Origin: Candidatus Latescibacterota bacterium
Lineage (GTDB): Bacteria; Latescibacterota; UBA2968; UBA8231
DNA length: 64,000 nt
Direction: 5' to 3'
NCBI GenBank assembly: GCA_965217585.1
Contig: OZ244561.1
Coordinates: 2,560,001-2,624,000, forward strand
In this document: positions 1 through 64,000 of the stretch, in pieces
How the letters are laid out: every line of letters starts with the position of its first letter
Numbering within the stretch: the first letter of the stretch is position 1
The notes under the pieces: model-generated
Database searches by the model: none
Seen by the model: only the letters and a program-made list of their open reading frames with translations
Told to the model about the DNA's origin: nothing
Translations under genes and position numbers: made by a program

Positions 1-386
1 AGTCCACCCACTTCGGACCCATGGACATGGCCCCGCGCATCGCCGCCGAACCCGAAGGCCCGCGCTGGGACGCCTATCAGTTCATGGGCATCGGGGCGGG
101 CGTGATGGCGGCGCTCATGTGGGCGCGCCACCACTTCCTGTGGTGGCCCCTCAACCCGCTCGGGTTCACGATCGCCGCCAATTGGAAGACGGGCCACATC
201 TTCTGCAGCGCCCTGCTGGCCTGGTTCCTGAAGCTGGTGATCCTGCGCTACGGTGGTGTGCGCCTCTACCGCAACCTGCGGCCCTTCTTCCTGGGCCTGA
301 TCCTGGGCGAAATCGTCGGGGCCGGGGTGTTTGTGCTCATCGACTACGCCACCGGCCACACCGGCAGCTTCCTGACCCAGGTCTGA
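1..386 (+). CDS. C-terminal part of a polytopic membrane protein (DUF6785/DUF6784, OPT-like peptide transporter family); runs off the window start
   Basis: Hydrophobic helices with WWPLNPLGF and LRYGG..LY..LRPFFLGLILGE motifs; stop TGA at 384-386. Confidence 0.65.
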   Translation, partial: STHFGPMDMAPRIAAEPEGPRWDAYQFMGIGAGVMAALMWARHHFLWWPLNPLGFTIAANWKTGHIFCSALLAWFLKLVILRYGGVRLYRNLRPFFLGLILGEIVGAGVFVLIDYATGHTGSFLTQV

Positions 387-539
387 AGGCGGTCGCGCCC
401 CGGCTAGGAGCGCAGGGCGACCAGGAACAGGACGATGAGAGGCGTTTCACGGCGCGTTGCCCGTGGCGATATCGAGTTTCGGTTGACGCCGGCGCAGATG
501 GTCGGCAGGGTGGCCCGCAATACAGAAAGGGAATTGGAG

Positions 540-1985
540 ATGGCTAAGAGGAAAAGAGCGAAGACGAAGACGAAGAGCAAGACCGCCGGCAGCACCCCGG
601 CGGGCGTCATCGAGCTAGGCGACCGGCGCGAACTGTTCGTCGACGACTACCTGATCGAGCGGCTGCGTGGCGTCGAGCTGCGCCTGCAGAAGCCAGTGCC
701 GCGGAACGTGGCGCTCGACCACGACGTGCCGTGGGAGGGCAACACCAGCGCCTACCACACGGTGTTCCGGGACGGCAAGCTGTTCCGCGCCTATTACCGC
801 GGCTCGCACTACGACCCGTCAGGCAACCACTACCGGCCGGTCGTGTGCTACGCGGAAAGCCGCGACGGGATCGAGTGGTACCGGCCGGAGCTGGGCCTGG
901 TCAACTACCAGGGTTCGACCCGCAACAACATCGTCTGGGACGGGATCGGCGCGCACAACTTCGCGCCCTTTCGCGACCTTAACCCCGACTGTCGGGAGGG
1001 GGAGGAGTACAAGGCTCTGGGCAGCGCGCTCGCGCGCACCGCCGACGAGCAGGCCCTCTACGCCTTCAAGTCGCCGGACGGCGTGCACTGGAGCCTGCTA
1101 TCGGAAAAGCCGGTGATCACCGTGGGTGCCTTCGACTCGCTGAACCTCGCCTTCTACGACCCGCTGCGCGGCTGCTACGTCGACTACCACCGCGACTCCA
1201 TCTATCCCGACGGCGTGCGCGTGCGCAACATCATGACCTGCACCTCGAAGGACTTCCGCCGGTGGACGAAGCCGCAGTGGCTCGACTTCGGCGACGCCCC
1301 AGTCGAGCACCTCTACACGAACGCGGTGACCCCCTACCACCGGGCTCCGCACATCTACATGGGCTTCCCCAAGCGCTTCGTGCCGGATCGCAGAATGCCC
1401 GGCAACACCGCCCGCGGCGTGTCGGACGGCGTGTACATGACCAGCCGCGACGGCCTGCACTTCAAGCGCTGGAGCGAGGCCTTCGTGCGACCCGGGCTGC
1501 AGCCGGAGCGCTGGGAAAACCGCAACAACATGACGGCTTGGGGCATTCTGGAGACGGCCAACGACCTGCCGACTGCGCCGAAGGAGCTGTCGATCTTCAC
1601 CACCGAGGGCTACTACCGCGGCGAGGCCTGCCGACTGCGGCGCTTCACGCTGCGCGTGGACGGCTTCGTGTCCGCCAACGCGCCGCTGAAGGGGGGCGAG
1701 CTGATCACGCGGCCCTTCACCTTCGAGGGCGGCGCCCTGAGCCTGAACGTAGGCACTTCCGCCGCCGGCTCGGTGCGCGTCGAGATCCAAGACGGCGACG
1801 GCAAGGCGCTGAAGGGGTACACCCTGGGCGACTGCGACGAGATCTACGGCGACTACCTGGACCTCATGGTCACCTGGAAGGGCCAAGCCGACGTCCGCGG
1901 CCTGACCGGCAAACCGGTGCGCCTGCGCTTTGCCCTCAGCGACGCCGACCTGTACAGCCTGCAGTTCACGCCGCTGCCTGTCTGA
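540..1985 (+). CDS. Five-bladed beta-propeller glycoside hydrolase-like protein (GH32/43/130 clan) with C-terminal beta-sandwich
   Basis: ELFVDD, CYAESRDGIEWYRPELGLV, SRDGLHF, LRVDGFVS and VRLRF..LYS motifs; ATG 540 follows GAAAGGGA. Confidence 0.7.
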   Translation: MAKRKRAKTKTKSKTAGSTPAGVIELGDRRELFVDDYLIERLRGVELRLQKPVPRNVALDHDVPWEGNTSAYHTVFRDGKLFRAYYRGSHYDPSGNHYRPVVCYAESRDGIEWYRPELGLVNYQGSTRNNIVWDGIGAHNFAPFRDLNPDCREGEEYKALGSALARTADEQALYAFKSPDGVHWSLLSEKPVITVGAFDSLNLAFYDPLRGCYVDYHRDSIYPDGVRVRNIMTCTSKDFRRWTKPQWLDFGDAPVEHLYTNAVTPYHRAPHIYMGFPKRFVPDRRMPGNTARGVSDGVYMTSRDGLHFKRWSEAFVRPGLQPERWENRNNMTAWGILETANDLPTAPKELSIFTTEGYYRGEACRLRRFTLRVDGFVSANAPLKGGELITRPFTFEGGALSLNVGTSAAGSVRVEIQDGDGKALKGYTLGDCDEIYGDYLDLMVTWKGQADVRGLTGKPVRLRFALSDADLYSLQFTPLPV

Positions 1986-2001
1986 GAGAGGAGGCCATCC
2001 G

Positions 2002-3375
2002 ATGCCCCGACACGTTGGGACGCAGATCTTCTGCGACGACGCAATGCTGGCGCAAACGGAGAACGTCTGGCGCTCGGTCCATCACCCGGCCAGACACGAA
2101 GCCAACCCTGTGCTCATACCCGACCGGCCCTGGGAGGGATATCTGGTCCTGCAGCCGGGGACGGTCATCTGGGACGAGGAGGATGGGTGCTTCAAGATGT
2201 GGTACAACACCCAGCCGAGCCGGGACAGACCGGATGCCCCGCTGAACCTCTGCTACGCCGTATCGGCAGACGGGGTACACTGGGAGAAGCCGGAGCTGGG
2301 TCTGGTAGAGTTCGGCGGATCGACGGAAAACAACATCCTCATGCAGGACGTGGCGTGGACACACTGCGTCCTGAAGGACGCGGCGGAAAGGGATGCTGAA
2401 AGGCGCTACAAGCTGCTCTACTGGACGCCGGCGGGCGACGGAATCCATGCGGCTTTTTCCGAAGACGGCGGCCGCTGGCGGCCGTGGGAAGACAACCCGG
2501 TCGTGCCCCGCCGGGCGACGGGCGATACCTTCAGCGTCATGCGTGATCCGGCGTCGGGTGAGTACTGGCTGTATCACAAGACGAGGACGCCGGCCCGGCC
2601 GATCCGCATGGTCTCGCGCATGGTGAGCGAGGATTTCCTGCACTGGAGCGGGACCCGCCGCGTGCTGGCTCCCGACGCCTTCGACCCGCCTGACACCCAG
2701 TTCTACGGGCTGTCCGCCTTTCCCCATGCAGGCCAGTACCTGGGCGTTCTGTGGGTGTACCACACGTACCTGCAGACGCTGGATATGCAGCTGGTCTCCA
2801 GCCGCGACGGGTTGCGCTGGGACCGCACAGCCGACCGCAAGCTGTTCATGCATCTGGTACCGACCAACGAGTACCGGGGCGGCACCTTCGATCGCACGCA
2901 GATCTATCCCGTTTCGGCGCCGGTGGAGAGAGACGGACGGCTGTGGTTGTTCTACTCCGGCTTTACCGTGCCGCACAATGCCCCGGCCGCCGACCACGAC
3001 GGGCGCATCGGCCTGGCCACCATTCGTCTGGATGGCTTCTGCTCTCTCGATGCCACAAGTCCGGGATATGTCCTTACCCGTCCCTTTACCTGGAACGGGA
3101 GCCGGCTGCGGCTGAACGCGGCTACCAGTGGCCCGAGTCCTGAGCCTTCAACAGACAGTAGCGGCGGGGTCAGGGTGCAGATCGAAGATGAACAGGGACG
3201 ACCCATTCCCGGGTTTGCCGCTGTGCAGTGCACCCCGTTCTGCGGCGACGAGACCGGAGCCTTCATGGACTGGGGCGGGCACAGCGACCTGAGCGAACTC
3301 ACGGGACGAGTCGTGCAACTGCGCTTCGACCTCGAGGCTACGAACCTGTATTCTTTTCGCGTCTGCAACCGGTAG
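2002..3375 (+). CDS. Second beta-propeller glycoside hydrolase-like paralog
   Basis: CYAVSADGVHWEKPELGLV, SRDGLRW, RLDGFCSL, VQLRF..LYS; GGAGG RBS before ATG 2002. Confidence 0.7.
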   Translation: MPRHVGTQIFCDDAMLAQTENVWRSVHHPARHEANPVLIPDRPWEGYLVLQPGTVIWDEEDGCFKMWYNTQPSRDRPDAPLNLCYAVSADGVHWEKPELGLVEFGGSTENNILMQDVAWTHCVLKDAAERDAERRYKLLYWTPAGDGIHAAFSEDGGRWRPWEDNPVVPRRATGDTFSVMRDPASGEYWLYHKTRTPARPIRMVSRMVSEDFLHWSGTRRVLAPDAFDPPDTQFYGLSAFPHAGQYLGVLWVYHTYLQTLDMQLVSSRDGLRWDRTADRKLFMHLVPTNEYRGGTFDRTQIYPVSAPVERDGRLWLFYSGFTVPHNAPAADHDGRIGLATIRLDGFCSLDATSPGYVLTRPFTWNGSRLRLNAATSGPSPEPSTDSSGGVRVQIEDEQGRPIPGFAAVQCTPFCGDETGAFMDWGGHSDLSELTGRVVQLRFDLEATNLYSFRVCNR

Positions 3376-3417
3376 GGATGAGCGCAGACATATCCTAGCG
3401 GAAATTTTCTTTTAAAT

Positions 3418-4851
3418 TCAAGGATACTGATAACCTTCATTGTTGATATTAAATGGCCATATCTTCAACATATGTCTGAGTCGAATAAGGTCGCCTTTCT
3501 CCAGCTCCCCTATATCCAGTTCCCTTTTTAACGATGGATCATTAAAATCCAATCTTTTACTCGCCGTCAAAAACCCTTCTTTGAGAATGATGTGGGTCAG
3601 GTGGCTTGCGATTAAATAATATCCTTCATTTGAAGGATGCAGGTGTTCAACAATCATTGGTTTGCCAATCACACTCTTGGGATCGCAATCCTGGAATACG
3701 GTTTCAAGGTCTGCTAATATAACGTCTGTTTCTTTGGCAACACCTTTTATGGTTTCATTTACCTCTGATGGGGCTCTGATCGGTAAAATATCCAAGTCTC
3801 TTGCTCTTGTGAAGGATTGTTCAGCTTTATCTCGATGTCCTTGGGCAAGGTAAACATGACCTAGGTCAAAATGAGTTTGGGCATGAGCTGGGAAAAGTTC
3901 AATTGCTGTCTGGTAGATACGCACCGCCTCTTCCAGATGATTTTGTTCAAATGCAGCCTTGCCATTCTCTAACAACTGTTGCCATTGAGTAACATCGAGT
4001 GAAGATGGCGGTGGTTCTGAATCAAATGGGCGCCAATCTCGAAGATTGGAAACGATCGTCCCTAAAATCACAGGGATTCGATGACGCTTTGCGATAGAGA
4101 TAATTTCTTGGAGATTTCCCCTGAAATTCTCAAGGGCTTGCTCCCGTAGAGGATGATGAGGGGCAAGAGAACTGCTTACCATCATTTTATATGGCGATTG
4201 TTCCTTTTCAAATCGATTAGAAGGTGCTCTTAATTTTGAGTAAAAATTGTTTGCTAGCTGAAATATCTTAATCTCGCGTAATCGCAAAATCAGATTGATT
4301 ACTTCGCGAGACGTCCCCAATGCCACATTCGATGCCACGCCAACTGGTCCATAAATTTCGTTATGTCCCATATAAATGATCAAAAGGTCGGGATCATACT
4401 GAGGAAGTTTTTTCACGATGTCGAGAACTTGATAACTATTAAATGTATCTATTCCTAGGTTAACCACTTCTACCGTTTTATCCACGTTGGAACGTTTTAA
4501 TAATTCGTTAAGTAGCGTGGGGAACGGCCCTCTTGTCGTTGATCCTCCAAGACAAAAGATGCGAAAATCCTTTGCGGATTTCTGCTGTTTCATGCTTATC
4601 TTGGGAATTAGATTTTTAAGCATTGGATTATTAATTGAATAATATTTTCGGTACAACTCCTGATTAAGTTGATACGTAAAAGAAGAGCTTTGAGGGATAA
4701 ATAGCCTGTCATCAAGGCCGTAATTAGTATGCCGCAAATAGATCTCTAGTCCTATAAGCAGTAGAAAGGGGATAAGAACCAAAAGGACGTCAAGGAATAT
4801 GATGGTTTTTCTAGACCATTTAATGGTTTGTCCCGTTTGTGTCTGCATCAT
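3418..4851 (-). CDS. Membrane-anchored SGNH/GDSL hydrolase-like protein with TPR insertion; markedly low GC
   Basis: N-terminal TM helix; GGSTT, NLG, MGHNE and EHLHP SGNH blocks; TPR segment AHAQTHFDLGHVY. Confidence 0.75.
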   Translation of the reverse strand: MMQTQTGQTIKWSRKTIIFLDVLLVLIPFLLLIGLEIYLRHTNYGLDDRLFIPQSSSFTYQLNQELYRKYYSINNPMLKNLIPKISMKQQKSAKDFRIFCLGGSTTRGPFPTLLNELLKRSNVDKTVEVVNLGIDTFNSYQVLDIVKKLPQYDPDLLIIYMGHNEIYGPVGVASNVALGTSREVINLILRLREIKIFQLANNFYSKLRAPSNRFEKEQSPYKMMVSSSLAPHHPLREQALENFRGNLQEIISIAKRHRIPVILGTIVSNLRDWRPFDSEPPPSSLDVTQWQQLLENGKAAFEQNHLEEAVRIYQTAIELFPAHAQTHFDLGHVYLAQGHRDKAEQSFTRARDLDILPIRAPSEVNETIKGVAKETDVILADLETVFQDCDPKSVIGKPMIVEHLHPSNEGYYLIASHLTHIILKEGFLTASKRLDFNDPSLKRELDIGELEKGDLIRLRHMLKIWPFNINNEGYQYP

Positions 4852-5013
4852 CTACGCCTTACGAAAGAATTACCCTAGTGAGGAGGCAGCAGCAGCGCCT
4901 GGGCTTCGTCCTCTACCCAGCAATGCCAGATGGAGCATTCGCCGTCTCATGTTCTGCGCGCCTGATTAAGATACCCCAGGTCCGGTTAAATGGATACCCC
5001 CGATAATGCCTCT

Positions 5014-5095
5014 AACAACACGCTCTACAACAACGAGGGGCGGGGACGCTTCGAGGCCATCACCCGTCAGGTCGGTCTCGAGGTTGGGGCATCAA
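5014..5095 (+). pseudogene. Short FG-GAP/CRTAC1-type gene fragment
   Basis: NNTLYNNEGRGRFEAITRQVGL matches the NxLYxNxGxGxFxxVxxxxG repeat in the intact CRTAC1 gene at 19732-21447, but has no long ORF around it. Confidence 0.45.
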
Positions 5096-5298
5096 CATGC
5101 TGGAAGTTTTCCTTGGATTTCCGGGCAATTTTCCCCATATTAAGCCTAATTGTTTCACGCAAAATCACCAGTTCCCATTTGCTCTCGCTCGCTGAGCGAA
5201 TGGTGCGCTGAAAGGAGGTGTTCAAGGGAAAAGCCCGCATTTCACAAATCAACGCAGTAGCAGTAGTCATCTTTCTACAGATGAAAGGAGAAGCAACA

Positions 5299-6216
5299 GT
5301 GAAGAAGATTATCATCATAGCTGCCGTTTTGGGCCTCGTTCTCGCCTCCTTTACTCCGAGTTCGGCCCACCAGCGGACAGACCGGAACTGGGCGGCGGTA
5401 CAGGTGCCCATCGACGTCGCTGGAGTCAGGAACGTCGTGATGGACGGAGATCTCGGCGATTGGGACAACGTACCGTCTGTCTTCTGGGTAACCCAGGATG
5501 ACCTAACCGAGGTCGTCACGGGCACCCAGGGCGACCCGGATGCGGGCAATCTCGCCGAGCGCATCATCGTCGGCTGGAGCCCAGAGACCAACCTTGTGTA
5601 CGTCATGGAGGAAAGGTTCGACGACGTCTGGTACGGCACCCTCGACGACACCAACGACAAACTCGAGCTCGTGCTCGATGCCGACCACAGCGGCGGGCAG
5701 TTCCAAGGCGTGGAAGGTATCGGCCTGGATCCGGAGCGATGGGCCGGGGCCGCCGCGCAGGACTGGCAGCAGTCGCTCAATAACGAAGACAACAACCTGT
5801 GGTTATGGGGCGGCGGAGTATGGGCTTCCGTGGAGCCTTACGCCGGCATCAGATGGAACGTCGAGGGCGAGGCCGGTGGACCCGCCACCCTCTTTCAGGA
5901 GAGTTGGTTCACCACCTTCGACGACCTGCCTGCCAGTTCGACCGGTCCCGACGATCCCGACCTGATTACCCATGACTTGGAGGAAGGTCAGGTCATGGGC
6001 ATCGGCATGGCCATTCAGGACGATGACAACGGCCCAGGCAATTCGTACAACGGCTACTGGGTCTCCACTGGCGACATCAACATGTACTTCAACGCCGACT
6101 CCCTGGTAGACTACGTGCTACTTGGTTTTGACGCAAACAACTGGATGTCCGACTCCGACGCCACAGCGGTCGAGGACGACAGCTGGGGCCGCATTAAGGC
6201 GGGCTTCTCCAAATAG
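5299..6216 (+). CDS. Secreted CBM9/DOMON-like protein with C-terminal TAVExxSWGRIK motif
   Basis: AAGGAG RBS plus GTG start; signal peptide KKIIIIAAVLGLVLA; MDGDLGDW, ELVLDADHSGG, IGMAIQDDD; ends ATAVEDDSWGRIKAGFSK. Confidence 0.75.
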   Translation: MKKIIIIAAVLGLVLASFTPSSAHQRTDRNWAAVQVPIDVAGVRNVVMDGDLGDWDNVPSVFWVTQDDLTEVVTGTQGDPDAGNLAERIIVGWSPETNLVYVMEERFDDVWYGTLDDTNDKLELVLDADHSGGQFQGVEGIGLDPERWAGAAAQDWQQSLNNEDNNLWLWGGGVWASVEPYAGIRWNVEGEAGGPATLFQESWFTTFDDLPASSTGPDDPDLITHDLEEGQVMGIGMAIQDDDNGPGNSYNGYWVSTGDINMYFNADSLVDYVLLGFDANNWMSDSDATAVEDDSWGRIKAGFSK

Positions 6217-6257
6217 GGGGAAAGGTCGGCTGTAAGGACCCAGGACGGCTGTTGTTG

Positions 6258-6298
6258 AAGGGGGGGCGAGATCGTTGATCCTCGCCCCCCCCTTTTTT
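6258..6298 (+). terminator. Rho-independent terminator
   Basis: GGGGGGGCGAG-ATC...GAT-CCTCGCCCCCCC hairpin followed by TTTTTT, 40 nt after the stop codon. Confidence 0.85.
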
Positions 6299-6321
6299 CG
6301 GCGCTCAACGGCGTTTCTGAC

Positions 6322-9102
6322 ATGAGCGGGGCGCAAGCTCGGGAGCAAGATAAGGAGAAAGAAGTGCGCTCATCGGCGCTATTGCTGAACTCGACAAGAA
6401 CCCGAGTGCCGCGCGGCGTAGGTAGGGAGCGCCGCGAGCGGGGATGGGTCGGCGCTCAACGGCTAACGGACCCCCTCCGCGCGGCACTCGTCTGTTCCGC
6501 GTTGACGTTGTCGGCGGTATGTCTGTGCTGGGGACAGGAGGGGTATTCGCTGGATTCAGGCAGGGTGGTCGTCGATTCCAGGGCGCATTGGGAACGCTGG
6601 CACTCCGCTGCCAACACGGTCCAGATCAGCGATGAGGGAGTGAAACCCGCCTTCATCCGCAAGCACACGAGACTGGAAATAGAAGATGAGGAAGTCGTCG
6701 TTCCCGGCATCAACGCCGTCCTCAATGCCGTCGATTTCGGCGGCGGTGTATTAGATGCCGGATCCAATCGCTCGAGCGGCATCGATCTCATGGATGGAAG
6801 GATGGACACCTTCTGGGAACCGGACCCCTCCGACCTGTTGCAGGACTGGTGGGTGCAGATCGATCTGGGGCGGACGGTATCGGCCACCAGGATCGTCCTC
6901 AAGTTTGTCGGTGAAGATCTGGGAGACCCTTTTCTGCAGTTCAAGGCGACCACCTCACAGGGACAGAAAACGCTCGGTCAGCTCCTTTTCCGGACGCGCT
7001 TCACCACGGACAAACCGATCAAGAACGAGCGGGTTTTCGAGATCGATCTGACCAAACAGCTACCGACGAAGTGGCCCGATGCACGGGGCGACTTCACCGG
7101 CGACGTCATCCAATACGTCGGGGTGGGGATCACGGACAGCGACTTCGGCAGGGCGAGGCAGGTTTCCCAGTCCGAATACGATAGTCTGCCAGCCGACCAA
7201 CAGGGAGAGATAGACTACTTCCGACGAGAGGCATCGGGGGAGGTGAGGTTGCTGGATGGGAAAGAGGATTGGGAAGCTCTGGCAGGCACGGAGAGGCAGG
7301 GGCCGGTAGTCTACTACCGCCGCGAAATACCCAGGCTGGCCGAGATCGAGGTCTGGACCATCGGCGACAACATCGGCACGGGCGTACTGGAGCGGGGCGG
7401 CAGGGTGACCGCCCGGGAGAATGTCAACAAGGGGGCGGCCGTGGTAGATGGGGACCTCTTCGGCGAGGTCGTGTTCTGGTCTGCCAACGGGAGTTACGAT
7501 CCCAACAAGTTGCCGATTGCGGATCCGCGGGATGCGGAGCGCTCGATGTTCATAGATCTCGGAGGCTCCTACTTTGTGGACAATATCAGAATACTCCACG
7601 CCCTCCCCAACCCACCTCCGTTCAGAGCCTACCGCATTCAGCTCTCGGACGGCTCCACCAATGCCGGCGGCGAACTGGCCTGGAAGACGGTGGGGTCGCT
7701 CAGCGACATCGTGCGGGGGCAGAATTTCCACGACTTCAAGTTCCCGCTCACGAAGGTCGAGCATTTTGCCTTTACCTATAGGCTCCACGACCGCTCCACG
7801 TACGAGCCCGGGCAAGGGAGCCACGGGGTGTCGGAGGTCCAGTTTTTCGGGGAAGGGTTCCTGCCGGAGTCGCAGATCTCGTCTGAGTTCGGAGGGGAGG
7901 CCCCGTTCATAGAGGTGGCGCGGACCCCTCGGAACCTAGCTTCCATCGAGTGGGAGGCCGACGTGCCACCGGGTGCGAATCTAATCTTGCAAACCCGAAC
8001 CGGCGATACGGTCGAGAGCATAACCCGCTACTACAAGAAGAACGGGGATCAATACCCGGGCACCGAAGAGGAGGCGGCCAAGGCCTGGGAGACGGACAAG
8101 AAGTTCTTCGGGGATGCTTCGGTAGGGCCGGTCTTAACCGAGACGCGCCCGGGCAATGACTGGAGCGGCTGGAGTCAGCCTTACTTCGATTCAGGCGCAA
8201 AGATTACCTCGCCCAGTCCCAGACGGTTCGTCGCCATCAGGGCAATCTTCCTGACAGAAGACCCCAAGGCGGCGACCACGCTGCGTTCGGTGGCGCTGAA
8301 CTTCGTGACGCCGGTGGCCGGCGCGATCGTGGGCGAGATACTGCCCTCGCGTCTGGAGGAGATCGGCACGAAGCAGCAAATGTCGTATTTCATCCGTTCG
8401 ACCTTCAAGGCGGGCAGTAGGGGGTTCGACGAGATCCTCATCGAGGCGCCCGACGGCGTCGACATGAAGCTGAAACAGGTGAATGTAGACGTGACGGGGC
8501 AGGACGCCGCAACGTATACGGCGGAGAGCGAGGGGTTCGAGGTGGTGATGGAGACGGATTCGCTGTGGGTGCGTCTGCCGGCTGCGATCAAGACGACGAG
8601 TGGATCAGCGCTGGTGGAGCTTCAGTTCGAGGCGACCATATTCGGGTACAACACGTTTTTCATCGGCTCCATGGGGAACTCGGCGTTCGAAAACTCGTGG
8701 CAGCGGGTGGATGACGGCGATGCCAACGGGGTTGTGGACAGCGAGACGACGGTGGTGTTGGCGCTGGAGCGCGGCCAGTTGCTGGGGGATCTGCAGGTCG
8801 ATCGCGTTTTCACGCCCAATGGCGACGGCGTCAACGACGAGCTGGAGGTCAGTTTTTCGCTGATGCGGGTGCTCAGTTCGGCGCCGGTCCAAGTGGACGT
8901 GTACGATCTGGCCGGCCGGCCGGTGGCGCGTATAGCCGAGACGACCATAACGGCAGGCCGTCATACGGTGACGTGGACGGGCGTCGACCAGTCGGGAGCG
9001 GTCGTGCCACCGGGGATCTATCTGATGTGCATCGACCTAAAAGTGGATTCGACATCCGAGAAGAAAACCTCGGTCCATCGATTGGTGCGCGTCGCCTACT
9101 AG
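6322..9102 (+). CDS. Large secreted protein: discoidin/F5-8-like domains plus C-terminal CHU_C/FlgD Ig-like tail (paralog 1); true start probably downstream of 6322
   Basis: MDGRMDTFW, WVQIDLG, WSGWSQPY, SPSPRRF, FTPNGDGVND, VYDLAGR, WTGVDQSG.VVPPGIY, ends VRVAY; signal-like segment near 6470-6535. Confidence 0.8.
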   Translation: MSGAQAREQDKEKEVRSSALLLNSTRTRVPRGVGRERRERGWVGAQRLTDPLRAALVCSALTLSAVCLCWGQEGYSLDSGRVVVDSRAHWERWHSAANTVQISDEGVKPAFIRKHTRLEIEDEEVVVPGINAVLNAVDFGGGVLDAGSNRSSGIDLMDGRMDTFWEPDPSDLLQDWWVQIDLGRTVSATRIVLKFVGEDLGDPFLQFKATTSQGQKTLGQLLFRTRFTTDKPIKNERVFEIDLTKQLPTKWPDARGDFTGDVIQYVGVGITDSDFGRARQVSQSEYDSLPADQQGEIDYFRREASGEVRLLDGKEDWEALAGTERQGPVVYYRREIPRLAEIEVWTIGDNIGTGVLERGGRVTARENVNKGAAVVDGDLFGEVVFWSANGSYDPNKLPIADPRDAERSMFIDLGGSYFVDNIRILHALPNPPPFRAYRIQLSDGSTNAGGELAWKTVGSLSDIVRGQNFHDFKFPLTKVEHFAFTYRLHDRSTYEPGQGSHGVSEVQFFGEGFLPESQISSEFGGEAPFIEVARTPRNLASIEWEADVPPGANLILQTRTGDTVESITRYYKKNGDQYPGTEEEAAKAWETDKKFFGDASVGPVLTETRPGNDWSGWSQPYFDSGAKITSPSPRRFVAIRAIFLTEDPKAATTLRSVALNFVTPVAGAIVGEILPSRLEEIGTKQQMSYFIRSTFKAGSRGFDEILIEAPDGVDMKLKQVNVDVTGQDAATYTAESEGFEVVMETDSLWVRLPAAIKTTSGSALVELQFEATIFGYNTFFIGSMGNSAFENSWQRVDDGDANGVVDSETTVVLALERGQLLGDLQVDRVFTPNGDGVNDELEVSFSLMRVLSSAPVQVDVYDLAGRPVARIAETTITAGRHTVTWTGVDQSGAVVPPGIYLMCIDLKVDSTSEKKTSVHRLVRVAY

Positions 9103-9140
9103 TCTCCGCGACAGGACACCAAGGAGCCCGTGTTCAGCAA

Positions 9141-10886
9141 GTGATAACTGGAACATCACCTCATAGAGCAGTGGCCCTGCCCGTTCTGTCCGTAGCTCTC
9201 CTCGGACTTGCGGCGGCAGGCAATGGAGAGACGATCGTCTTCGGAGGTGGCCCGGGTTCCCGCGCCTGGGATCAGGCACATTCTGACATAACGGTCATCG
9301 ATTTCGAAGCCAATCCCGGTTCCATTCAACCTTTACAGAATGATCCTGAAGAGAATATTTCCCTGAAGTTGATCGAAAGGGGGGGGCAAATAACGTCGCC
9401 AAATGCGCGCACGGTCCTCGAAGTCATCCAGAGTGAATTCGAGGACTTGTTGGACAACATGGTGGACGGCAGGAACACGGCCTTCGAAATCAAGATCCCG
9501 TCAGCCACAGGGATCATACTGAGATTTGATCTGGGCGAGCGTTTCGGAATCAACAGGATCAGATTTTTCCCCCGCGAAGGGTTTGAGGAGTTCTTCCTGA
9601 AGGGTTACCTGGTGAGGCTGAACGACGGCAGCGAGGAGCAGAAGACCGTTTCCGGAAATCCCGATCTCAGACTCTTCAAGACAGTCGAGCGCAATCTCGA
9701 CCCGGTCGTCGACCTAGCTGTGCCGCTGCAGTTCGTGCGTTTCATAGAAGTGAAACAGCTCGTTCGAGGGGAATGGGAGATCGACGAGTTTGAGATCTTC
9801 GGCGAAGGTTTCACATCTGCTGCTGCGTACACTTCGAATGTGTTCGATGAGGATCGGCCCGCCGTCTTCGGCGGTATAACGTGGGCAAAGGAGACGATAG
9901 GAGAGCCTACCAAGGTATCTGCTACCGTATCCACCCGGAGTGGCCGCACGCCGGACCCGAGCGATAACCTGGAGTGGAGCGGATGGTCTCCTCCCTATCC
10001 GGCCGGAGTCCGTACACAGATCGTATCACCTGCACCCCGCCAGTACTGGCAGTTTCGCGTTCTGTTCCAGAGCAGCGACATCCTTTCGGCAGCGACGGTC
10101 GATTCGATCGCCGTGGAGGTCTCGCCAGCGCTGGCCGATTCCGTGGTGGGGGAGGTGTGGCCCCAGGACGCCGTGATCGGGCAGGCGACCGAGCTGACCT
10201 ACTGGGTGCGCAGCTACAACAGCAGCGGCTTCGACCAACTCGACATCAAGACGCAGGCACCGGTGGAGGTCATCCGATCCGTCCAGATCGACGGGACCGA
10301 CGTGGCATGGGACAAGGAGGACACCGAAGAAGAAGACGGCGACATCGTCGGCGTCCGAATCAGCTTCCCGAGGATCACCGGTGACGACCGGCTGCTGCGC
10401 GTCGTGTTCGAGAGTATCGCGCTGCACTACAACACCGTCTTCGTCGGCAAGGTCTTCGATACCCGGAGACCGCAGAACCTGCCGCAGACGCTCGTCCCGG
10501 GAGACGTGGGCGCTGACCCCGTCGCCGAGGGCGACGACCTGTCGGTCACCACCCAGGTCGCCGACAACCGCATCCACTTCCTCGAGGTTGCCCCGGCTCC
10601 GTTTACGCCCAATGGCGATGGAGTTAACGACCAAGCCATCGTCACCTACGATATCGTTAACCTGACAGACGGTACTCCGGTGTCGGTACAAGTCTACGAC
10701 CTCGCCGGCAGCCTCAGAAGGGTGATCTACTCCGACCTCGACATCAGTGGAAGATATCAGAGAGTCTGGGACGGCGCGGACGACAACGGACAAATGCTAT
10801 CGCCGGGAGTCTACCTCGTGCGCGTGGAAGTCGCTGCAGATACAGATAAGGAGAGCAAGACTGCGATCGTGCCTTTGGTCTATTGA
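9141..10886 (+). CDS. Secreted discoidin-like + CHU_C/FlgD-tail protein (paralog 2)
   Basis: GTG 9141 after AAGGAG; FDLGERF, FGEGF, WSGWSPPY, SPAPRQY, FTPNGDGVND, VYDLAG, WDGADDNG, ends VPLVY. Confidence 0.8.
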   Translation: MITGTSPHRAVALPVLSVALLGLAAAGNGETIVFGGGPGSRAWDQAHSDITVIDFEANPGSIQPLQNDPEENISLKLIERGGQITSPNARTVLEVIQSEFEDLLDNMVDGRNTAFEIKIPSATGIILRFDLGERFGINRIRFFPREGFEEFFLKGYLVRLNDGSEEQKTVSGNPDLRLFKTVERNLDPVVDLAVPLQFVRFIEVKQLVRGEWEIDEFEIFGEGFTSAAAYTSNVFDEDRPAVFGGITWAKETIGEPTKVSATVSTRSGRTPDPSDNLEWSGWSPPYPAGVRTQIVSPAPRQYWQFRVLFQSSDILSAATVDSIAVEVSPALADSVVGEVWPQDAVIGQATELTYWVRSYNSSGFDQLDIKTQAPVEVIRSVQIDGTDVAWDKEDTEEEDGDIVGVRISFPRITGDDRLLRVVFESIALHYNTVFVGKVFDTRRPQNLPQTLVPGDVGADPVAEGDDLSVTTQVADNRIHFLEVAPAPFTPNGDGVNDQAIVTYDIVNLTDGTPVSVQVYDLAGSLRRVIYSDLDISGRYQRVWDGADDNGQMLSPGVYLVRVEVAADTDKESKTAIVPLVY

Positions 10887-10914
10887 TTTTTCGCGAAAGA
10901 TAGGGGGGAGTCAC

Positions 10915-13623
10915 ATGGTAACCGGTCATACATTCAGAGCCGCGATGCGCCCGGTCGGTACGCTGGCCATATGGTGCACCATCGTCTCGGCAATTCTGCT
11001 GCACAGTACTCGCTCGGAAGCCCAGGGTCCCGATCGCGATCGGATAAAGGGGTTTCGCCGCGGCGGCGAGCTCACGTTCGAACCGACGGGGCCCGGCGTC
11101 CTGTTCGGCGCTCTAGACCCCGCGGTCAAGAAGTGGTACGTCCCACAGGAGCTGTTTCGCGAATATCAGTGGAAGCAGTGGGAGTACAGCAACTACGCGA
11201 GAGATCACTACCAGCGCTATGTATCGACCAATCTCGAGGGGGACTACTTCTACGACATCTACGGTTCGTACATCACCAGAGGATGGCTGATCTACGACTG
11301 GAGCCAGACCCAGCCCCAGCAGGGGGGAAGCAACCTGTTCAAGACCGGACGGTTCCGGAGTTTCTTCAGCAATCTGGTCATAGCCTCCGATCAGAAGGGA
11401 CAGCACAATCTGGCCATCACCATAGGCGACGAAATCCGGTCGACCCTGACCCCGATGACCTTCTCCAAGCCGGCGTTCGACGGCATTCAGGTGGACTATC
11501 AGTCCGACAAGTACGAAGTAACGGCGCTCCTCTCGCGGATCAGCTCGCCGGGTGCCGCCGGCCCGCGAAGCCCCAATAACCAGCAGACGAGCTCGACGAC
11601 CCTGACCGGCCGACGCGCGACGACCCAGATTGGAGATTATCTCAAACTCGGTGCCAACCACGTGAGCGCCCACAACTCCTCTCAGCTCCTCGACGCCTTC
11701 GAGGGCAGCCCGCGAAGCGGTTCGATCACCTCCAGTCAGAACGCGGAGAACGTCACCCAGGTCTTCGTGCGACTCTCGGACGACTCGCCAGAGGACAACG
11801 AAGGCGGCGCCACGCTATTCGCGTGGGACATGATCATAGAGGCCGACGTCGAAACGATCGATGAAGCGGGGGATGTGAGTTTCGAGAGGGAGACCGTCCG
11901 GGCCAGCGAAGTCGGGCTGATTCCCGCGCCCCAGGGCGGCTTTCAGAGGCTGGGGTTCTGGGAGGCGAACGGCTCCGAGCAGATCGAACTGGTCTACGAC
12001 TTCTCGGTGGCGACGTACACAGGCCCGGATCCGTCAGAGATAAGAATGGTGACATTCGAGCTGGTAGTCGCCAACGACTACAGAATCGAGATGACCTCGG
12101 ACCGCCAGTTCGACAGGCAGTTGGCCAACGTCTACCTGCTGGCTGCCAGAGCCGATGAAAACGTCAAGGATGGCTCCAACCTGACAGTCCTGAAGATCCC
12201 GTATGGTCTGCCGACGGCCACCGAGATATTCGGATTTACGCTGGAGGCGACCCGCCTCTGGGGATTCGACTTGTACGGAGAATGGGACCGCAGCGTGAGT
12301 TACAGGAAGTACCCCAACAGGGCGCACACCAAGCACCTAGGGGCCTCTGACCAAGGCGATGGCTGGATGTTGAATCTATCGAAGATCGCCCATCCGTTCT
12401 TCTTCTTCAGCGAAGCCTACAGCATGGCCCACAACTACAACACCAGCGCCATACTGGCCAGGGGCGAGACCAACATAGACTACTCGGACGAGGGGAGGTT
12501 CTTCTACGAGCTCGTCGACGACAACGACGATCAGGACCGATTCCCCGACTGGCAGAGGATATTCCAAAACATAGACATCGAGGTGTTTCCCGGGTACGAC
12601 GAAAACCTCGACTTCATATCCGATTTCAACCAGAACGACAGCGAAGACCTTCCCAATCTCGTCCCGGACTACGACGAGCCGTTCTTGAGATACGGAACAG
12701 ACAGGCCGGAGTACTTGTTCGGATTAGACATGAACAACAACATCTGGGTAGATCGGTTCGAAAACGACGATGAGCCGGATTTTCCCTACCCGAGGGACCA
12801 CAAAGGATACAACATCTACGGCGGCGTCGACCTGCTTCCGGGCATCAGGCTGACCGTCGGACGAACGGATGAGAGGCTGATTGCAGGTGACGGGGAGAAC
12901 ACGACTAACTACGTGCTCTTCGCCCTGGAACGGGACTATCCGGGTCTTGGAAGGCTGACGATCTACGAGAACTTCAGAATCGCGCAGGACAACATCGAGA
13001 ACGATCTTCGCCAGTGGAACGAGTTCGAGAGGCGGAACGTTCCAACCGTCGATCCCCTGGCGGCTCAGGACACGTGGATAAACTCCACGTTCATGAGCTT
13101 CAAGTACACCAAGATCGAGGATGTGAATTTCGTAAGTAAGTTCAAATACGATCGCTGGCACCAGAACGAACGACAGCCCGATCTGCGCGAGGACTACACC
13201 TTCTTCGGTCTCATCAACAAGGTGGACCTCGAGCGCAAGGTCGCCTATGTCGATCTTATGCCGAGAATAAAGAACGAGCTCAGGCTGGAGGCTCCGGCGC
13301 TCAGGTCTGATCCCGAGCGCAGGGAAGACACGCTGCAACTCTCCCTGCTGGCGCGATGGCCGCTGTTCTCTTCTTCCACCATGCAGGCCGGTGTGGAGTA
13401 CACGATCTTCAACCAGCTGCGCAAATCGGAGACCGCGGCCAAGGAGGGACTGCTCGACGATTTCACCGAGATCGTCGGAGCGGTGCAGTTCTCGAACGTC
13501 ACCAATTACTTGGGTTACCGGCTGTTGACGAACATGGGTATGAGATTGACCAGAAGATCGATAGATGACGAGACCGAGACGGGCAGCGTGTCCTTTGCCA
13601 CGATGTACGCCGGTCTAGATTAG
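10915..13623 (+). CDS. Large secreted/outer-membrane protein with an acidic Ca-binding-like repeat region and a C-terminal amphipathic beta-strand region
   Basis: GGGGAG RBS; signal peptide; VDDNDDQDRFPDW/DENLDFISDFNQND/DMNNN..DRFENDDEPD segment; alternating beta-strands ending FATMYAGLD. Confidence 0.65.
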   Translation: MVTGHTFRAAMRPVGTLAIWCTIVSAILLHSTRSEAQGPDRDRIKGFRRGGELTFEPTGPGVLFGALDPAVKKWYVPQELFREYQWKQWEYSNYARDHYQRYVSTNLEGDYFYDIYGSYITRGWLIYDWSQTQPQQGGSNLFKTGRFRSFFSNLVIASDQKGQHNLAITIGDEIRSTLTPMTFSKPAFDGIQVDYQSDKYEVTALLSRISSPGAAGPRSPNNQQTSSTTLTGRRATTQIGDYLKLGANHVSAHNSSQLLDAFEGSPRSGSITSSQNAENVTQVFVRLSDDSPEDNEGGATLFAWDMIIEADVETIDEAGDVSFERETVRASEVGLIPAPQGGFQRLGFWEANGSEQIELVYDFSVATYTGPDPSEIRMVTFELVVANDYRIEMTSDRQFDRQLANVYLLAARADENVKDGSNLTVLKIPYGLPTATEIFGFTLEATRLWGFDLYGEWDRSVSYRKYPNRAHTKHLGASDQGDGWMLNLSKIAHPFFFFSEAYSMAHNYNTSAILARGETNIDYSDEGRFFYELVDDNDDQDRFPDWQRIFQNIDIEVFPGYDENLDFISDFNQNDSEDLPNLVPDYDEPFLRYGTDRPEYLFGLDMNNNIWVDRFENDDEPDFPYPRDHKGYNIYGGVDLLPGIRLTVGRTDERLIAGDGENTTNYVLFALERDYPGLGRLTIYENFRIAQDNIENDLRQWNEFERRNVPTVDPLAAQDTWINSTFMSFKYTKIEDVNFVSKFKYDRWHQNERQPDLREDYTFFGLINKVDLERKVAYVDLMPRIKNELRLEAPALRSDPERREDTLQLSLLARWPLFSSSTMQAGVEYTIFNQLRKSETAAKEGLLDDFTEIVGAVQFSNVTNYLGYRLLTNMGMRLTRRSIDDETETGSVSFATMYAGLD

Positions 13624-13655
13624 GACATAGACGCGAGCTTGAGTGGAGGTGTACG

Positions 13656-15317
13656 ATGCGCGCTTTTTCTATCTCCTACGGAGCGCTAGGCAGCCTAGCG
13701 CTCCTTTTAATTTGCACAGGCTGCGGACCGCAGGATGAAAATCCCACGGTCGCGGAGGTTGGAGACCAGACGATCACTGTACAGGACGTGCGGGATTTCC
13801 TCGCCAAACTGCCCGAGCACGCCAAGGGCGAGGAGGCCTGGAAGGTGCCGTTGAGAGACCATCTGCAGACCATGATCGACATAGAACTGCTGCTGATGGA
13901 AGCCCGAAGCCAAGGCCTCGAGAGGAGTTCCGCCTACCTGACCAGGATGATCCGGATCAGGAAGGCGAAGCTCGTCAGTGAGTACGAGCGAAGAACGATC
14001 GACGCAACGGTAGAAGACGGTGACGTAGAAGAGTACATAGACCGGGAGGGGCTCGCCCGCGCTGTCAGACTAGGCGACATCCTGGTCGCCGACCTCGAGA
14101 CGGCAGAGAAGGCCGCGAGGGAGATCGAGGGAGGTGCGAGCTTCGCGGACGTCGCGAGGAAGCTGTCGATGAACGAAGAGACCGCTGCCCGGGGCGGGGA
14201 CACAGGCCGGTTCTCCACCAGGTACGAGATGATTCCCGGCCTCGCCGAGAAGCTGTTCGGGCTCGCGGTAGGTTCGGTGTCGGATCCGGTTCGAATCGGT
14301 AATCGATACGCCGTCTTCAAGATCCTCGATGAGACGACCGTTCAGTTCAATCCGCGGCAGCGGATAAAAATCGCTGAAGAACTCCAGCGAAAGAAGCATG
14401 GAATCGCGAAGGCCGAGCTGGTGGCGGAATTGAGGGATAAATACCGCCTCGAGCCGGTCCGAGACGGCATAGCCGCTGCCGTTGAGGCACTGCGCCCCGG
14501 TGCGGCGGACGTCGGCCACGACCCCTCTGCGATCGCACTCTACCAGTACGACGGCGGAGAGATTACCGCTGCCGACCTCATCGGCGCGGCCAAAAGCCGC
14601 AAGGGCAATGTCCTGGAGACACTCCGCGACGCCGAGCAGGTGGTCTCCTTCGCCGAGCAGTACATCGTCCCGGACATGATGATTCAGGAGGCGGCTGTGC
14701 ACCAGGGGATCGATCGCGAAGAGGAGGTGGCCCGATGGCTCGAAGAGCAGGGAAAGCAGTTGTTGGTACGGGTCCTCAGGTCCAAGGTGTTAACGGAGAG
14801 AGTGACTATCGCGGAAGACGACCTGCGCCAGTACTACGAGGCCAACGCTGAGAGATTCCTGCATCCCGAACAGACCGAGGTGCAGGAGATCCTCGTAAGA
14901 ACAGAAATAGAAGCACTGTGGTTGAAAGGGATGATCGAGGACGGCGCCGCCTTTGGCGACCTGGCGAGGAGACATTCGGTTCGATCGCTCGAGGTGCGTG
15001 ATGACGAAGGTCGATTCCACGTGCACCGTTACGAATCACCCCAGTTCGGCGGTTTCGTGGAAGCTGCGGTCGAAGCCGAAATCGGCGAGCTCACGGGACC
15101 GGTCAAGGTGCAGGAGGGCTACTCCATCTTCAAGGTGCTCTCCCGGGAACGCAAGCGCGAGACCTTCGCCGAAGCTGAGATGAGGGTCAGATCTCAGCTC
15201 AGACGCCAGAGACACCGGAACGCGTTCAACGAGTACATGGAGGAACTGCGCAGCCGCTACGAGTCAGAGGTGTCAACCCACGAGGACAGGCTCGAGGCAG
15301 CGTTTACCGTACCGTAG
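13656..15317 (+). CDS. PpiC/parvulin-type peptidyl-prolyl isomerase lipoprotein (SurA/PrsA-like, two rotamase domains)
   Basis: GGAGG RBS; lipobox ICTGC; ILV..A..IEGGASFADVARKLS..GGDTG and EILV..GAAFGDLARRHS; GPVK..GYSIFKV. Confidence 0.85.
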   Translation: MRAFSISYGALGSLALLLICTGCGPQDENPTVAEVGDQTITVQDVRDFLAKLPEHAKGEEAWKVPLRDHLQTMIDIELLLMEARSQGLERSSAYLTRMIRIRKAKLVSEYERRTIDATVEDGDVEEYIDREGLARAVRLGDILVADLETAEKAAREIEGGASFADVARKLSMNEETAARGGDTGRFSTRYEMIPGLAEKLFGLAVGSVSDPVRIGNRYAVFKILDETTVQFNPRQRIKIAEELQRKKHGIAKAELVAELRDKYRLEPVRDGIAAAVEALRPGAADVGHDPSAIALYQYDGGEITAADLIGAAKSRKGNVLETLRDAEQVVSFAEQYIVPDMMIQEAAVHQGIDREEEVARWLEEQGKQLLVRVLRSKVLTERVTIAEDDLRQYYEANAERFLHPEQTEVQEILVRTEIEALWLKGMIEDGAAFGDLARRHSVRSLEVRDDEGRFHVHRYESPQFGGFVEAAVEAEIGELTGPVKVQEGYSIFKVLSRERKRETFAEAEMRVRSQLRRQRHRNAFNEYMEELRSRYESEVSTHEDRLEAAFTVP

Positions 15318-15438
15318 TTGTGAGATACGCGAACTTTGTTTAGTTTGCCGCCGTAGCGGTGTTCTCGGTAGCGTGAATGGGTTGAGTGGGACGGAGAAAT
15401 ACCAGAAAACACCGTCCAGAATCCATTGAGGTCTAACT

Positions 15439-17073
15439 ATGGGTATCGACACCTACACCGTGAACCACTGGAACGAGGCGACGCACGTACACGAGCCCTC
15501 GATCCTTACCATAGAGCAGGACTTCACCTTCGACGCGCTCGGGTTCGTCGTGCTGCCGCAACTCCTCAGCCAGGCCGAGCTGTCCGCGTGCCGCGACAGC
15601 GGCGATGGGCTGGGCGATCTCTGCAGCGAGGCCGGCGCCGTCGGACGCTACGTGCGCGAGCTGTGCGGCGATGGCTTTCGCCAGGACGGCCTTGCGAGGC
15701 ACGTCCCTGCCGCCGCCGCAGGAGGGTACGACGAAGCCTCGCTGCCACTGGAAGGCGGGGTGCACACGCTGGACCGGGCGTACATCAACCTAGCGGGGTG
15801 GAATGGCCGCAACGCCGACGGAACTCAGCTCCCGCGGGCCGGCGGCGCCTGGGAAGAGGTCCGCATCCGGCAGTGCCAGGGGCTGGTGGTGGCCATCGCC
15901 CTCACGGACTCCGCAGAAGGCAAGTGCCCGCTGGTGGTCGTGCCCTCCTCGCACAAGAGCGGGCTGCCTGCCCCACCGCTTCCATCCTCCAGCCGCTTCG
16001 CCGAGCGCCCGGCGCTGGCGGCGGGCGACGTGCTGCTGTGCGCCGCCAGCACGCTGCACGGGGTCTGCCCGCAGGGTGATGAGGGCGAGCTACTCGTGGT
16101 AAATTTCATCTCGCGCACGGCTCGGCCACAGGGGCCACCTGACCAGCAGGACCAGCAGCCCCTGCCCGCATGGGCGGAAGGGCTGGGCGAGGCCGAGCAA
16201 ACCGTGCTGGCGGGCGGCGACTCGCGTCGCCTGCTCCTATCGGACGGCACTACCACCTGGCTTACCTCCGCCGCCGATGCCGACGCGGCGCAGAGGGCCT
16301 CCTCTGCCATCGAGTTCGAACGCCGAGATGATCATGCCGAGCGCTGGGCGTTTGACACCCAGGGCTTCCTGTTGGTCGAGGGCGTCATGGACGATGATTG
16401 GGTCGATGCGGCCGTGGCGGGCATCGACGCCAACCTCGACCGTCTGGTGTACCGGGGCGCAGGCGACAAGCTTGACGGGGACGTGACGCTTGCCGACATC
16501 CCTGGGGCGCCGACGATCTCGGGCACGGGCCGGCCGGACCTGAAGGACTTGTTTCAGCTACCGGCGCCGCACAATGCGCCTTTCCTCAAAATGCTGGCGC
16601 ATCCGGCCGTCATCCAGCGCCTGAACTGGATGATTGGACCAGGGTACAGGGTAACTCAGAACACGGCCCTGGGCCACGTCAAAGGCTCGAGCGGGCAGAT
16701 GCTGCACTCGGGGAACGCCAACCCGACCTGCATCGGCAAGCACTACGAGATGGTAAACGGGCGCGTGCACACGAGGTCGGGCATCAACGTCGCCTGGCAG
16801 CTCACCGACGTCGGGCCCGACGATGGCGGATTTGTCGTAGTGCCGGGCAGTCACAAATCGTGCTACCCCTTGCCGCATTCGGTGCGGGTCTGCAACGAGC
16901 GCGCGCCGATCCGCCACATTCCAATGCGTCGCGGGTCTGTTCTCTTCTTTTTGGGAGGGACGGTCTGTCACGGGGCGTACCGCTGGGAGGCTGAGTCACC
17001 GAGGCGGACAGCGCTCTTCACGTACGGGCACGACGGCCGGCACCCTTTTGCATGGCCCTCGAGCAAACTGTGA
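15439..17073 (+). CDS. Phytanoyl-CoA dioxygenase (PhyH) family Fe/2OG enzyme with two tandem domains
   Basis: Twice FDxxGF(V/L) and VVPxSHKS; C-terminal domain has VAWQLTDVGPDDGGFVVVPGSHK, CHGA..W and RRT. Confidence 0.8.
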   Translation: MGIDTYTVNHWNEATHVHEPSILTIEQDFTFDALGFVVLPQLLSQAELSACRDSGDGLGDLCSEAGAVGRYVRELCGDGFRQDGLARHVPAAAAGGYDEASLPLEGGVHTLDRAYINLAGWNGRNADGTQLPRAGGAWEEVRIRQCQGLVVAIALTDSAEGKCPLVVVPSSHKSGLPAPPLPSSSRFAERPALAAGDVLLCAASTLHGVCPQGDEGELLVVNFISRTARPQGPPDQQDQQPLPAWAEGLGEAEQTVLAGGDSRRLLLSDGTTTWLTSAADADAAQRASSAIEFERRDDHAERWAFDTQGFLLVEGVMDDDWVDAAVAGIDANLDRLVYRGAGDKLDGDVTLADIPGAPTISGTGRPDLKDLFQLPAPHNAPFLKMLAHPAVIQRLNWMIGPGYRVTQNTALGHVKGSSGQMLHSGNANPTCIGKHYEMVNGRVHTRSGINVAWQLTDVGPDDGGFVVVPGSHKSCYPLPHSVRVCNERAPIRHIPMRRGSVLFFLGGTVCHGAYRWEAESPRRTALFTYGHDGRHPFAWPSSKL

Positions 17074-17102
17074 GCTCCTGGCGCCCAATGCCCGCGGCCT
17101 TG

Positions 17103-19388
17103 ATGAAACCCAAACATCTGTGCTGCGCCGTGCTGGCGCTCGCTGCGGCTGCTCCGCTCAATGCCGAGGAATTGCGCTTCGACAACGCCGCCCAGTGGCG
17201 CCAGTGGACCCTGCCCCTGGGGATCGTCGAACTGACGCCCCAGGGGGTCGTCCGCCCTTCGCCGGTTCGCAAAAACATCAATGCCGCACTCGATGCCCTA
17301 GACCATGGCGGGGGCATCCGCGGCGTCGGGTCCAACCGCGCCACTGCGGCCCTGGTCTTCGACGGCGACCCTGCGACCGGCTGGCAGCCCGCCTCGGGCG
17401 ACCTGGAAGAGACGGGCTGGATCGAGGTGGATCTGGGCCGCGGCGTCCCGGCCAGCCGCGTCTCCCTGGTCTTCGACGGCGCCGCACCCCCTTTCGAGAT
17501 TTTCAACCTGCTGCTGTCCACAGGGGAACAGTTCGTCGACGATGCCAGAGTCCCGGTCCCCGGCACCCTGACCTACCGCATCGCCGAGCGCTTCGGCGCA
17601 AACAGCGCCCACCGCATCGACTTCGCCATTCCCGCCATACCCCCGACGCCGATCCAGTTCGTGCGCTTTGAAGCGCTCAAGGCCGCGCCCGATGCGCGGC
17701 TGGTCGAAATCGAAGTGGAAGCCCTAGGCGACAACCTGGTCTCGGGTTTGCGCGAGCGGGGCGGGGGCGTCGAGATCATCATCGGCACCAGCCGCACAGA
17801 TTTCGAAGCCGCGACGCTGACCAATGCCCTGCGGCTGATCGACGGCCGAATCAACACCTACTGGCGCAGCGGCCGAGTCCCGCGCGCCTCCGACGATGTC
17901 TGGGCCTGGATCATCCTGGACCTGGGCGCCGTCTACTGGGTCGACCAGGTGCACCACATCGGCCATATCGATCGCGGGCGGCATTTCAATATGAACTTCC
18001 ACGAGATGATGACCTCGGACGGCTCGCTGGCCGCGGACGGCTCGCTGCGCTGGACCAAGCACTTTTCCGGCGTCCTGCCGTGGACCATCCGCCGCCAAGG
18101 CATGATTGCGCACCGCTTCGCCCCCATCCCCACGCGCTTCGTGCGCATCCTCTTCAAGACCTGGGACGCCCAGTGTACCACCGCATCCGGCACTGGCGCG
18201 TCCGGTTGCTACTCCAATGGCCACACTGCGGAGATCATGGTCTTCAGCGAGGGTTTTCCGCGCGAGGTGCGCTTCCATTCCCCCATCCTCGATCTCGAGG
18301 GCCGGAAGAATGTCAATGCCCTCCGCTGGGCCGCCGATGTGCCCTCCGGCACCCGGCTCGAGCTGCGCAGCCGCTCGGGCGACGAACTGGAGCAGCTTTT
18401 CACCTTCTACGACAAGAATCTCAAAGAAGTCACCGAAAAGAGGTGGGACAAGCTCATTCCCTCTTTCCGCGGCCCCATCGATACTACCACTGCGGCCGGC
18501 GGCGACTGGAGTCCCTGGAGCAATATCTACGCGGCCTCCGGCCAGACCTTCCTCTCGCCCTCACTCAGGCGCTTCGTCCAGCTCGACGCGCGTCTGGTGA
18601 GCGACTCCCCCCTGCGGGCACCCTCCCTGGACTGGGTGAGCCTGGACTTCGCCGATCCCATCGCCGAACGCGTCAGCGCCGAGGTCTACCCCTTCCAGGT
18701 CGAGCCGGGCACCATGGTGACCTTTTCCTACTGGCTGCGCGCCCCTGCTACTCGCGAAGGCTTTGACCGGCTGGCCATAGAGGCCTCCACGCCCCTGCGC
18801 TTTGTCGACACCCGCCTCGATGGCGCGCCCATCGAGGTCCAGGCGAGAGAGGACAGCGCCGGCTTCCGTTTGCAGTTCCCCCGCCGGGTGCAGAGCGGCG
18901 AACTGGTGGAGATGCGCTTTGAGGCCGCCGCTTTCCTGCAGGCCACGCGTTTTGACCTCTTTCTCGAAGACAGCCGGCTGGGCCCGGACGTGCGCCAGCG
19001 GGTCGAACCGGGTGACGCCAACCCACAGGTCGAAAGCAGTACCAATATCGTCGAGTTGCCCCTGGACCGCGCCCTCTTCGCCCATCTCTCCGTGTACCCC
19101 AGAGTGCTCACACCCAATGGCGACGGCATAGGTGACCGCCTCTTCATCAGCCTGAACCTGATCAACGTGCTGGAGCACAGACCGCTGAAACTGGAGCTTT
19201 TCGACCTGGCCGGCCGCCGGGTGCGCCAGGTCTCGGCACGAGCGCTGGCCGGCGCCCAGGAACTGGTCTGGGACGGGCGAGACCAATCGGGCGACCTGGT
19301 GCCGCCCGGCCACTACTTTCTACGGCTCAAAGTGGAAAGCGACGCCCGCAGCCAGAGCGTCAGCCGAATGGTGTCGATCGTCTATTGA
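17103..19388 (+). CDS. Secreted discoidin-like + CHU_C/FlgD-tail protein (paralog 3)
   Basis: Signal peptide MKPKHLCCAVLALAAA; FDGDPATGW, WIEVDLG, RSRSGD, WSPWS, LTPNGDGIGD, FDLAGR, WDGRDQSG.LVPPG, ends VSIVY. Confidence 0.8.
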   Translation: MKPKHLCCAVLALAAAAPLNAEELRFDNAAQWRQWTLPLGIVELTPQGVVRPSPVRKNINAALDALDHGGGIRGVGSNRATAALVFDGDPATGWQPASGDLEETGWIEVDLGRGVPASRVSLVFDGAAPPFEIFNLLLSTGEQFVDDARVPVPGTLTYRIAERFGANSAHRIDFAIPAIPPTPIQFVRFEALKAAPDARLVEIEVEALGDNLVSGLRERGGGVEIIIGTSRTDFEAATLTNALRLIDGRINTYWRSGRVPRASDDVWAWIILDLGAVYWVDQVHHIGHIDRGRHFNMNFHEMMTSDGSLAADGSLRWTKHFSGVLPWTIRRQGMIAHRFAPIPTRFVRILFKTWDAQCTTASGTGASGCYSNGHTAEIMVFSEGFPREVRFHSPILDLEGRKNVNALRWAADVPSGTRLELRSRSGDELEQLFTFYDKNLKEVTEKRWDKLIPSFRGPIDTTTAAGGDWSPWSNIYAASGQTFLSPSLRRFVQLDARLVSDSPLRAPSLDWVSLDFADPIAERVSAEVYPFQVEPGTMVTFSYWLRAPATREGFDRLAIEASTPLRFVDTRLDGAPIEVQAREDSAGFRLQFPRRVQSGELVEMRFEAAAFLQATRFDLFLEDSRLGPDVRQRVEPGDANPQVESSTNIVELPLDRALFAHLSVYPRVLTPNGDGIGDRLFISLNLINVLEHRPLKLELFDLAGRRVRQVSARALAGAQELVWDGRDQSGDLVPPGHYFLRLKVESDARSQSVSRMVSIVY

Positions 19389-19424
19389 AATCCCGGCGGG
19401 ACGTTGGGAATGGGAGCCGTGTTG

Positions 19425-19610
19425 GCGGCAAAATTCCCTCCAGCCGCCGTGTCTTTCTTCCACCTGACGTAAAGGAGCGGGATCCATCTGGTGCAGGCGG
19501 CGGAGCAAGTGCCCGATGGTCCGGGCAAGGCCGAGACGCTGGGGCGGTGGGACCGAGGGCCAGACCGCGGGCAGAGGTTGGCCCGACACCCGAGTCATCA
19601 AGACGTGTAT
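19425..19610 (-). pseudogene. Aminoglycoside phosphotransferase (APH)-like gene fragment
   Basis: VLMTRVSGQPL..VW......RLGLARTIGHLLRRLH resembles the APH hinge/helix region; no start or catalytic HGD motif is present. Confidence 0.45.
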
Positions 19611-19617
19611 GAGATCG

Positions 19618-19681
19618 CATCAATTCGGCTTGCAGGATGCGCTCGGCCAGGTCCTTGGTCACTGCTTGAGGAGACCGTCCT
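19618..19681 (-). pseudogene. IS256-family transposase N-terminal fragment
   Basis: DGLLKQ/TKDLAERILQAEL (one frameshift) resembles the IS256 GLLKQLTKALVERAL.AEL motif. Confidence 0.5.
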
Positions 19682-19731
19682 TATTGACTCGTATAGTGAT
19701 CGGTTTCGTTTCCATACACGTCAGGCCGCCG

Positions 19732-21447
19732 TCACTGGCTCGGCTGAACGATCCCGCTTCCCTCGCGAATCACCAGAACCCTGTTGGCGGACAGATCTTC
19801 AACGCTTTCGACCAGACCGCTCGGCCAGAATACTTCCAGCCGGTCTACAGTAGTGCACTCGCCCAGGCCGAAGTGGACCCTCGAGTCGTTCTGCGATAGA
19901 TAGCTCGAACCGCTCCGCACCTCATCGACCTGCGTCACGTCCCCGCAGCGGAGTTTTACCCGAGCGCCGATGCCGTCCCTGTTGCTCTCGGTGCCTTCCG
20001 TCCGGACTATCAGATAGTTGTTTCGATCACCCCCGTCGTTGCGCAGCAGCGTCGGGAGATCGTTGAGCTCCAGGACGAATATGTCGAGGTCGCCGTCCTC
20101 ATCGTAATCCCCGAAGGAAGCGCCCCTGCTTACCTTCTCGATCTGCAGTCCCGCGCCCGAGGTCAGGGACACTTCGGCAAAGGTGCCATCCCCCATATTC
20201 TCGAACAGCTGATTTGTCTGGGCATAGCTGACTCCCAGGTTCGCCCTGTCGACCTGCGGATAGACATGGCCGTTGGCGACGAAAAGATCCTTGTCACCGT
20301 CGTTGTCGTAGTCGAAGAACCCGGTGCCCCAAGCGAGGAAGTGGAAGCTTGCCAACCCCACTCCCGCATCGAAAGTGAGATCCGAGAAAAACCGCCCTCC
20401 GTCGTTGTGATACAGGGTGTTCGTCTCTTCCCAGAAGTTGGTGACCAGTATGTCTGGATACGCGTCGTTGTCGTAGTCCCCGAAGGCGATGCCCATGCAT
20501 CCCTGTGGCTGGCCGCCTTCGTCGTATGCCGCACCCTTCATCCAAGCCACGTCGGTAAAGGTCCCGTCGCCCCTGTTCTCGTAGAGATAGTTGGGCCCCG
20601 TATCGTTGGCCACGTAAACATCCGAATCGCCGTCATTGTCGTAGTCTCCCGCAACTACACCGAGTCCGTACAGCATGTCGCGATCCACAAGACCGGCTAC
20701 GGCAGTCGCATCGGAAAAGACGCCCTCGCCCTCGTTGCGGTAGAATACGTCCGCCTCCCCCCGCATCCCGTGCGGTCCGAAATGGACGGTCAACCCCCGC
20801 CACTCGTGCCTCCTGTCGGGAGTGGTTTCCATGAAATGATCGAAATCGACGTAGTTCGCCACATACAGGTCGAGATCGCCATCGCGGTCGTAGTCGAAGA
20901 AAGCACATCCGGTGCTGAATGGCTCCTCTCCGAAGACTCCGGCGCGCTGCGCGACATCGGCAAAGGCCCCATCTCCCCGATTTTCGTACAGCGCGTTGCT
21001 GCCGTAGTTGGTCACGTAGATGTCCGCATCCCCGTCGTTGTCGTAATCGGCGACGGCGCAGCCCATTCCCCAACTGGTGTCTCCGAGACCCGATTCTTCT
21101 GTGGCGTTCGAAAACGTCGCCCCCTCGTTTCGGTAGAGGGCATTGCGCGGACGATCCCGGCCGGGGAATCCTCCCACTCTCGACCCGTTCAGCACATACA
21201 GATCCAGGTCCCCGTCCCGGTCGTAGTCGAAGAAGGCCGACCCCCCCATGAAGGCATCGACCAGGTACTGCTGTTCGCCATCACCGGAGACGTTCATCAA
21301 GGTGACGCCGCCCTCTGCCGCGACATCGACAAACTGCACGCAGGTGTCGAGCACGAGCCCGTCGTCAGCGGCCTGCAAGCGGCCACAGGGGGAGATCGAG
21401 ATAAGAAAATAGAGCCCGGAGGTGTAGAGGCGAGATCCGCGAGCCAT
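19732..21447 (-). CDS. CRTAC1 family protein (FG-GAP repeats + ASPIC/UnbV domain)
   Basis: Many DYDxDGDxDLYV repeats; SNRDGIGARV, GSSYLSQND..VHFGLG, V.WPSG. Confidence 0.9.
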   Translation of the reverse strand: MARGSRLYTSGLYFLISISPCGRLQAADDGLVLDTCVQFVDVAAEGGVTLMNVSGDGEQQYLVDAFMGGSAFFDYDRDGDLDLYVLNGSRVGGFPGRDRPRNALYRNEGATFSNATEESGLGDTSWGMGCAVADYDNDGDADIYVTNYGSNALYENRGDGAFADVAQRAGVFGEEPFSTGCAFFDYDRDGDLDLYVANYVDFDHFMETTPDRRHEWRGLTVHFGPHGMRGEADVFYRNEGEGVFSDATAVAGLVDRDMLYGLGVVAGDYDNDGDSDVYVANDTGPNYLYENRGDGTFTDVAWMKGAAYDEGGQPQGCMGIAFGDYDNDAYPDILVTNFWEETNTLYHNDGGRFFSDLTFDAGVGLASFHFLAWGTGFFDYDNDGDKDLFVANGHVYPQVDRANLGVSYAQTNQLFENMGDGTFAEVSLTSGAGLQIEKVSRGASFGDYDEDGDLDIFVLELNDLPTLLRNDGGDRNNYLIVRTEGTESNRDGIGARVKLRCGDVTQVDEVRSGSSYLSQNDSRVHFGLGECTTVDRLEVFWPSGLVESVEDLSANRVLVIREGSGIVQPSQ

Positions 21448-21458
21448 CCGGTGTCAGC

Positions 21459-23066
21459 TCATGGTCCGTTCTCGTCTGCCGGCTCCAGCCGGCGAGAGAT
21501 CTCGAACTGCTCATCCGCTTCGTGGTACCTGCCCGTTTTCAGGTAGGCGTCGCCGAGACGGCGATGGTATTCGACATTGGCAGGGTCGAGAGCGATGGCG
21601 AGCTTGTACTCATTGATGGCGCTGATGTCCCGCCCCTGTCTGGAATACTGCATAGCGAGCTCGAAGTGAAACTGCGGATTGTCGGGGACCAGGGCGACGC
21701 TGCGTTCGAGTTCGGCGATGTTGCCTTCGCGCTGCTTCCGGAATATCTGCATCTCCCTCTCGCCCTCTTCGCGATTCCCCTGCTTGAAGTAGGCGTTGGC
21801 GAGACCGAAATGCGCTTCTGTGTTGAAGTAGTCGAGTCCGATGGCCTTCTCATACTCCGCGATCGCCTCTTCGGTTCTTCCGGTCCGGGCATACACAGCT
21901 CCTAGGGCGTAGTGGAAGAGCGTGTTGTCCGGCTCGCGCTCAATTGCCTGCCTGTACTGGTCTCCAGCTTCCTCGTATTTCCTGTTTCTGGAGTAAATCA
22001 TACCGAGGCGATAGCGCGTGTACGCGAGGTCGGGATCCACCGTCAGGGTCTTTCTGTACTGCACCGCCGCTTCCTCGTAGTTGCGCTGCCGCTCATAGGC
22101 CATGCCGAGGTTGTGCTGGAACCAGCCGTTGTCGGGGGCCAGCTCAACCGCCTTGCGGTGTTCCTTCACGGCGGCAGCGAGTTTGTCCTGGTCTGCCATT
22201 GCCGCTCCCAAGAGCACGTGTGACTGTTCGGTGTAGACGAGCCCCAGCTTGTCGTGCACATCTGCACGACGGGGGTCGAGCCCCAGGGTTGCGGCAAATG
22301 CGTCTGCCGCTTCGCTCAGTCTGCCGATGGCCATGTACGCTTTTCCCAGGACGTAGTGGACCGACGGTTCATTCTCGACCAGCTTTGCAGCCTGCTGCAG
22401 TTCTTCTATCGCTTTGGCGTATTCCTGTTCCTGAAGATAGATGGCTCCAAGTCGATAGCGAGAGGGGCCGTAGTCGGGCTTGAGCCGGAGCACAGTCTTG
22501 AAATGCTCCGCCGCCGCCGTCGGTTTTCCCTCCTGCGAGTAGATCATGCCGAGCCCGTGATGAGCGAGGAAGTACGTCGGCTCGGATGCGATCACTCTTT
22601 CGTAGGCATCCTTCGCTTTTTCGCGATCCCGGCGGATCAGGAAGATCTTGCCCAGCTTGTAGAGAGACGGCGCATAGTCGGGGTCGATCTCCAGTACTCT
22701 TTCGAATTCTGCCTCTGCCTCTCGGAATCTTTTCTGCAGAGCATAGATGAAACCAAGGCCGTCGCGCGGGCGAATGTCAGTCGGGTCGATCTCGATCGCT
22801 TTCCTGTACTCTCGCTCGGCGCTCTGGAAGTCACCGCTCTGCGCATGGCGCAGACCGAGTCTGTAGTGGTGTTCACTCTGTCGGGAGCTTTCCGTCGACA
22901 GCATTGGCGACGCCACGGGTCCGCCGGACTCCTGGCTGAGAAGCTTCTGGGGGCATACCAAAAAGCAGACAGCGAATGCCGCGCAGCCGACGCCACCGCG
23001 AGCTGTCCGTCGCCAGCATTGGCGACGCAACTCAGTGCTGGTCATGCTGAAAAAAGCGATTGTCAA
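21459..23066 (-). CDS. Tetratricopeptide repeat protein, probably secreted
   Basis: More than 10 TPRs (HYRLG..A..EY.KAIEIDP pattern); start overlaps the stop of the upstream gene. Confidence 0.9.
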   Translation of the reverse strand: MTIAFFSMTSTELRRQCWRRTARGGVGCAAFAVCFLVCPQKLLSQESGGPVASPMLSTESSRQSEHHYRLGLRHAQSGDFQSAEREYRKAIEIDPTDIRPRDGLGFIYALQKRFREAEAEFERVLEIDPDYAPSLYKLGKIFLIRRDREKAKDAYERVIASEPTYFLAHHGLGMIYSQEGKPTAAAEHFKTVLRLKPDYGPSRYRLGAIYLQEQEYAKAIEELQQAAKLVENEPSVHYVLGKAYMAIGRLSEAADAFAATLGLDPRRADVHDKLGLVYTEQSHVLLGAAMADQDKLAAAVKEHRKAVELAPDNGWFQHNLGMAYERQRNYEEAAVQYRKTLTVDPDLAYTRYRLGMIYSRNRKYEEAGDQYRQAIEREPDNTLFHYALGAVYARTGRTEEAIAEYEKAIGLDYFNTEAHFGLANAYFKQGNREEGEREMQIFRKQREGNIAELERSVALVPDNPQFHFELAMQYSRQGRDISAINEYKLAIALDPANVEYHRRLGDAYLKTGRYHEADEQFEISRRLEPADENGP

Positions 23067-25057
23067 TAGGCCACCGCAACGACACCGCTGCTAGTCGCCT
23101 TCTCTGACTGCACATCCACCACTAGCCGGTACAGATACACCCCCGGCGGCACCAGCTCGTTCGAGTCGTCCCGGCCATCCCACACGTGGCTGTACTCTCC
23201 CACCGGATCCTCCCCCTCATACACCCGCCTCACCAGCCGGCCCGACAGATCGTAGATCTCGATCGCTACCGGCACCGCAGAGGTCAACCGCAGCAGCTTG
23301 TACGATATGTTCACCACCTCATTCACCCCATCGCCGTTCGGCGTGAACGGATTCGGCGAGATCCGAGGCGAAAACACCAGCGATTCGCTCAGAGCCGTTC
23401 TCACCGACAAACGATCGCCTTCGATCTCATTGGTAGCATTGCCCGGCACGACCCGCTGCCGCACCTCGTGCGGCCTGGTCGTGTCGAACACTCTGCCTGC
23501 AAACAGGGTGCCCACTTCTCTCAGTACCGGAGCGGTGAACACCACCTCTACCAGCGCACCGCTGTCCGTCGACTCCAGCCGACGCGGGAGCAGAGCCTCA
23601 AACCCCAGACCGTCTTCGTGGATAGTCCACGAGAAATCCTCCTGATTGATGCCGGCTATGCGCAGCGAATCGACCGACACCACCCCTGAAGGCGTCGCGA
23701 TCTCCACCCCGTCAAAACTGCTGTCGGTGGACCGGATCGTCGGACTGATGTAATACGTAAATTGCGTCGTTTCGCCCACCTGGGTCTCGGTCGGGTGAAT
23801 CTCCCCTACCAGGCGGCGAACCAACGGCGGTACCGACGCCTTGAACTCTATGTAGTCGATCTTGCCCCCGTCTTCGACGGTGGTAGAGGCAAAATCCACT
23901 CTGATCTGGACGAACTTCCGCGGACCGGGGGATGCAATGGGGACCCCGGGATGCTCGAACGCATACGGACTCGAATAGAAGCTCCAGTGCTCCGTGTCGG
24001 GACGCACCCTGTCCTGCTCGTCTTCCGGTTTGAGGAAATCAGCCAGTTTGTCATACTGGCGCTTGTACTCCGTCAGACTCAGATCGCCGCCCCCTTGGAG
24101 AAACCTGACGATGTCCTGCTGCTCGGGGCGGGTCTCCCAGAAAATGACCGGCTGCGGGTCGGTACCGGCCCGGGTGCGGATCGCGACCTGGGCGTGGGGA
24201 TCCTGCCGTCCCGACCAGCGGATCTCGCCTAGACTGGCGATGTCGTCCAGTTCGATGACGTCGGATTCATATGAGGCCTTCCTCACGTACCCCCCCCCGT
24301 ACAACTCGAAAGCGGCCAGCCCGATCTCCTTGGGCGTTTGCCGAAGGATCCGCAACTGCACAAAGTTGGTCGTCACGGGTCGATCGAGCATCACGCTGAC
24401 TTCGGGTTCAGTATTGCCCTCTACCTCCACAACAGTTGGGAGATTCGGGACGTGTCCAATTATACCGTATCTCTCGTCGCTGACACCGATGACGAATTGC
24501 TCCAGGAAGTGATCCGACCTGTCCGCCAGAGGCCGCAGTCTCACCTCCCTGATGAGGAATCGTCCGCCTAGATCGAAATGCACTCTCAACGATGCACCGG
24601 GGTCGTTACAACAGGCGGCGCGAAAGTCGAGGGTCGCTTGATCTATGGCCTTCCATGTGTGCGCCGTACTCGGATCCTGATCGACCAGCAGGTTTCCGAT
24701 CGTCTGGTCGAAGTTGCTCCTACCAGCTTCCCGCTGCACTGCCACCCAGCCGTCTCTGCTCAACAGCGTTGCGGCGATATCCTCGTCTTCTGCGAAGAAA
24801 TTGGGCTGCAGTACGCTCGCCTGTAGCGAGTCCGGATCGAGGGCATCCTCCAGCTGCGAGTTTTCCGACCAGTCGAGCTCCCTGAAGTCGATGCCGATCC
24901 CCTCCAAGCTATCCTTTTCCGCCTCGGAAAAAGGCGTGCCGATGCGGTAGACGATCACGCCCGAAGCGTCGCGCGCATTGAGCGCGAGGGCAATTAAGGC
25001 AAGCAGGAACATTCCCGTCGTCATCTGGCAGAAAGATTTGGAGGAAACTGATACCAT
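23063..25057 (-). CDS. Secreted discoidin-like + CHU_C/FlgD-tail protein (paralog 4)
   Basis: FDLGGRF, LYGGGY, IRTRAG, WSFYSSPY, SPGPRKF, FTPNGDGVNE, IYDLSGR, WDGRDDS..VPPGVY, ends VAVAY. Confidence 0.8.
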   Translation of the reverse strand: MVSVSSKSFCQMTTGMFLLALIALALNARDASGVIVYRIGTPFSEAEKDSLEGIGIDFRELDWSENSQLEDALDPDSLQASVLQPNFFAEDEDIAATLLSRDGWVAVQREAGRSNFDQTIGNLLVDQDPSTAHTWKAIDQATLDFRAACCNDPGASLRVHFDLGGRFLIREVRLRPLADRSDHFLEQFVIGVSDERYGIIGHVPNLPTVVEVEGNTEPEVSVMLDRPVTTNFVQLRILRQTPKEIGLAAFELYGGGYVRKASYESDVIELDDIASLGEIRWSGRQDPHAQVAIRTRAGTDPQPVIFWETRPEQQDIVRFLQGGGDLSLTEYKRQYDKLADFLKPEDEQDRVRPDTEHWSFYSSPYAFEHPGVPIASPGPRKFVQIRVDFASTTVEDGGKIDYIEFKASVPPLVRRLVGEIHPTETQVGETTQFTYYISPTIRSTDSSFDGVEIATPSGVVSVDSLRIAGINQEDFSWTIHEDGLGFEALLPRRLESTDSGALVEVVFTAPVLREVGTLFAGRVFDTTRPHEVRQRVVPGNATNEIEGDRLSVRTALSESLVFSPRISPNPFTPNGDGVNEVVNISYKLLRLTSAVPVAIEIYDLSGRLVRRVYEGEDPVGEYSHVWDGRDDSNELVPPGVYLYRLVVDVQSEKATSSGVVAVAY

Positions 25058-25067
25058 TGAAAAGTTT

Positions 25068-25214
25068 TGCTTTAGCTGACAGGGGAGTAGTCTGTCGCCA
25101 GAATTGGCGACACATGGAGACCGGCTTGAGCGACGGGGCCTTGTGCCCTGAGAGCGATAGTCGATCTACGTAAGAGCGTGCGTAGCCTCAGAAGCTGTCT
25201 GCTTTAGCTGACAG
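25068..25214. repeat. 15-bp perfect direct repeat TGCTTTAGCTGACAG (25068-25082 and 25200-25214) with a TGTCGCCA/TGGCGACA hairpin between them
   Basis: Read directly; lies upstream of the 23063-25057 gene. Confidence 0.7.
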
Positions 25215-25331
25215 TAGTTCACGCAAGGATACAACAAAAACCCCGACCCCTCAAATTAAACTGGTCGGCCCACTAGTGCTCTGCCAATTGACGGTAACGA
25301 GACCTGAGCATGCGGCTGTAATCCGCGCCTT

Positions 25332-26402
25332 TCACTTCACCATCACCTGGTTCACCTTGACGCGCCGGGCCTTTCCCTTGGGTCCCTCGACATCAAGCGT
25401 AACCACGAACTCCCCCGGTTCCTTGTACTGGTGAATCGGGTGCTGTTCGGTCGAAGACGTGTCATCGCCGAAGTCCCACGACCACGACGTGATCTCTCCA
25501 CGGGACCGATCCGTGAAGGCGACCATCCGGCGGTCCATGTCGACCACCGTAAAGGTGTACTCCGCCTCGAGCGGCTTGAGGTACTCCGGCTCCAGCGGCA
25601 TCAATCGGAATGCGCACAGGTTCGAGGCGTCGCTGTCCATGCGCGTCTCGTGGGAAAGGTTCCAGAACCCCTCGTATTCCGTGTGGTCTTCGTCGAAATC
25701 GAGGACCGACCAGGACAGGGCGATCAGGCTGTTCTCCTCCAGCTTCGACACGGCTGCCCGCTCCGGGCCATCGTACGGAGCGTAGTCGAAGAGCGTGATC
25801 CAGAACTCCAGCACGAGCTTGCCGCTCTCCCCTTCCTCGAAATCGTACGAGTACGCGTGATTGGCGTACGGCAACCTGCCGATCCACGGCTGACACCCCC
25901 AGACGAACACCCAATCCCGTCCTTCCCCGGGAGGTGTGAAGATATGGTAGTTCTGGGCGTGCACTCCCTTGAACAGGAAGTGGCTTTCCCACGGGTCGTC
26001 GATCTGGGGGTTGGCAATGTTCGGCCCGCCGGACCGGTCCGCGTCGATGGCGATTTCGAACAAGTCACCGTATTTGTAGTACATATTCCAGTAGTCGTCG
26101 TACGCCTCGTAGAGGAAATAGAGCCGGTTCAGGCCTTTGACCCAACCGACGCGCACGGTGACGTCCAGGTCTTCGCGGTCGTAGTTGGTGAAGTTTCCCA
26201 TGACCGTGTCGGAAAGCTGGTCGGTTCCGTATGCGTAGCTGTCGGGTACCATCGTCCAGTCGTCGGTCTGGCCGTCGATGCGGGGAATCATGTTGGCGGG
26301 GAACTGGAAGATCTTGAATTCCGTGTTGGTTCGCTGCAGGGCCTGAGACGGTGAGATACCCAGCAGCACGGCCGCGGCGATTCCGCATGCTTGCTTGATC
26401 AA
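25332..26402 (-). CDS. Secreted CBM9/DOMON-like + PKD domain protein
   Basis: Signal peptide; PRIDGQTDDW, EIAIDADRSGG; PKD motif FTDRS.G.ITSWSWDFGD..STEQHPIHQY.EPG.F.VTL. Confidence 0.85.
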   Translation of the reverse strand: MIKQACGIAAAVLLGISPSQALQRTNTEFKIFQFPANMIPRIDGQTDDWTMVPDSYAYGTDQLSDTVMGNFTNYDREDLDVTVRVGWVKGLNRLYFLYEAYDDYWNMYYKYGDLFEIAIDADRSGGPNIANPQIDDPWESHFLFKGVHAQNYHIFTPPGEGRDWVFVWGCQPWIGRLPYANHAYSYDFEEGESGKLVLEFWITLFDYAPYDGPERAAVSKLEENSLIALSWSVLDFDEDHTEYEGFWNLSHETRMDSDASNLCAFRLMPLEPEYLKPLEAEYTFTVVDMDRRMVAFTDRSRGEITSWSWDFGDDTSSTEQHPIHQYKEPGEFVVTLDVEGPKGKARRVKVNQVMVK

Positions 26403-26435
26403 GTGTTCCCCCTTTCTAACGCGATAGACGGCGCG

Positions 26436-27683
26436 CTATTGATCCTTGAAGATCCCGATGCGGTGATTGGCCATTGACAGGAACCACTCCTCTCCCTCGT
26501 GGTACACCGGTAGATTGCTCGCCAGCTGATCGGGCATGTGGCATTCGGTACAGCGGTCGCCCTGCGCTAATTCGGGCTCTTCAGCGTGGGACTGCTCGTG
26601 ACAGGTCAGGCACTTCCGCGAAAACATCGCGGTCTTGTCCGTCTCGTCTTCGTGTACATTGTGGCAGGTGGAGCACGTCATGCTGCCCGACTCTTCAAAA
26701 CAGCGACTTTCCTGGAGGAACGGCACCTGCCCCCCGTGGACCGACAGCTTCTTCTGCTCCGCTTTCGCGTATATGCGATGCTCTGAGATTTCGTCTCCCG
26801 GACGGAATGACAGCGGCGGCGTTCTCAGAACGCCCTGCCCCGCATGGCACAGGGCGCAGGAAGAGATCTGTTGCGATCGACTCAGGCTGGCCGGGTTGAC
26901 GATGTGTCGGCCCTCCTCTGCTGCCGGGTTCTGCTCGTGGAAAGCAATGTGTTGGGCACCGGGACCGTGGCACTTGGCGCAGCTGATGCCTACCTCGAAG
27001 CTGTCGGGATGAAATCGAAACCCTGCCGGCGAGCCTACCGGCATGGCCGTCGCGGCGTGGCACTCTATGCAGCGTCCGCCGATCGGTCGTTGGTACAGCA
27101 TTCCCAGGCTTTTGTTCGGCAGATCCTCCCACAGAGTGATCCAGTTTTCATAGCCGGGCGCGAGCGTCCAAGTCTCTTCCGGGGTGAAGTACATCCCCGG
27201 CAGCTGGAACAGTCTGTCCCCCTCCCAGAACAGGTAGGTCTGCGCCCGCTCTCCAGAGCCCACCACGACCTGAAGGGGCTTGGTGAATGTCTCTGTCGTG
27301 TCCTTGGTGTACACAGCAGTCTGAAAAAACCCGCCCCTCCTCTCCTCCATCACGAATTGCAGGTCTGGCAGCAGCGTACGCGCGACATTGCGGCCTTCGC
27401 CGAAGTCGCCCATAACGGTCGCCTTGGTGGCGACAGTGGAAGTGAGGTAGTGCCCGGTCTTGACGTAGCTGTCGTAGATCGACCGATGACAGGGTCGGCA
27501 GGCTTCACTCGTGCTCGCCGCTCCCCGGAAAGCGTGAGGCGGGTCGACGGTCCCGTTTGCGAAATAGTTGAAGTAGAGCAGGGCGAAGCTGCCGAGAACC
27601 GCGGCAACCGCAACGGTCAAGCCCCACGCCTTAACACGCTTCATAGAAAGACTCCCCGATGACTGCCGAGCGACCGATGTCAC
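26436..27683 (-). CDS. Membrane-anchored multiheme c-type cytochrome (c554-like, 7 CxxCH); alternative start ATG 27644
   Basis: CRPCH, CIECH, CAKCH, CALCH, CSTCH, CLTCH, CTECH; VVGSG..AQTYL; ends NHRIGI. Confidence 0.9.
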   Translation of the reverse strand: MTSVARQSSGSLSMKRVKAWGLTVAVAAVLGSFALLYFNYFANGTVDPPHAFRGAASTSEACRPCHRSIYDSYVKTGHYLTSTVATKATVMGDFGEGRNVARTLLPDLQFVMEERRGGFFQTAVYTKDTTETFTKPLQVVVGSGERAQTYLFWEGDRLFQLPGMYFTPEETWTLAPGYENWITLWEDLPNKSLGMLYQRPIGGRCIECHAATAMPVGSPAGFRFHPDSFEVGISCAKCHGPGAQHIAFHEQNPAAEEGRHIVNPASLSRSQQISSCALCHAGQGVLRTPPLSFRPGDEISEHRIYAKAEQKKLSVHGGQVPFLQESRCFEESGSMTCSTCHNVHEDETDKTAMFSRKCLTCHEQSHAEEPELAQGDRCTECHMPDQLASNLPVYHEGEEWFLSMANHRIGIFKDQ

Positions 27684-27865
27684 TATCTCAGCAGCAGTAG
27701 TTTGCGCGTATCGACCTGCTTCCCTGCCTGCAGCCTGTATATATACACACCACTGGCCAGTTCACGTCCGTGCTGGTCCCGGCCGTCCCACGCGACCGAG
27801 TGATTCCCGGCATCCAAGACCGTGCGCAGCAATCTCCGGGCTTTCTGACCGGCGAGATTGTAGGT
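27683..27865 (-). pseudogene. Orphan FlgD/T9SS-type-A C-terminal tail in an alternative frame
   Basis: YNLAGQKARRLLRTVLDAGNHSVAWDGRDQHGRELASGVYIYRLQAGKQVDTRKLLLLR*; its TAG overlaps the GTG of the cytochrome gene. Confidence 0.8.
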
Positions 27866-30042
27866 TTGCCGGCCGTCACCGAGTCCTCAGCGATAAACAA
27901 GGGCGCGTACGAATCCCTCGAGGCCAGATACTCGTTCCACGATGACTCCCCGCCCGTGTCGCCCATCGACCAGAAGTGCATCGCCGTGGCCCCATAGCGC
28001 CAGCTCGTCCACGCCGTAAGTCGGGCCGTGTACGGATCGAAAAGTCGAGTCGCCCACGCCGAATAGAACTCCAACCCGATCCCCTGATCCCGCTTCTGCA
28101 CGTAGTAGTCGCGATAGCCCTGGCCCTCGTTCAGGAAGATCTGACGGTGCGGGGACAACACGTGGCACGCGTCGATCATCGCCTGGTTCGCCTGGTCCAT
28201 GTCCCGGTGGTTCGGATTCTCCCAGATGCGGACCCCCGTATCCGCCTCGCGGATGGCCTGCGCCCACGCCAGAATGCGCTTGTCGTGCTGCGGCTCGCGA
28301 GGCTCATCCACCAGCAACAGCGCCAGCTGTTCCGGCTGCAACCCCTTCGCCACCATATGCTCCGCCCAGAAGGTCACCCACGCCTTCACCGCGGTCGTGA
28401 ATTCCGGCGTGCCCATCGCCCACGACTCGAACTGCGTCCCCACTTTGGCGAACACCAGGTACTGGGCCGCATCCGGCCACAACTCAATCCAAACATCGAA
28501 GTGGTCGGTGTTGGGTGGCGCCGTCATCGCCCCCTGCGCATCGTGCGTGCCCCGCGGCAGCGCCCAGGGTAGGCCCCACGGCGAGTCGACGTAATGTTCG
28601 CGCAGGTGCTCGATGAGCGCCATTCGGTTCTGCTCGGTCACTAGGCGGTGATGCCCCACCTGGTCCGTATAGTCCCAGCCGCCCAGGTGCAGCGACTGCT
28701 TCTCCGGGAAATATAGGGGATATAGGTGCATGCGCAGCGGAAACCGCTGGCTCCCGGGCACCGACTCCACGACGACCTCGCCCTCATACACGCCCGGCGC
28801 CACGTCCACCGGATGGAAGGTCAGCCACACCTGCCGCGTCATGCCCGACGGCACGGAGATCGTATACAGATCGTTCTCGGCAACAACCTCCGGCAGGGCC
28901 GCCGCCACCGGTACCCCCCTCCGGGTGTCCGTCCAAGCCACCTCGTGCACCGTCACATACGCCGGATTGTCGCCGCCGGGCAGCCCGCTCAGGCGGAACG
29001 CTACCTCCATCGGCTCATCGCTACTGTTGCTCACATTGAACGCCGCGGCGCGGTATTCCCGCCGCATCAGATGCACCTCGACGGCCAGTTCCCCCGTCGT
29101 GTCCAGCCGGCCGATGAGCGGCAGTGGATCCCACAGATTCGAACGCCAGAAGGTGAGCGGCTCCAGACCTCTGGCACGCCAGAGCAACGCCTGCGTGCGC
29201 AACAACCGTTCATGCCACGAATTCAGCGGCAGTACGGCCCTAAAACCATCTCCGAACGCCGTGCCGGCCTGCCCCAATGCTCCTTCCACGGCCGCCAGCT
29301 CGCCCAGCACGTCGCCCCGCGTCTCGACCGGGACGCCCTCCTCCTCTGCCGCCCTCCTCAGCGCCTGGATGTCCCGCACCAGGCGCGTCCGAATCCCCGC
29401 CTGGATGCCGATCTGGCCCGCGTACGCCTTCAGATCCGCAATGGCTGGCCCGGGCAGCGGCTCATCGACCCACTCCGGCTCGCCGGCGTAGACCTCGATC
29501 TCGTCGACGAAGATGAACGGCTCGTTCCACACAATCAGGCTGACATAGCGGCCGTGCGTCCGCAACCGGTCCGTCCAGTATCGATGCGTCCCGTACCCCG
29601 TCGCAACGGGCGAGCTGTGTTCCGCGCTCAGTCCCACCAGGTCCCCGATCTCGTGGAATTGCCTGTCCTCACCGGCCGTGAAGATCCGGATCGCCAGCGG
29701 CCACCGCACGTCCGCACGACCCGCCGCCGTATTGAACGAGACACCCCGTATCGGCTGCACCGTACCCAGGTCCAGCGTCACGATCACGGGCTTCTTGTCC
29801 TGCCAGCCCACGGTCGATAGCTGCGTCCAGAAACTCTCCTCCCCTCGAGGGTACACCCCGTCCGTCAGTTGCCTGACATCGGCGGCGTCCGTGCAGTGTT
29901 CATAGTTCGGCACCGGGTCCATCGTGTAGCTCGCCGCCAACGCAATGTTCTCGTCCGGACGGTCCGCCGGACCCGCCTCCGCGTCTTGGGCCCACGCCAG
30001 TGCCCCCATCAACGACGCTACCGCTGCCAATCTCCATCTCAT
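27688..30042 (-). CDS. Secreted discoidin-like + GH123/DUF4091-like protein, C-terminally truncated/chimeric copy
   Basis: Colinear with 30066-32714 up to DSVTAGK, then diverges abruptly and lacks the REG.QDYEY motif. Confidence 0.75.
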   Translation of the reverse strand: MRWRLAAVASLMGALAWAQDAEAGPADRPDENIALAASYTMDPVPNYEHCTDAADVRQLTDGVYPRGEESFWTQLSTVGWQDKKPVIVTLDLGTVQPIRGVSFNTAAGRADVRWPLAIRIFTAGEDRQFHEIGDLVGLSAEHSSPVATGYGTHRYWTDRLRTHGRYVSLIVWNEPFIFVDEIEVYAGEPEWVDEPLPGPAIADLKAYAGQIGIQAGIRTRLVRDIQALRRAAEEEGVPVETRGDVLGELAAVEGALGQAGTAFGDGFRAVLPLNSWHERLLRTQALLWRARGLEPLTFWRSNLWDPLPLIGRLDTTGELAVEVHLMRREYRAAAFNVSNSSDEPMEVAFRLSGLPGGDNPAYVTVHEVAWTDTRRGVPVAAALPEVVAENDLYTISVPSGMTRQVWLTFHPVDVAPGVYEGEVVVESVPGSQRFPLRMHLYPLYFPEKQSLHLGGWDYTDQVGHHRLVTEQNRMALIEHLREHYVDSPWGLPWALPRGTHDAQGAMTAPPNTDHFDVWIELWPDAAQYLVFAKVGTQFESWAMGTPEFTTAVKAWVTFWAEHMVAKGLQPEQLALLLVDEPREPQHDKRILAWAQAIREADTGVRIWENPNHRDMDQANQAMIDACHVLSPHRQIFLNEGQGYRDYYVQKRDQGIGLEFYSAWATRLFDPYTARLTAWTSWRYGATAMHFWSMGDTGGESSWNEYLASRDSYAPLFIAEDSVTAGKPTISPVRKPGDCCARSWMPGITRSRGTAGTSTDVNWPVVCIYTGCRQGSRSIRANYCC

Positions 30043-30065
30043 CCCTTGGGCCCTCGCTATCCTGA

Positions 30066-32714
30066 TCAGTGCCCGGCCAGCTCCGTCAACGCCGCCAACA
30101 CCTGAATCCGCGCCTCGTCCGCCAGCGTGCGGTCCACTTTCTCGTCCAGCCAGTGAAAGCCGCCTAGGGGCTGGTCGGAGTCGATCCCGCCCCCGTGGCC
30201 CGCCGCATCACAGACACTGGCCGGCAGGCTCTCCAGCAACCGACGGGCCTCCTCCACCTCCGGGCCCGTCCTCCCCTGCGCAGACGCGTTCTCGATCGCC
30301 CGGTCCAACATGGCGAAGTACTCGTAGTCCTGCACTCCTTCCCGCGCCGCCTCAAGGTGTTTCCCGGCCGTCACCGAGTCCTCGTCGATGAACAGTGGCG
30401 AGTACGCATCCTTGAAGGTGAGATACTCGTTCCACGATGACGCTCCGCCCGTGTCGGTCAGCGACCACATGTAGATAGCCGTCGCTCCATAACGCCAGCT
30501 CGTCCACGCCATGAGGCGGCCGGCGTACGGATCGAAGACCCGGCCCGTCCACGCCGCGTAGAACTCCAACCCGATCCCCTGATCCCGCTTCTTCAGGTAG
30601 TAGTCGCGATAGTCCTGGCCCTGTCTCAGGAAGGCCGCGTAGTTCGGGCACAGGACGTGGCACGCATCGATCATCTCCTGATTCGCCCGGTCCATGTCCC
30701 GGTGGTTCGTATCCTCCCAGATGCGGACTCCCGTGTCCGCTTCGCGGATCGGCTTCGCCCACGCCAGAATGCGCTCGTCCATCCACGGCTCGTCAGGTTC
30801 GTCCACCAACAGCAGCGCAAACTGCTCCGGCAGCAACCCCTTCGCCGCCATATGGTCCGCCCAGAACGTCACCCACGCCTTCACCGCGGTCGTGAACTCC
30901 GGCGTGCCCATGGGCCACGACTCGAAGTGATTGCCCACTTTCGCGAAGACGAGGTACTGGGCCGCATCCGGCCACAACTCGATCCAGGCATCGAAGTAGT
31001 CGGTGTCGGGCGGTGCCGTCATCGCTCCCTGCGCATCGTGGGTGCCCCGCGGCAGCGCCAGCTTGAGGGCCCACGGCGAGTCGACGAGATGTTCCCGCAG
31101 GTGCTTGATGATCGGTAACCGGTTCTGCTCTGTCAGAAAGCGGAAGTGACCGATCCGGTCCGTGTAGTCCCATCCGCCCAGGTGAAGCGACTGCTTCTCC
31201 GGGAAGTCCAAGGGATACAGGTGCATGCGCAACGGAAACCGCTTGCCCACCGGCACGGACTCCACGACGACCTCGCCCTCGTGCGTGCCCGGCTCCACAT
31301 CCACCGGATGGAAGGTCAGCCACACCTGCCGCGTCATGCCCGAGGGCACGGAGACCGTATACAGATTGTCGTCATCCGCAGCAACCTCAGGCAGGGCCGC
31401 CGCCACCGGCACCCCCCTCCGGGTGTCCGTCCAAGCCACCTCGTGAACGGTCACATACTCCGGATTGTCGCCCCCCGGAAGCCCGCTCAAGCGAAACATC
31501 ACCTCCATCGGTCCGTCACTGCTGTTGCTCACATTGAACGCCGCCGCGCGGTATTCCTTCCGCATCAGGTGCACCTCGACGGCCGGTTCCGCCGCCATGT
31601 CGGGCATGCCGATGAGGGGAACTGGATCCCACAGATTCGAACGCCAGAACACGAGCGGCTCCAGACCCCTGGCGCGCCACAGCCACGCCTGGGTACGAAA
31701 CATCCGCTCATGCCACGGATTCAGAGGCAGCACGGCCTGAAAGTCATCCCCGAAGGCCGTGGCCAGCCCCAACTCCCCTTCCACAGACGCCAGCTCGCCC
31801 AGCACATCGCCCTGCGTCTGCACCGGGACACCCTCTTCTTCCGCCGCTTCTTTCAGGGCCTGGATGTCCCGCACAAGGCGCGTCCGAATCCCTTTCTGGA
31901 TGGCGATCCGGCGCGCATACTCCTTCACGTCTGCAATGGCCGGCCCCGGCAGCGGCTCATCCACCCACTCCGGCTCTCCCGCGTAGACCTCGATCTCGTC
32001 CACGAACGTATACGGCTCGTTCCACACAACCAGGCTGACATAGCGGCCGTGCGTCCGCAACCGGTCCGTCCAGTACCGATAGGTCCCGTACTGGGCAGCG
32101 CGCTGCTCGTTGAGATCGCGGAGGATTCTCGCGCGCAGTTCGGGGGTGACCTCCTTTCCCGGGTACCGGTCCCGGTGGCGGTCGAAATGGTCATATATCT
32201 CCGCATCGTTGAAGCGCATGCCTTCCCGGGCCCACATGGCATCGCTCGCCTTCGTCGGTATGAGCGGACCGTGTTGTTCTGCGCTCAACTGCACCAAGTC
32301 CCCGATTTCATGGAATTCCCTGTCTTCACCCGCCACGAGGATGCGGATCGTCAGCGGCCACCTCACGTCCGCAAAACCCGCCGCCGTGTGGAACGACACC
32401 CCTCGTATCGGTTTCACCGCACCCAAGTCCAGCGTCAGGATCGAGGGCTTCTTGTCCTGCCAGCCCACGGTCGACAGCTGCGCCCAGAAATAGCCCTCCG
32501 TGTAGACCCCATCCGTCAGTTGCTCGTGATCACCGGGGTCCGAGCAAAGCCCGTAATTCGGCCCCGGCTCTATCGTGTAGGTCGCCCCCAGCGCGATGTT
32601 CTCGTTCGGACGGTCCGTCGGAATTGTCCCGGGTGCATTTGGCACCACCGCTGTGTCTTGAGCCCACGCCAGTGCCACCATCAACAACGCCACCGCTGCC
32701 AAAGTCCATTTCAT
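30066..32714 (-). CDS. Secreted discoidin-like + GH123/DUF4091-like glycoside hydrolase-like protein (intact copy)
   Basis: GAGGGA RBS before MKWTLAAVALL; ENIALG, QLTDG, LDLG, FVDEIEVY, LLVDEP, EAAREGVQDYEYF. Confidence 0.75.
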   Translation of the reverse strand: MKWTLAAVALLMVALAWAQDTAVVPNAPGTIPTDRPNENIALGATYTIEPGPNYGLCSDPGDHEQLTDGVYTEGYFWAQLSTVGWQDKKPSILTLDLGAVKPIRGVSFHTAAGFADVRWPLTIRILVAGEDREFHEIGDLVQLSAEQHGPLIPTKASDAMWAREGMRFNDAEIYDHFDRHRDRYPGKEVTPELRARILRDLNEQRAAQYGTYRYWTDRLRTHGRYVSLVVWNEPYTFVDEIEVYAGEPEWVDEPLPGPAIADVKEYARRIAIQKGIRTRLVRDIQALKEAAEEEGVPVQTQGDVLGELASVEGELGLATAFGDDFQAVLPLNPWHERMFRTQAWLWRARGLEPLVFWRSNLWDPVPLIGMPDMAAEPAVEVHLMRKEYRAAAFNVSNSSDGPMEVMFRLSGLPGGDNPEYVTVHEVAWTDTRRGVPVAAALPEVAADDDNLYTVSVPSGMTRQVWLTFHPVDVEPGTHEGEVVVESVPVGKRFPLRMHLYPLDFPEKQSLHLGGWDYTDRIGHFRFLTEQNRLPIIKHLREHLVDSPWALKLALPRGTHDAQGAMTAPPDTDYFDAWIELWPDAAQYLVFAKVGNHFESWPMGTPEFTTAVKAWVTFWADHMAAKGLLPEQFALLLVDEPDEPWMDERILAWAKPIREADTGVRIWEDTNHRDMDRANQEMIDACHVLCPNYAAFLRQGQDYRDYYLKKRDQGIGLEFYAAWTGRVFDPYAGRLMAWTSWRYGATAIYMWSLTDTGGASSWNEYLTFKDAYSPLFIDEDSVTAGKHLEAAREGVQDYEYFAMLDRAIENASAQGRTGPEVEEARRLLESLPASVCDAAGHGGGIDSDQPLGGFHWLDEKVDRTLADEARIQVLAALTELAGH

Positions 32715-32789
32715 CGCTTGTCCCTCGCTATCCGATGAGTACTTCTTCCTCGAGATTCTGACCGGCCAAAAAACCAGGCTGGAAGGGGG

Positions 32790-33600
32790 TGTTGATTCGC
32801 TCGCGTTCTGCCACCTCATCCAGCGCCTGGAGCAACTCGGCCGGCTCTCCTTGCCATTCCGGTCGCCTGACCATCAAGCCCATAATGGCGGCGGCCACCG
32901 GATGCCCTTCTAGCACCTCGGCATTTTGGGTCCGCCGGTTGCCTTCGTAAGCATTGAGAAAGTCCACTTCGTTGTAGCCCAGTGCTCGGGCAATGGCACA
33001 GCCCCAGCAAGCAAAGGATCGAACGATCCAGCAAATCCGCCCGGGTCGCCACGATATTGATGCCATTCAACCCCAAGCACCGTTGGAAGTGGTAAATCTG
33101 ATCCTCGTCGTCGGTGTAGAGAGCACGCTTGCTAAACCCCTCCCCTGTCACCGCTCGACAGAGCGCATCCGAAAGCCACAACGGCAACGTAGTTGCGCTA
33201 TCGAACAGTGGGGCCCAGTGATGGGAGAGTTTCTGCACCAGTCCGAAAGATGATCGGGCCAGGTGAGGGCCCCAGTCGTCGCGGTAATGGCAGGGATGCC
33301 GTAAGAAATACAGGCCAGCGCGTCGAGTTCACCCTCGACCAAGACCACGACATCATGTTCAAGCTGATCGATAGGAAAGAGTCGGGCCCCGCCGTAGCCT
33401 TGGGTCCAATGCAGCATTTTCGCGGTCCCCTGCCGCCGCTTTTCGATCGGGAGCCAACGACGGACGTCGCGATAGACGCCCTTGGCATCGGCGACCGGGA
33501 TGGGAACTCGATCCCCACCGCCCTGCTCATCCATCCCCAGACAGTAGCGATCTATAACCTCATCCGACAGCATCCGCTGTTCGCGCAGGTAGGCCGGTGC
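32790..33600 (-). pseudogene. Fragmented phage/ICE-type primase-helicase gene (TOPRIM plus ATPase pieces in three frames)
   Basis: VVLVEGELDALAC...AITATTGA (TOPRIM); LSDALCRAVTGEGFSKRALYTDD..NGI..RADLLDRS; GY.E.DFL.AY..N...WQG.P.ELL. Confidence 0.7.
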
Positions 33601-33711
33601 TCGGAGGTGAGGGCGGCATGCATCTGTTCGACCATCGACCCGGCGATGGGTGCCGGCTTGGATTGCGGGCAGGGCGGCCTAGACGGCAGCTGTCGTTTAG
33701 AAGTCCCGGAG

Positions 33712-33879
33712 CTAGATCAGTTCGCGCAAGCCAATAAATACTCTTTTTACTCTGCGCGGTAGAGTCCCTCCCAAAAATCCCCACTCCTCGTTAAAACGTT
33801 TCTTGCTGCCTTGAACATCGTCTTCGTTGAAGGCGATCTCATTTTCTTGAGCCCATTGCTTAAATGGGAAATTTGTCAT
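33712..33879 (-). CDS. Small low-GC ORF (55 aa, MTNFPFKQWAQENE...), probably a truncated island gene
   Basis: GAGGA RBS, ATG 33879, TAG 33712-33714; below the ORF-track cutoff. Confidence 0.35.
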   Translation of the reverse strand: MTNFPFKQWAQENEIAFNEDDVQGSKKRFNEEWGFLGGTLPRRVKRVFIGLRELI

Positions 33880-34097
33880 ACTTAGTTCCTCTCAAATTTC
33901 CTTATCAGATCAATCGAACAGTTGTATACCCAATTTACTTGAACCACTTTAAACGTAATTTAACAAAGTAGGAAACCAATTCTATGGAGAATAGAATGGA
34001 GAGTCTGCTTTTCGAAGGGAAATCTCAAAACAAAAAAGGCTGCTCCAAAACAATAAACCAATCGGCGCAACCTCTTTTTTTACAGCTATTTAAAATC

Positions 34098-34196
34098 TGG
34101 CGGGAACGTGTGGGAATCGAACCCACCCAGCGCAACTTTCGCTACGCCGCAACGGATTTGAAGTCCGCGACAGCCACCAGGCACGCATCCGCTCCC
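34098..34196 (-). tRNA. selC: tRNA-Sec (anticodon UCA)
   Basis: GCGGA-CT-TCA-AA-TCCGT anticodon arm, long variable arm, GTGGG-TTCGATT-CCCAC T arm, GCCA end; 99 nt. Confidence 0.95.
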
Positions 34197-34265
34197 GCAA
34201 TATTCTCGTCTGAGTACGCAGAAATATAGGATGACTTCCCAGTAACACCAACAAGATCTACGGTA

Positions 34266-35195
34266 CTACTTTTTTCGCGCTGCTTCGGCCCGCGCCTCGC
34301 GCTCGGCCCGCTCGGCCGCCTTGCGCTCGGCCACCTCGGCCTCCGTCGGCAAGCGGCGCGCAGGCATCTCTGGATACGCGAGAGGCAGCTCCCAGCGCAG
34401 GGTTCGCAAGGGGACATCGCCCAAATTCTCGATCTGCAGCTCAAGATAGTCGTCGTCGCGCCGGACAATAGGCGTCTTTTCGTCTGTCCTGCGATTGGGG
34501 AAGAAGACTCGGTAGTAGGTCTTGCCGTCGAGCACTTCTCCTTCGGGCCGGTCGCTCTTGTAAGGATAGGAACCAAACGTCCCGCTGGGCTGGAAGCGCG
34601 TACCTCGCTGATTGACCAAGAAGGTGCGCGCACCAATATCGGCAATATATGGCTTGAGCTGGGACTCTCCGCTCGACAGATAAACGGTAAAGACTAGGCG
34701 ACTGTAGAGAGTCAAGCCCCAACGGTCGTCGTACTGGTCGCGCAGGATGGGAAACTTGGGGTCGTAGATGGCATTGACGGCTCGGCGGATGTATTCGGCC
34801 CTCCAGATGTTAAAGGCGCGTCTTTGCAGGGGATTGCGCGCGTCGAAGGACGGATTTACGTAGATCAGATACTGCAAGTAGAGGCTGTTGATGTCCGTGC
34901 CGTCTTCGGCCGGATAGGTGCCATCGACGTAGGAGTAGAGTAGCTGCTTGATGCGAAATTCGAGCTGCTCCTGCCCCAAGTCCTCGCGCTCAGCACGCGC
35001 GTAGGCGCGGGCGATCTCATAGGCGAAGGTGTGCAAGGCCGCCTGCACCAAGACGCCGTCAGCACCCCGGTGGCTTCTGTTTACGGTGCGCCATACTTCC
35101 TGCCCAACGCGCGCGAAGGGGCCTTCCGAATGTTCCGGGCCGCAGCCGGTGGCCGCTGCACACATCCAGCAAAGGAACAAGACCCTGCTTGGCAT
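34266..35195 (-). CDS. Hypothetical lipoprotein
   Basis: GGAGG RBS; lipobox-like AATGC; long ORF in line with rplI. Confidence 0.6.
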   Translation of the reverse strand: MPSRVLFLCWMCAAATGCGPEHSEGPFARVGQEVWRTVNRSHRGADGVLVQAALHTFAYEIARAYARAEREDLGQEQLEFRIKQLLYSYVDGTYPAEDGTDINSLYLQYLIYVNPSFDARNPLQRRAFNIWRAEYIRRAVNAIYDPKFPILRDQYDDRWGLTLYSRLVFTVYLSSGESQLKPYIADIGARTFLVNQRGTRFQPSGTFGSYPYKSDRPEGEVLDGKTYYRVFFPNRRTDEKTPIVRRDDDYLELQIENLGDVPLRTLRWELPLAYPEMPARRLPTEAEVAERKAAERAEREARAEAARKK

Positions 35196-35235
35196 GAATT
35201 ACCTCCGTTGAGGAGGGAGAGTGCCTAGCGTCGCG

Positions 35236-35679
35236 CTATTCCTTGACGACCCAGAGCTTGACCGCTGCTGCTACCTCCGGGTGGAGGCGCATTTCGACAT
35301 TGTAAACACCCAATTCGCGTATGGGATCTTCGAGAAGGATGGCACGGCGATCTATCTCATAGCCCTTTTCATCGAGCAATTCGGCGATATTCTGGGCGGT
35401 TACCGAACCGAAGAGGCGATCCTCCTCGCCGACCTTGACCTGCGCGGTGACAGACTCCGTCTCCAGCTTCTTGGCGAGGGTCTCGGCGGCGCGGCGGTCG
35501 CGCTCGGCTAGGGTCTCTTGCTGTTTGCGCCTAGACTCGAACTGGGCCATGTTGGCGGTGGTGGCGACCAATGCCTCGTTGCGAGGGATCAAGAAGTTGC
35601 GACCATACCCGTTCTTTATTTCCACGACCTCGCCGGCCGAACCCAAGGCTTCAATGTCCTTTAACAGAATTACTTTCAC
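35236..35679 (-). CDS. rplI: 50S ribosomal protein L9
   Basis: MKVILLKDIEALG..GEVVEIKNGYGRNFLIP; RLFGSVT. Confidence 0.98.
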   Translation of the reverse strand: MKVILLKDIEALGSAGEVVEIKNGYGRNFLIPRNEALVATTANMAQFESRRKQQETLAERDRRAAETLAKKLETESVTAQVKVGEEDRLFGSVTAQNIAELLDEKGYEIDRRAILLEDPIRELGVYNVEMRLHPEVAAAVKLWVVKE

Positions 35680-35713
35680 GACTTGTCCTCCACTTCATAG
35701 AAATGTTTGGGCC

Positions 35714-36526
35714 TTACGCTTCTTCCTCTGTGGGGGCTGGGCGCAGCCGACGCCAATCGAACCAAGTATCCAAAAGCCCCAATCCTGCTAGGAGCAGAAA
35801 CGCCAACCCTGCGACAAAAAAAAGCCCTACGTAAAAAAATAGCTCAACCAAAATCGGCACCCTTTGGCGCTGGGCGAAAAAGCGCAGCACGGCCAATCCT
35901 TGAACCCCGTAGATAATCCCCATCAACACGACCAGATTGAGGCCCAAATCGGCCAACAACCCATCGCTCAAAAGACTTAGGCCCAAGGCCGCGATCAATA
36001 CCCAGATCAGCTCTTCCCAAGGCCGCCACAAGGACAGAGGCAGGGGAGCGGGGAGCGATAGCCCCAGCCATGAGGCCAAGCCCTGGCTCAACCGATATGC
36101 TACGACAAAAGTCAAGAGCAGGGTCGCCATCTCGATGGCCGGCTGCACCCGCAGGACCGCGTCGATCATCGCGCTTAGCGTCTGGCCGCCTTCCTCAACG
36201 GCCATCCCCAAGGCTTGGAACTGCTCCAAGACAGCGGCGGCTTGCTCTTGGCGATGTATGCCATCGCGCGCCTGAATGAGCTGCCAGAGACACAAGCCCG
36301 CCGCTGGCGTGCAGGCCATGGCCATGACGCGACCATAGGTCTGCTGACGCTCTATTTGCAAAACGGCGAGCAACCCCATAATGGGCACTAGTCCCAGCGT
36401 GGCACCTAGCAGCACGGCGGTGCCCAAGCAAAGTAGGCCGATCAAGGGCAGGGCACCACGCGAGCCGTAGCGCAAGCTGGCCAAAAGCGAAACGACCGCC
36501 AGCGCTATGCCCAGCAGAATCAGCAT
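35714..36526 (-). CDS. YybS/DUF2232 family membrane protein
   Basis: Polytopic, with QGLAVL and GLGLLDTWFDWR motifs; usual position upstream of rplI. Confidence 0.85.
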   Translation of the reverse strand: MLILLGIALAVVSLLASLRYGSRGALPLIGLLCLGTAVLLGATLGLVPIMGLLAVLQIERQQTYGRVMAMACTPAAGLCLWQLIQARDGIHRQEQAAAVLEQFQALGMAVEEGGQTLSAMIDAVLRVQPAIEMATLLLTFVVAYRLSQGLASWLGLSLPAPLPLSLWRPWEELIWVLIAALGLSLLSDGLLADLGLNLVVLMGIIYGVQGLAVLRFFAQRQRVPILVELFFYVGLFFVAGLAFLLLAGLGLLDTWFDWRRLRPAPTEEEA

Positions 36527-36541
36527 CGGCGCATGCCGATT

Positions 36542-37057
36542 CTAAGAGTCGTCGGACTCTTGGACGACGGCCTCTTGTGGTGCAGCATCTACCGCCTCAT
36601 TAGGTTTCTCGTCTTCAGAGGCCGTATTGCGGACTCCATCGCGGTCCCTCGGGCCGCGGGAGTCGCGGTGCGGGCCGCCTCGGTCCCTCGGGCCGCGGGC
36701 CGGTCGGGCAAAGGCTTCTTCAAGGAAATTGTCGGCGGCTAGCTGGGGCACGTGGATAAACTCGCCTTCGACAGCGGTGATGAGATAGCGCAGCACCGCT
36801 TCGTCGAGCTTGAGCGTCTGCTCCAGCCCTTCGATCGCCGTCGGCTCGGCGGAAAACTGATAGAGCACGTAGTAGCCTTGGTGCCGATTCTTCAGGCTAG
36901 CCGAGGTATAGGCCAGACGCCGCAGGCCCCAATTGTCGATCCGGGCGACTTGCCCGCCGTTTTCCTCGAGCTGTGCCTCGTATTTTTCGACGACTTGCTC
37001 ATATTGGCCCTCGCCGACTTGGGGATCCAAGATACATACGAGTTCGTAGTTTCTCAT
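36542..37057 (-). CDS. rpsF: 30S ribosomal protein S6 with C-terminal extension
   Basis: MRNYELVCILDP, WGLRRLAY, GYY, VLRYL. Confidence 0.97.
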   Translation of the reverse strand: MRNYELVCILDPQVGEGQYEQVVEKYEAQLEENGGQVARIDNWGLRRLAYTSASLKNRHQGYYVLYQFSAEPTAIEGLEQTLKLDEAVLRYLITAVEGEFIHVPQLAADNFLEEAFARPARGPRDRGGPHRDSRGPRDRDGVRNTASEDEKPNEAVDAAPQEAVVQESDDS

Positions 37058-37096
37058 TGTATTGCGCTTTCTTGGTTCTAGTCTGAGGGATGTGCC

Positions 37097-39154
37097 TCAG
37101 ACGGCGAAAAGCGGTGCCAGGACAAGAGATATCACCGACATCAGCTTGATGAGTATGTTCAGAGACGGCCCCGAGGTGTCCTTGAATGGGTCGCCGACCG
37201 TATCGCCGACGACAGCGGCTTTGTGGGGGTCAGAGCCCTTGCCCCCCAAGTTGCCCTCTTCGATCCACTTTTTGGCGTTGTCCCAAGCGCCGCCGCTATT
37301 GGCCATCATCAGCGCCAGCAGTACGCCGCTGACCGTCGCCCCGGCGAGCATCCCGCCTAAGGCGACGGGACCGAGACCGAAACCAACAGCGACCGGAGCC
37401 AACACCGCCAAAAGGCCCGGTAGAATCATCTCGCGCAGCGCCGCCGTCGTGCTGATCTCCACGCAGCGCCGGGTATCGGGCTTGGCCTTGCCCTCCATCA
37501 GCCCTTCAATCCCGCGGAACTGACGCCGGACTTCTTCGACCATCTCGAAGGCGGCCTTGCCGACCGACGTCATGGTGATGGAAGCAGCCAAATAAGGAAT
37601 GAGCGCACCTATGAAAAGCCCACCGACTACGATCGGCGTAGTCACGTCAATGACCACCGGCTCACCCGTTTCGGCTTCAATGGCCGAAGTATACGCCGAG
37701 AAAAGCGCCAATGCCGTCAACGCCGCCGAACCAATGGCAAACCCCTTACCCATGGCGGCGGTAGTGTTGCCGAGTGAGTCGAGACCATCGGTGATCTTGC
37801 GAGTGTCTTCGCCCAAGCCCGCCATTTCGGTAATGCCGCCGGCGTTGTCGGCTATGGGACCATAGGCGTCGACCGACATGGTGATACCCACTGTGGCCAG
37901 CATACCGACGGCGGCGATGCCAATCCCAAAAAGCCCGGCAAAGTGGAAGGCCAAGCCAATGGCGGCGACGATCCCCAAGGTCGGCAGGGCGACGCTTTCC
38001 ATGCCCACGGCCAGACCTGAGATGATATTGGTCGCCGAGCCGGTCTTAGACGCTTCGGCGATGGTGCGAATGGGTTTGCCACCTGTGTAGTACTCGGTGA
38101 GAAGGCCGATGACAATTCCGGCCAAACAGCCCGCGCACAGTGCCCACACCGGCTGATTGGACAGGCCGATCGCCCCGGCGGCCCACCAAGCCCCTAAAAG
38201 CATCAGCGCAGCAGAGACCCACGTCGAATACCGCAGTGCAGCACTCGGGTCGGCATTCTGCAAGACCCGCACCATCAACACGCCCAAGAGCGAGGCAACC
38301 ATGCCGACCGTGATGACGATCAGCGGAAAGCTCATAGACGCGAGCCTAGCTTGGTTTGGATCGGAGACGCCGGGGGCTAAGACACCGATCATGGAAGCGG
38401 ACGCTGTCGCGGCAATGGCAATGGTGGCAATGACCGAGCCGACATACGATTCAAAAATGTCGGCCCCCATACCAGCCACGTCGCCGACATTGTCGCCGAC
38501 ATTGTCGGCGATGCTAGCGGGGTTGCGCGGATCGTCTTCGGGGATGCCGGCCTCGACTTTGCCGACTAGGTCGGCACCGACATCGGCGGCCTTAGTGAAG
38601 ATCCCGCCGCCAATACGCGCGAAGAGAGCGATCGAAGAGGCTCCCATGGCAAAGCCGTTAATGGTAGCGGCCTCGCTCAAATTGCTCCAGACGTCAAAGG
38701 CACTCGCCAGCGCCCCAACGCCGAAAAGCCCCAAGCCAGCGACCGCGAGCCCCATCACTGCGCCTCCCGAAAAGGCAATATTCAACGCTGGCCCTTGGCC
38801 GTGCTGATTGGCGGCTTGGGCGGTACGCACGTTGGCGTGACAGGCGGCCTTCATGCCAGTATAGCCGGCCAAGATCGAACAAACGGCACCTGACAGAAAC
38901 GCGTACGCCGTATTGGCACTGATAAAAGCGAACAGCAAGACAAAGACAATGGAGATAAAGCCGGCGAGGATGGTGTATTCGCGTTTGAGAAAGGCCATGG
39001 CCCCTTCGTGGATGGCCTCGGAGATCTCTACCATTTTTGGGCTGCCGGTCGGCGACTTTTTGATATACAAGTACAGCAAGAGCGAACAGACCATGCCGCC
39101 CAAGCCCACAAATGGTGCTGCTGTTATCCAGCTTTTCCAGATTTCCATGTACAC
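37097..39154 (-). CDS. hppA: Membrane-bound pyrophosphatase, K+-dependent, probably Na+-translocating
   Basis: [30 protein letters not shown]; GNTTAA (Ala indicates K+ dependence); GADIFESY glutamate position is typical of Na+-PPases. Confidence 0.95.
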
Positions 39155-39181
39155 CTTGTCCTCCCTCGGCTACTTTACTTT

Positions 39182-39739
39182 TTAACCGTTAAACCTGTTC
39201 ATGGCCGCCTCAATGCCTTCGGCGTAGTACACTTCAAGCGCCGCATTCCCGCGCTCGATCAAATTTTCTACCTCGTCTTCTGGGGAAAACGGATCCAGTA
39301 CGTAGTTGATAATGTCCGCGCCTACGGGCGGGATGCCGATTCCTAGGCGCAGGCGCGGTACAGCCTCCGTGTCGAGCGCTTCGAGTACCGAAGCCAAACC
39401 GTTGTGCCCGCCATCACTCCCTCCACGGCGAAAGCGCAAGCGTCCGAAGTCGAAGAGGACGTCGTCGAAGATGACCAGTACGTCCTCGGGAAACACCTCC
39501 CATTGGGCGCAAAGGGCCGCTGCGGTCCGGCCGCTACGATTCATATAGGTCTGGGGCTTGGCCAAGAGTACTTCCTGGCCGCCCAGTACTACTCGGACAA
39601 CTTGGCCCTGTACATCCGCTTGATGCTGCCAGTCAACACCACAGCGGGCCGCTAGGTGATCTACCACCATAAAGCCTATGTTGTGCCGTGTCGACGCGTA
39701 GCGCGCACCGGGATTACCCAGCCCTAGGGCGATCTGCAA
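39182..39739 (-). CDS. pth: Peptidyl-tRNA hydrolase
   Basis: GLGNPG..Y..TRHNIGF, KPQTYMNRSG, GGHNGL, RLRLGIG. Confidence 0.97.
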   Translation of the reverse strand: MQIALGLGNPGARYASTRHNIGFMVVDHLAARCGVDWQHQADVQGQVVRVVLGGQEVLLAKPQTYMNRSGRTAAALCAQWEVFPEDVLVIFDDVLFDFGRLRFRRGGSDGGHNGLASVLEALDTEAVPRLRLGIGIPPVGADIINYVLDPFSPEDEVENLIERGNAALEVYYAEGIEAAMNRFNG

Positions 39740-39741
39740 GG

Positions 39742-40434
39742 CTACTCTTCGCCGCCCTCTTCGCCTTCGGCGGCGCCTTCTTCGCCCTCTTCGCCCTCCT
39801 CAGCCTCTTCGCCCTCCTCAGCCTCTTCGTCCTCAGTGATCAAGCGCGGCGCCAGCACATTGACAATCGTGCGCACCGGCTCGCTGGTGATACGCGGCTC
39901 TTGTTCGAGGAGGTCGCTCACATGCAGGCTATCGCCGATGACCAGCGAAGAGATGTCGATTACCATCGCGGAGGGCATTTCCGAGACGACGCATTCCATT
40001 TCGATTGAGGTCAGCGTCTGCTGCAAGGCCCCACCCTCGTTGCGGACCCCTTCGGACACTCCTTCAGTCAGGAGCGGGACATTGGCGCGCAGCGTCTCGC
40101 TCGGATCAATGCGCAAGAGGTCTAAGTGCAGCACATCGCCGCGGACCTTGTGGTATTGGATGTCGCGGATCAAGGTCTGCTCGGAGGCTTTGTCGGGCTC
40201 TTCGTGCTCAACCAAGATGATCGCGTTTTGCCCGCCCTTGCTCAGGATGTACTCCAGGTCATGGGCATCCGTCTTGAAGGACTCAGAGGGCTGATTATGG
40301 CCGTAGATCACCCCGGGCAACTGGCCCTGTAGGCGACGCATTTGGCCCACGGGGCCCTTGCCCTGCTCCCGGCGGGACTGGACTTTGAGCGCGACCTGTT
40401 CGCGCGCTTGGATCTGTAGTGGAACTTGCGGCAT
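39742..40434 (-). CDS. rplY: 50S ribosomal protein L25 / Ctc
   Basis: LPGVIYG, DIQYH, HLDL, GV..GG.LQ, LVIGDSLHVSDL, acidic tail. Confidence 0.95.
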   Translation of the reverse strand: MPQVPLQIQAREQVALKVQSRREQGKGPVGQMRRLQGQLPGVIYGHNQPSESFKTDAHDLEYILSKGGQNAIILVEHEEPDKASEQTLIRDIQYHKVRGDVLHLDLLRIDPSETLRANVPLLTEGVSEGVRNEGGALQQTLTSIEMECVVSEMPSAMVIDISSLVIGDSLHVSDLLEQEPRITSEPVRTIVNVLAPRLITEDEEAEEGEEAEEGEEGEEGAAEGEEGGEE

Positions 40435-40478
40435 CAGGACATCTCCTCAAAAAACTCAGTCAAATATCAATGGCATAA

Positions 40479-40553
40479 TGGCAGCCCGGCGAGGACTCGA
40501 ACCTCGATAAACGGAACCAAAATCCGTTGTCCTACCAGTTGAACGACCGGGCT
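40479..40553 (-). tRNA. tRNA-Gln (UUG)
   Basis: AGCCCGG/CCGGGCT acceptor stem, ACGGA-TT-TTG-GT-TCCGT anticodon arm, GGTTCGAGTCC, CCA. Confidence 0.95.
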
Positions 40554-40583
40554 ACCTATCTCTATGCCTCGTACTACCTTGAG

Positions 40584-41441
40584 CTAGACCGGCTGACATA
40601 AAAAAGACCGGCAACCTTGCCTTTGCAGTGCGCTCTGCGCCTGAGAGGCCGTCTTCCGGTCGTCGAAGATACCGTAAACAGTGGAGCCGCTGCCCGACAT
40701 TGACGTGGCGCGAGCACCAACTCGGTCCAGTTGAGAACGAAGTTCTGCGACGATGGGATAGGTGCGATCTACCGCGGTCGTGAAGTCGTTTTCCAGCACT
40801 TCAAATAACCTGTCGTGGTCAACGCACCCGCCGCTCAGGGAAACAACAAAGCTAAAATAGGGAGTGTTTTCTGTCAAGATGGAGCCAAGTTGGTTATAAG
40901 CCCACGCCGTGCCGACTTCGATCTCGGGGTACGCCAGCACGTAAAAGACCGCGCCCTCCCAGCTCAGATCTTCGAGTATCTCGCCTCGGCCTCTCAGTAG
41001 AGCGGTGCCGCCTTCCACTAGGAAGGGAATGTCCGAGCCAAGGGTGGCGGCGATCTGACGGAGATCTGCGTTCGAGAATGGCTGGTCATAGAAGCGATTG
41101 AGTGCTCGCAGGGCCGCTGCCGCGTCGGCACTGCCCCCGCCTAGGCCTGCGCCTATGGGTATGTTCTTTTTTAGGTGGATGTGGAACGACTGAGCCGGGC
41201 GGTCGAGCCGAGTGTGAAAGGCATCAACTGCGCGGCACACCAAATTGTTCGGCCCCGTCAATAGACTATCGAGGTTACAGGTCAACTGGTCGGAGGAAGC
41301 TGATTCAAAGTACAAGACGTCCACTAAATCCACGCATTGGGCCACGCTGAGGATCTCGTGGTAGCCATCAGGGCGGCAGCCGAGAACCTTAAGCCCTAAG
41401 TTTATTTTTGCATATGCTTTTTCGACCAGCAGACCCTCCAT
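40584..41441 (-). CDS. ispE: 4-diphosphocytidyl-2-C-methyl-D-erythritol kinase
   Basis: AYAKINLGL..RPDGYHEI, KNIPIGAGLGGGSADAA, LGSDIPF, MSGSGSTVY. Confidence 0.97.
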   Translation of the reverse strand: MEGLLVEKAYAKINLGLKVLGCRPDGYHEILSVAQCVDLVDVLYFESASSDQLTCNLDSLLTGPNNLVCRAVDAFHTRLDRPAQSFHIHLKKNIPIGAGLGGGSADAAAALRALNRFYDQPFSNADLRQIAATLGSDIPFLVEGGTALLRGRGEILEDLSWEGAVFYVLAYPEIEVGTAWAYNQLGSILTENTPYFSFVVSLSGGCVDHDRLFEVLENDFTTAVDRTYPIVAELRSQLDRVGARATSMSGSGSTVYGIFDDRKTASQAQSALQRQGCRSFLCQPV

Positions 41442-41452
41442 AGCTACATACC

Positions 41453-41480
41453 TTGACCGCATTTTACTATACAATATTAT
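41453..41480 (+). promoter_or_regulatory. Putative sigma70 promoter in the AT-rich divergent ispE/TPR intergenic region
   Basis: TTGACC-16-TATTAT. Confidence 0.35.
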
Positions 41481-41516
41481 ATATTAGTTAAGTGTCAGAT
41501 TGGCATACTCTTGAGA

Positions 41517-44500
41517 ATGGATATGTTCCCAAAGTTGACATTAGTGCTTCTCCTCTGCCTAAGCACCCAGAGTTGGGCGCAAACGAGCGCAGAGGATGAC
41601 TTCAAACTGGCCCGCAACCTCTTCCGGGACGCCGGCGACTATGCCACGGCCGCCGCGTTATTCGCCGAGTTTATTCACAACTATCCCGATTATCCGCAAC
41701 TGGCCGAGGCCCGCTTGATGCTAGCGCGTGCGTACCGCCAGAGCGGCCGTTGCGACTTAGCGGTGCCAGCCTACGAGACGTTTTATCTCGAACATCCCGA
41801 TCACTTGAGCACCGCCGACGCACGGCGCGAGCGAGCGGCCTGTTTGGCCGAACAAGGTGAATACTTGCTAGCTGCCCGGTCATACGAAGAGGTACAGCGT
41901 CGTTTCAGTGCCAGCAAATTCGCCGCCAGTGCCCTGATTGACGCAGCGGTTAATTATACCCGCGTCGAAAACTTGCGGCAAGCCGAAGCGGCTTATGGAC
42001 GCCTGCTGACCGACTACGCGACTTCTGCCCAAGTGCATTTGGCGCGCTATCGGATGGCCCAGTTGCGCTTTGCCGCTGGTCGAGCCGAAGAAGCTCAACA
42101 GCTCCTTGGACAAATCGCCGCCACTACACCGCCGCCGCCTGAGGCCCCGAGCGCCCTGCTCCTCGGAGGGCGCATCGCGCTCTTTATGGGCAACAGGGAA
42201 ACCGCTGAGAAGCGATTCAAATCGCTGGAGCGGCGCTTTCCCTCGGCGGCGCAGACCGACAGTGCCTATCTAGATCGCGCAGGCTATCTCTATAGATCGC
42301 GCCTCTTTCGCCAAGCCGGGGACGCCTATCAGCGGGCCTTTAACAAAATTGACGACCGCTCCCTCAAAGAACACGCGCTTCTAGGGCTAGCCGATGCCCG
42401 GCGCCAGAGTCGGCAGACGCGCCAAGCAATCGCCCATTACAACGAGCTAAGCGCCACTCTCCAACCCGACCATCCCGCGTACCTCAAGGCGCGGCTAGGC
42501 AGAGCCATCGCTCTAGGCCAAGCCGGACAATTCGCCCTCGCGGTAGGTCTGTTTCAAGGATTGATCCAGACCGGCGACAGCCCCGAAGCCATCAGTGCCC
42601 TGAGAGAACTGGGCGTCCTCTATAAGCGGCGCGGCGACCATAGCCGCGCGATAACTTGGTATCGCCGCTACCTACAGGAAGCCGATGCGGCCGCCGACGC
42701 CGACGCCGTGCGCTTTGAGCTCGCCGCACTCTATGACTCAACCGGCTACTACGAAGAAGCCATCGCTCTCTATCGCCGGCTAGCGTCGGGCCAAGACGAG
42801 GTAGCAACCAACGCGCAATTCGCCCTCGCCCAAACCTTTGAGCAAAGTGGACAGCCGCGTACGGCGCTGCGCGAATACGTAGCCTTTCTCGAACTCTTTC
42901 CCGCCGACCGCCAGAGTGAGGAGGTGCGCCAGCGAATCGAATATCTGCGCGAGTTCACCGTCTTGGACCCGGCCGGCCTCAACCGGGCCTTACAAAAAGC
43001 CTGGATCGACGAGTTGAGCGGCAAGTCGCGCCAGATAGTGCAGCTAGATGTCGCCCGGGTGCTATTCTCGCACCACGATTTTGTAGCTGCCGCCCAATCT
43101 TTCAAACACTACGCCACGGCCTATCCAGACGACCACAATAGCAACGAGGCACAGTACTTTCTGGCCGAAAGTCTGCTCCGGCTCGCTCGCCAACGTCAGC
43201 TAGAGGTGCAGCTTGCCAGCGCGGACTCGCTGCGGGCTCTAGCCCTACGGGAATACCGCATTCTCGCCGAGCAATCCCCCACCGACAGCACTATTCTCGC
43301 CGAGCAATCCCCCACCGACAGCACTATTCTCGCCGAGCAATCCCCCACCGACAGCACTATTCTCGCCGAGCAATCCCCCACCGACAGCACTTGGGCCCGG
43401 CGCGCACGACTGCGCCTTATTAAAATCGAAGCCGAGGACAGCCCCGATTCGCTGCGGTTATCCATTCTCGAAGAGGGGATTGCCGCTTTTGTCGCCGAGT
43501 TTTCCGAGAGCCGAGGGACCGACCTAGAACAAGCCCTTTTGCAGCTAGGCGATGCCCGCCGCCAACTCGGAGAGACCGACAGCACTTGGCTCGACGGGGC
43601 CATTGCAGCCTACGACCAGCTCCGCCGGCTCTCTTCTGACAGTCCACTCGTACCCCACGCTCTATATGGCAAGAGTCTTTGCCTAGTGCAAAAAGGCCAA
43701 CACAAAGCAGCGGCCGACTTGCTTGATCGCGTTTTGCAAGACTATCCCGACAGTCCGCTGACGGCACCGGTGCTCTTTGAGTTGGGCCATATCCGCTTGG
43801 CGCAGGAGCGGCCCCAAGAAGCCATCGCCCGACTGCAAGAGTTGCGCTGGGGCTACCCGGCCTTTCCCCAGCGCCGCGCCGCGCAGAAACTGTTGGGCGA
43901 CACCTATTTTCAGCTCGGCCAATACGCCGCTGCCATCGAGTTGTACCAACCGCTGGTCTCCAGCTCGACGATCACCGACGACAGAGGGCCGATCCTCCGA
44001 CGAATGGGCCGCGCGTACCATCACCTCAACCGCTATGGCGAGGCCATGGCGACCTATAGGCAAGTACTCGCCGAAGAGCCAAACCCGGCTGGGCTAGACA
44101 GCATTTACTTCGCCCAAGCGGTACTGCAACTGAGGTTAGGGCAAGAAGACGAGGCATCTCGGCTCTTCCAAAAGGTAGGCCGAGAGTTTGCATCCGGGGG
44201 ATTGGCGACCGAAGCCTCGGCGCGGGCCGGCCACATCGCCTTTGCCCGACAGAAATACAAAAAGGCCTACCAACTCTATCAGCCACTGCTGGAGCAGAGC
44301 GAGGATATCCTGATCCACGGACAAGCCGTCCTCTCCCTGCTCCGACTCAAGCGCCTAGAGGAAGGGCGCAAAGCAGCCAAGCGCTTTGCCAAGCGCTTCA
44401 AGGAGGAGACGGAGTGGCGTCAACACTTCCGGGTTGAGGAAGGGAAATACTATTTGCAGGCTGGTAACTACAAGAAGGCGTACGAGCTGTTTCAAGCGGT

Positions 44501-45284
44501 GGAAAAGCAAGGAGGTACGTGGGCCGACGACGGGGCCTATTGGATGGCCGTGACCCTGTGGAAGCGAAACAAGGTGACGCCCAGCGAGGAAGAGGCGGCG
44601 TACGCGTTAGAGGCCATATCGCGCTTTGTGCGGGAATATCCGACGAGTCCCCATGTAGCCGATGCCTACTTGCGCCTAGGCGGCTACCACTTTTCGCTGC
44701 ACAACTTCCTGCAAGCGGCAGGGGCCTACAAACACGCCTTGGACGCGCCAGAAGTCAGCCGCCAACAGGCCCAAGATGCGATGTGGAACCTCCTCAAGAG
44801 CTACCAAAGCGCCCACGAGTACGAGGCCGCCCACCAAGTGGCCAATCAGCTACTGAGCCAGTACCCCGAGCACCCCAAAGCCGTCGAGGTCCAACTCGAA
44901 CTGGGTATCATCCTCAAGAGTAAGGGCCAATACGCCCAAGCCGTTGAACAGCTAGACGACCTGCTCTCCCAACAGCTACTCGATGGCAATAGTGCTTCCG
45001 AAGCCCGGTTTTACATCGGCGAATCCTATCAGAATATGGGCGAGTATCGCAAAGCTATCCAAGCCTATTACAAGGTCAGCTACCACGGTGCCGAAGGACT
45101 CAGCATGTGGATCACCTCGGCGGATTTCCAGCGCGCCCGCTGCCACGAATCGCTGGGCGAACACGCCACGGCTATGACCATCTACGAGCGCATCGCACGT
45201 CGCGAAGGGGGCCAGAGTCCACAGGGGCAGCTAGCCCGCGAGCGGATCGAGACCCTGCGCCGCAAGCTGGAAACCCTCAACTGA
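41517..45284 (+). CDS. Large secreted TPR protein (CpoB/BamD-like TPR array)
   Basis: Signal peptide; many TPR_6-like repeats (F...YP.S..A..A.Y.LA). Confidence 0.85.
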   Translation: MDMFPKLTLVLLLCLSTQSWAQTSAEDDFKLARNLFRDAGDYATAAALFAEFIHNYPDYPQLAEARLMLARAYRQSGRCDLAVPAYETFYLEHPDHLSTADARRERAACLAEQGEYLLAARSYEEVQRRFSASKFAASALIDAAVNYTRVENLRQAEAAYGRLLTDYATSAQVHLARYRMAQLRFAAGRAEEAQQLLGQIAATTPPPPEAPSALLLGGRIALFMGNRETAEKRFKSLERRFPSAAQTDSAYLDRAGYLYRSRLFRQAGDAYQRAFNKIDDRSLKEHALLGLADARRQSRQTRQAIAHYNELSATLQPDHPAYLKARLGRAIALGQAGQFALAVGLFQGLIQTGDSPEAISALRELGVLYKRRGDHSRAITWYRRYLQEADAAADADAVRFELAALYDSTGYYEEAIALYRRLASGQDEVATNAQFALAQTFEQSGQPRTALREYVAFLELFPADRQSEEVRQRIEYLREFTVLDPAGLNRALQKAWIDELSGKSRQIVQLDVARVLFSHHDFVAAAQSFKHYATAYPDDHNSNEAQYFLAESLLRLARQRQLEVQLASADSLRALALREYRILAEQSPTDSTILAEQSPTDSTILAEQSPTDSTILAEQSPTDSTWARRARLRLIKIEAEDSPDSLRLSILEEGIAAFVAEFSESRGTDLEQALLQLGDARRQLGETDSTWLDGAIAAYDQLRRLSSDSPLVPHALYGKSLCLVQKGQHKAAADLLDRVLQDYPDSPLTAPVLFELGHIRLAQERPQEAIARLQELRWGYPAFPQRRAAQKLLGDTYFQLGQYAAAIELYQPLVSSSTITDDRGPILRRMGRAYHHLNRYGEAMATYRQVLAEEPNPAGLDSIYFAQAVLQLRLGQEDEASRLFQKVGREFASGGLATEASARAGHIAFARQKYKKAYQLYQPLLEQSEDILIHGQAVLSLLRLKRLEEGRKAAKRFAKRFKEETEWRQHFRVEEGKYYLQAGNYKKAYELFQAVEKQGGTWADDGAYWMAVTLWKRNKVTPSEEEAAYALEAISRFVREYPTSPHVADAYLRLGGYHFSLHNFLQAAGAYKHALDAPEVSRQQAQDAMWNLLKSYQSAHEYEAAHQVANQLLSQYPEHPKAVEVQLELGIILKSKGQYAQAVEQLDDLLSQQLLDGNSASEARFYIGESYQNMGEYRKAIQAYYKVSYHGAEGLSMWITSADFQRARCHESLGEHATAMTIYERIARREGGQSPQGQLARERIETLRRKLETLN
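43260..43391 (+). repeat. In-frame tandem repeat, 4 perfect copies of 33 bp (ILAEQSPTDST)
   Basis: ATTCTCGCCGAGCAATCCCCCACCGACAGCACT x4, read directly. Confidence 0.95.
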
Positions 45285-45306
45285 GGATACGCCAGCAGGG
45301 AGTTCC

Positions 45307-46881
45307 ATGGTCCCGACTCAACGTCACATTTTGCTCCTGACCCAGCGAGCAGAACTGGAAGCGGACTTCAAGTCCGCGGTCCATAACGCGCGGCTACGCG
45401 TAATCAACTCGGCTAATGGCGATGCGCTTGGGCCACTGCTGCGGCGCGGGGTGGATCTGGTCGCCTTTGATATGGAACTCCCGCCCGCCGTCCTAGCAGA
45501 GGGTGTCGCCGCACTCGACCAGCACCGCGATGTGCCCGTACTAGGCTTGGGCAACGCCGATGAGAACTGGGACCGACTTTTGTGGGGCTCGCCTCTCAAA
45601 GACCAAGTCGCCGTGCCCTTTGAGGCCGAAGTCTTGCGCCAACATCTGGACCAGCTACTAGAGCGAGGCGACTTTTTGCAAGGGGTCGAGCTGGTGGGTC
45701 AGTCGCCCTTAATGCGCCAATTGCGCGAACGCATCTTAATCGTGGCACCGACGCCGGTTTCCTCTATCCTTCTGACGGGCGAAAGCGGCACCGGCAAGGA
45801 CCTAGTCGCCGAAGCGCTACATCGCTACAGTAGCCGGTGCGAACATCCTTTCCGCCCGCTCAACTGCGGTGCCATTCCGGAGAATCTGCTGGAAAACGAA
45901 CTCTTCGGGCACGAGAAAGGGGCCTTCACCGACGCCCGCGCCCAATACCAAGGCATCTTTGAACAAGCGAACCGCGGAACGGTCTTCCTAGACGAAATCG
46001 GCGAGATGTCGCTGGCGGCGCAAGTGCGCCTCTTGCGGGTCCTCGAACAGCGCGAGGTTGCCCGCATCGGCGGCAGCGCGCCTATCTCGGTGGATATTCG
46101 CGTCATTGCCGCGACCAACCGCGACCTACAAAAGGCGGTTGACCAGCGCGAGTTCCGCCTCGACCTATACCACCGGCTCAAGGTCGTCGAACTCGACATC
46201 CCCCCGCTGCGCCGCCGGGCCGAAGACATTCCCCTCTTGATCGAGCACTTCACCGGCGAGTTTACCCAGGGGAACAAGAGCCGCCTAGAGGGGTTCTCGT
46301 CCGCGGCGATGGACCTTTTGCAAAACTATGCTTGGCCTGGCAATGTGCGCGAGTTGCGCAACCTAATCGAGCACTTGGTCTTCCTCGCCCCGCGTGCCCT
46401 CGTCGAACCCGAAGACCTATTGCTCCACCTCGGGATCCAGCCCACGCGCCATTTGCCAGTACCAACCAACAAGACGCCGGATCAATCCGAGCGCGAGTTG
46501 ATCTACTTTGCTCTATTGGATCTCAAGCGCGAGGTCGCCGAGCTAAGAGCCTCGGTCGAGCGCAATGCCCCCATGATGCCGTCCTCTACGCCTCCCGTAG
46601 CACCAGCGGTCGTTCAGCCGATCGCGTCAGAGGAACCAAGCCAACCCATCTACCCGGTTGAGGACGCCCCATACAACCCCGCAGACCCCCAAAGGTCCGC
46701 GGCAATACGCATCTCCGAAAACGCAGCTATTGAGCCTTTGCGCACACTCAAAGACAGGGAGCGGGAAGCCATCGAACAGGCACTCGGCCGCGTCGGCGGC
46801 AATCGCCGGAAGGCAGCGGCAATCCTCGGCATCAGCGCCCGCACTCTCTACCGGAAGTTGAAGGAATACGACCTCGAATGA
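45307..46881 (+). CDS. Sigma54-dependent Fis-family transcriptional activator
   Basis: GESGTGKD, ELFGHEKGAFTDA, FLDEIGE, WPGNVREL, C-terminal HTH AAAILGISARTLYRKL. Confidence 0.95.
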   Translation: MVPTQRHILLLTQRAELEADFKSAVHNARLRVINSANGDALGPLLRRGVDLVAFDMELPPAVLAEGVAALDQHRDVPVLGLGNADENWDRLLWGSPLKDQVAVPFEAEVLRQHLDQLLERGDFLQGVELVGQSPLMRQLRERILIVAPTPVSSILLTGESGTGKDLVAEALHRYSSRCEHPFRPLNCGAIPENLLENELFGHEKGAFTDARAQYQGIFEQANRGTVFLDEIGEMSLAAQVRLLRVLEQREVARIGGSAPISVDIRVIAATNRDLQKAVDQREFRLDLYHRLKVVELDIPPLRRRAEDIPLLIEHFTGEFTQGNKSRLEGFSSAAMDLLQNYAWPGNVRELRNLIEHLVFLAPRALVEPEDLLLHLGIQPTRHLPVPTNKTPDQSERELIYFALLDLKREVAELRASVERNAPMMPSSTPPVAPAVVQPIASEEPSQPIYPVEDAPYNPADPQRSAAIRISENAAIEPLRTLKDREREAIEQALGRVGGNRRKAAAILGISARTLYRKLKEYDLE

Positions 46882-48362
46882 GGTGGCGAGACTCGCTAAA
46901 TCCCTCCGCCCTGTTCAGCACGTGTCGCCCGTGGGTGGGCATCGCCTTTGCCGCGTTGCTCGCGGGCGCGCGCCCGGTCGGGGCGCAAATGCCGGTGGAG
47001 AGCACCCAGCCACTAGCGGATCTCAGCAGAGCTTTCCGCCAAGCTTATGAACAAGTGCGCCCGGCCGTGGTTTTAATCGCGGCGACGACCCGACCTCGGC
47101 CGAAGCGCGCATTGCCCCCCTTCCACCCGGAAATTCCCGACGAAGACTTTCGCGGCATCGGTTCGGGTACTATCGTCAGCGACGACGGCTACATTCTGAG
47201 CAATTACCACGTCGTCGCCGGTGCCGACTCCATCCAAGTCACTCTCGCTGACCGCCGCACCTATCAGGCCGAGGTCATCGGTTTCGATTCGCTGATTGAC
47301 ATAGCCCTACTCAAAGTCGAGGCACAAGGGCTACCTACTGTGCAGTTCGCCGACTCAGACCGGTTGCAAATCGGCGACTGGGTGCTGGCCATTGGCCATC
47401 CCTTAGGTATGGGGTCAACGCTGACGCACGGCATCGTCAGTGCCCTAGGGCGCCAAGCAGGCATTTTCGTCAACCCCAGAAGCGACGAAGAAAATCGCTA
47501 CGCCATCGAGAGTTTCATCCAGACCAATGCAGTGATTAACCCCGGTAACTCAGGCGGCCCTCTACTCGACCTACAGGGCAGAGTCGTAGGAATCAACACG
47601 GCCATTTCAACGCGCACCGGTTACTACATCGGCTATGGGCTTGCCGTGCCGATCAACTTGGCACGTGAAGTGGTAGATGATCTACTAGTCCATGGACGGA
47701 TCGTACGCGGCCATTTGGGTGTGGCCATGGCCCCAGAAATGACCCAAGAGCTAATCCGCGAGCACGGTCTCGGCATGGAACGGCCGCGGGGCGTCTACCT
47801 CATCCAAGTGCAGCCCAACAGCCCCGCCGAGCGCGGTGGCCTGCTCGTCGGGGACGTCATACTGTCGCTCGATGGTATCGCGGTGAACCACTTCAACCAC
47901 CTGCAGACACTGATCTACGGCCGCGATCCGGGCGAGACGGTCAACCTGCAAATCATGCGCCAGAACCAACTCCACCAAGTCGCCGTGGTGCTCGGCGAGC
48001 GCGAAGACGATCGGCTCCTCTCTGAGGGCCATCAGCGGCTAGCACAACTAGGGTTCTCAGTTGAATCCCTGCCCGCCGACTTGGCCACCGAGTTGGGCTT
48101 TGTCGGCGAGTTGGCGGCTGAACTGGGTTTTACACAAGGACAGGAGCCGGTGGTGGTAGTTGGCGTGGATCCGGACGGGCTGGCAGCGGACAAAGGCATC
48201 CAAGTGCGCGATGTGATTACCGAAGTGGATCAGGAGCGCGTTACCTCACTGGAGCAATTTGTGCGCTTTGTTTCCGAACTGGAAGAGGGACAGTCTGCGT
48301 TGTTTTGGCTTTGGCGGCCCGAGAACGGAATCGATGTCCGGGCGCTGAGGATTCCGGAGTAG
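46878..48362 (+). CDS. HtrA/DegP-family serine protease with two PDZ domains
   Basis: GSGTIV, NYHVV, DIALLKV, INPGNSGGPL. Confidence 0.95.
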   Translation: MRWRDSLNPSALFSTCRPWVGIAFAALLAGARPVGAQMPVESTQPLADLSRAFRQAYEQVRPAVVLIAATTRPRPKRALPPFHPEIPDEDFRGIGSGTIVSDDGYILSNYHVVAGADSIQVTLADRRTYQAEVIGFDSLIDIALLKVEAQGLPTVQFADSDRLQIGDWVLAIGHPLGMGSTLTHGIVSALGRQAGIFVNPRSDEENRYAIESFIQTNAVINPGNSGGPLLDLQGRVVGINTAISTRTGYYIGYGLAVPINLAREVVDDLLVHGRIVRGHLGVAMAPEMTQELIREHGLGMERPRGVYLIQVQPNSPAERGGLLVGDVILSLDGIAVNHFNHLQTLIYGRDPGETVNLQIMRQNQLHQVAVVLGEREDDRLLSEGHQRLAQLGFSVESLPADLATELGFVGELAAELGFTQGQEPVVVVGVDPDGLAADKGIQVRDVITEVDQERVTSLEQFVRFVSELEEGQSALFWLWRPENGIDVRALRIPE

Positions 48363-48366
48363 AAAC

Positions 48367-49506
48367 ATGACCCACGACCTAAAAGGCACCGATGCCCTGC
48401 TGATGATCGGCAGTAGCGAACGCTGCGCCAATCTGTTCTACGCCACTCGCTTTCGTGCCCCCGATCCCTTCGTCTTTCTGTGGACCCCCAGCGAAAAAAT
48501 CATGCTCGCCCACAACCTCGAAATCGACCGTGCGCACGACCAAGCCTGCGTAAACCGGGTATTGCCTTACGCCCAGTACGAGAAGCGGGCCAAGGAAAGA
48601 GGCCAGGAGCGGCCCAACAGCAACGCCGTCTTGTTGGAACTTTTGCGTGACCTCGGCTTAGAGAAACTGCAAGTACCCGCTGATTTTCCCCTTGGTACGG
48701 CCGATTTTCTGCGGGGGGAGGGCATTGAACTCGCCATTGCGGCCGAGCCGCTCTTTCCCCAGCGTAAGATCAAGGACTCCGGAGAGATCGAGGTCATGCG
48801 CCGGGCGATGAGAGCCGCCGAAGCGGGCATGGAAACGGCGATTGAGGGGCTGCGAGCCGCCGATGTGCGCGACGGCGTGCTCTTCCTCAACGGTGCCGTA
48901 CTCACTTCAGAGCGATTGCGGCGCATGGTGCATCAGACGCTAATGGACTGCGACAGCATTGGCGAACACACCATCATCGCCGGCGGCGACCAAGGCTGCG
49001 ACCCACATCAAGTGGGCTTTGGGCCTTTGCGCGCCAGTGAGACCATCATCATCGACATTTTTCCACGCGACGAGGCCAGCGGCTACTACGGAGATCTGAC
49101 GCGGACCGTTTGTAAGGGGCAGGCATCCAAGCCGATGCAGCACCTATACGAAACCGTGCTGGAGGCGCAACAATTGGGCTTAGACCACATCCGCCCGGGT
49201 GCTGAAGGCCACCTTATTCACGAATCAATCCAACGGTTTTTCGGCGATGCCGGCTACGAGACGGGAGAAAAAGATGGCTATATGCAGGGCTACATCCACA
49301 GCACTGGTCATGGGTTAGGTCTGGAGATCCACGAGGAGCCGAGGATCGGCCCGCACGGCGATGTGCTTGAGTCAGGCCATGTCGTGACGATGGAACCGGG
49401 ACTCTACTACCGAGGCTTAGGGGGCGTGCGGATCGAAGATACGGTCGTCGTTTGCCAAGGCGGCTATGAAAACCTATCCAGCCTGCCCAAGGTGCTCGAA
49501 GTGTGA
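48367..49506 (+). CDS. Xaa-Pro aminopeptidase (M24)
   Basis: IIIDIFP, GYYGDLTRT, HSTGHGLGLEIHE, TMEPGLY, GVRIED. Confidence 0.93.
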   Translation: MTHDLKGTDALLMIGSSERCANLFYATRFRAPDPFVFLWTPSEKIMLAHNLEIDRAHDQACVNRVLPYAQYEKRAKERGQERPNSNAVLLELLRDLGLEKLQVPADFPLGTADFLRGEGIELAIAAEPLFPQRKIKDSGEIEVMRRAMRAAEAGMETAIEGLRAADVRDGVLFLNGAVLTSERLRRMVHQTLMDCDSIGEHTIIAGGDQGCDPHQVGFGPLRASETIIIDIFPRDEASGYYGDLTRTVCKGQASKPMQHLYETVLEAQQLGLDHIRPGAEGHLIHESIQRFFGDAGYETGEKDGYMQGYIHSTGHGLGLEIHEEPRIGPHGDVLESGHVVTMEPGLYYRGLGGVRIEDTVVVCQGGYENLSSLPKVLEV

Positions 49507-49571
49507 ACGCGGTCCTTTCGCCAACAGGAGTACTCGTTGACAAGAAAGGGAAATTGAGCAGATTTACTCTT

Positions 49572-50006
49572 ATGCGACGACACAAATTCACCCTCGGCTC
49601 CCTAGTCATTGCCGCTGGCTTGATTTACCTTTTTGCGGCCGGCTTCCAACAGTCGACGGCGACTCACATGACGCTGCAAACCCTGATGAACGGAGCTATC
49701 GACGCGGGCCAGCGCATCCAGCTAGGCGGCAGCACCGTGGTACCTGGTTCGATTGAGTGGGACCGGTATCGCTCGCGTCCCGAATTTGTGATTACCGACG
49801 GGCAACACACGCTGCGGGTGCGCTACATCGGACACGCAGTGCTGCCCGATACCTTCAAAGACGAGGCACTGGTAGTTCTCGAAGGCGAATACCAGCCAGC
49901 CGACCGGATCTTTGACGCTGAGATCGTCTTTGCCAAGTGCCCCTCCAAATACGAGGGGCAAAGCTATGAAGGCCACGTGCAGGCGATGAATAGCCCGAGC
50001 GGCTAG
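49572..50006 (+). CDS. ccmE: Heme chaperone CcmE, Cys (CxxxY) variant
   Basis: LPDTFK, VVLEG, AKCPSKY. Confidence 0.92.
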   Translation: MRRHKFTLGSLVIAAGLIYLFAAGFQQSTATHMTLQTLMNGAIDAGQRIQLGGSTVVPGSIEWDRYRSRPEFVITDGQHTLRVRYIGHAVLPDTFKDEALVVLEGEYQPADRIFDAEIVFAKCPSKYEGQSYEGHVQAMNSPSG

Positions 50007-50039
50007 CCCGCAGCACCTTTTGGCTTTTCCCGACATTTT

Positions 50040-52496
50040 ATGATTGATATCGGCTATTTTGCCTTGTGCCTAGCGCTCCTAGCGTCCGGCTATGGGGTGC
50101 TGGCGTCGGCCCTCGGGGCAAGGCGTGGCCACTTGGGTCTGGTGCGCTCGGGCGAAAACGGGGTCTTGGCGACCTGCGCCCTGCTGACGCTAGCGGTTCT
50201 CGCCCTGTGGCACGCTCTCCTCTCTCACGACTTCCAAGTCGAGTACGTGGCCGAAAACAGCAACCGCGCCATGCCTTTGTTCTATTTAATGACGGCGCTG
50301 TGGGGTGGGCAGAACGGGTCGCTGTTGTTTTGGGGCTGGATCCTATCCATCTACTCAGCGGGCTTAGCGGCACTCTACCGCCAGCGCTATCGCGAATTGA
50401 TGCCCTATGCGCTGGCGACCCTATCCTTGACCAGCTTCTTCTTTTGCATCGTGCATCTGTTTGCCGCCGACCCGTTCCAGCGCCTGCCTTTCACGCCAGA
50501 GGACGGCCGCGGGCTCAACCCGATTCTACAACACCCCGTCATGGCCATTCACCCACCAATGCTTTACTTGGGGATGGTGGGCATGGTCGTACCCTTTGCC
50601 TTTGCCATCGCCGCGCTCTTGACCGGCAAATTGGACGCTACTTGGCTCCGCGCTTCGCGCCGCTGGATGCTCATTCCTTGGACCTTTCTCGGCTTCGGTC
50701 TCCTGCTAGGCGGCAAATGGGCCTATGTCGAACTGGGGTGGGGTGGATATTGGGGTTGGGATCCGGTAGAGAATTCCTCGCTGATGCCTTGGCTGGTCGC
50801 CACCGCGTTTCTGCACTCAATTATGATTCAAGAGCGCAAGGGCATGCTCAAGGTATGGAACGTGGCGCTGGCGATTCTCACCTACGCGCTGTGCATCTTC
50901 GGCACCTTTATGACCCGCAGCGGCATCATCTCCTCGGTTCACGCCTTTGCCCAATCCAATATCGGCCCTTTTTTTGGCACGTTCCTAGTCCTGACGCTGG
51001 TTTTTTCTTTTGGGCTTTTGTGGCTGCGGCGGCCCCTGCTCAAGGCCGAGAACCGCTTGGAATCTTTTGCCTCGCGCGAAACGGCTTTCTTGCTCAACAA
51101 CTGGATTCTCTTGGGGATGCTCTTCGCCGTTTTCTGGGGCACGGTCTTCCCTCTGGTCTCCGAAGCCTTGACCGACGAGCAAATCACGGTCGGCCCCCCC
51201 TTTTTCAACCAAGTCACGATTCCCATCGGCCTAGTGCTCTTGCTATTGACGGGCGCTGGTCCGCTTTTCGCTTGGCGCCGCACTTCAAGCGAAAGCCTGC
51301 GCAAAAACTTCATCCGCCCGGTGACGGCGAGCATACTTTCTTGCGGCGTCTTTTTTGCTCTCGGCGTGCGCGATCCCTATGTCGTGATGTCATTCGGGCT
51401 GTGCGTTTTCGTTCTCGTCGCGCTCACTTCCGAGTTCCACGCTGGCGCGCGGGCGCGGATGCACAGTACGGGCGAGCCTTATCCGGTGGCATTGTATCGC
51501 CTCTGCGCCAAGAGCCGGCGGCGTTACGGCGGGTATTTGACTCACCTCGGGCTGGTATTGCTCTTTGCTGGCTTCACCGGCAAAGCCTTTACCCAAGAAA
51601 CCGAAGTCGTCCTCGACCAGGGGGCTTCGCGTCAAGTCGGCGAATACCGGATGACCTTCGCGTCGCTGGCCTTCGCCGAAAACGCCAACCACAGCACGAC
51701 CGCCGCGGCCTTGGCTCTGCACCGCGGCGATCAATTCCTCGGCACACTGCTGCCGGAGCGACGCTACTACCCGGCTTTTGACCAAGGTACCACTGAAGTC
51801 TCCATTTACTCGACATGGCGCGAAGACTTTTATGTGATTCTGGTGGGATCTGCCGAGGACCAGAGCGCCAAATTCCAAATCTACATCAACCCGCTAATCA
51901 ACTTCGTATGGCTCGGTGCTGTCGTCCTAGTGCTTGGCGCACTGTGGGCGATGTGGCCCACGCCGCGAGACCGGCGGCTAGCCCGGGTCGATCGGGAAAC
52001 CGCAATGGACTCGGCCATCGCACGGAGGCCTCGTGCTTACGTGTCCGTGCTCGCTGCGTTGGCACTGGGCTTCTCGCCGGTAGGGGCGGCAACAACGGCG
52101 GAAATCAAAGGCGTGGCTGAGGAGTTGGTCTGTCTCTGCGGTAATTGTAACCGAGAGTCCCTAGCCACCTGTCTTTGTACCGACTTCGCTGTCCCCGAAC
52201 GAGAGGCGATTGGCTCAGCCCTAGACCAAGGCCAGACTCGGCAGCAGATCGTCGATGACTATGTAGCACGTTTTGGCCTGATGGTCTTAGCCACCCCCCC
52301 GCACGAGGGCTTTAACTTGCTAGCTTGGGTCGCGCCCTTTTTGGTTCTTTTGTTTGGCGTCGCCTTAGTACGCACACTGCTAGTTCGCTGGAAGAACCCA
52401 AGCCAAGCACCTCTACAATCCAAGCCCTTGCCGGCCAACCGCAGCCAAGACGCGGATCGCCTGAGACGAGAGTTGAATCACTACGGCGATGATTAG
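50040..52496 (+). CDS. ccmF: Heme lyase CcmF fused in frame to a CcmH/NrfF-like domain
   Basis: WGGQNGSLLFW, HPPMLY, WGGYWGWDPVEN, SVHAF, NPLINFVWLG; then LVCLCGNC...CLC, IVDDYVARFG..VLATP, LLAWVAP. Confidence 0.92.
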   Translation: MIDIGYFALCLALLASGYGVLASALGARRGHLGLVRSGENGVLATCALLTLAVLALWHALLSHDFQVEYVAENSNRAMPLFYLMTALWGGQNGSLLFWGWILSIYSAGLAALYRQRYRELMPYALATLSLTSFFFCIVHLFAADPFQRLPFTPEDGRGLNPILQHPVMAIHPPMLYLGMVGMVVPFAFAIAALLTGKLDATWLRASRRWMLIPWTFLGFGLLLGGKWAYVELGWGGYWGWDPVENSSLMPWLVATAFLHSIMIQERKGMLKVWNVALAILTYALCIFGTFMTRSGIISSVHAFAQSNIGPFFGTFLVLTLVFSFGLLWLRRPLLKAENRLESFASRETAFLLNNWILLGMLFAVFWGTVFPLVSEALTDEQITVGPPFFNQVTIPIGLVLLLLTGAGPLFAWRRTSSESLRKNFIRPVTASILSCGVFFALGVRDPYVVMSFGLCVFVLVALTSEFHAGARARMHSTGEPYPVALYRLCAKSRRRYGGYLTHLGLVLLFAGFTGKAFTQETEVVLDQGASRQVGEYRMTFASLAFAENANHSTTAAALALHRGDQFLGTLLPERRYYPAFDQGTTEVSIYSTWREDFYVILVGSAEDQSAKFQIYINPLINFVWLGAVVLVLGALWAMWPTPRDRRLARVDRETAMDSAIARRPRAYVSVLAALALGFSPVGAATTAEIKGVAEELVCLCGNCNRESLATCLCTDFAVPEREAIGSALDQGQTRQQIVDDYVARFGLMVLATPPHEGFNLLAWVAPFLVLLFGVALVRTLLVRWKNPSQAPLQSKPLPANRSQDADRLRRELNHYGDD

Positions 52497-52535
52497 TTCG
52501 ACCGAACCGGTGCGGGCAGGCAAGGGCTATGTGTA

Positions 52536-52973
52536 ATGAACGCGATGGGACTCTTACCCATATTATGTTCACTTGTCCTGCTGTTGGGGCTGTTGCTCTA
52601 TCTAGGATATCCCCTCTTAACGAGCGGGCGAGTGGGCGCGGCGAGCGGGCAGACGCGACAACTCTTTGAGCGCAAGGAGCAGCTCTTGGGCGAAATCGTC
52701 GAGCTGGAATTTGACCACGAGCTCGGGAAAGTATCCGCAGAGGATTTTCAACGCCTCTTCGCCGAGTTGGAGGCCGAGACGCTGGCGGTTATAGACGAGT
52801 TGGATCGGCTCAACGGCGCGAGTAGCTATCAACGCGAACGACGCATAGAGGAGGAGGTCGCGGCTCTGCGCCAAAAGACCGCCGTTCCCCGTTGCCGCGG
52901 CTGCGGGACTGTGCGCCGCGAGGGCGATCTGTTCTGTCCTCAATGCGGGGCCTCTTTAGTGGAATATAGCTGA
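52536..52973 (+). CDS. CcmI-like TM/coiled-coil protein with a C-terminal zinc ribbon
   Basis: TM helix; ELEFDHELGKVS.EDF; CRGCG...FCPQCG. Confidence 0.75.
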   Translation: MNAMGLLPILCSLVLLLGLLLYLGYPLLTSGRVGAASGQTRQLFERKEQLLGEIVELEFDHELGKVSAEDFQRLFAELEAETLAVIDELDRLNGASSYQRERRIEEEVAALRQKTAVPRCRGCGTVRREGDLFCPQCGASLVEYS

Positions 52974-52976
52974 GCC

Positions 52977-54050
52977 ATGGTCCTGCGCTTGCTTTGCGCG
53001 GCAATCGTCCTTTGCGCTTCCGATCTGTGGGGCGCGGAGATCAACGGTTATGTACTCAACCCCTTCACCCAAGCGCGAATCCCAAGCATTCCCGTGGCCT
53101 TCTACGTCCGCCAAGACGGACAGATCCTCGAGATGCTACGCAAGGAGACCGACGCCGAGGGGCGCTTCTCTTTTGCCGGCCCCTTTCTGCAGAGCGGACT
53201 CCACTTCGGGCTGGCTGCCTTCTACGATGGCATCCCTTACTTCTCTGCGACCCTTGAGGCCGGCGCGCAACAACAGATCATCCTCGAGGTTTACGAAAAA
53301 ACCGATGATCCCTCCGGCATCCGAATCGGTACCCATCATCTCTTTTTTTCTGTACGCGAGGACGCGATTGAGTGTGTCCAGCTCCTGCAAATTCACAATA
53401 CGCTAGAGCGCACTTATTCAGGTAGCGGCGACGGGCGTGAGCGTCGAGTGACCGAACTTGCCTTGCCAACGGGCATCTTCAACCTCCAAAGCCACTCGGG
53501 TCTGCTCCACCAAGCCGGAGAAGGCAGTTTCTTCGACAACCAGCCTCTGCCTCCAGGCCGCTCGCAGCGGAGTTTTTCTTTTAATCTCGACCCACGGAAC
53601 TTCGCCAGTCCCTATGTGCATCAGGCGATCTATCCTACCGACCGCTTGGAGGTTTTTCTCGACCCTCCTTCCATTGAGATCAAACCACCCTTTATCGACC
53701 TAGGTGTTATCGAGCAGCACGGCCGCCAGTACCGGAAGATTGCCATAGAAAATATACAGCCAAGCCAGCAGGTGGCGATCCCCTTACCCCTCACTCCCTC
53801 GCTGCGTTGGTCGCTCAAGTGGGCCGCGCTGGCGGGCGCATTCCTCGTCGGCGGTGTCGCGCTGGCATTGAGCCGCCAACACTCAAGCTCCGATCACACC
53901 CACGCACTGGAACGGCGACAGCATTTCATTGAGGAACTCGCTCGGATCGACGACGCTTTTGCCGGTCGGCCCGAAGATCCGCATTACATTGACCAGCGGG
54001 CGCGTCTAATGCGCGAAGCTGTTGCCCTGACTCAAGCACTTGAAGTGTGA
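52977..54050 (+). CDS. Secreted Ig/carboxypeptidase-regulatory-like protein with C-terminal TM helix and CcmI-like tail
   Basis: Signal peptide; TDAEGRFSF; TM WAALAGAFLVGGVAL; EELARIDD. Confidence 0.6.
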   Translation: MVLRLLCAAIVLCASDLWGAEINGYVLNPFTQARIPSIPVAFYVRQDGQILEMLRKETDAEGRFSFAGPFLQSGLHFGLAAFYDGIPYFSATLEAGAQQQIILEVYEKTDDPSGIRIGTHHLFFSVREDAIECVQLLQIHNTLERTYSGSGDGRERRVTELALPTGIFNLQSHSGLLHQAGEGSFFDNQPLPPGRSQRSFSFNLDPRNFASPYVHQAIYPTDRLEVFLDPPSIEIKPPFIDLGVIEQHGRQYRKIAIENIQPSQQVAIPLPLTPSLRWSLKWAALAGAFLVGGVALALSRQHSSSDHTHALERRQHFIEELARIDDAFAGRPEDPHYIDQRARLMREAVALTQALEV

Positions 54051-54763
54051 TGGATGGAGACGGCACCATCGTCCTAGCGGGTGCTGCCAAGCGCTTCGGC
54101 ACCCACACAGCCCTGCATCCCACCAATCTGGTCATCCCGCGAGGCCAAGCGGTGCTGCTCGTTGGTGCCAATGGCGCGGGCAAGAGTACTCTGCTGCGGC
54201 TGATGGCCGGCCTCTGCCGACCTTCGGAGGGGAGCGTGAGGATCAACGGTCGCGATCCCCAACGCATTCCCGCAGCACGGGCTGAGATCGGCCTACTCTC
54301 GCATCAGACTTTGCTCTATGACGAACTGACGGCGAGAGAGAACTTGCTCTTCTTCGCCCAGCTCTATGGATTGGACAACCCGGACGAAAGGCTCACTGCG
54401 GCCTTAGAGGCTGTTGGCCTGAACGAGCAGCTCAACCAGCGCGTAGGTTCGTTCTCTCGCGGTATGAAGCAACGTCTGGCTATTGCCCGTGCTATCCTGC
54501 ATTGCCCCTCTATCCTCCTGCTTGACGAGCCGTTTACCGGCCTCGACATCGGTGCCAGCGCTGCATTACACCGCCTCTTGCGCCGCCTTCGGCAAGAGGG
54601 GCGTACCTGCATCTTGGTAACTCATCGCCTCGACGAGGCCGATGGCCTAGTGGATCGCCTGCTGGTGATCGAACGCGGGCAATGGCGCTTGGACCAAACC
54701 CTGACGGATGATCTGGACCAGCTGCGCAAGCTCTGCGCGCCCTATCTCGACGCCGACTCATGA
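54047..54763 (+). CDS. ccmA: Heme exporter ATP-binding protein
   Basis: GANGAGKST, FSRGMKQR, LLLDEPF; located in the ccm cluster. Confidence 0.9.
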   Translation: MMDGDGTIVLAGAAKRFGTHTALHPTNLVIPRGQAVLLVGANGAGKSTLLRLMAGLCRPSEGSVRINGRDPQRIPAARAEIGLLSHQTLLYDELTARENLLFFAQLYGLDNPDERLTAALEAVGLNEQLNQRVGSFSRGMKQRLAIARAILHCPSILLLDEPFTGLDIGASAALHRLLRRLRQEGRTCILVTHRLDEADGLVDRLLVIERGQWRLDQTLTDDLDQLRKLCAPYLDADS

Positions 54764-55437
54764 ACTTTTTAGGACGAGCACTGGCGATACTGCGCAAGGA
54801 CCTGAAGGCCGAGTGGCGTACTAAGGCACGTCTCAGCCCGATGGTCTTCTTTATACTGTTAATGTTGTTGGTATTCAACTTCTCCTTCGATCTAGGCGGG
54901 GCCGCTCTGCGCGAGATTGGGCCTGGTACACTCTGGTCGTCTTATGTCTTCGCCAGCCTGCTGAGTCTGGGCCGCTCTTTTGCTGACGAACGCGAAAACG
55001 ACGCGCTCGACGCGCTACTGTTAGCACCAGGGGACCGCGGTTCCATCTACCTAGGTAAAATGCTGGGCAATTTTGTTTTTCTTCTAGCGATCGAATTGCT
55101 GAGTTTGCCCTTTTTCGCCCTCTTCTTTAATCTGTCCCTGAGCTTCTTCTTGCTCCCCCTGCTGGCCGTCTTCGTCCTAGGATCGGCTTGTATGGCATCG
55201 GTGGGCACGCTCTTTGCGGCACTGTCGAACAACATGCGGTTGCGCGAGCTACTGCTGCCTCTCCTGCTCTTGCCCATGATCTTGCCGGCGCTGATTTCCT
55301 GCGTGGAGGCGACGGGGCTAGTGCTAGCCAATGACTGCTGCGAAAAGCTCTTCCCGCACCTGCAAATGTTGGGGGTATACGCGGTAGTTTTCACGGTGCT
55401 CTCGCTAATGCTCTTTGAATACACAATCGAGGAATGA
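54760..55437 (+). CDS. ccmB: Heme exporter permease
   Basis: KDLKAEWR, F..ERENDALDALLL, IYLGK, RELLLPLLLLP. Confidence 0.92.
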   Translation: MNFLGRALAILRKDLKAEWRTKARLSPMVFFILLMLLVFNFSFDLGGAALREIGPGTLWSSYVFASLLSLGRSFADERENDALDALLLAPGDRGSIYLGKMLGNFVFLLAIELLSLPFFALFFNLSLSFFLLPLLAVFVLGSACMASVGTLFAALSNNMRLRELLLPLLLLPMILPALISCVEATGLVLANDCCEKLFPHLQMLGVYAVVFTVLSLMLFEYTIEE

Positions 55438-56105
55438 TGCGTTCGGTCCCATCCCCCTGTTTGGTTTTCGTGGTCATGCTCGTCGCCTTGGGCGCAGTTT
55501 TTCTGTGGGTACCCACGGAAAAAGAAATGGGAATCGTCCAGCGAATCTTTTATTTTCACGTGCCGGCAGCGTTTTCTTCGTTTCTGGCCTTTTTTTTGGT
55601 ATTCGTCGGCAGTGTACAGTATCTGCGCACCCGTGAGGACAAGTGGGATCGCCTAGCGCTATGCTCCGCCGAATTGGGCGTGATCTTTGCGTTGATCGTG
55701 CTGATCACTGGGCCCTTATGGGCCAAACCGATCTGGGGGGTTTACTGGCGATGGGAGCCGCGCCTGACCTCAATGCTGATTACTTTCACCATCTACGTGG
55801 CCTACCTAATGGTGCGAGGATACGGGGCTCACTCTACCTCAGTACAACGCACCAGTGCTGTACTGGGCATTCTCGCCTTCGCCAATGTTCCATTGGTATA
55901 CTATGCTGTCGATCTGTGGGCCGCCGACCAACAGCTACACCCGCCGCGCAACGTAGAACTCGAGCCGACGATGCAATACACCAAGTGGATCTGCTGCGCA
56001 GCTTTCTTCCTGCTGCTCTTTTGCCTCCTAGCGCAACGCATGGAACTAGCCCGCATCGAAAAAGCCGTGGCACTCCTGCGGCAAAAACTAATTGACGAAA
56101 CATAA
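55434..56105 (+). CDS. ccmC: Heme exporter protein C
   Basis: RIFYFHVP, GPLWAKPIWGVYWRWEPRL, LHP. Confidence 0.93.
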   Translation: MMRSVPSPCLVFVVMLVALGAVFLWVPTEKEMGIVQRIFYFHVPAAFSSFLAFFLVFVGSVQYLRTREDKWDRLALCSAELGVIFALIVLITGPLWAKPIWGVYWRWEPRLTSMLITFTIYVAYLMVRGYGAHSTSVQRTSAVLGILAFANVPLVYYAVDLWAADQQLHPPRNVELEPTMQYTKWICCAAFFLLLFCLLAQRMELARIEKAVALLRQKLIDET

Positions 56106-56111
56106 GAGACT

Positions 56112-56291
56112 ATGGACAATCTCCACTACTTGTTTGCCGCCTTTGCTGCCGTGTGGATCGTGCTTTTTGCCTATTTGGCTCGCTTAAGCCGGCGCACCGG
56201 GGAACTAGGCCGCCAACTCGCAGAACTTGAGCTGAAGCTGAGGAACAAAGAGGGCGATTTGCCGGATGGGCAAGAGACACAAGTTGGTTGA
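56112..56291 (+). CDS. ccmD: CcmD family small membrane protein (59 aa; not in the ORF track)
   Basis: MDNLHYLFAAFAAVWIVLFAYLARLSRR...QLAELE directly after ccmC. Confidence 0.85.
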   Translation: MDNLHYLFAAFAAVWIVLFAYLARLSRRTGELGRQLAELELKLRNKEGDLPDGQETQVG

Positions 56292-56317
56292 CACCTGCTT
56301 TGAGGTCGTATTATATT
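56288..56317 (+). promoter_or_regulatory. Sigma70-type promoter for the DUF151 pair
   Basis: TTGACA-18-TATATT about 45 nt upstream of ATG 56363. Confidence 0.6.
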
Positions 56318-56362
56318 TCACAGGTCAATTGGCAATCGCCTATTAAACCGCAGTGTACCGCT

Positions 56363-56977
56363 ATGGTTCTGATGGAAGTCAAGGGGGTCTTAAGCAGCAA
56401 ATCTCAATCTTTATACCCTGAAGTAGTACTCAAAGAAGTCGAAGGCAACTATTACCTGCGCATTGTCATCGGCCGCTTCGAGGCAGCAGCCATTTCTATG
56501 GCCCACAGCAAGCGACAACCCGCGCGACCCATCAGTTATGACCTAGCCCATCAGATTCTCGCCGACGTCGACGCCCGGGTAGTCCGGGTCGAAATCACTG
56601 ACTTTAACTTACGCGAAAGAACGTACTACGCAGAGATTCACCTCGTCGACGACGAGGGCAAGACTCATACGCTCGACGCACGTCCAAGCGATGCAATTGC
56701 CCTAGCTTTGCGCTTTCGAGCGCCGATCTACGCCGACGTCGAGATCCTCAAAGAAGTGGGCTGCGTTCGCTCTGACGACGAGGAATGGGTTAAGGCTGAC
56801 GTTGAAGCCATCACCAAACCCGTGGCCGCACCGCGGGAAGAGCATCCTACCATCGCCGCACCAGCCATCAATCAGCTAGAACAACTCAAAAGACGCATGC
56901 GCCAAGCCGTTGCCGAAGAAGTTTACGAGGAGGCGGCGCGGCTTCGCGACGAGATTAGTCGTTTCCAACAGGGATGA
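56363..56977 (+). CDS. Bifunctional nuclease (DUF151/BFN) + UVR domain protein, copy 1
   Basis: IGRFEAAAI, RPISYDL, YYAEI, DARPSDAIALALR, AVAEEVYEEAARLRDEI. Confidence 0.9.
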   Translation: MVLMEVKGVLSSKSQSLYPEVVLKEVEGNYYLRIVIGRFEAAAISMAHSKRQPARPISYDLAHQILADVDARVVRVEITDFNLRERTYYAEIHLVDDEGKTHTLDARPSDAIALALRFRAPIYADVEILKEVGCVRSDDEEWVKADVEAITKPVAAPREEHPTIAAPAINQLEQLKRRMRQAVAEEVYEEAARLRDEISRFQQG

Positions 56978-56980
56978 TTA

Positions 56981-57676
56981 ATGGGAACTTCCTCTTTAGT
57001 CGAGATGACCGTAGTCAAGGTTAGCCCCTATTTGCGCGAGGACAGGCCCTTGGTATGGTTGAGCGAGAAGAAAGGTAAACTCCCACGGCTCCTGCCCATT
57101 CCCATTGGCGAATTTGAAGCGGCCGCCATTAGGATGCGGCTAGAAAACGATGGGCCTATACGCCCGATTTCCTACGACTTGCTCTCTTCTATGGTCAACT
57201 ACCTTGCGATAAGTGTGCGCCAAGTTGTCATTCACAACGTGCACCGCTCAATTTACTACGCGAGGGTCGTCATTGAGAAGAATCACACAATAAAAGACAT
57301 CGACGCACGTCCCAGCGACGCAATCGCTTTGGCCTTGCGCACTGATTCGCCTATCTACGTTTCTCATACGTTGCTTGACGAGGTGGGCTTGGAGCCTTTG
57401 GAGACTGACTTGGACGTTGAACACACACTGAACCGCTTCTATGAGTTTGAAGCGCAGATTTCTAAATCGTTCAAGATAGAAGCAGAGACAGCCAACATCC
57501 GTCCACCGAAGCGGAAAGCCGAAGATGCCGAAGCTCAACTGCCCCCCAAAAGAGAGAAAGACGAACTCAGCCTGCTTCAGCACCAGCTACAGCAGGCCGT
57601 TATCTGCGAAGAATACGAAGAAGCTGCCCGGCTACGCGACGCCATCGAATTGCTCGTTAATAAAGCCAAGCGCTGA
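56981..57676 (+). CDS. Bifunctional nuclease (DUF151/BFN) + UVR domain protein, copy 2
   Basis: IGEFEAAAI, RPISYDL, DARPSDAIALALR, AVICEEYEEAARLRDAI. Confidence 0.9.
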   Translation: MGTSSLVEMTVVKVSPYLREDRPLVWLSEKKGKLPRLLPIPIGEFEAAAIRMRLENDGPIRPISYDLLSSMVNYLAISVRQVVIHNVHRSIYYARVVIEKNHTIKDIDARPSDAIALALRTDSPIYVSHTLLDEVGLEPLETDLDVEHTLNRFYEFEAQISKSFKIEAETANIRPPKRKAEDAEAQLPPKREKDELSLLQHQLQQAVICEEYEEAARLRDAIELLVNKAKR

Positions 57677-57757
57677 AGCCCTATCTGAGTGGACGCAGAC
57701 GTAGTTCCTACCAAGTAGTTGAAGTTGCTCAAGATACTGATCCGTGCGCTGGACACT

Positions 57758-58213
57758 ATGGCCCTACAACCCTTCCTTTGTCTCGCCCTTTTCATCCTTC
57801 ACGGCTGCCATAGCGAAGAAGTAGATCAACGCTTCTCCCATCCGGCCCAGACCTTCCAGACCTATAAGTACGCGCTAGAAGACAGCGACTTTGACCTGCT
57901 TTGGGAATGTTTCAATTCTTCGCAAATGGAGGGAGAAGATCGTCAGGGCTTTGTCGAACGATGGCGGCAAAAGACGCCAGCCGAGATAACGGCTCAACTG
58001 CGGCGAGAAATCGCCGAAGAGCGCATCATCAACGAGCGCATAGGTTACTTACTCTTCGATTCCTCTACGCTAGGCGATGAGCGCGCGTCTCCATTCTTTT
58101 ATTTTCTTCGCGATTCCAGTGGTTGGAAAATTACTTCCCACTTAGACAGCACCTTCCATCAAGAGTTAGAGCAAGCCATTGAGCGCGGCGAGTACAAATT
58201 ACCCGACTTCTAA
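57758..58213 (+). CDS. Hypothetical lipoprotein (NTF2-like)
   Basis: Lipobox LHGC; P.QTFQTY..AL...D; GWKI. Confidence 0.55.
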   Translation: MALQPFLCLALFILHGCHSEEVDQRFSHPAQTFQTYKYALEDSDFDLLWECFNSSQMEGEDRQGFVERWRQKTPAEITAQLRREIAEERIINERIGYLLFDSSTLGDERASPFFYFLRDSSGWKITSHLDSTFHQELEQAIERGEYKLPDF

Positions 58214-58248
58214 CTCCTTCCCTTCCCTTCAGACATTAACTCTTTTAG

Positions 58249-59818
58249 AGCTGGTTTCAAAACTCTCATAGGGGTTACGGTTGAATATATCGGTGGGTTA
58301 GGCGTATTTTTCGATCATCGAAAAGGAGCGGTGCGATGGTCGAGTATACCGGTGAAGTCACCGAGGCCCAATGGGCCAAAATTGAGCCTTTGTTGCCCCA
58401 ACGACCCCGTTCGCCGAAAGGGGGCCGTACCCGCATCCCCGATCGCGCGGTGTTGGAAGGGATTTTATGGGTCTTATACCGTTTTGCTAATCGTATGTCC
58501 TAATGTTGGCTGTGGCCTCTCGCCACCAAGAGAATCGGGTGAGTTGTACCAATCGCTGGGTGTGTTCCCAGTAGGGTTGCAATAGCCTGGGTCAAGGCTT
58601 GGTCCAGCGCGTCGATGGTGGCAAAGAGCTGATTGGATAACGTGGCTCGCAAGGCTTCAAACCACCGCTCGACCGGATTCAACTCGGGACTATAGGGCGG
58701 CAAGAGCAGGGCTGTATATGCTCCGGCCATACCATGGTTTGGCTGAGATGACTGCCGGCCTGATCCATAACCAAGAGGAGGCAATCATCGGCATAGCTCC
58801 GACTCAATTCATCGATAAACCGTTGAAAACAGACGGTATCCAGATACGGCAGATATAGACAGCAACTGGCCTCGGTGTCCGGCTCGACGGCGGCATACCG
58901 CCACAACCATTCATAGCGATCCTGGACGATCCAAGGCGGACGATATCCACAGGGACCCCAGCGTCGTCGAGGCCCGCTTTTCAAGCCGAAACGCGCTTCA
59001 TCCAAGGCGAAGACTCGCAGGGGCGATCCCCCACCGACGTGGCCGTCTGGCGGAGGTGAGGACCGAAGTTATTTTTTAAACGCGCCCTGCGCTTTCGCCG
59101 AAGCGTGGGCGTGCTGACGGCGACCCGTTTTGAGCTTGATGCGATGGCGTTTACACCAGCGCGACAGCCCGCTGACGCCCTGATAGACGATACCAAACTG
59201 CTGCTGCAGGAAGCTACGGGCCTCTTCCAAGGTGGCAATCTGTCCGGCTTGCATCGCCGTTTCCAGTCCCTGGCGTGCTTCGGCGGTAATGGACTCACGG
59301 CGTCCGCCCCTACCTTGATCCGCTAGCAGACCGGCCAAGCCCTGCTGCTGATACCGCTGCCACCACCGACGTAAGGTCCGATCACTATGGCCCAGAAGGG
59401 GTGCCAATTGGGTCTGGCTGCGATAGCGACCACTTTTGAGCAAGACGCAGCATTTTAACGCGATCCGCTACGGCGGACGTGCGCAGGCGTCTCTCCTGGG
59501 CAAGGAGGGTATCTACGCTTTCTTGAATCCGATCAGGATAATGAATCCACATAAGTCGCTCCCAACAAAAAGGGGGGATTGCGATTGCGGTGCCGCGCAA
59601 CGGGCCGGGCCGACCGCGCAGTCGCGGACAGAGCCTTAGCGGCAGGACGGTCGAAAGCTGCGGCGATACAAACGGCGATACCGCATTGAGCGTACTATCG
59701 GGTGGCTGAGTAGCTTCCGCCGATTGGTCACTCGGTATGAGCGGAAAAGCTCGATGTTGCGCGCCTTTGTTCATCTCGCTTGTATGCTTATCACCGTAAG
59801 GCAGTTTTGAAACCAGCT
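58249..59818 (+). mobile_element. Degenerate IS5-family element, internally deleted and interrupted by IS630
   Basis: 16-bp perfect TIR AGCTGGTTTCAAAACT (58249-58264 / 59803-59818), TTAG on both flanks; N-terminus from 58336 TEAQWAKIEPLLP..GGR..DRAVLEGILWVL; C-terminus YKRRYRIERTIGWL..FRRLVTRYER. Confidence 0.85.
58477..59570 (-). mobile_element. IS630-family element with frameshifted transposase, inserted at a TA inside the IS5
   Basis: orfA HTH from ATG 59552 (RTLRRWWQRYQQQGLAGLL); TTTAAAAAAT slippery junction near 59070; DEARFG, MDQAGSH, LPPYSPELNPVERWF in shifting frames. Confidence 0.85.
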
Positions 59819-59842
59819 TTAGTCGATGGCTCCCCTAATCCA

Positions 59843-60819
59843 ACGTGAGTTCGGGTTAAGCGGCCTCTACTTGGCGTGGTCCATCGTTTTTTAGGGCTGG
59901 TTTTTTGGGTTGGTGGCAATAGGCAATTAATCCGCCGATGAGATGGACCATAAAATTGACCGGGCTGCGATGTCTGGTGTGTTCAATCTGGGCGATATTT
60001 TTGAGTTGATCGATGATGGTTTCGATCAGGGCTCGTTTGCGCAGCAGGAGCTTGTCCGCCATCGGCATGAGTTGATTTTTCATGTTGGATCGCAGCTTGG
60101 TAATCAACTGGAGGTCGAATAGCTCTTTCAATTGTTTGCCCAGCTTGTTGGAAAGGTATCCTCGGTCGGCAACCAGCTTGCCAAACAGGTCGCGCACCAA
60201 GCCGGGTACGGGTTTGCGATCATCGACGTTGGCTGGGGTTAGCGCCAAGTTGAGCAATTGACCTCGATTATTGAAGACCAGATGCAGCTTGAACCCGAAA
60301 AACCAACCGGTCGAACTTCGGCCCCATTGGGCTAGCCCCGCAAAGAGTCGGTGCTGGTGTCTACGATGGGGATTACATATGGCCAACGGCGTCGAGTCAA
60401 TAAACGAAATACCCGTGCAGGCTCCTTGGCATTGACGTAGATAGGCGCATAACGGAATAAGCGCCGAAGGGATTAACTCGACAAAGCGTCCATAACTGAC
60501 TAACCGGGGAAAAGCACCGCGTAGGTGCCTACAGACACGATGCTGGTAGAAGGCTTTGAACGTGCGGTACTGGGACTGGTGAAACCAAATAAACAGCGTC
60601 ATGATCTCGCTCAAACAGAGTTGACCAGCACGACGACGACGGTGACCGGTCGTTACTTGGTGGCGTATCCACTGGGCCTCAAAGGCTTGGCAAAAGTCAT
60701 CGACGTGGCAAAACAATTCGACTAAATTCATCGCGAGGGCTCCTCGATGGCTGAGCTTTATGGTCGGCATACCTAAGTTTAGCCAAAAAGGAGTCCCTCA
60801 CCTTAACCCGAACTCACGT
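59843..60819 (-). mobile_element. Intact IS982-family insertion sequence
   Basis: 18-bp perfect TIR ACGTGAGTTCGGGTTAAG; 7-bp target duplication TAATCCA (59836-59842 / 60820-60826). Confidence 0.95.
59856..60731 (-). CDS. IS982 transposase
   Basis: ELFCHVDDFC, FIDSTPL, GWFFGFKLHL, ADRGY, RKRALIETIIDQLK, EHTRHRS. Confidence 0.95.
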   Translation of the reverse strand: MNLVELFCHVDDFCQAFEAQWIRHQVTTGHRRRRAGQLCLSEIMTLFIWFHQSQYRTFKAFYQHRVCRHLRGAFPRLVSYGRFVELIPSALIPLCAYLRQCQGACTGISFIDSTPLAICNPHRRHQHRLFAGLAQWGRSSTGWFFGFKLHLVFNNRGQLLNLALTPANVDDRKPVPGLVRDLFGKLVADRGYLSNKLGKQLKELFDLQLITKLRSNMKNQLMPMADKLLLRKRALIETIIDQLKNIAQIEHTRHRSPVNFMVHLIGGLIAYCHQPKKPALKNDGPRQVEAA

Positions 60820-60844
60820 TAATCCACTAAGCGAATCTGCCTCC

Positions 60845-61378
60845 TCAATTAGGCGGCTTTAAATCCCAAGTCGCTATAATGCCCATTATCGTATTCCACT
60901 GTGTGTCGTTCATCGCCTCTACTAGAGAGAGTAGGCCCAACACATCGCGTTCCTTCTGTTTCTTGCGCGCCCGGGCAACTGCCTCTAACCACGATTGATC
61001 CCCGAGCAGAGCCAAGATTTCTGGATTGGAGAGTACCCCCAAGAGGGCTGGGTCCAAAGGCTCTTCGCTAGACAGGAGCTTATTGACCACCGGATCCGAC
61101 AGCGAGCGCATCATCTTGCCATAGAGCGCGCGTCCTTCCTCCGAGCTCGCCTTGGCCTCATAAGCAGCAAGCAACACCCTGTTAGAGTCGAGTTCCAATA
61201 CCTCGGCCAGCTTGATACATACTTCGTCGGAAGGAACCTTCTCCCCCTTTTCAATTTGTCCTATATAGGTTGCCCATACGCCCTTGGGCCTTCGCGCCGT
61301 CACAAGTTGCGTGGCCAAGCCCTGCTGGCTCAGGTGAGCTTGTAGCCGGGCCTCCTTGATCATTTCTGCAAACTGCAT
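60845..61378 (-). CDS. XRE-family HTH transcriptional regulator
   Basis: IKEARLQAHLSQQGLA...TYIGQIEKGEKVPS....KLAEVL; GAGGGA RBS before ATG 61378. Confidence 0.9.
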   Translation of the reverse strand: MQFAEMIKEARLQAHLSQQGLATQLVTARRPKGVWATYIGQIEKGEKVPSDEVCIKLAEVLELDSNRVLLAAYEAKASSEEGRALYGKMMRSLSDPVVNKLLSSEEPLDPALLGVLSNPEILALLGDQSWLEAVARARKKQKERDVLGLLSLVEAMNDTQWNTIMGIIATWDLKPPN

Positions 61379-61419
61379 TCGCGGTCCCTCTGAAATATTT
61401 TCAGCCACCTTCTTTATTA

Positions 61420-61448
61420 AATATACACACACACCAGTAAGTGTGCAA
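61420..61448 (-). promoter_or_regulatory. Sigma70 promoter for the XRE gene, overlapping an ACAC-N10-GTGT palindrome (61427-61444)
   Basis: Minus strand TTGCAC-17-TATATT. Confidence 0.65.
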
Positions 61449-61485
61449 GAGTGTATTGTCTTTTTCTAAACGCATGTTTTTCTGC

Positions 61486-61514
61486 TTGACAACACAATCT
61501 AGCGTGTGTATTTT
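61486..61514 (+). promoter_or_regulatory. Sigma70 promoter for the putative ncRNA, overlapping an ACAC-N10-GTGT palindrome (61492-61509)
   Basis: TTGACA-17-TATTTT. Confidence 0.65.
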
Positions 61515-61520
61515 AATTTC

Positions 61521-61735
61521 TAAATAGAGTGTGGTGGTCCTCTGGTGTGGCCAATGTCCTGATCCGCGAAGCTCGGATTTCCCTTTTCGGGTCGTTGAGA
61601 TCTTCAAAACTACCTCCCCACACCGCCTCGTTTGAGGATCTCACTTGCGTTTCAAGATCACACCATTTGGCCGCCACATGGCCGCCACACTCTAAATGAG
61701 TAAGCAGTCCATTTCTATATGGGCTGCTTTTTTAT
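61521..61735 (+). ncRNA. Putative structured small RNA of unknown family
   Basis: Bounded by a promoter and a terminator; closing stem TAGAGTGTGGTGGTC/GGCCGCCACACTCTA; inner 13-bp stem 61596-61608/61631-61643; side hairpin 61571-61592; no credible ORF. Confidence 0.65.
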
Positions 61736-61740
61736 TTTTA
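61702..61740 (+). terminator. Rho-independent terminator
   Basis: AAGCAGTCCAT-loop-ATGGGCTGCTT followed by a long T tract. Confidence 0.85.
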
Positions 61741-61771
61741 TTTTTTATACCGGTTCCTTTCTTTATACGCC

Positions 61772-62887
61772 ATGCGTATCTGTATGGTCGCCTTCACCGA
61801 CCTGAATTTCGACTACCGCATCTACCGAGAGGCATCTTCGCTGCGCCGTGATGGGCACCAAGTCGTCATTGTCGCCTCCTCGTTCAATTCAGCCCCTCTT
61901 AAGGGATGGGACGATTTTGAAATCTATCCGATTCCGCTAGACCGAAGCCGATCATTGCGCCTTCTCTATCCTTTGTTTTGGCAACGAGCCTATCCACTGA
62001 TGGTCGAGACCCAGCCGGATGCCTATCACGCCCACGACCTAGACTCTCTCTGGCCAGCAGTGCGAGCTGCACAGCGACTAAATCGGCCTATCGTCTACGA
62101 CGCGCACGAATTTTGGACCGAACAATCCTCACTGGTCAACAGACCGCTGATACGGTCCTGCTGGAGTTTGCTGGAGCGGCGGCTGATACGTCGGGTAGAT
62201 CGCATCATAACCGTCAGTGGGTCTATCGCCCAATCACTCAAGGAGCGTTACCGCCTTGACGAAGTTGTTGTTCTGCGCAATCTGCCGCTATTCCGCCATA
62301 AGGTCCAAAGCAACCTGATACGCGAAACGCTGGACCTGCCCGATGAGCGCCCTATTGTGCTCTACCAAGGAGGATTCCTCACCGAAAATGGCTTGCGAGA
62401 GCAAATTGAGGCCGCCGCTGGGTTTGCCGCCGCTTTAGTTCTGATTGGGGATGGGCCTAGCGAACAGGCCCTGCGGAACCAAGTCCGCGCTGAGAGGCTA
62501 GAGGATCGGGTCTATTTTATTCCCCGGGTGCCCTTTCACCAACTTCACAATTATACTTGCTCCGCCGACTTGGGGCTGTGTCTGATCAAAGGCACGGGCA
62601 AGAGCTTCTACTACTCTCTGCCCAACAAGCTCTTCGAATATATGATGGCCGGGCTACCGGTCCTAGCCAGCAACTTTCCTGAAATGCAGCGCGTCGTCCG
62701 CGAAACGCGTACCGGAGCTACGGTCGATCCAACCGATATAGCTGCCATTCGAGAGCAGATCACCACTTTTTTGGACAATGCAGAGCAGCGAGAGGCATGT
62801 GCCAAGGCGAGTTTGCAGGCGGCACGGCGCTATAACTGGGAACGGGAAGCCGCTCAACTCACCCAGCTTTACACAGCCCTAGCATGA
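61772..62887 (+). CDS. Glycosyltransferase family 4
   Basis: YHAHDL, YDAHE, YQGG, IGDGP, PNKLFEYMMAGLPV. Confidence 0.93.
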   Translation: MRICMVAFTDLNFDYRIYREASSLRRDGHQVVIVASSFNSAPLKGWDDFEIYPIPLDRSRSLRLLYPLFWQRAYPLMVETQPDAYHAHDLDSLWPAVRAAQRLNRPIVYDAHEFWTEQSSLVNRPLIRSCWSLLERRLIRRVDRIITVSGSIAQSLKERYRLDEVVVLRNLPLFRHKVQSNLIRETLDLPDERPIVLYQGGFLTENGLREQIEAAAGFAAALVLIGDGPSEQALRNQVRAERLEDRVYFIPRVPFHQLHNYTCSADLGLCLIKGTGKSFYYSLPNKLFEYMMAGLPVLASNFPEMQRVVRETRTGATVDPTDIAAIREQITTFLDNAEQREACAKASLQAARRYNWEREAAQLTQLYTALA

Positions 62888-63855
62888 GTACCCCGCTGGC
62901 GCTCTGCGTCGTAATGCCTACCTATGGCGAGCCTGAGCGCCTCGAAGCAGCACTTAAGAGCCTATCCCAGCAAGATTATCCTCACGAGGCGATCCAAATC
63001 ATCGTGGTGGACGACGCCTCCCCCCACTTGGACGCCGAGCGACTGCATGCGGCGGTCGCGCCTTTACAATTGCGGCTGCTTCGCAACGAACAGAATCAGG
63101 GACGCGCCCGGGCGCGCAACGCAGCACTTCGGGTTGCCAGCGGCGATCTCGTCGTCTTTCTCGACAGCGACATGACCGTCGGCACGAGTTTTCTCCGCGC
63201 TCATGCCCAACGGCATCAAAACCATGCGGAAGCCGTTTTTATCGGCAACATCCGCTTTGCCAGTGAAATTCCCACTACGTCCCTGACCCGCTATCTCGAA
63301 GGGAGGGGGGTCCACAGGCTTGACGCGGATAAGCCCATACCTTTCAAGTGCTTCGTCACCGGCAACTCCTCGGTTCGCCGGTCGTCCCTGCTCCGCGTGG
63401 GTTTTTTCGACGAAGATCTCACTGCTTATGGCGGCGAAGACCTAGAATTGGGGTACCGCCTCCATTTGGCGGGTATCCCGCTTTACTATGCCCCTGAAGC
63501 CCTATCCTACCACTATCACTTGCGTTCATTGGAGCCGCTCTGCCGTCTTATGCAAACCTATGGCAGCAAGTCCATCCCCATCCTTTTACACAAGCATCCC
63601 GAACTTGACGCCGTACTCCGGTTGGACTTTATCTGGGCCTCTGGACTTTCTCTTCGGCGGCTCGCGCTCCAGCTAGCCCTGTTGTCTCCGATTCACTATC
63701 CAATCCGCTGGTTGACCCGCTGGCTTGTGAAAAGCTATGTCCCGGATCTGGTCTTTAGTTATTTATTTTGGTCCAGCCGCACTCGGGGTTATCTACAGGC
63801 GATTGCCCATTCAAAGGCGATTGCTAATCACCTAGTAGCCTCTGTAAAAGAATAA
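62884..63855 (+). CDS. Glycosyltransferase family 2
   Basis: VVMPTY, IIVVDDAS, G.ARARN, VFLDSD, FDE....YGGEDLELGYRL. Confidence 0.93.
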   Translation: MSTPLALCVVMPTYGEPERLEAALKSLSQQDYPHEAIQIIVVDDASPHLDAERLHAAVAPLQLRLLRNEQNQGRARARNAALRVASGDLVVFLDSDMTVGTSFLRAHAQRHQNHAEAVFIGNIRFASEIPTTSLTRYLEGRGVHRLDADKPIPFKCFVTGNSSVRRSSLLRVGFFDEDLTAYGGEDLELGYRLHLAGIPLYYAPEALSYHYHLRSLEPLCRLMQTYGSKSIPILLHKHPELDAVLRLDFIWASGLSLRRLALQLALLSPIHYPIRWLTRWLVKSYVPDLVFSYLFWSSRTRGYLQAIAHSKAIANHLVASVKE

Positions 63856-63897
63856 CGACTCAAACTACATACAAATGCCGGAGAACTCCCTAGCCTT

Positions 63898-64000
63898 ATG
63901 CATGCTCACTATCCTCGATTCTCCCAGATTCTCCGCGTAGCCCTACCTGCTCTCCTGCTGGCCCACTTCGTGGTTTGGCCCGTCGTCGGCCTCTTGTCCC
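63898..64000 (+). CDS. Start of a membrane/secreted protein, truncated by the window end
   Basis: MHAHYPRFSQILRVALPALLLAHFVVWPVVGLLS is open to the window edge. Confidence 0.4.
   Translation, partial: MHAHYPRFSQILRVALPALLLAHFVVWPVVGLLS

Follow-up and report, generated by a model that had tools for sequence, protein, structure and literature searches.

To our knowledge, pairing between a C-rich RNA and an antisense partner of the kind described here is known only from Bacillus and Staphylococcus, and pairs of a small RNA and its sponge have so far been found by experiment in a small number of cultured organisms. The Cuckoo RNAs of Alphaproteobacteria carry an anti-Shine-Dalgarno CCUCCUCCC motif in their hairpin loops, and 6S RNA is an unbranched rod with a central bubble and a long apical arm. 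The C-rich loops of the 6C sRNA of Actinobacteria (RF01066) have been proposed to bind G-rich mRNA stretches (PMC6486639). RosA of Bacillus subtilis is described as a sponge of RoxS and FsrA that is ~229 nt long and has three G-rich regions for two partners (PMC8216469), and RsaI of Staphylococcus aureus as pairing with C-rich RNAs of the RsaE type (bioRxiv 10.1101/278127).

Here we analyze a 64,000-nt stretch of DNA (the window) from the genome of a Candidatus Latescibacterota bacterium (GCA_965217585.1, contig OZ244561.1; G000 below), in which a structured RNA (RNA1) lies back to back with an XRE-family regulator gene. What is new is the complementarity of one RNA1 loop to a second, unlinked RNA (RNA2). 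RoxS/FsrA with RosA and RsaE with RsaI share with RNA1 and RNA2 the C-rich single-stranded regions, an unlinked G-rich partner with its own promoter and terminator, and a long predicted duplex. RNA2 differs from RosA in its ~50 nt and single seed, RNA1 is end-paired with a three-way junction, and binding is here inferred from covariation. The Bacillus and Staphylococcus RNAs come from another phylum and have no sequence or Rfam relation to ours; by analogy, RNA1 and RNA2 may work like these pairs without being members of either. RNA1 resembles 6C in the C-rich loops on adjacent hairpins and differs from it in the 13-bp closing stem, the middle helix and the antisense partner; RF01066 does not match the RNA1 locus and exceeds its cut-off in 0 of 5 genomes, in a search whose controls also stayed below cut-off. 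The Cuckoo RNAs also carry anti-Shine-Dalgarno loop motifs, but RNA1 has different motifs, has no Rfam match and is single copy.

Results

The RNA1 core occupies 61525 to 61694 on the plus strand and consists of a closing stem, an irregular middle helix and a three-way junction with two hairpins. Its ends pair over 15 bp (61525 with 61694), as proposed in a first-pass annotation made from the letters of the window, and the fold has a z-score of −8.78, with 0 of 200 shuffles as stable. The conserved closing stem is 13 bp; the 15-bp stem of G000 includes an 11-nt tandem duplication in the 3′ strand (61668 to 61689, plus strand), also present in G001. The consensus structure leaves a large internal region unpaired and lacks the CUUG...CAAG hairpin that the annotation had placed on the 3′ side. 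The two pyrimidine-rich loops that it had read as unpaired are so in the structural ensemble. Loop 1 (61578 to 61585, plus strand) reads UUUCCCUU in G000 and mostly UUCCCCUU in deeper relatives, and is complementary to AAAGGGA-type Shine-Dalgarno sequences. Loop 2 (22 nt, 61609 to 61630, plus strand) holds ACCUCC, which is also found in the 16S 3′ end of G000, and 61613–61631 is complementary to RNA2. Both loops complement Shine-Dalgarno classes used in G000. The strong terminator foreseen after RNA1 is present as an intrinsic terminator at 61702 to 61738 on the plus strand (stem 61702–61729 plus a T run), and relatives have a terminator with other stem sequences.

A DNA search matches the RNA1 region in 22 of 24 same-genus genomes, and a covariance model finds RNA1 once each in 47 of the 151 phylum genomes drawn, all in family f1 (46 of the 63 others); no second copy was found in G000. 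Because RNA1 is single copy, a MITE or REP element, which the first-pass annotation had kept in view, is excluded. For the alignment, 59 distinct sequences from loci around XRE homologs were thinned to 29. In these, 97.3% of the cells of the 37 named consensus pairs are paired and 15 of the 37 pairs change on both sides, so the covariation sought among relatives is present. None of 500 shuffles matches it, in a test that kinship inflates, and slid controls pair at 40–47%. The invariant bases are those of the closing stem and the C-rich loops. RNA1 is kept in most XRE-less genera and was not found in g23. Rfam holds no credible match to RNA1, nor any match to six more loci with RNA1, RNA2 or the f2 RNA described below (L027 gave weak Thr-leader and miRNA hits below cut-off). 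RNA1 is thus a genuine conserved, covarying, single-copy structured RNA. The closing stem (61525–61537 and 61680–61694) is nearly invariant in sequence, XRE-less genomes included, which suggests a protein or nuclease site.

Contigs from four RNA libraries of four studies lie on 61530–61676 at depths of hundreds to more than 100,000, compared with 0–72 on the flanking genes; 61404–61529 is uncovered. Since the libraries were picked for holding the RNA1 stretch, and depth adds up over all strains and is biased towards a conserved RNA, the contigs establish presence and give only a hint of abundance.

RNA2 is a G-rich promoter-to-terminator unit of ~50 nt about 1 Mb from RNA1, upstream of zwf/tal (approximately G000:C1:1586155–1586206, locus L052, outside the window). 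It comprises a promoter, a 5′ hairpin with a GAGGCG loop, a G-rich run and a terminator, and the segment complementary to RNA1 61613–61631 lies at G000:C1:1586162–1586180. The site was first met upstream of zwf in a genome scan for perfect palindromes and stands out as the conserved part of its intergenic region. In deeper genomes the promoter reads TTGACA-17-TAnnnT, the terminator pairs covary, and, apart from promoter and terminator, the loop-2 complement alone is invariant. A promoter-plus-seed pattern is found in 46 of 76 family genomes (0 for the reversed control), and an RNA2 model matches 51 of the 76, once each. Six genomes with RNA2 gave no RNA1 match (G020, G049, G137, G149, G150 and G157), which may reflect incompleteness, as they are 77–89% complete. 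In RNA libraries, contig cover of RNA2 is flat and at background level in X3 and X8 and absent in X1 and X12; RNAs of ~50 nt are easily lost from contigs. In G130, RNA2 occurs in two copies (L311, L378) with a longer and different 3′ hairpin.

No antisense match to RNA1 in G000 is better than RNA2, which hits loop 2 with ~18 complementary bases and gives a stronger loop-2 duplex than any other of 5214 start regions (−40.5 versus −31.1 kcal/mol for the next). All 19 cognate pairs tested form predicted duplexes of −34.0 to −48.7 kcal/mol, with about −20 kcal/mol after opening costs in G000. A 16-nt exact match is within chance in a 7.3-Mb genome (21 of 60 random 170-mers reach at least 16), so the case for pairing rests on conservation. 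Both genomes of genus g7 carry C to U in loop 2 together with G to A in RNA2, a double compensatory change that is one evolutionary event. Crossing the G015 RNA1 with the g7 RNA2 costs 7.6 kcal/mol, and in the reverse cross a G-U pair keeps the energy unchanged. G118, G098 and G050 each carry a single change that leaves a G-U pair in the duplex; G120 and G100 have one mismatch each. Cofolding of full RNA1 and RNA2, by a method that excludes loop–loop contacts, gives no net gain. An 18-bp helix within a 22-nt loop requires the hairpin to open.

In all 17 genomes with RNA2, loop 2 departs from its 18-nt consensus by 0–2 bases, and in 10 of 12 genomes without an intact RNA2 it departs by at least 3 (one change in G113 and G115), in a comparison that leaves out G131 and in which the absence of RNA2 from G047, G114 and G125 rests on a truncated or missing anchor. 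Phylogenies of RsmH and the downstream glycosyltransferase group most partner-less genomes into a single clade (support 90/94 and 92/94) that excludes G052 and G095, which reduces the independent losses of RNA2 to about three. Between two sister genomes (support 100/100), both RNAs are intact in G161 and both are decayed in G052. The RNA2 promoter and terminator are kept and the seed has decayed in G052 and G099. A pattern search found no partner for the drifted G052 loop; its syntenic site holds that promoter, terminator and decayed seed. The RNA1 scaffold and C-rich motifs are retained in genomes without RNA2.

Family f2 carries, next to the orthologous XRE gene and at similar loci, a hairpin-chain RNA of ~230 nt with the same two C-rich loop motifs on a different scaffold and no Rfam family (L027-L038, L040, L042, L043, L126, L128, L131, L136, L143, L191, L194); a hairpin chain is also the form of the Cuckoo RNAs. 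This f2 RNA includes a transcribed operator hairpin with co-varying flanks, and a search with one pattern in 5 genomes found no G-rich partner for it. As the loops are kept without RNA2, and in the partner-less f2 RNA, they have a job independent of RNA2.

The XRE-family helix-turn-helix (HTH) regulator is encoded on the minus strand (60845 to 61378) as a single-copy, all-helical protein of 177 aa that matches HTH_3 in a domain search (E = 2.8e-8). Its gene has one match each in 50 of 61 genomes searched and was not found in g19 (0 of 10), g10 (0 of 2), g23 (0 of 3) or single genomes of g6, g21, g22 and g25. The predicted structure (pLDDT 91.7) yields generic HTH matches only in a Foldseek search of the PDB (such as SinR, DdrO and C proteins; best E 0.002), and the C-terminal part has no match there at E ≤ 0.001. 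Downstream of the gene, 58300–60770 of the window holds IS elements where deeper relatives (L021, L022, L024) carry other genes, labelled by eye as a HEAT-repeat lipoprotein and an anti-sigma-like protein.

The two back-to-back sigma70-like promoters of the first-pass annotation stand where it had put them. The predicted XRE promoter (TTGCAC-17-TATATT, 61420 to 61448, minus strand) has identical spacing in close relatives; it was read from the letters, and a promoter scan scored a register one base off. The predicted RNA1 promoter (TTGACA-17-TATTTT, 61486 to 61514, plus strand) is conserved in relatives and scores 10 of 12 in the scan, which finds 3 sites versus 0.9 ± 0.9 in shuffles. The ACAC-N10-GTGT palindromes noted earlier do overlap both promoters, and comparison across relatives refines them to YACAC-N6-GTGTR, giving two predicted XRE operators, O1 (61430 to 61445) and O2 (61493 to 61508), the latter between the −35 and −10 elements of the RNA1 promoter. 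Both are conserved in relatives. O2 is the top-scoring operator site of the genome in a matrix scan, a rank that is partly built in, since these upstream sites served to make the matrix. In deeper relatives, an additional leader of ~80 nt with a third operator lies between promoter and RNA1 core; it is missing in the G000 subclade. Divergent promoters that share operators are kept in two families, and in the XRE-less genomes viewed the RNA1 promoter has no operator and RNA1 is preceded by another gene. These comparisons support an operator that tracks the XRE gene; family-wide operator counts by themselves do not distinguish genomes with XRE from those without it outside genus g1. In G040, an operator lies upstream of an XRE fusion, and no RNA1 match was found there.

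In G000, the mraZ promoter too has two operator sites upstream of it. Of 6 other XRE-positive family genomes, 4 have such sites (not G048 and G120; G015 was read by eye) versus 0 of 5 XRE-negative genomes, which are one clade, and 4 genomes of other families show no clear operator site there. Among 18 further operator-pattern hits fetched from XRE-positive genomes, 9 are upstream of mraZ. The cell-division cluster (mraZ-dcw) is therefore a candidate XRE target. The mraZ-upstream operators number one or two, ~21 bp apart (L053 ~1580–1630, corresponding to G000:C1:5892087–5892125; L403-L406, L410, L413, L416, L417, L420).

DnaA boxes upstream of dnaN (G000:C1:2639750–2640300; L384-L393) likely mark the replication origin; in the eight genomes with both loci located, 18–29 kb separate it from RNA1. 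An operator-like site adjoins the last DnaA box in G000, G015 and G103 (3 of 7 XRE-positive genomes), with a weaker one in G118 and none in G048, G098, G120 or 4 XRE-negative genomes, which hints weakly at an XRE site at the origin. Palindromes at G000:C1:664493, upstream of a ribonucleotide reductase-like gene, and at 2123829 resemble NrdR boxes and were set aside as XRE operators.

Discussion

Our preferred reading, to which we assign a probability of about 0.5, is that RNA1 is an anti-Shine-Dalgarno small RNA and RNA2 its dedicated antagonist. From the structure, conservation, complementarity, covariation and co-occurrence of the two RNAs we infer their binding, the direction of control, the targets and the action of the XRE protein. 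RNA1 would silence mRNAs whose ribosome-binding sites, predicted to be of the GGAGGUAG or AAAGGGA type, pair with its two C-rich loops. RNA2 would be transcribed on its own, bind RNA1 and neutralize it: the GAGGCG loop of its 5′ hairpin would make first contact with CGCCUC in loop 2, and pairing would spread over ~18 bp to cover the CUCCCC motif. That the small RNA binds and neutralizes the large one is likely because loop 2 co-varies with RNA2. The roles are assigned in this direction because RNA1 outlasts the loss of RNA2 and the invariant part of RNA2 is the loop-2 complement. The XRE protein would repress the RNA1 promoter through O2, affect its own promoter through O1 and probably bind upstream of mraZ too, a separable layer of control apparently lost by one clade. 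No mRNA target of RNA1 is an outlier, the matches being generic Shine-Dalgarno complements, and none stands out for RNA2 in a scan of start regions. In G000, a GGTGTGGG occurs at the mraZ ribosome-binding site; lacking conservation, it was rejected as a target of RNA1. One other RNA compared with loops 1 and 2 showed no special complementarity.

The strongest rival, in our view unlikely, takes RNA2 to be mainly the 5′ leader of a pentose-phosphate operon (tal/zwf/glk) on which RNA1 acts in trans. Blocking the base of a terminator stem impairs termination, so RNA1 on the nascent leader, by covering the base of the terminator 5′ arm, would raise read-through. zwf or tal does follow within ~220 nt of the RNA2 seed in 31 of 35 loci, and zwf of G000 starts ~16 nt past the U tract with no second promoter matched; but RNA2 is intact in the other 4 loci, with neither gene within 1.5 kb (G042, G046, G014, G008). 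The predicted duplex reaches 2–3 G at the stem base (by eye in G000, G098 and G050), yet it invades only 2–3 of the 10–13 stem pairs. Moreover, 14 of the 35 loci have another promoter-like element after the terminator and before the gene, by a loose pattern run without a control, and a similar element, seen by eye, precedes the operon in partner-less genomes. A bolder version, which we consider quite unlikely, makes RNA1 a trans anti-terminator that contacts the RNA2 leader loop to loop and turns on the pentose-phosphate operon, with terminated RNA2 titrating RNA1 and the XRE protein acting also on mraZ-dcw and the origin. If true, such an anti-terminator circuit would tie cell division to replication and NADPH metabolism within the family. 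Distinctly improbable is a reversal of roles, with RNA1 an abundant decoy either for RNA2 as the true regulator or for a protein that binds C-rich loops. Deep coverage of RNA1, an invariant closing stem, repeated C-rich loops and the lack of a clear RNA1 mRNA target would all fit a decoy. Against it, RNA1 is kept where RNA2 is lost, RNA2 has only the loop-2 complement as its invariant part and no standout mRNA target, and no candidate protein was identified.

The first-pass annotation had also raised a highly divergent 6S RNA, which would bind sigma70 RNA polymerase with RNA2 as its modulator. RNA1 does share with 6S RNA its size (~160 nt), end pairing, single copy, deep RNA-library coverage and a large unpaired internal region, but it has no RF00013 score at E ≤ 10, it branches into a three-way junction with two short hairpins where 6S has a long apical arm, its most conserved bases are in the apical loops, and its promoter is overlaid by an operator. 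The f2 counterpart is moreover a hairpin chain with the same loop motifs. RNA1 does not lie at zapA-rny, where G000, G103 and G104 have nothing and no room for a 6S RNA (zapA hits in G015 and G048 are other copies). We leave this reading only a small likelihood, because no other 6S was detected in 61 genomes: RF00013 matches 0 of the 61 (G000 and 60 relatives), with a control search that reached cut-off in 4 of 14 known genomes. We give least credence to the cI/cro-like switch first suggested for the locus, taken as a bistable one in which RNA1 would feed back on the XRE gene. The shared operators of the back-to-back promoters stand, in both families, and in f2 the pairing of loop 1 with the ribosome-binding site of XRE falls within the top 0–16% of the genome-wide background. 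The feedback is not conserved: the f1 pairing ranks anywhere from the top 1% to 66% and is weak in deeper members. Nor is the linkage obligate, as RNA1 persists in XRE-less genera.

Under the preferred reading of a C-rich small RNA and its antagonist, the pair has been recognized purely from genome sequences, through compensatory changes between the two molecules and their correlated decay, and the natural g7 allele pair makes binding directly testable in vitro. RNA1 and RNA2 are two families absent from Rfam 15; motif catalogues outside Rfam, or supplements, could hold either. A literature search, with most subscription papers outside it, found no relevant RNA study on 6S RNA or small RNAs in Latescibacterota.

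The analysis also provides a first putative operator and a candidate target (mraZ-dcw) for a lineage-wide XRE regulator. Like SinR, DdrO, restriction-modification C proteins and phage cI, this regulator combines an N-terminal HTH and a helical C-terminal part with palindromic operators at its own promoter; unlike them, it occurs once per genome at a conserved place and has operators also upstream of mraZ. At G000:C1:5835718, a strong operator lies directly 5′ of a promoter-like site (TTGACA-17-TATTAG) with no clear gene before an IS, and possibly controls another XRE-regulated RNA. Family f4 has an in-frame fusion of the XRE HTH to a domain of ~520 aa (L044:3352–5247, L045:3108–4967), which we take to resemble methylmalonyl-CoA mutase, and in L044 a perfect operator lies upstream of the fusion.
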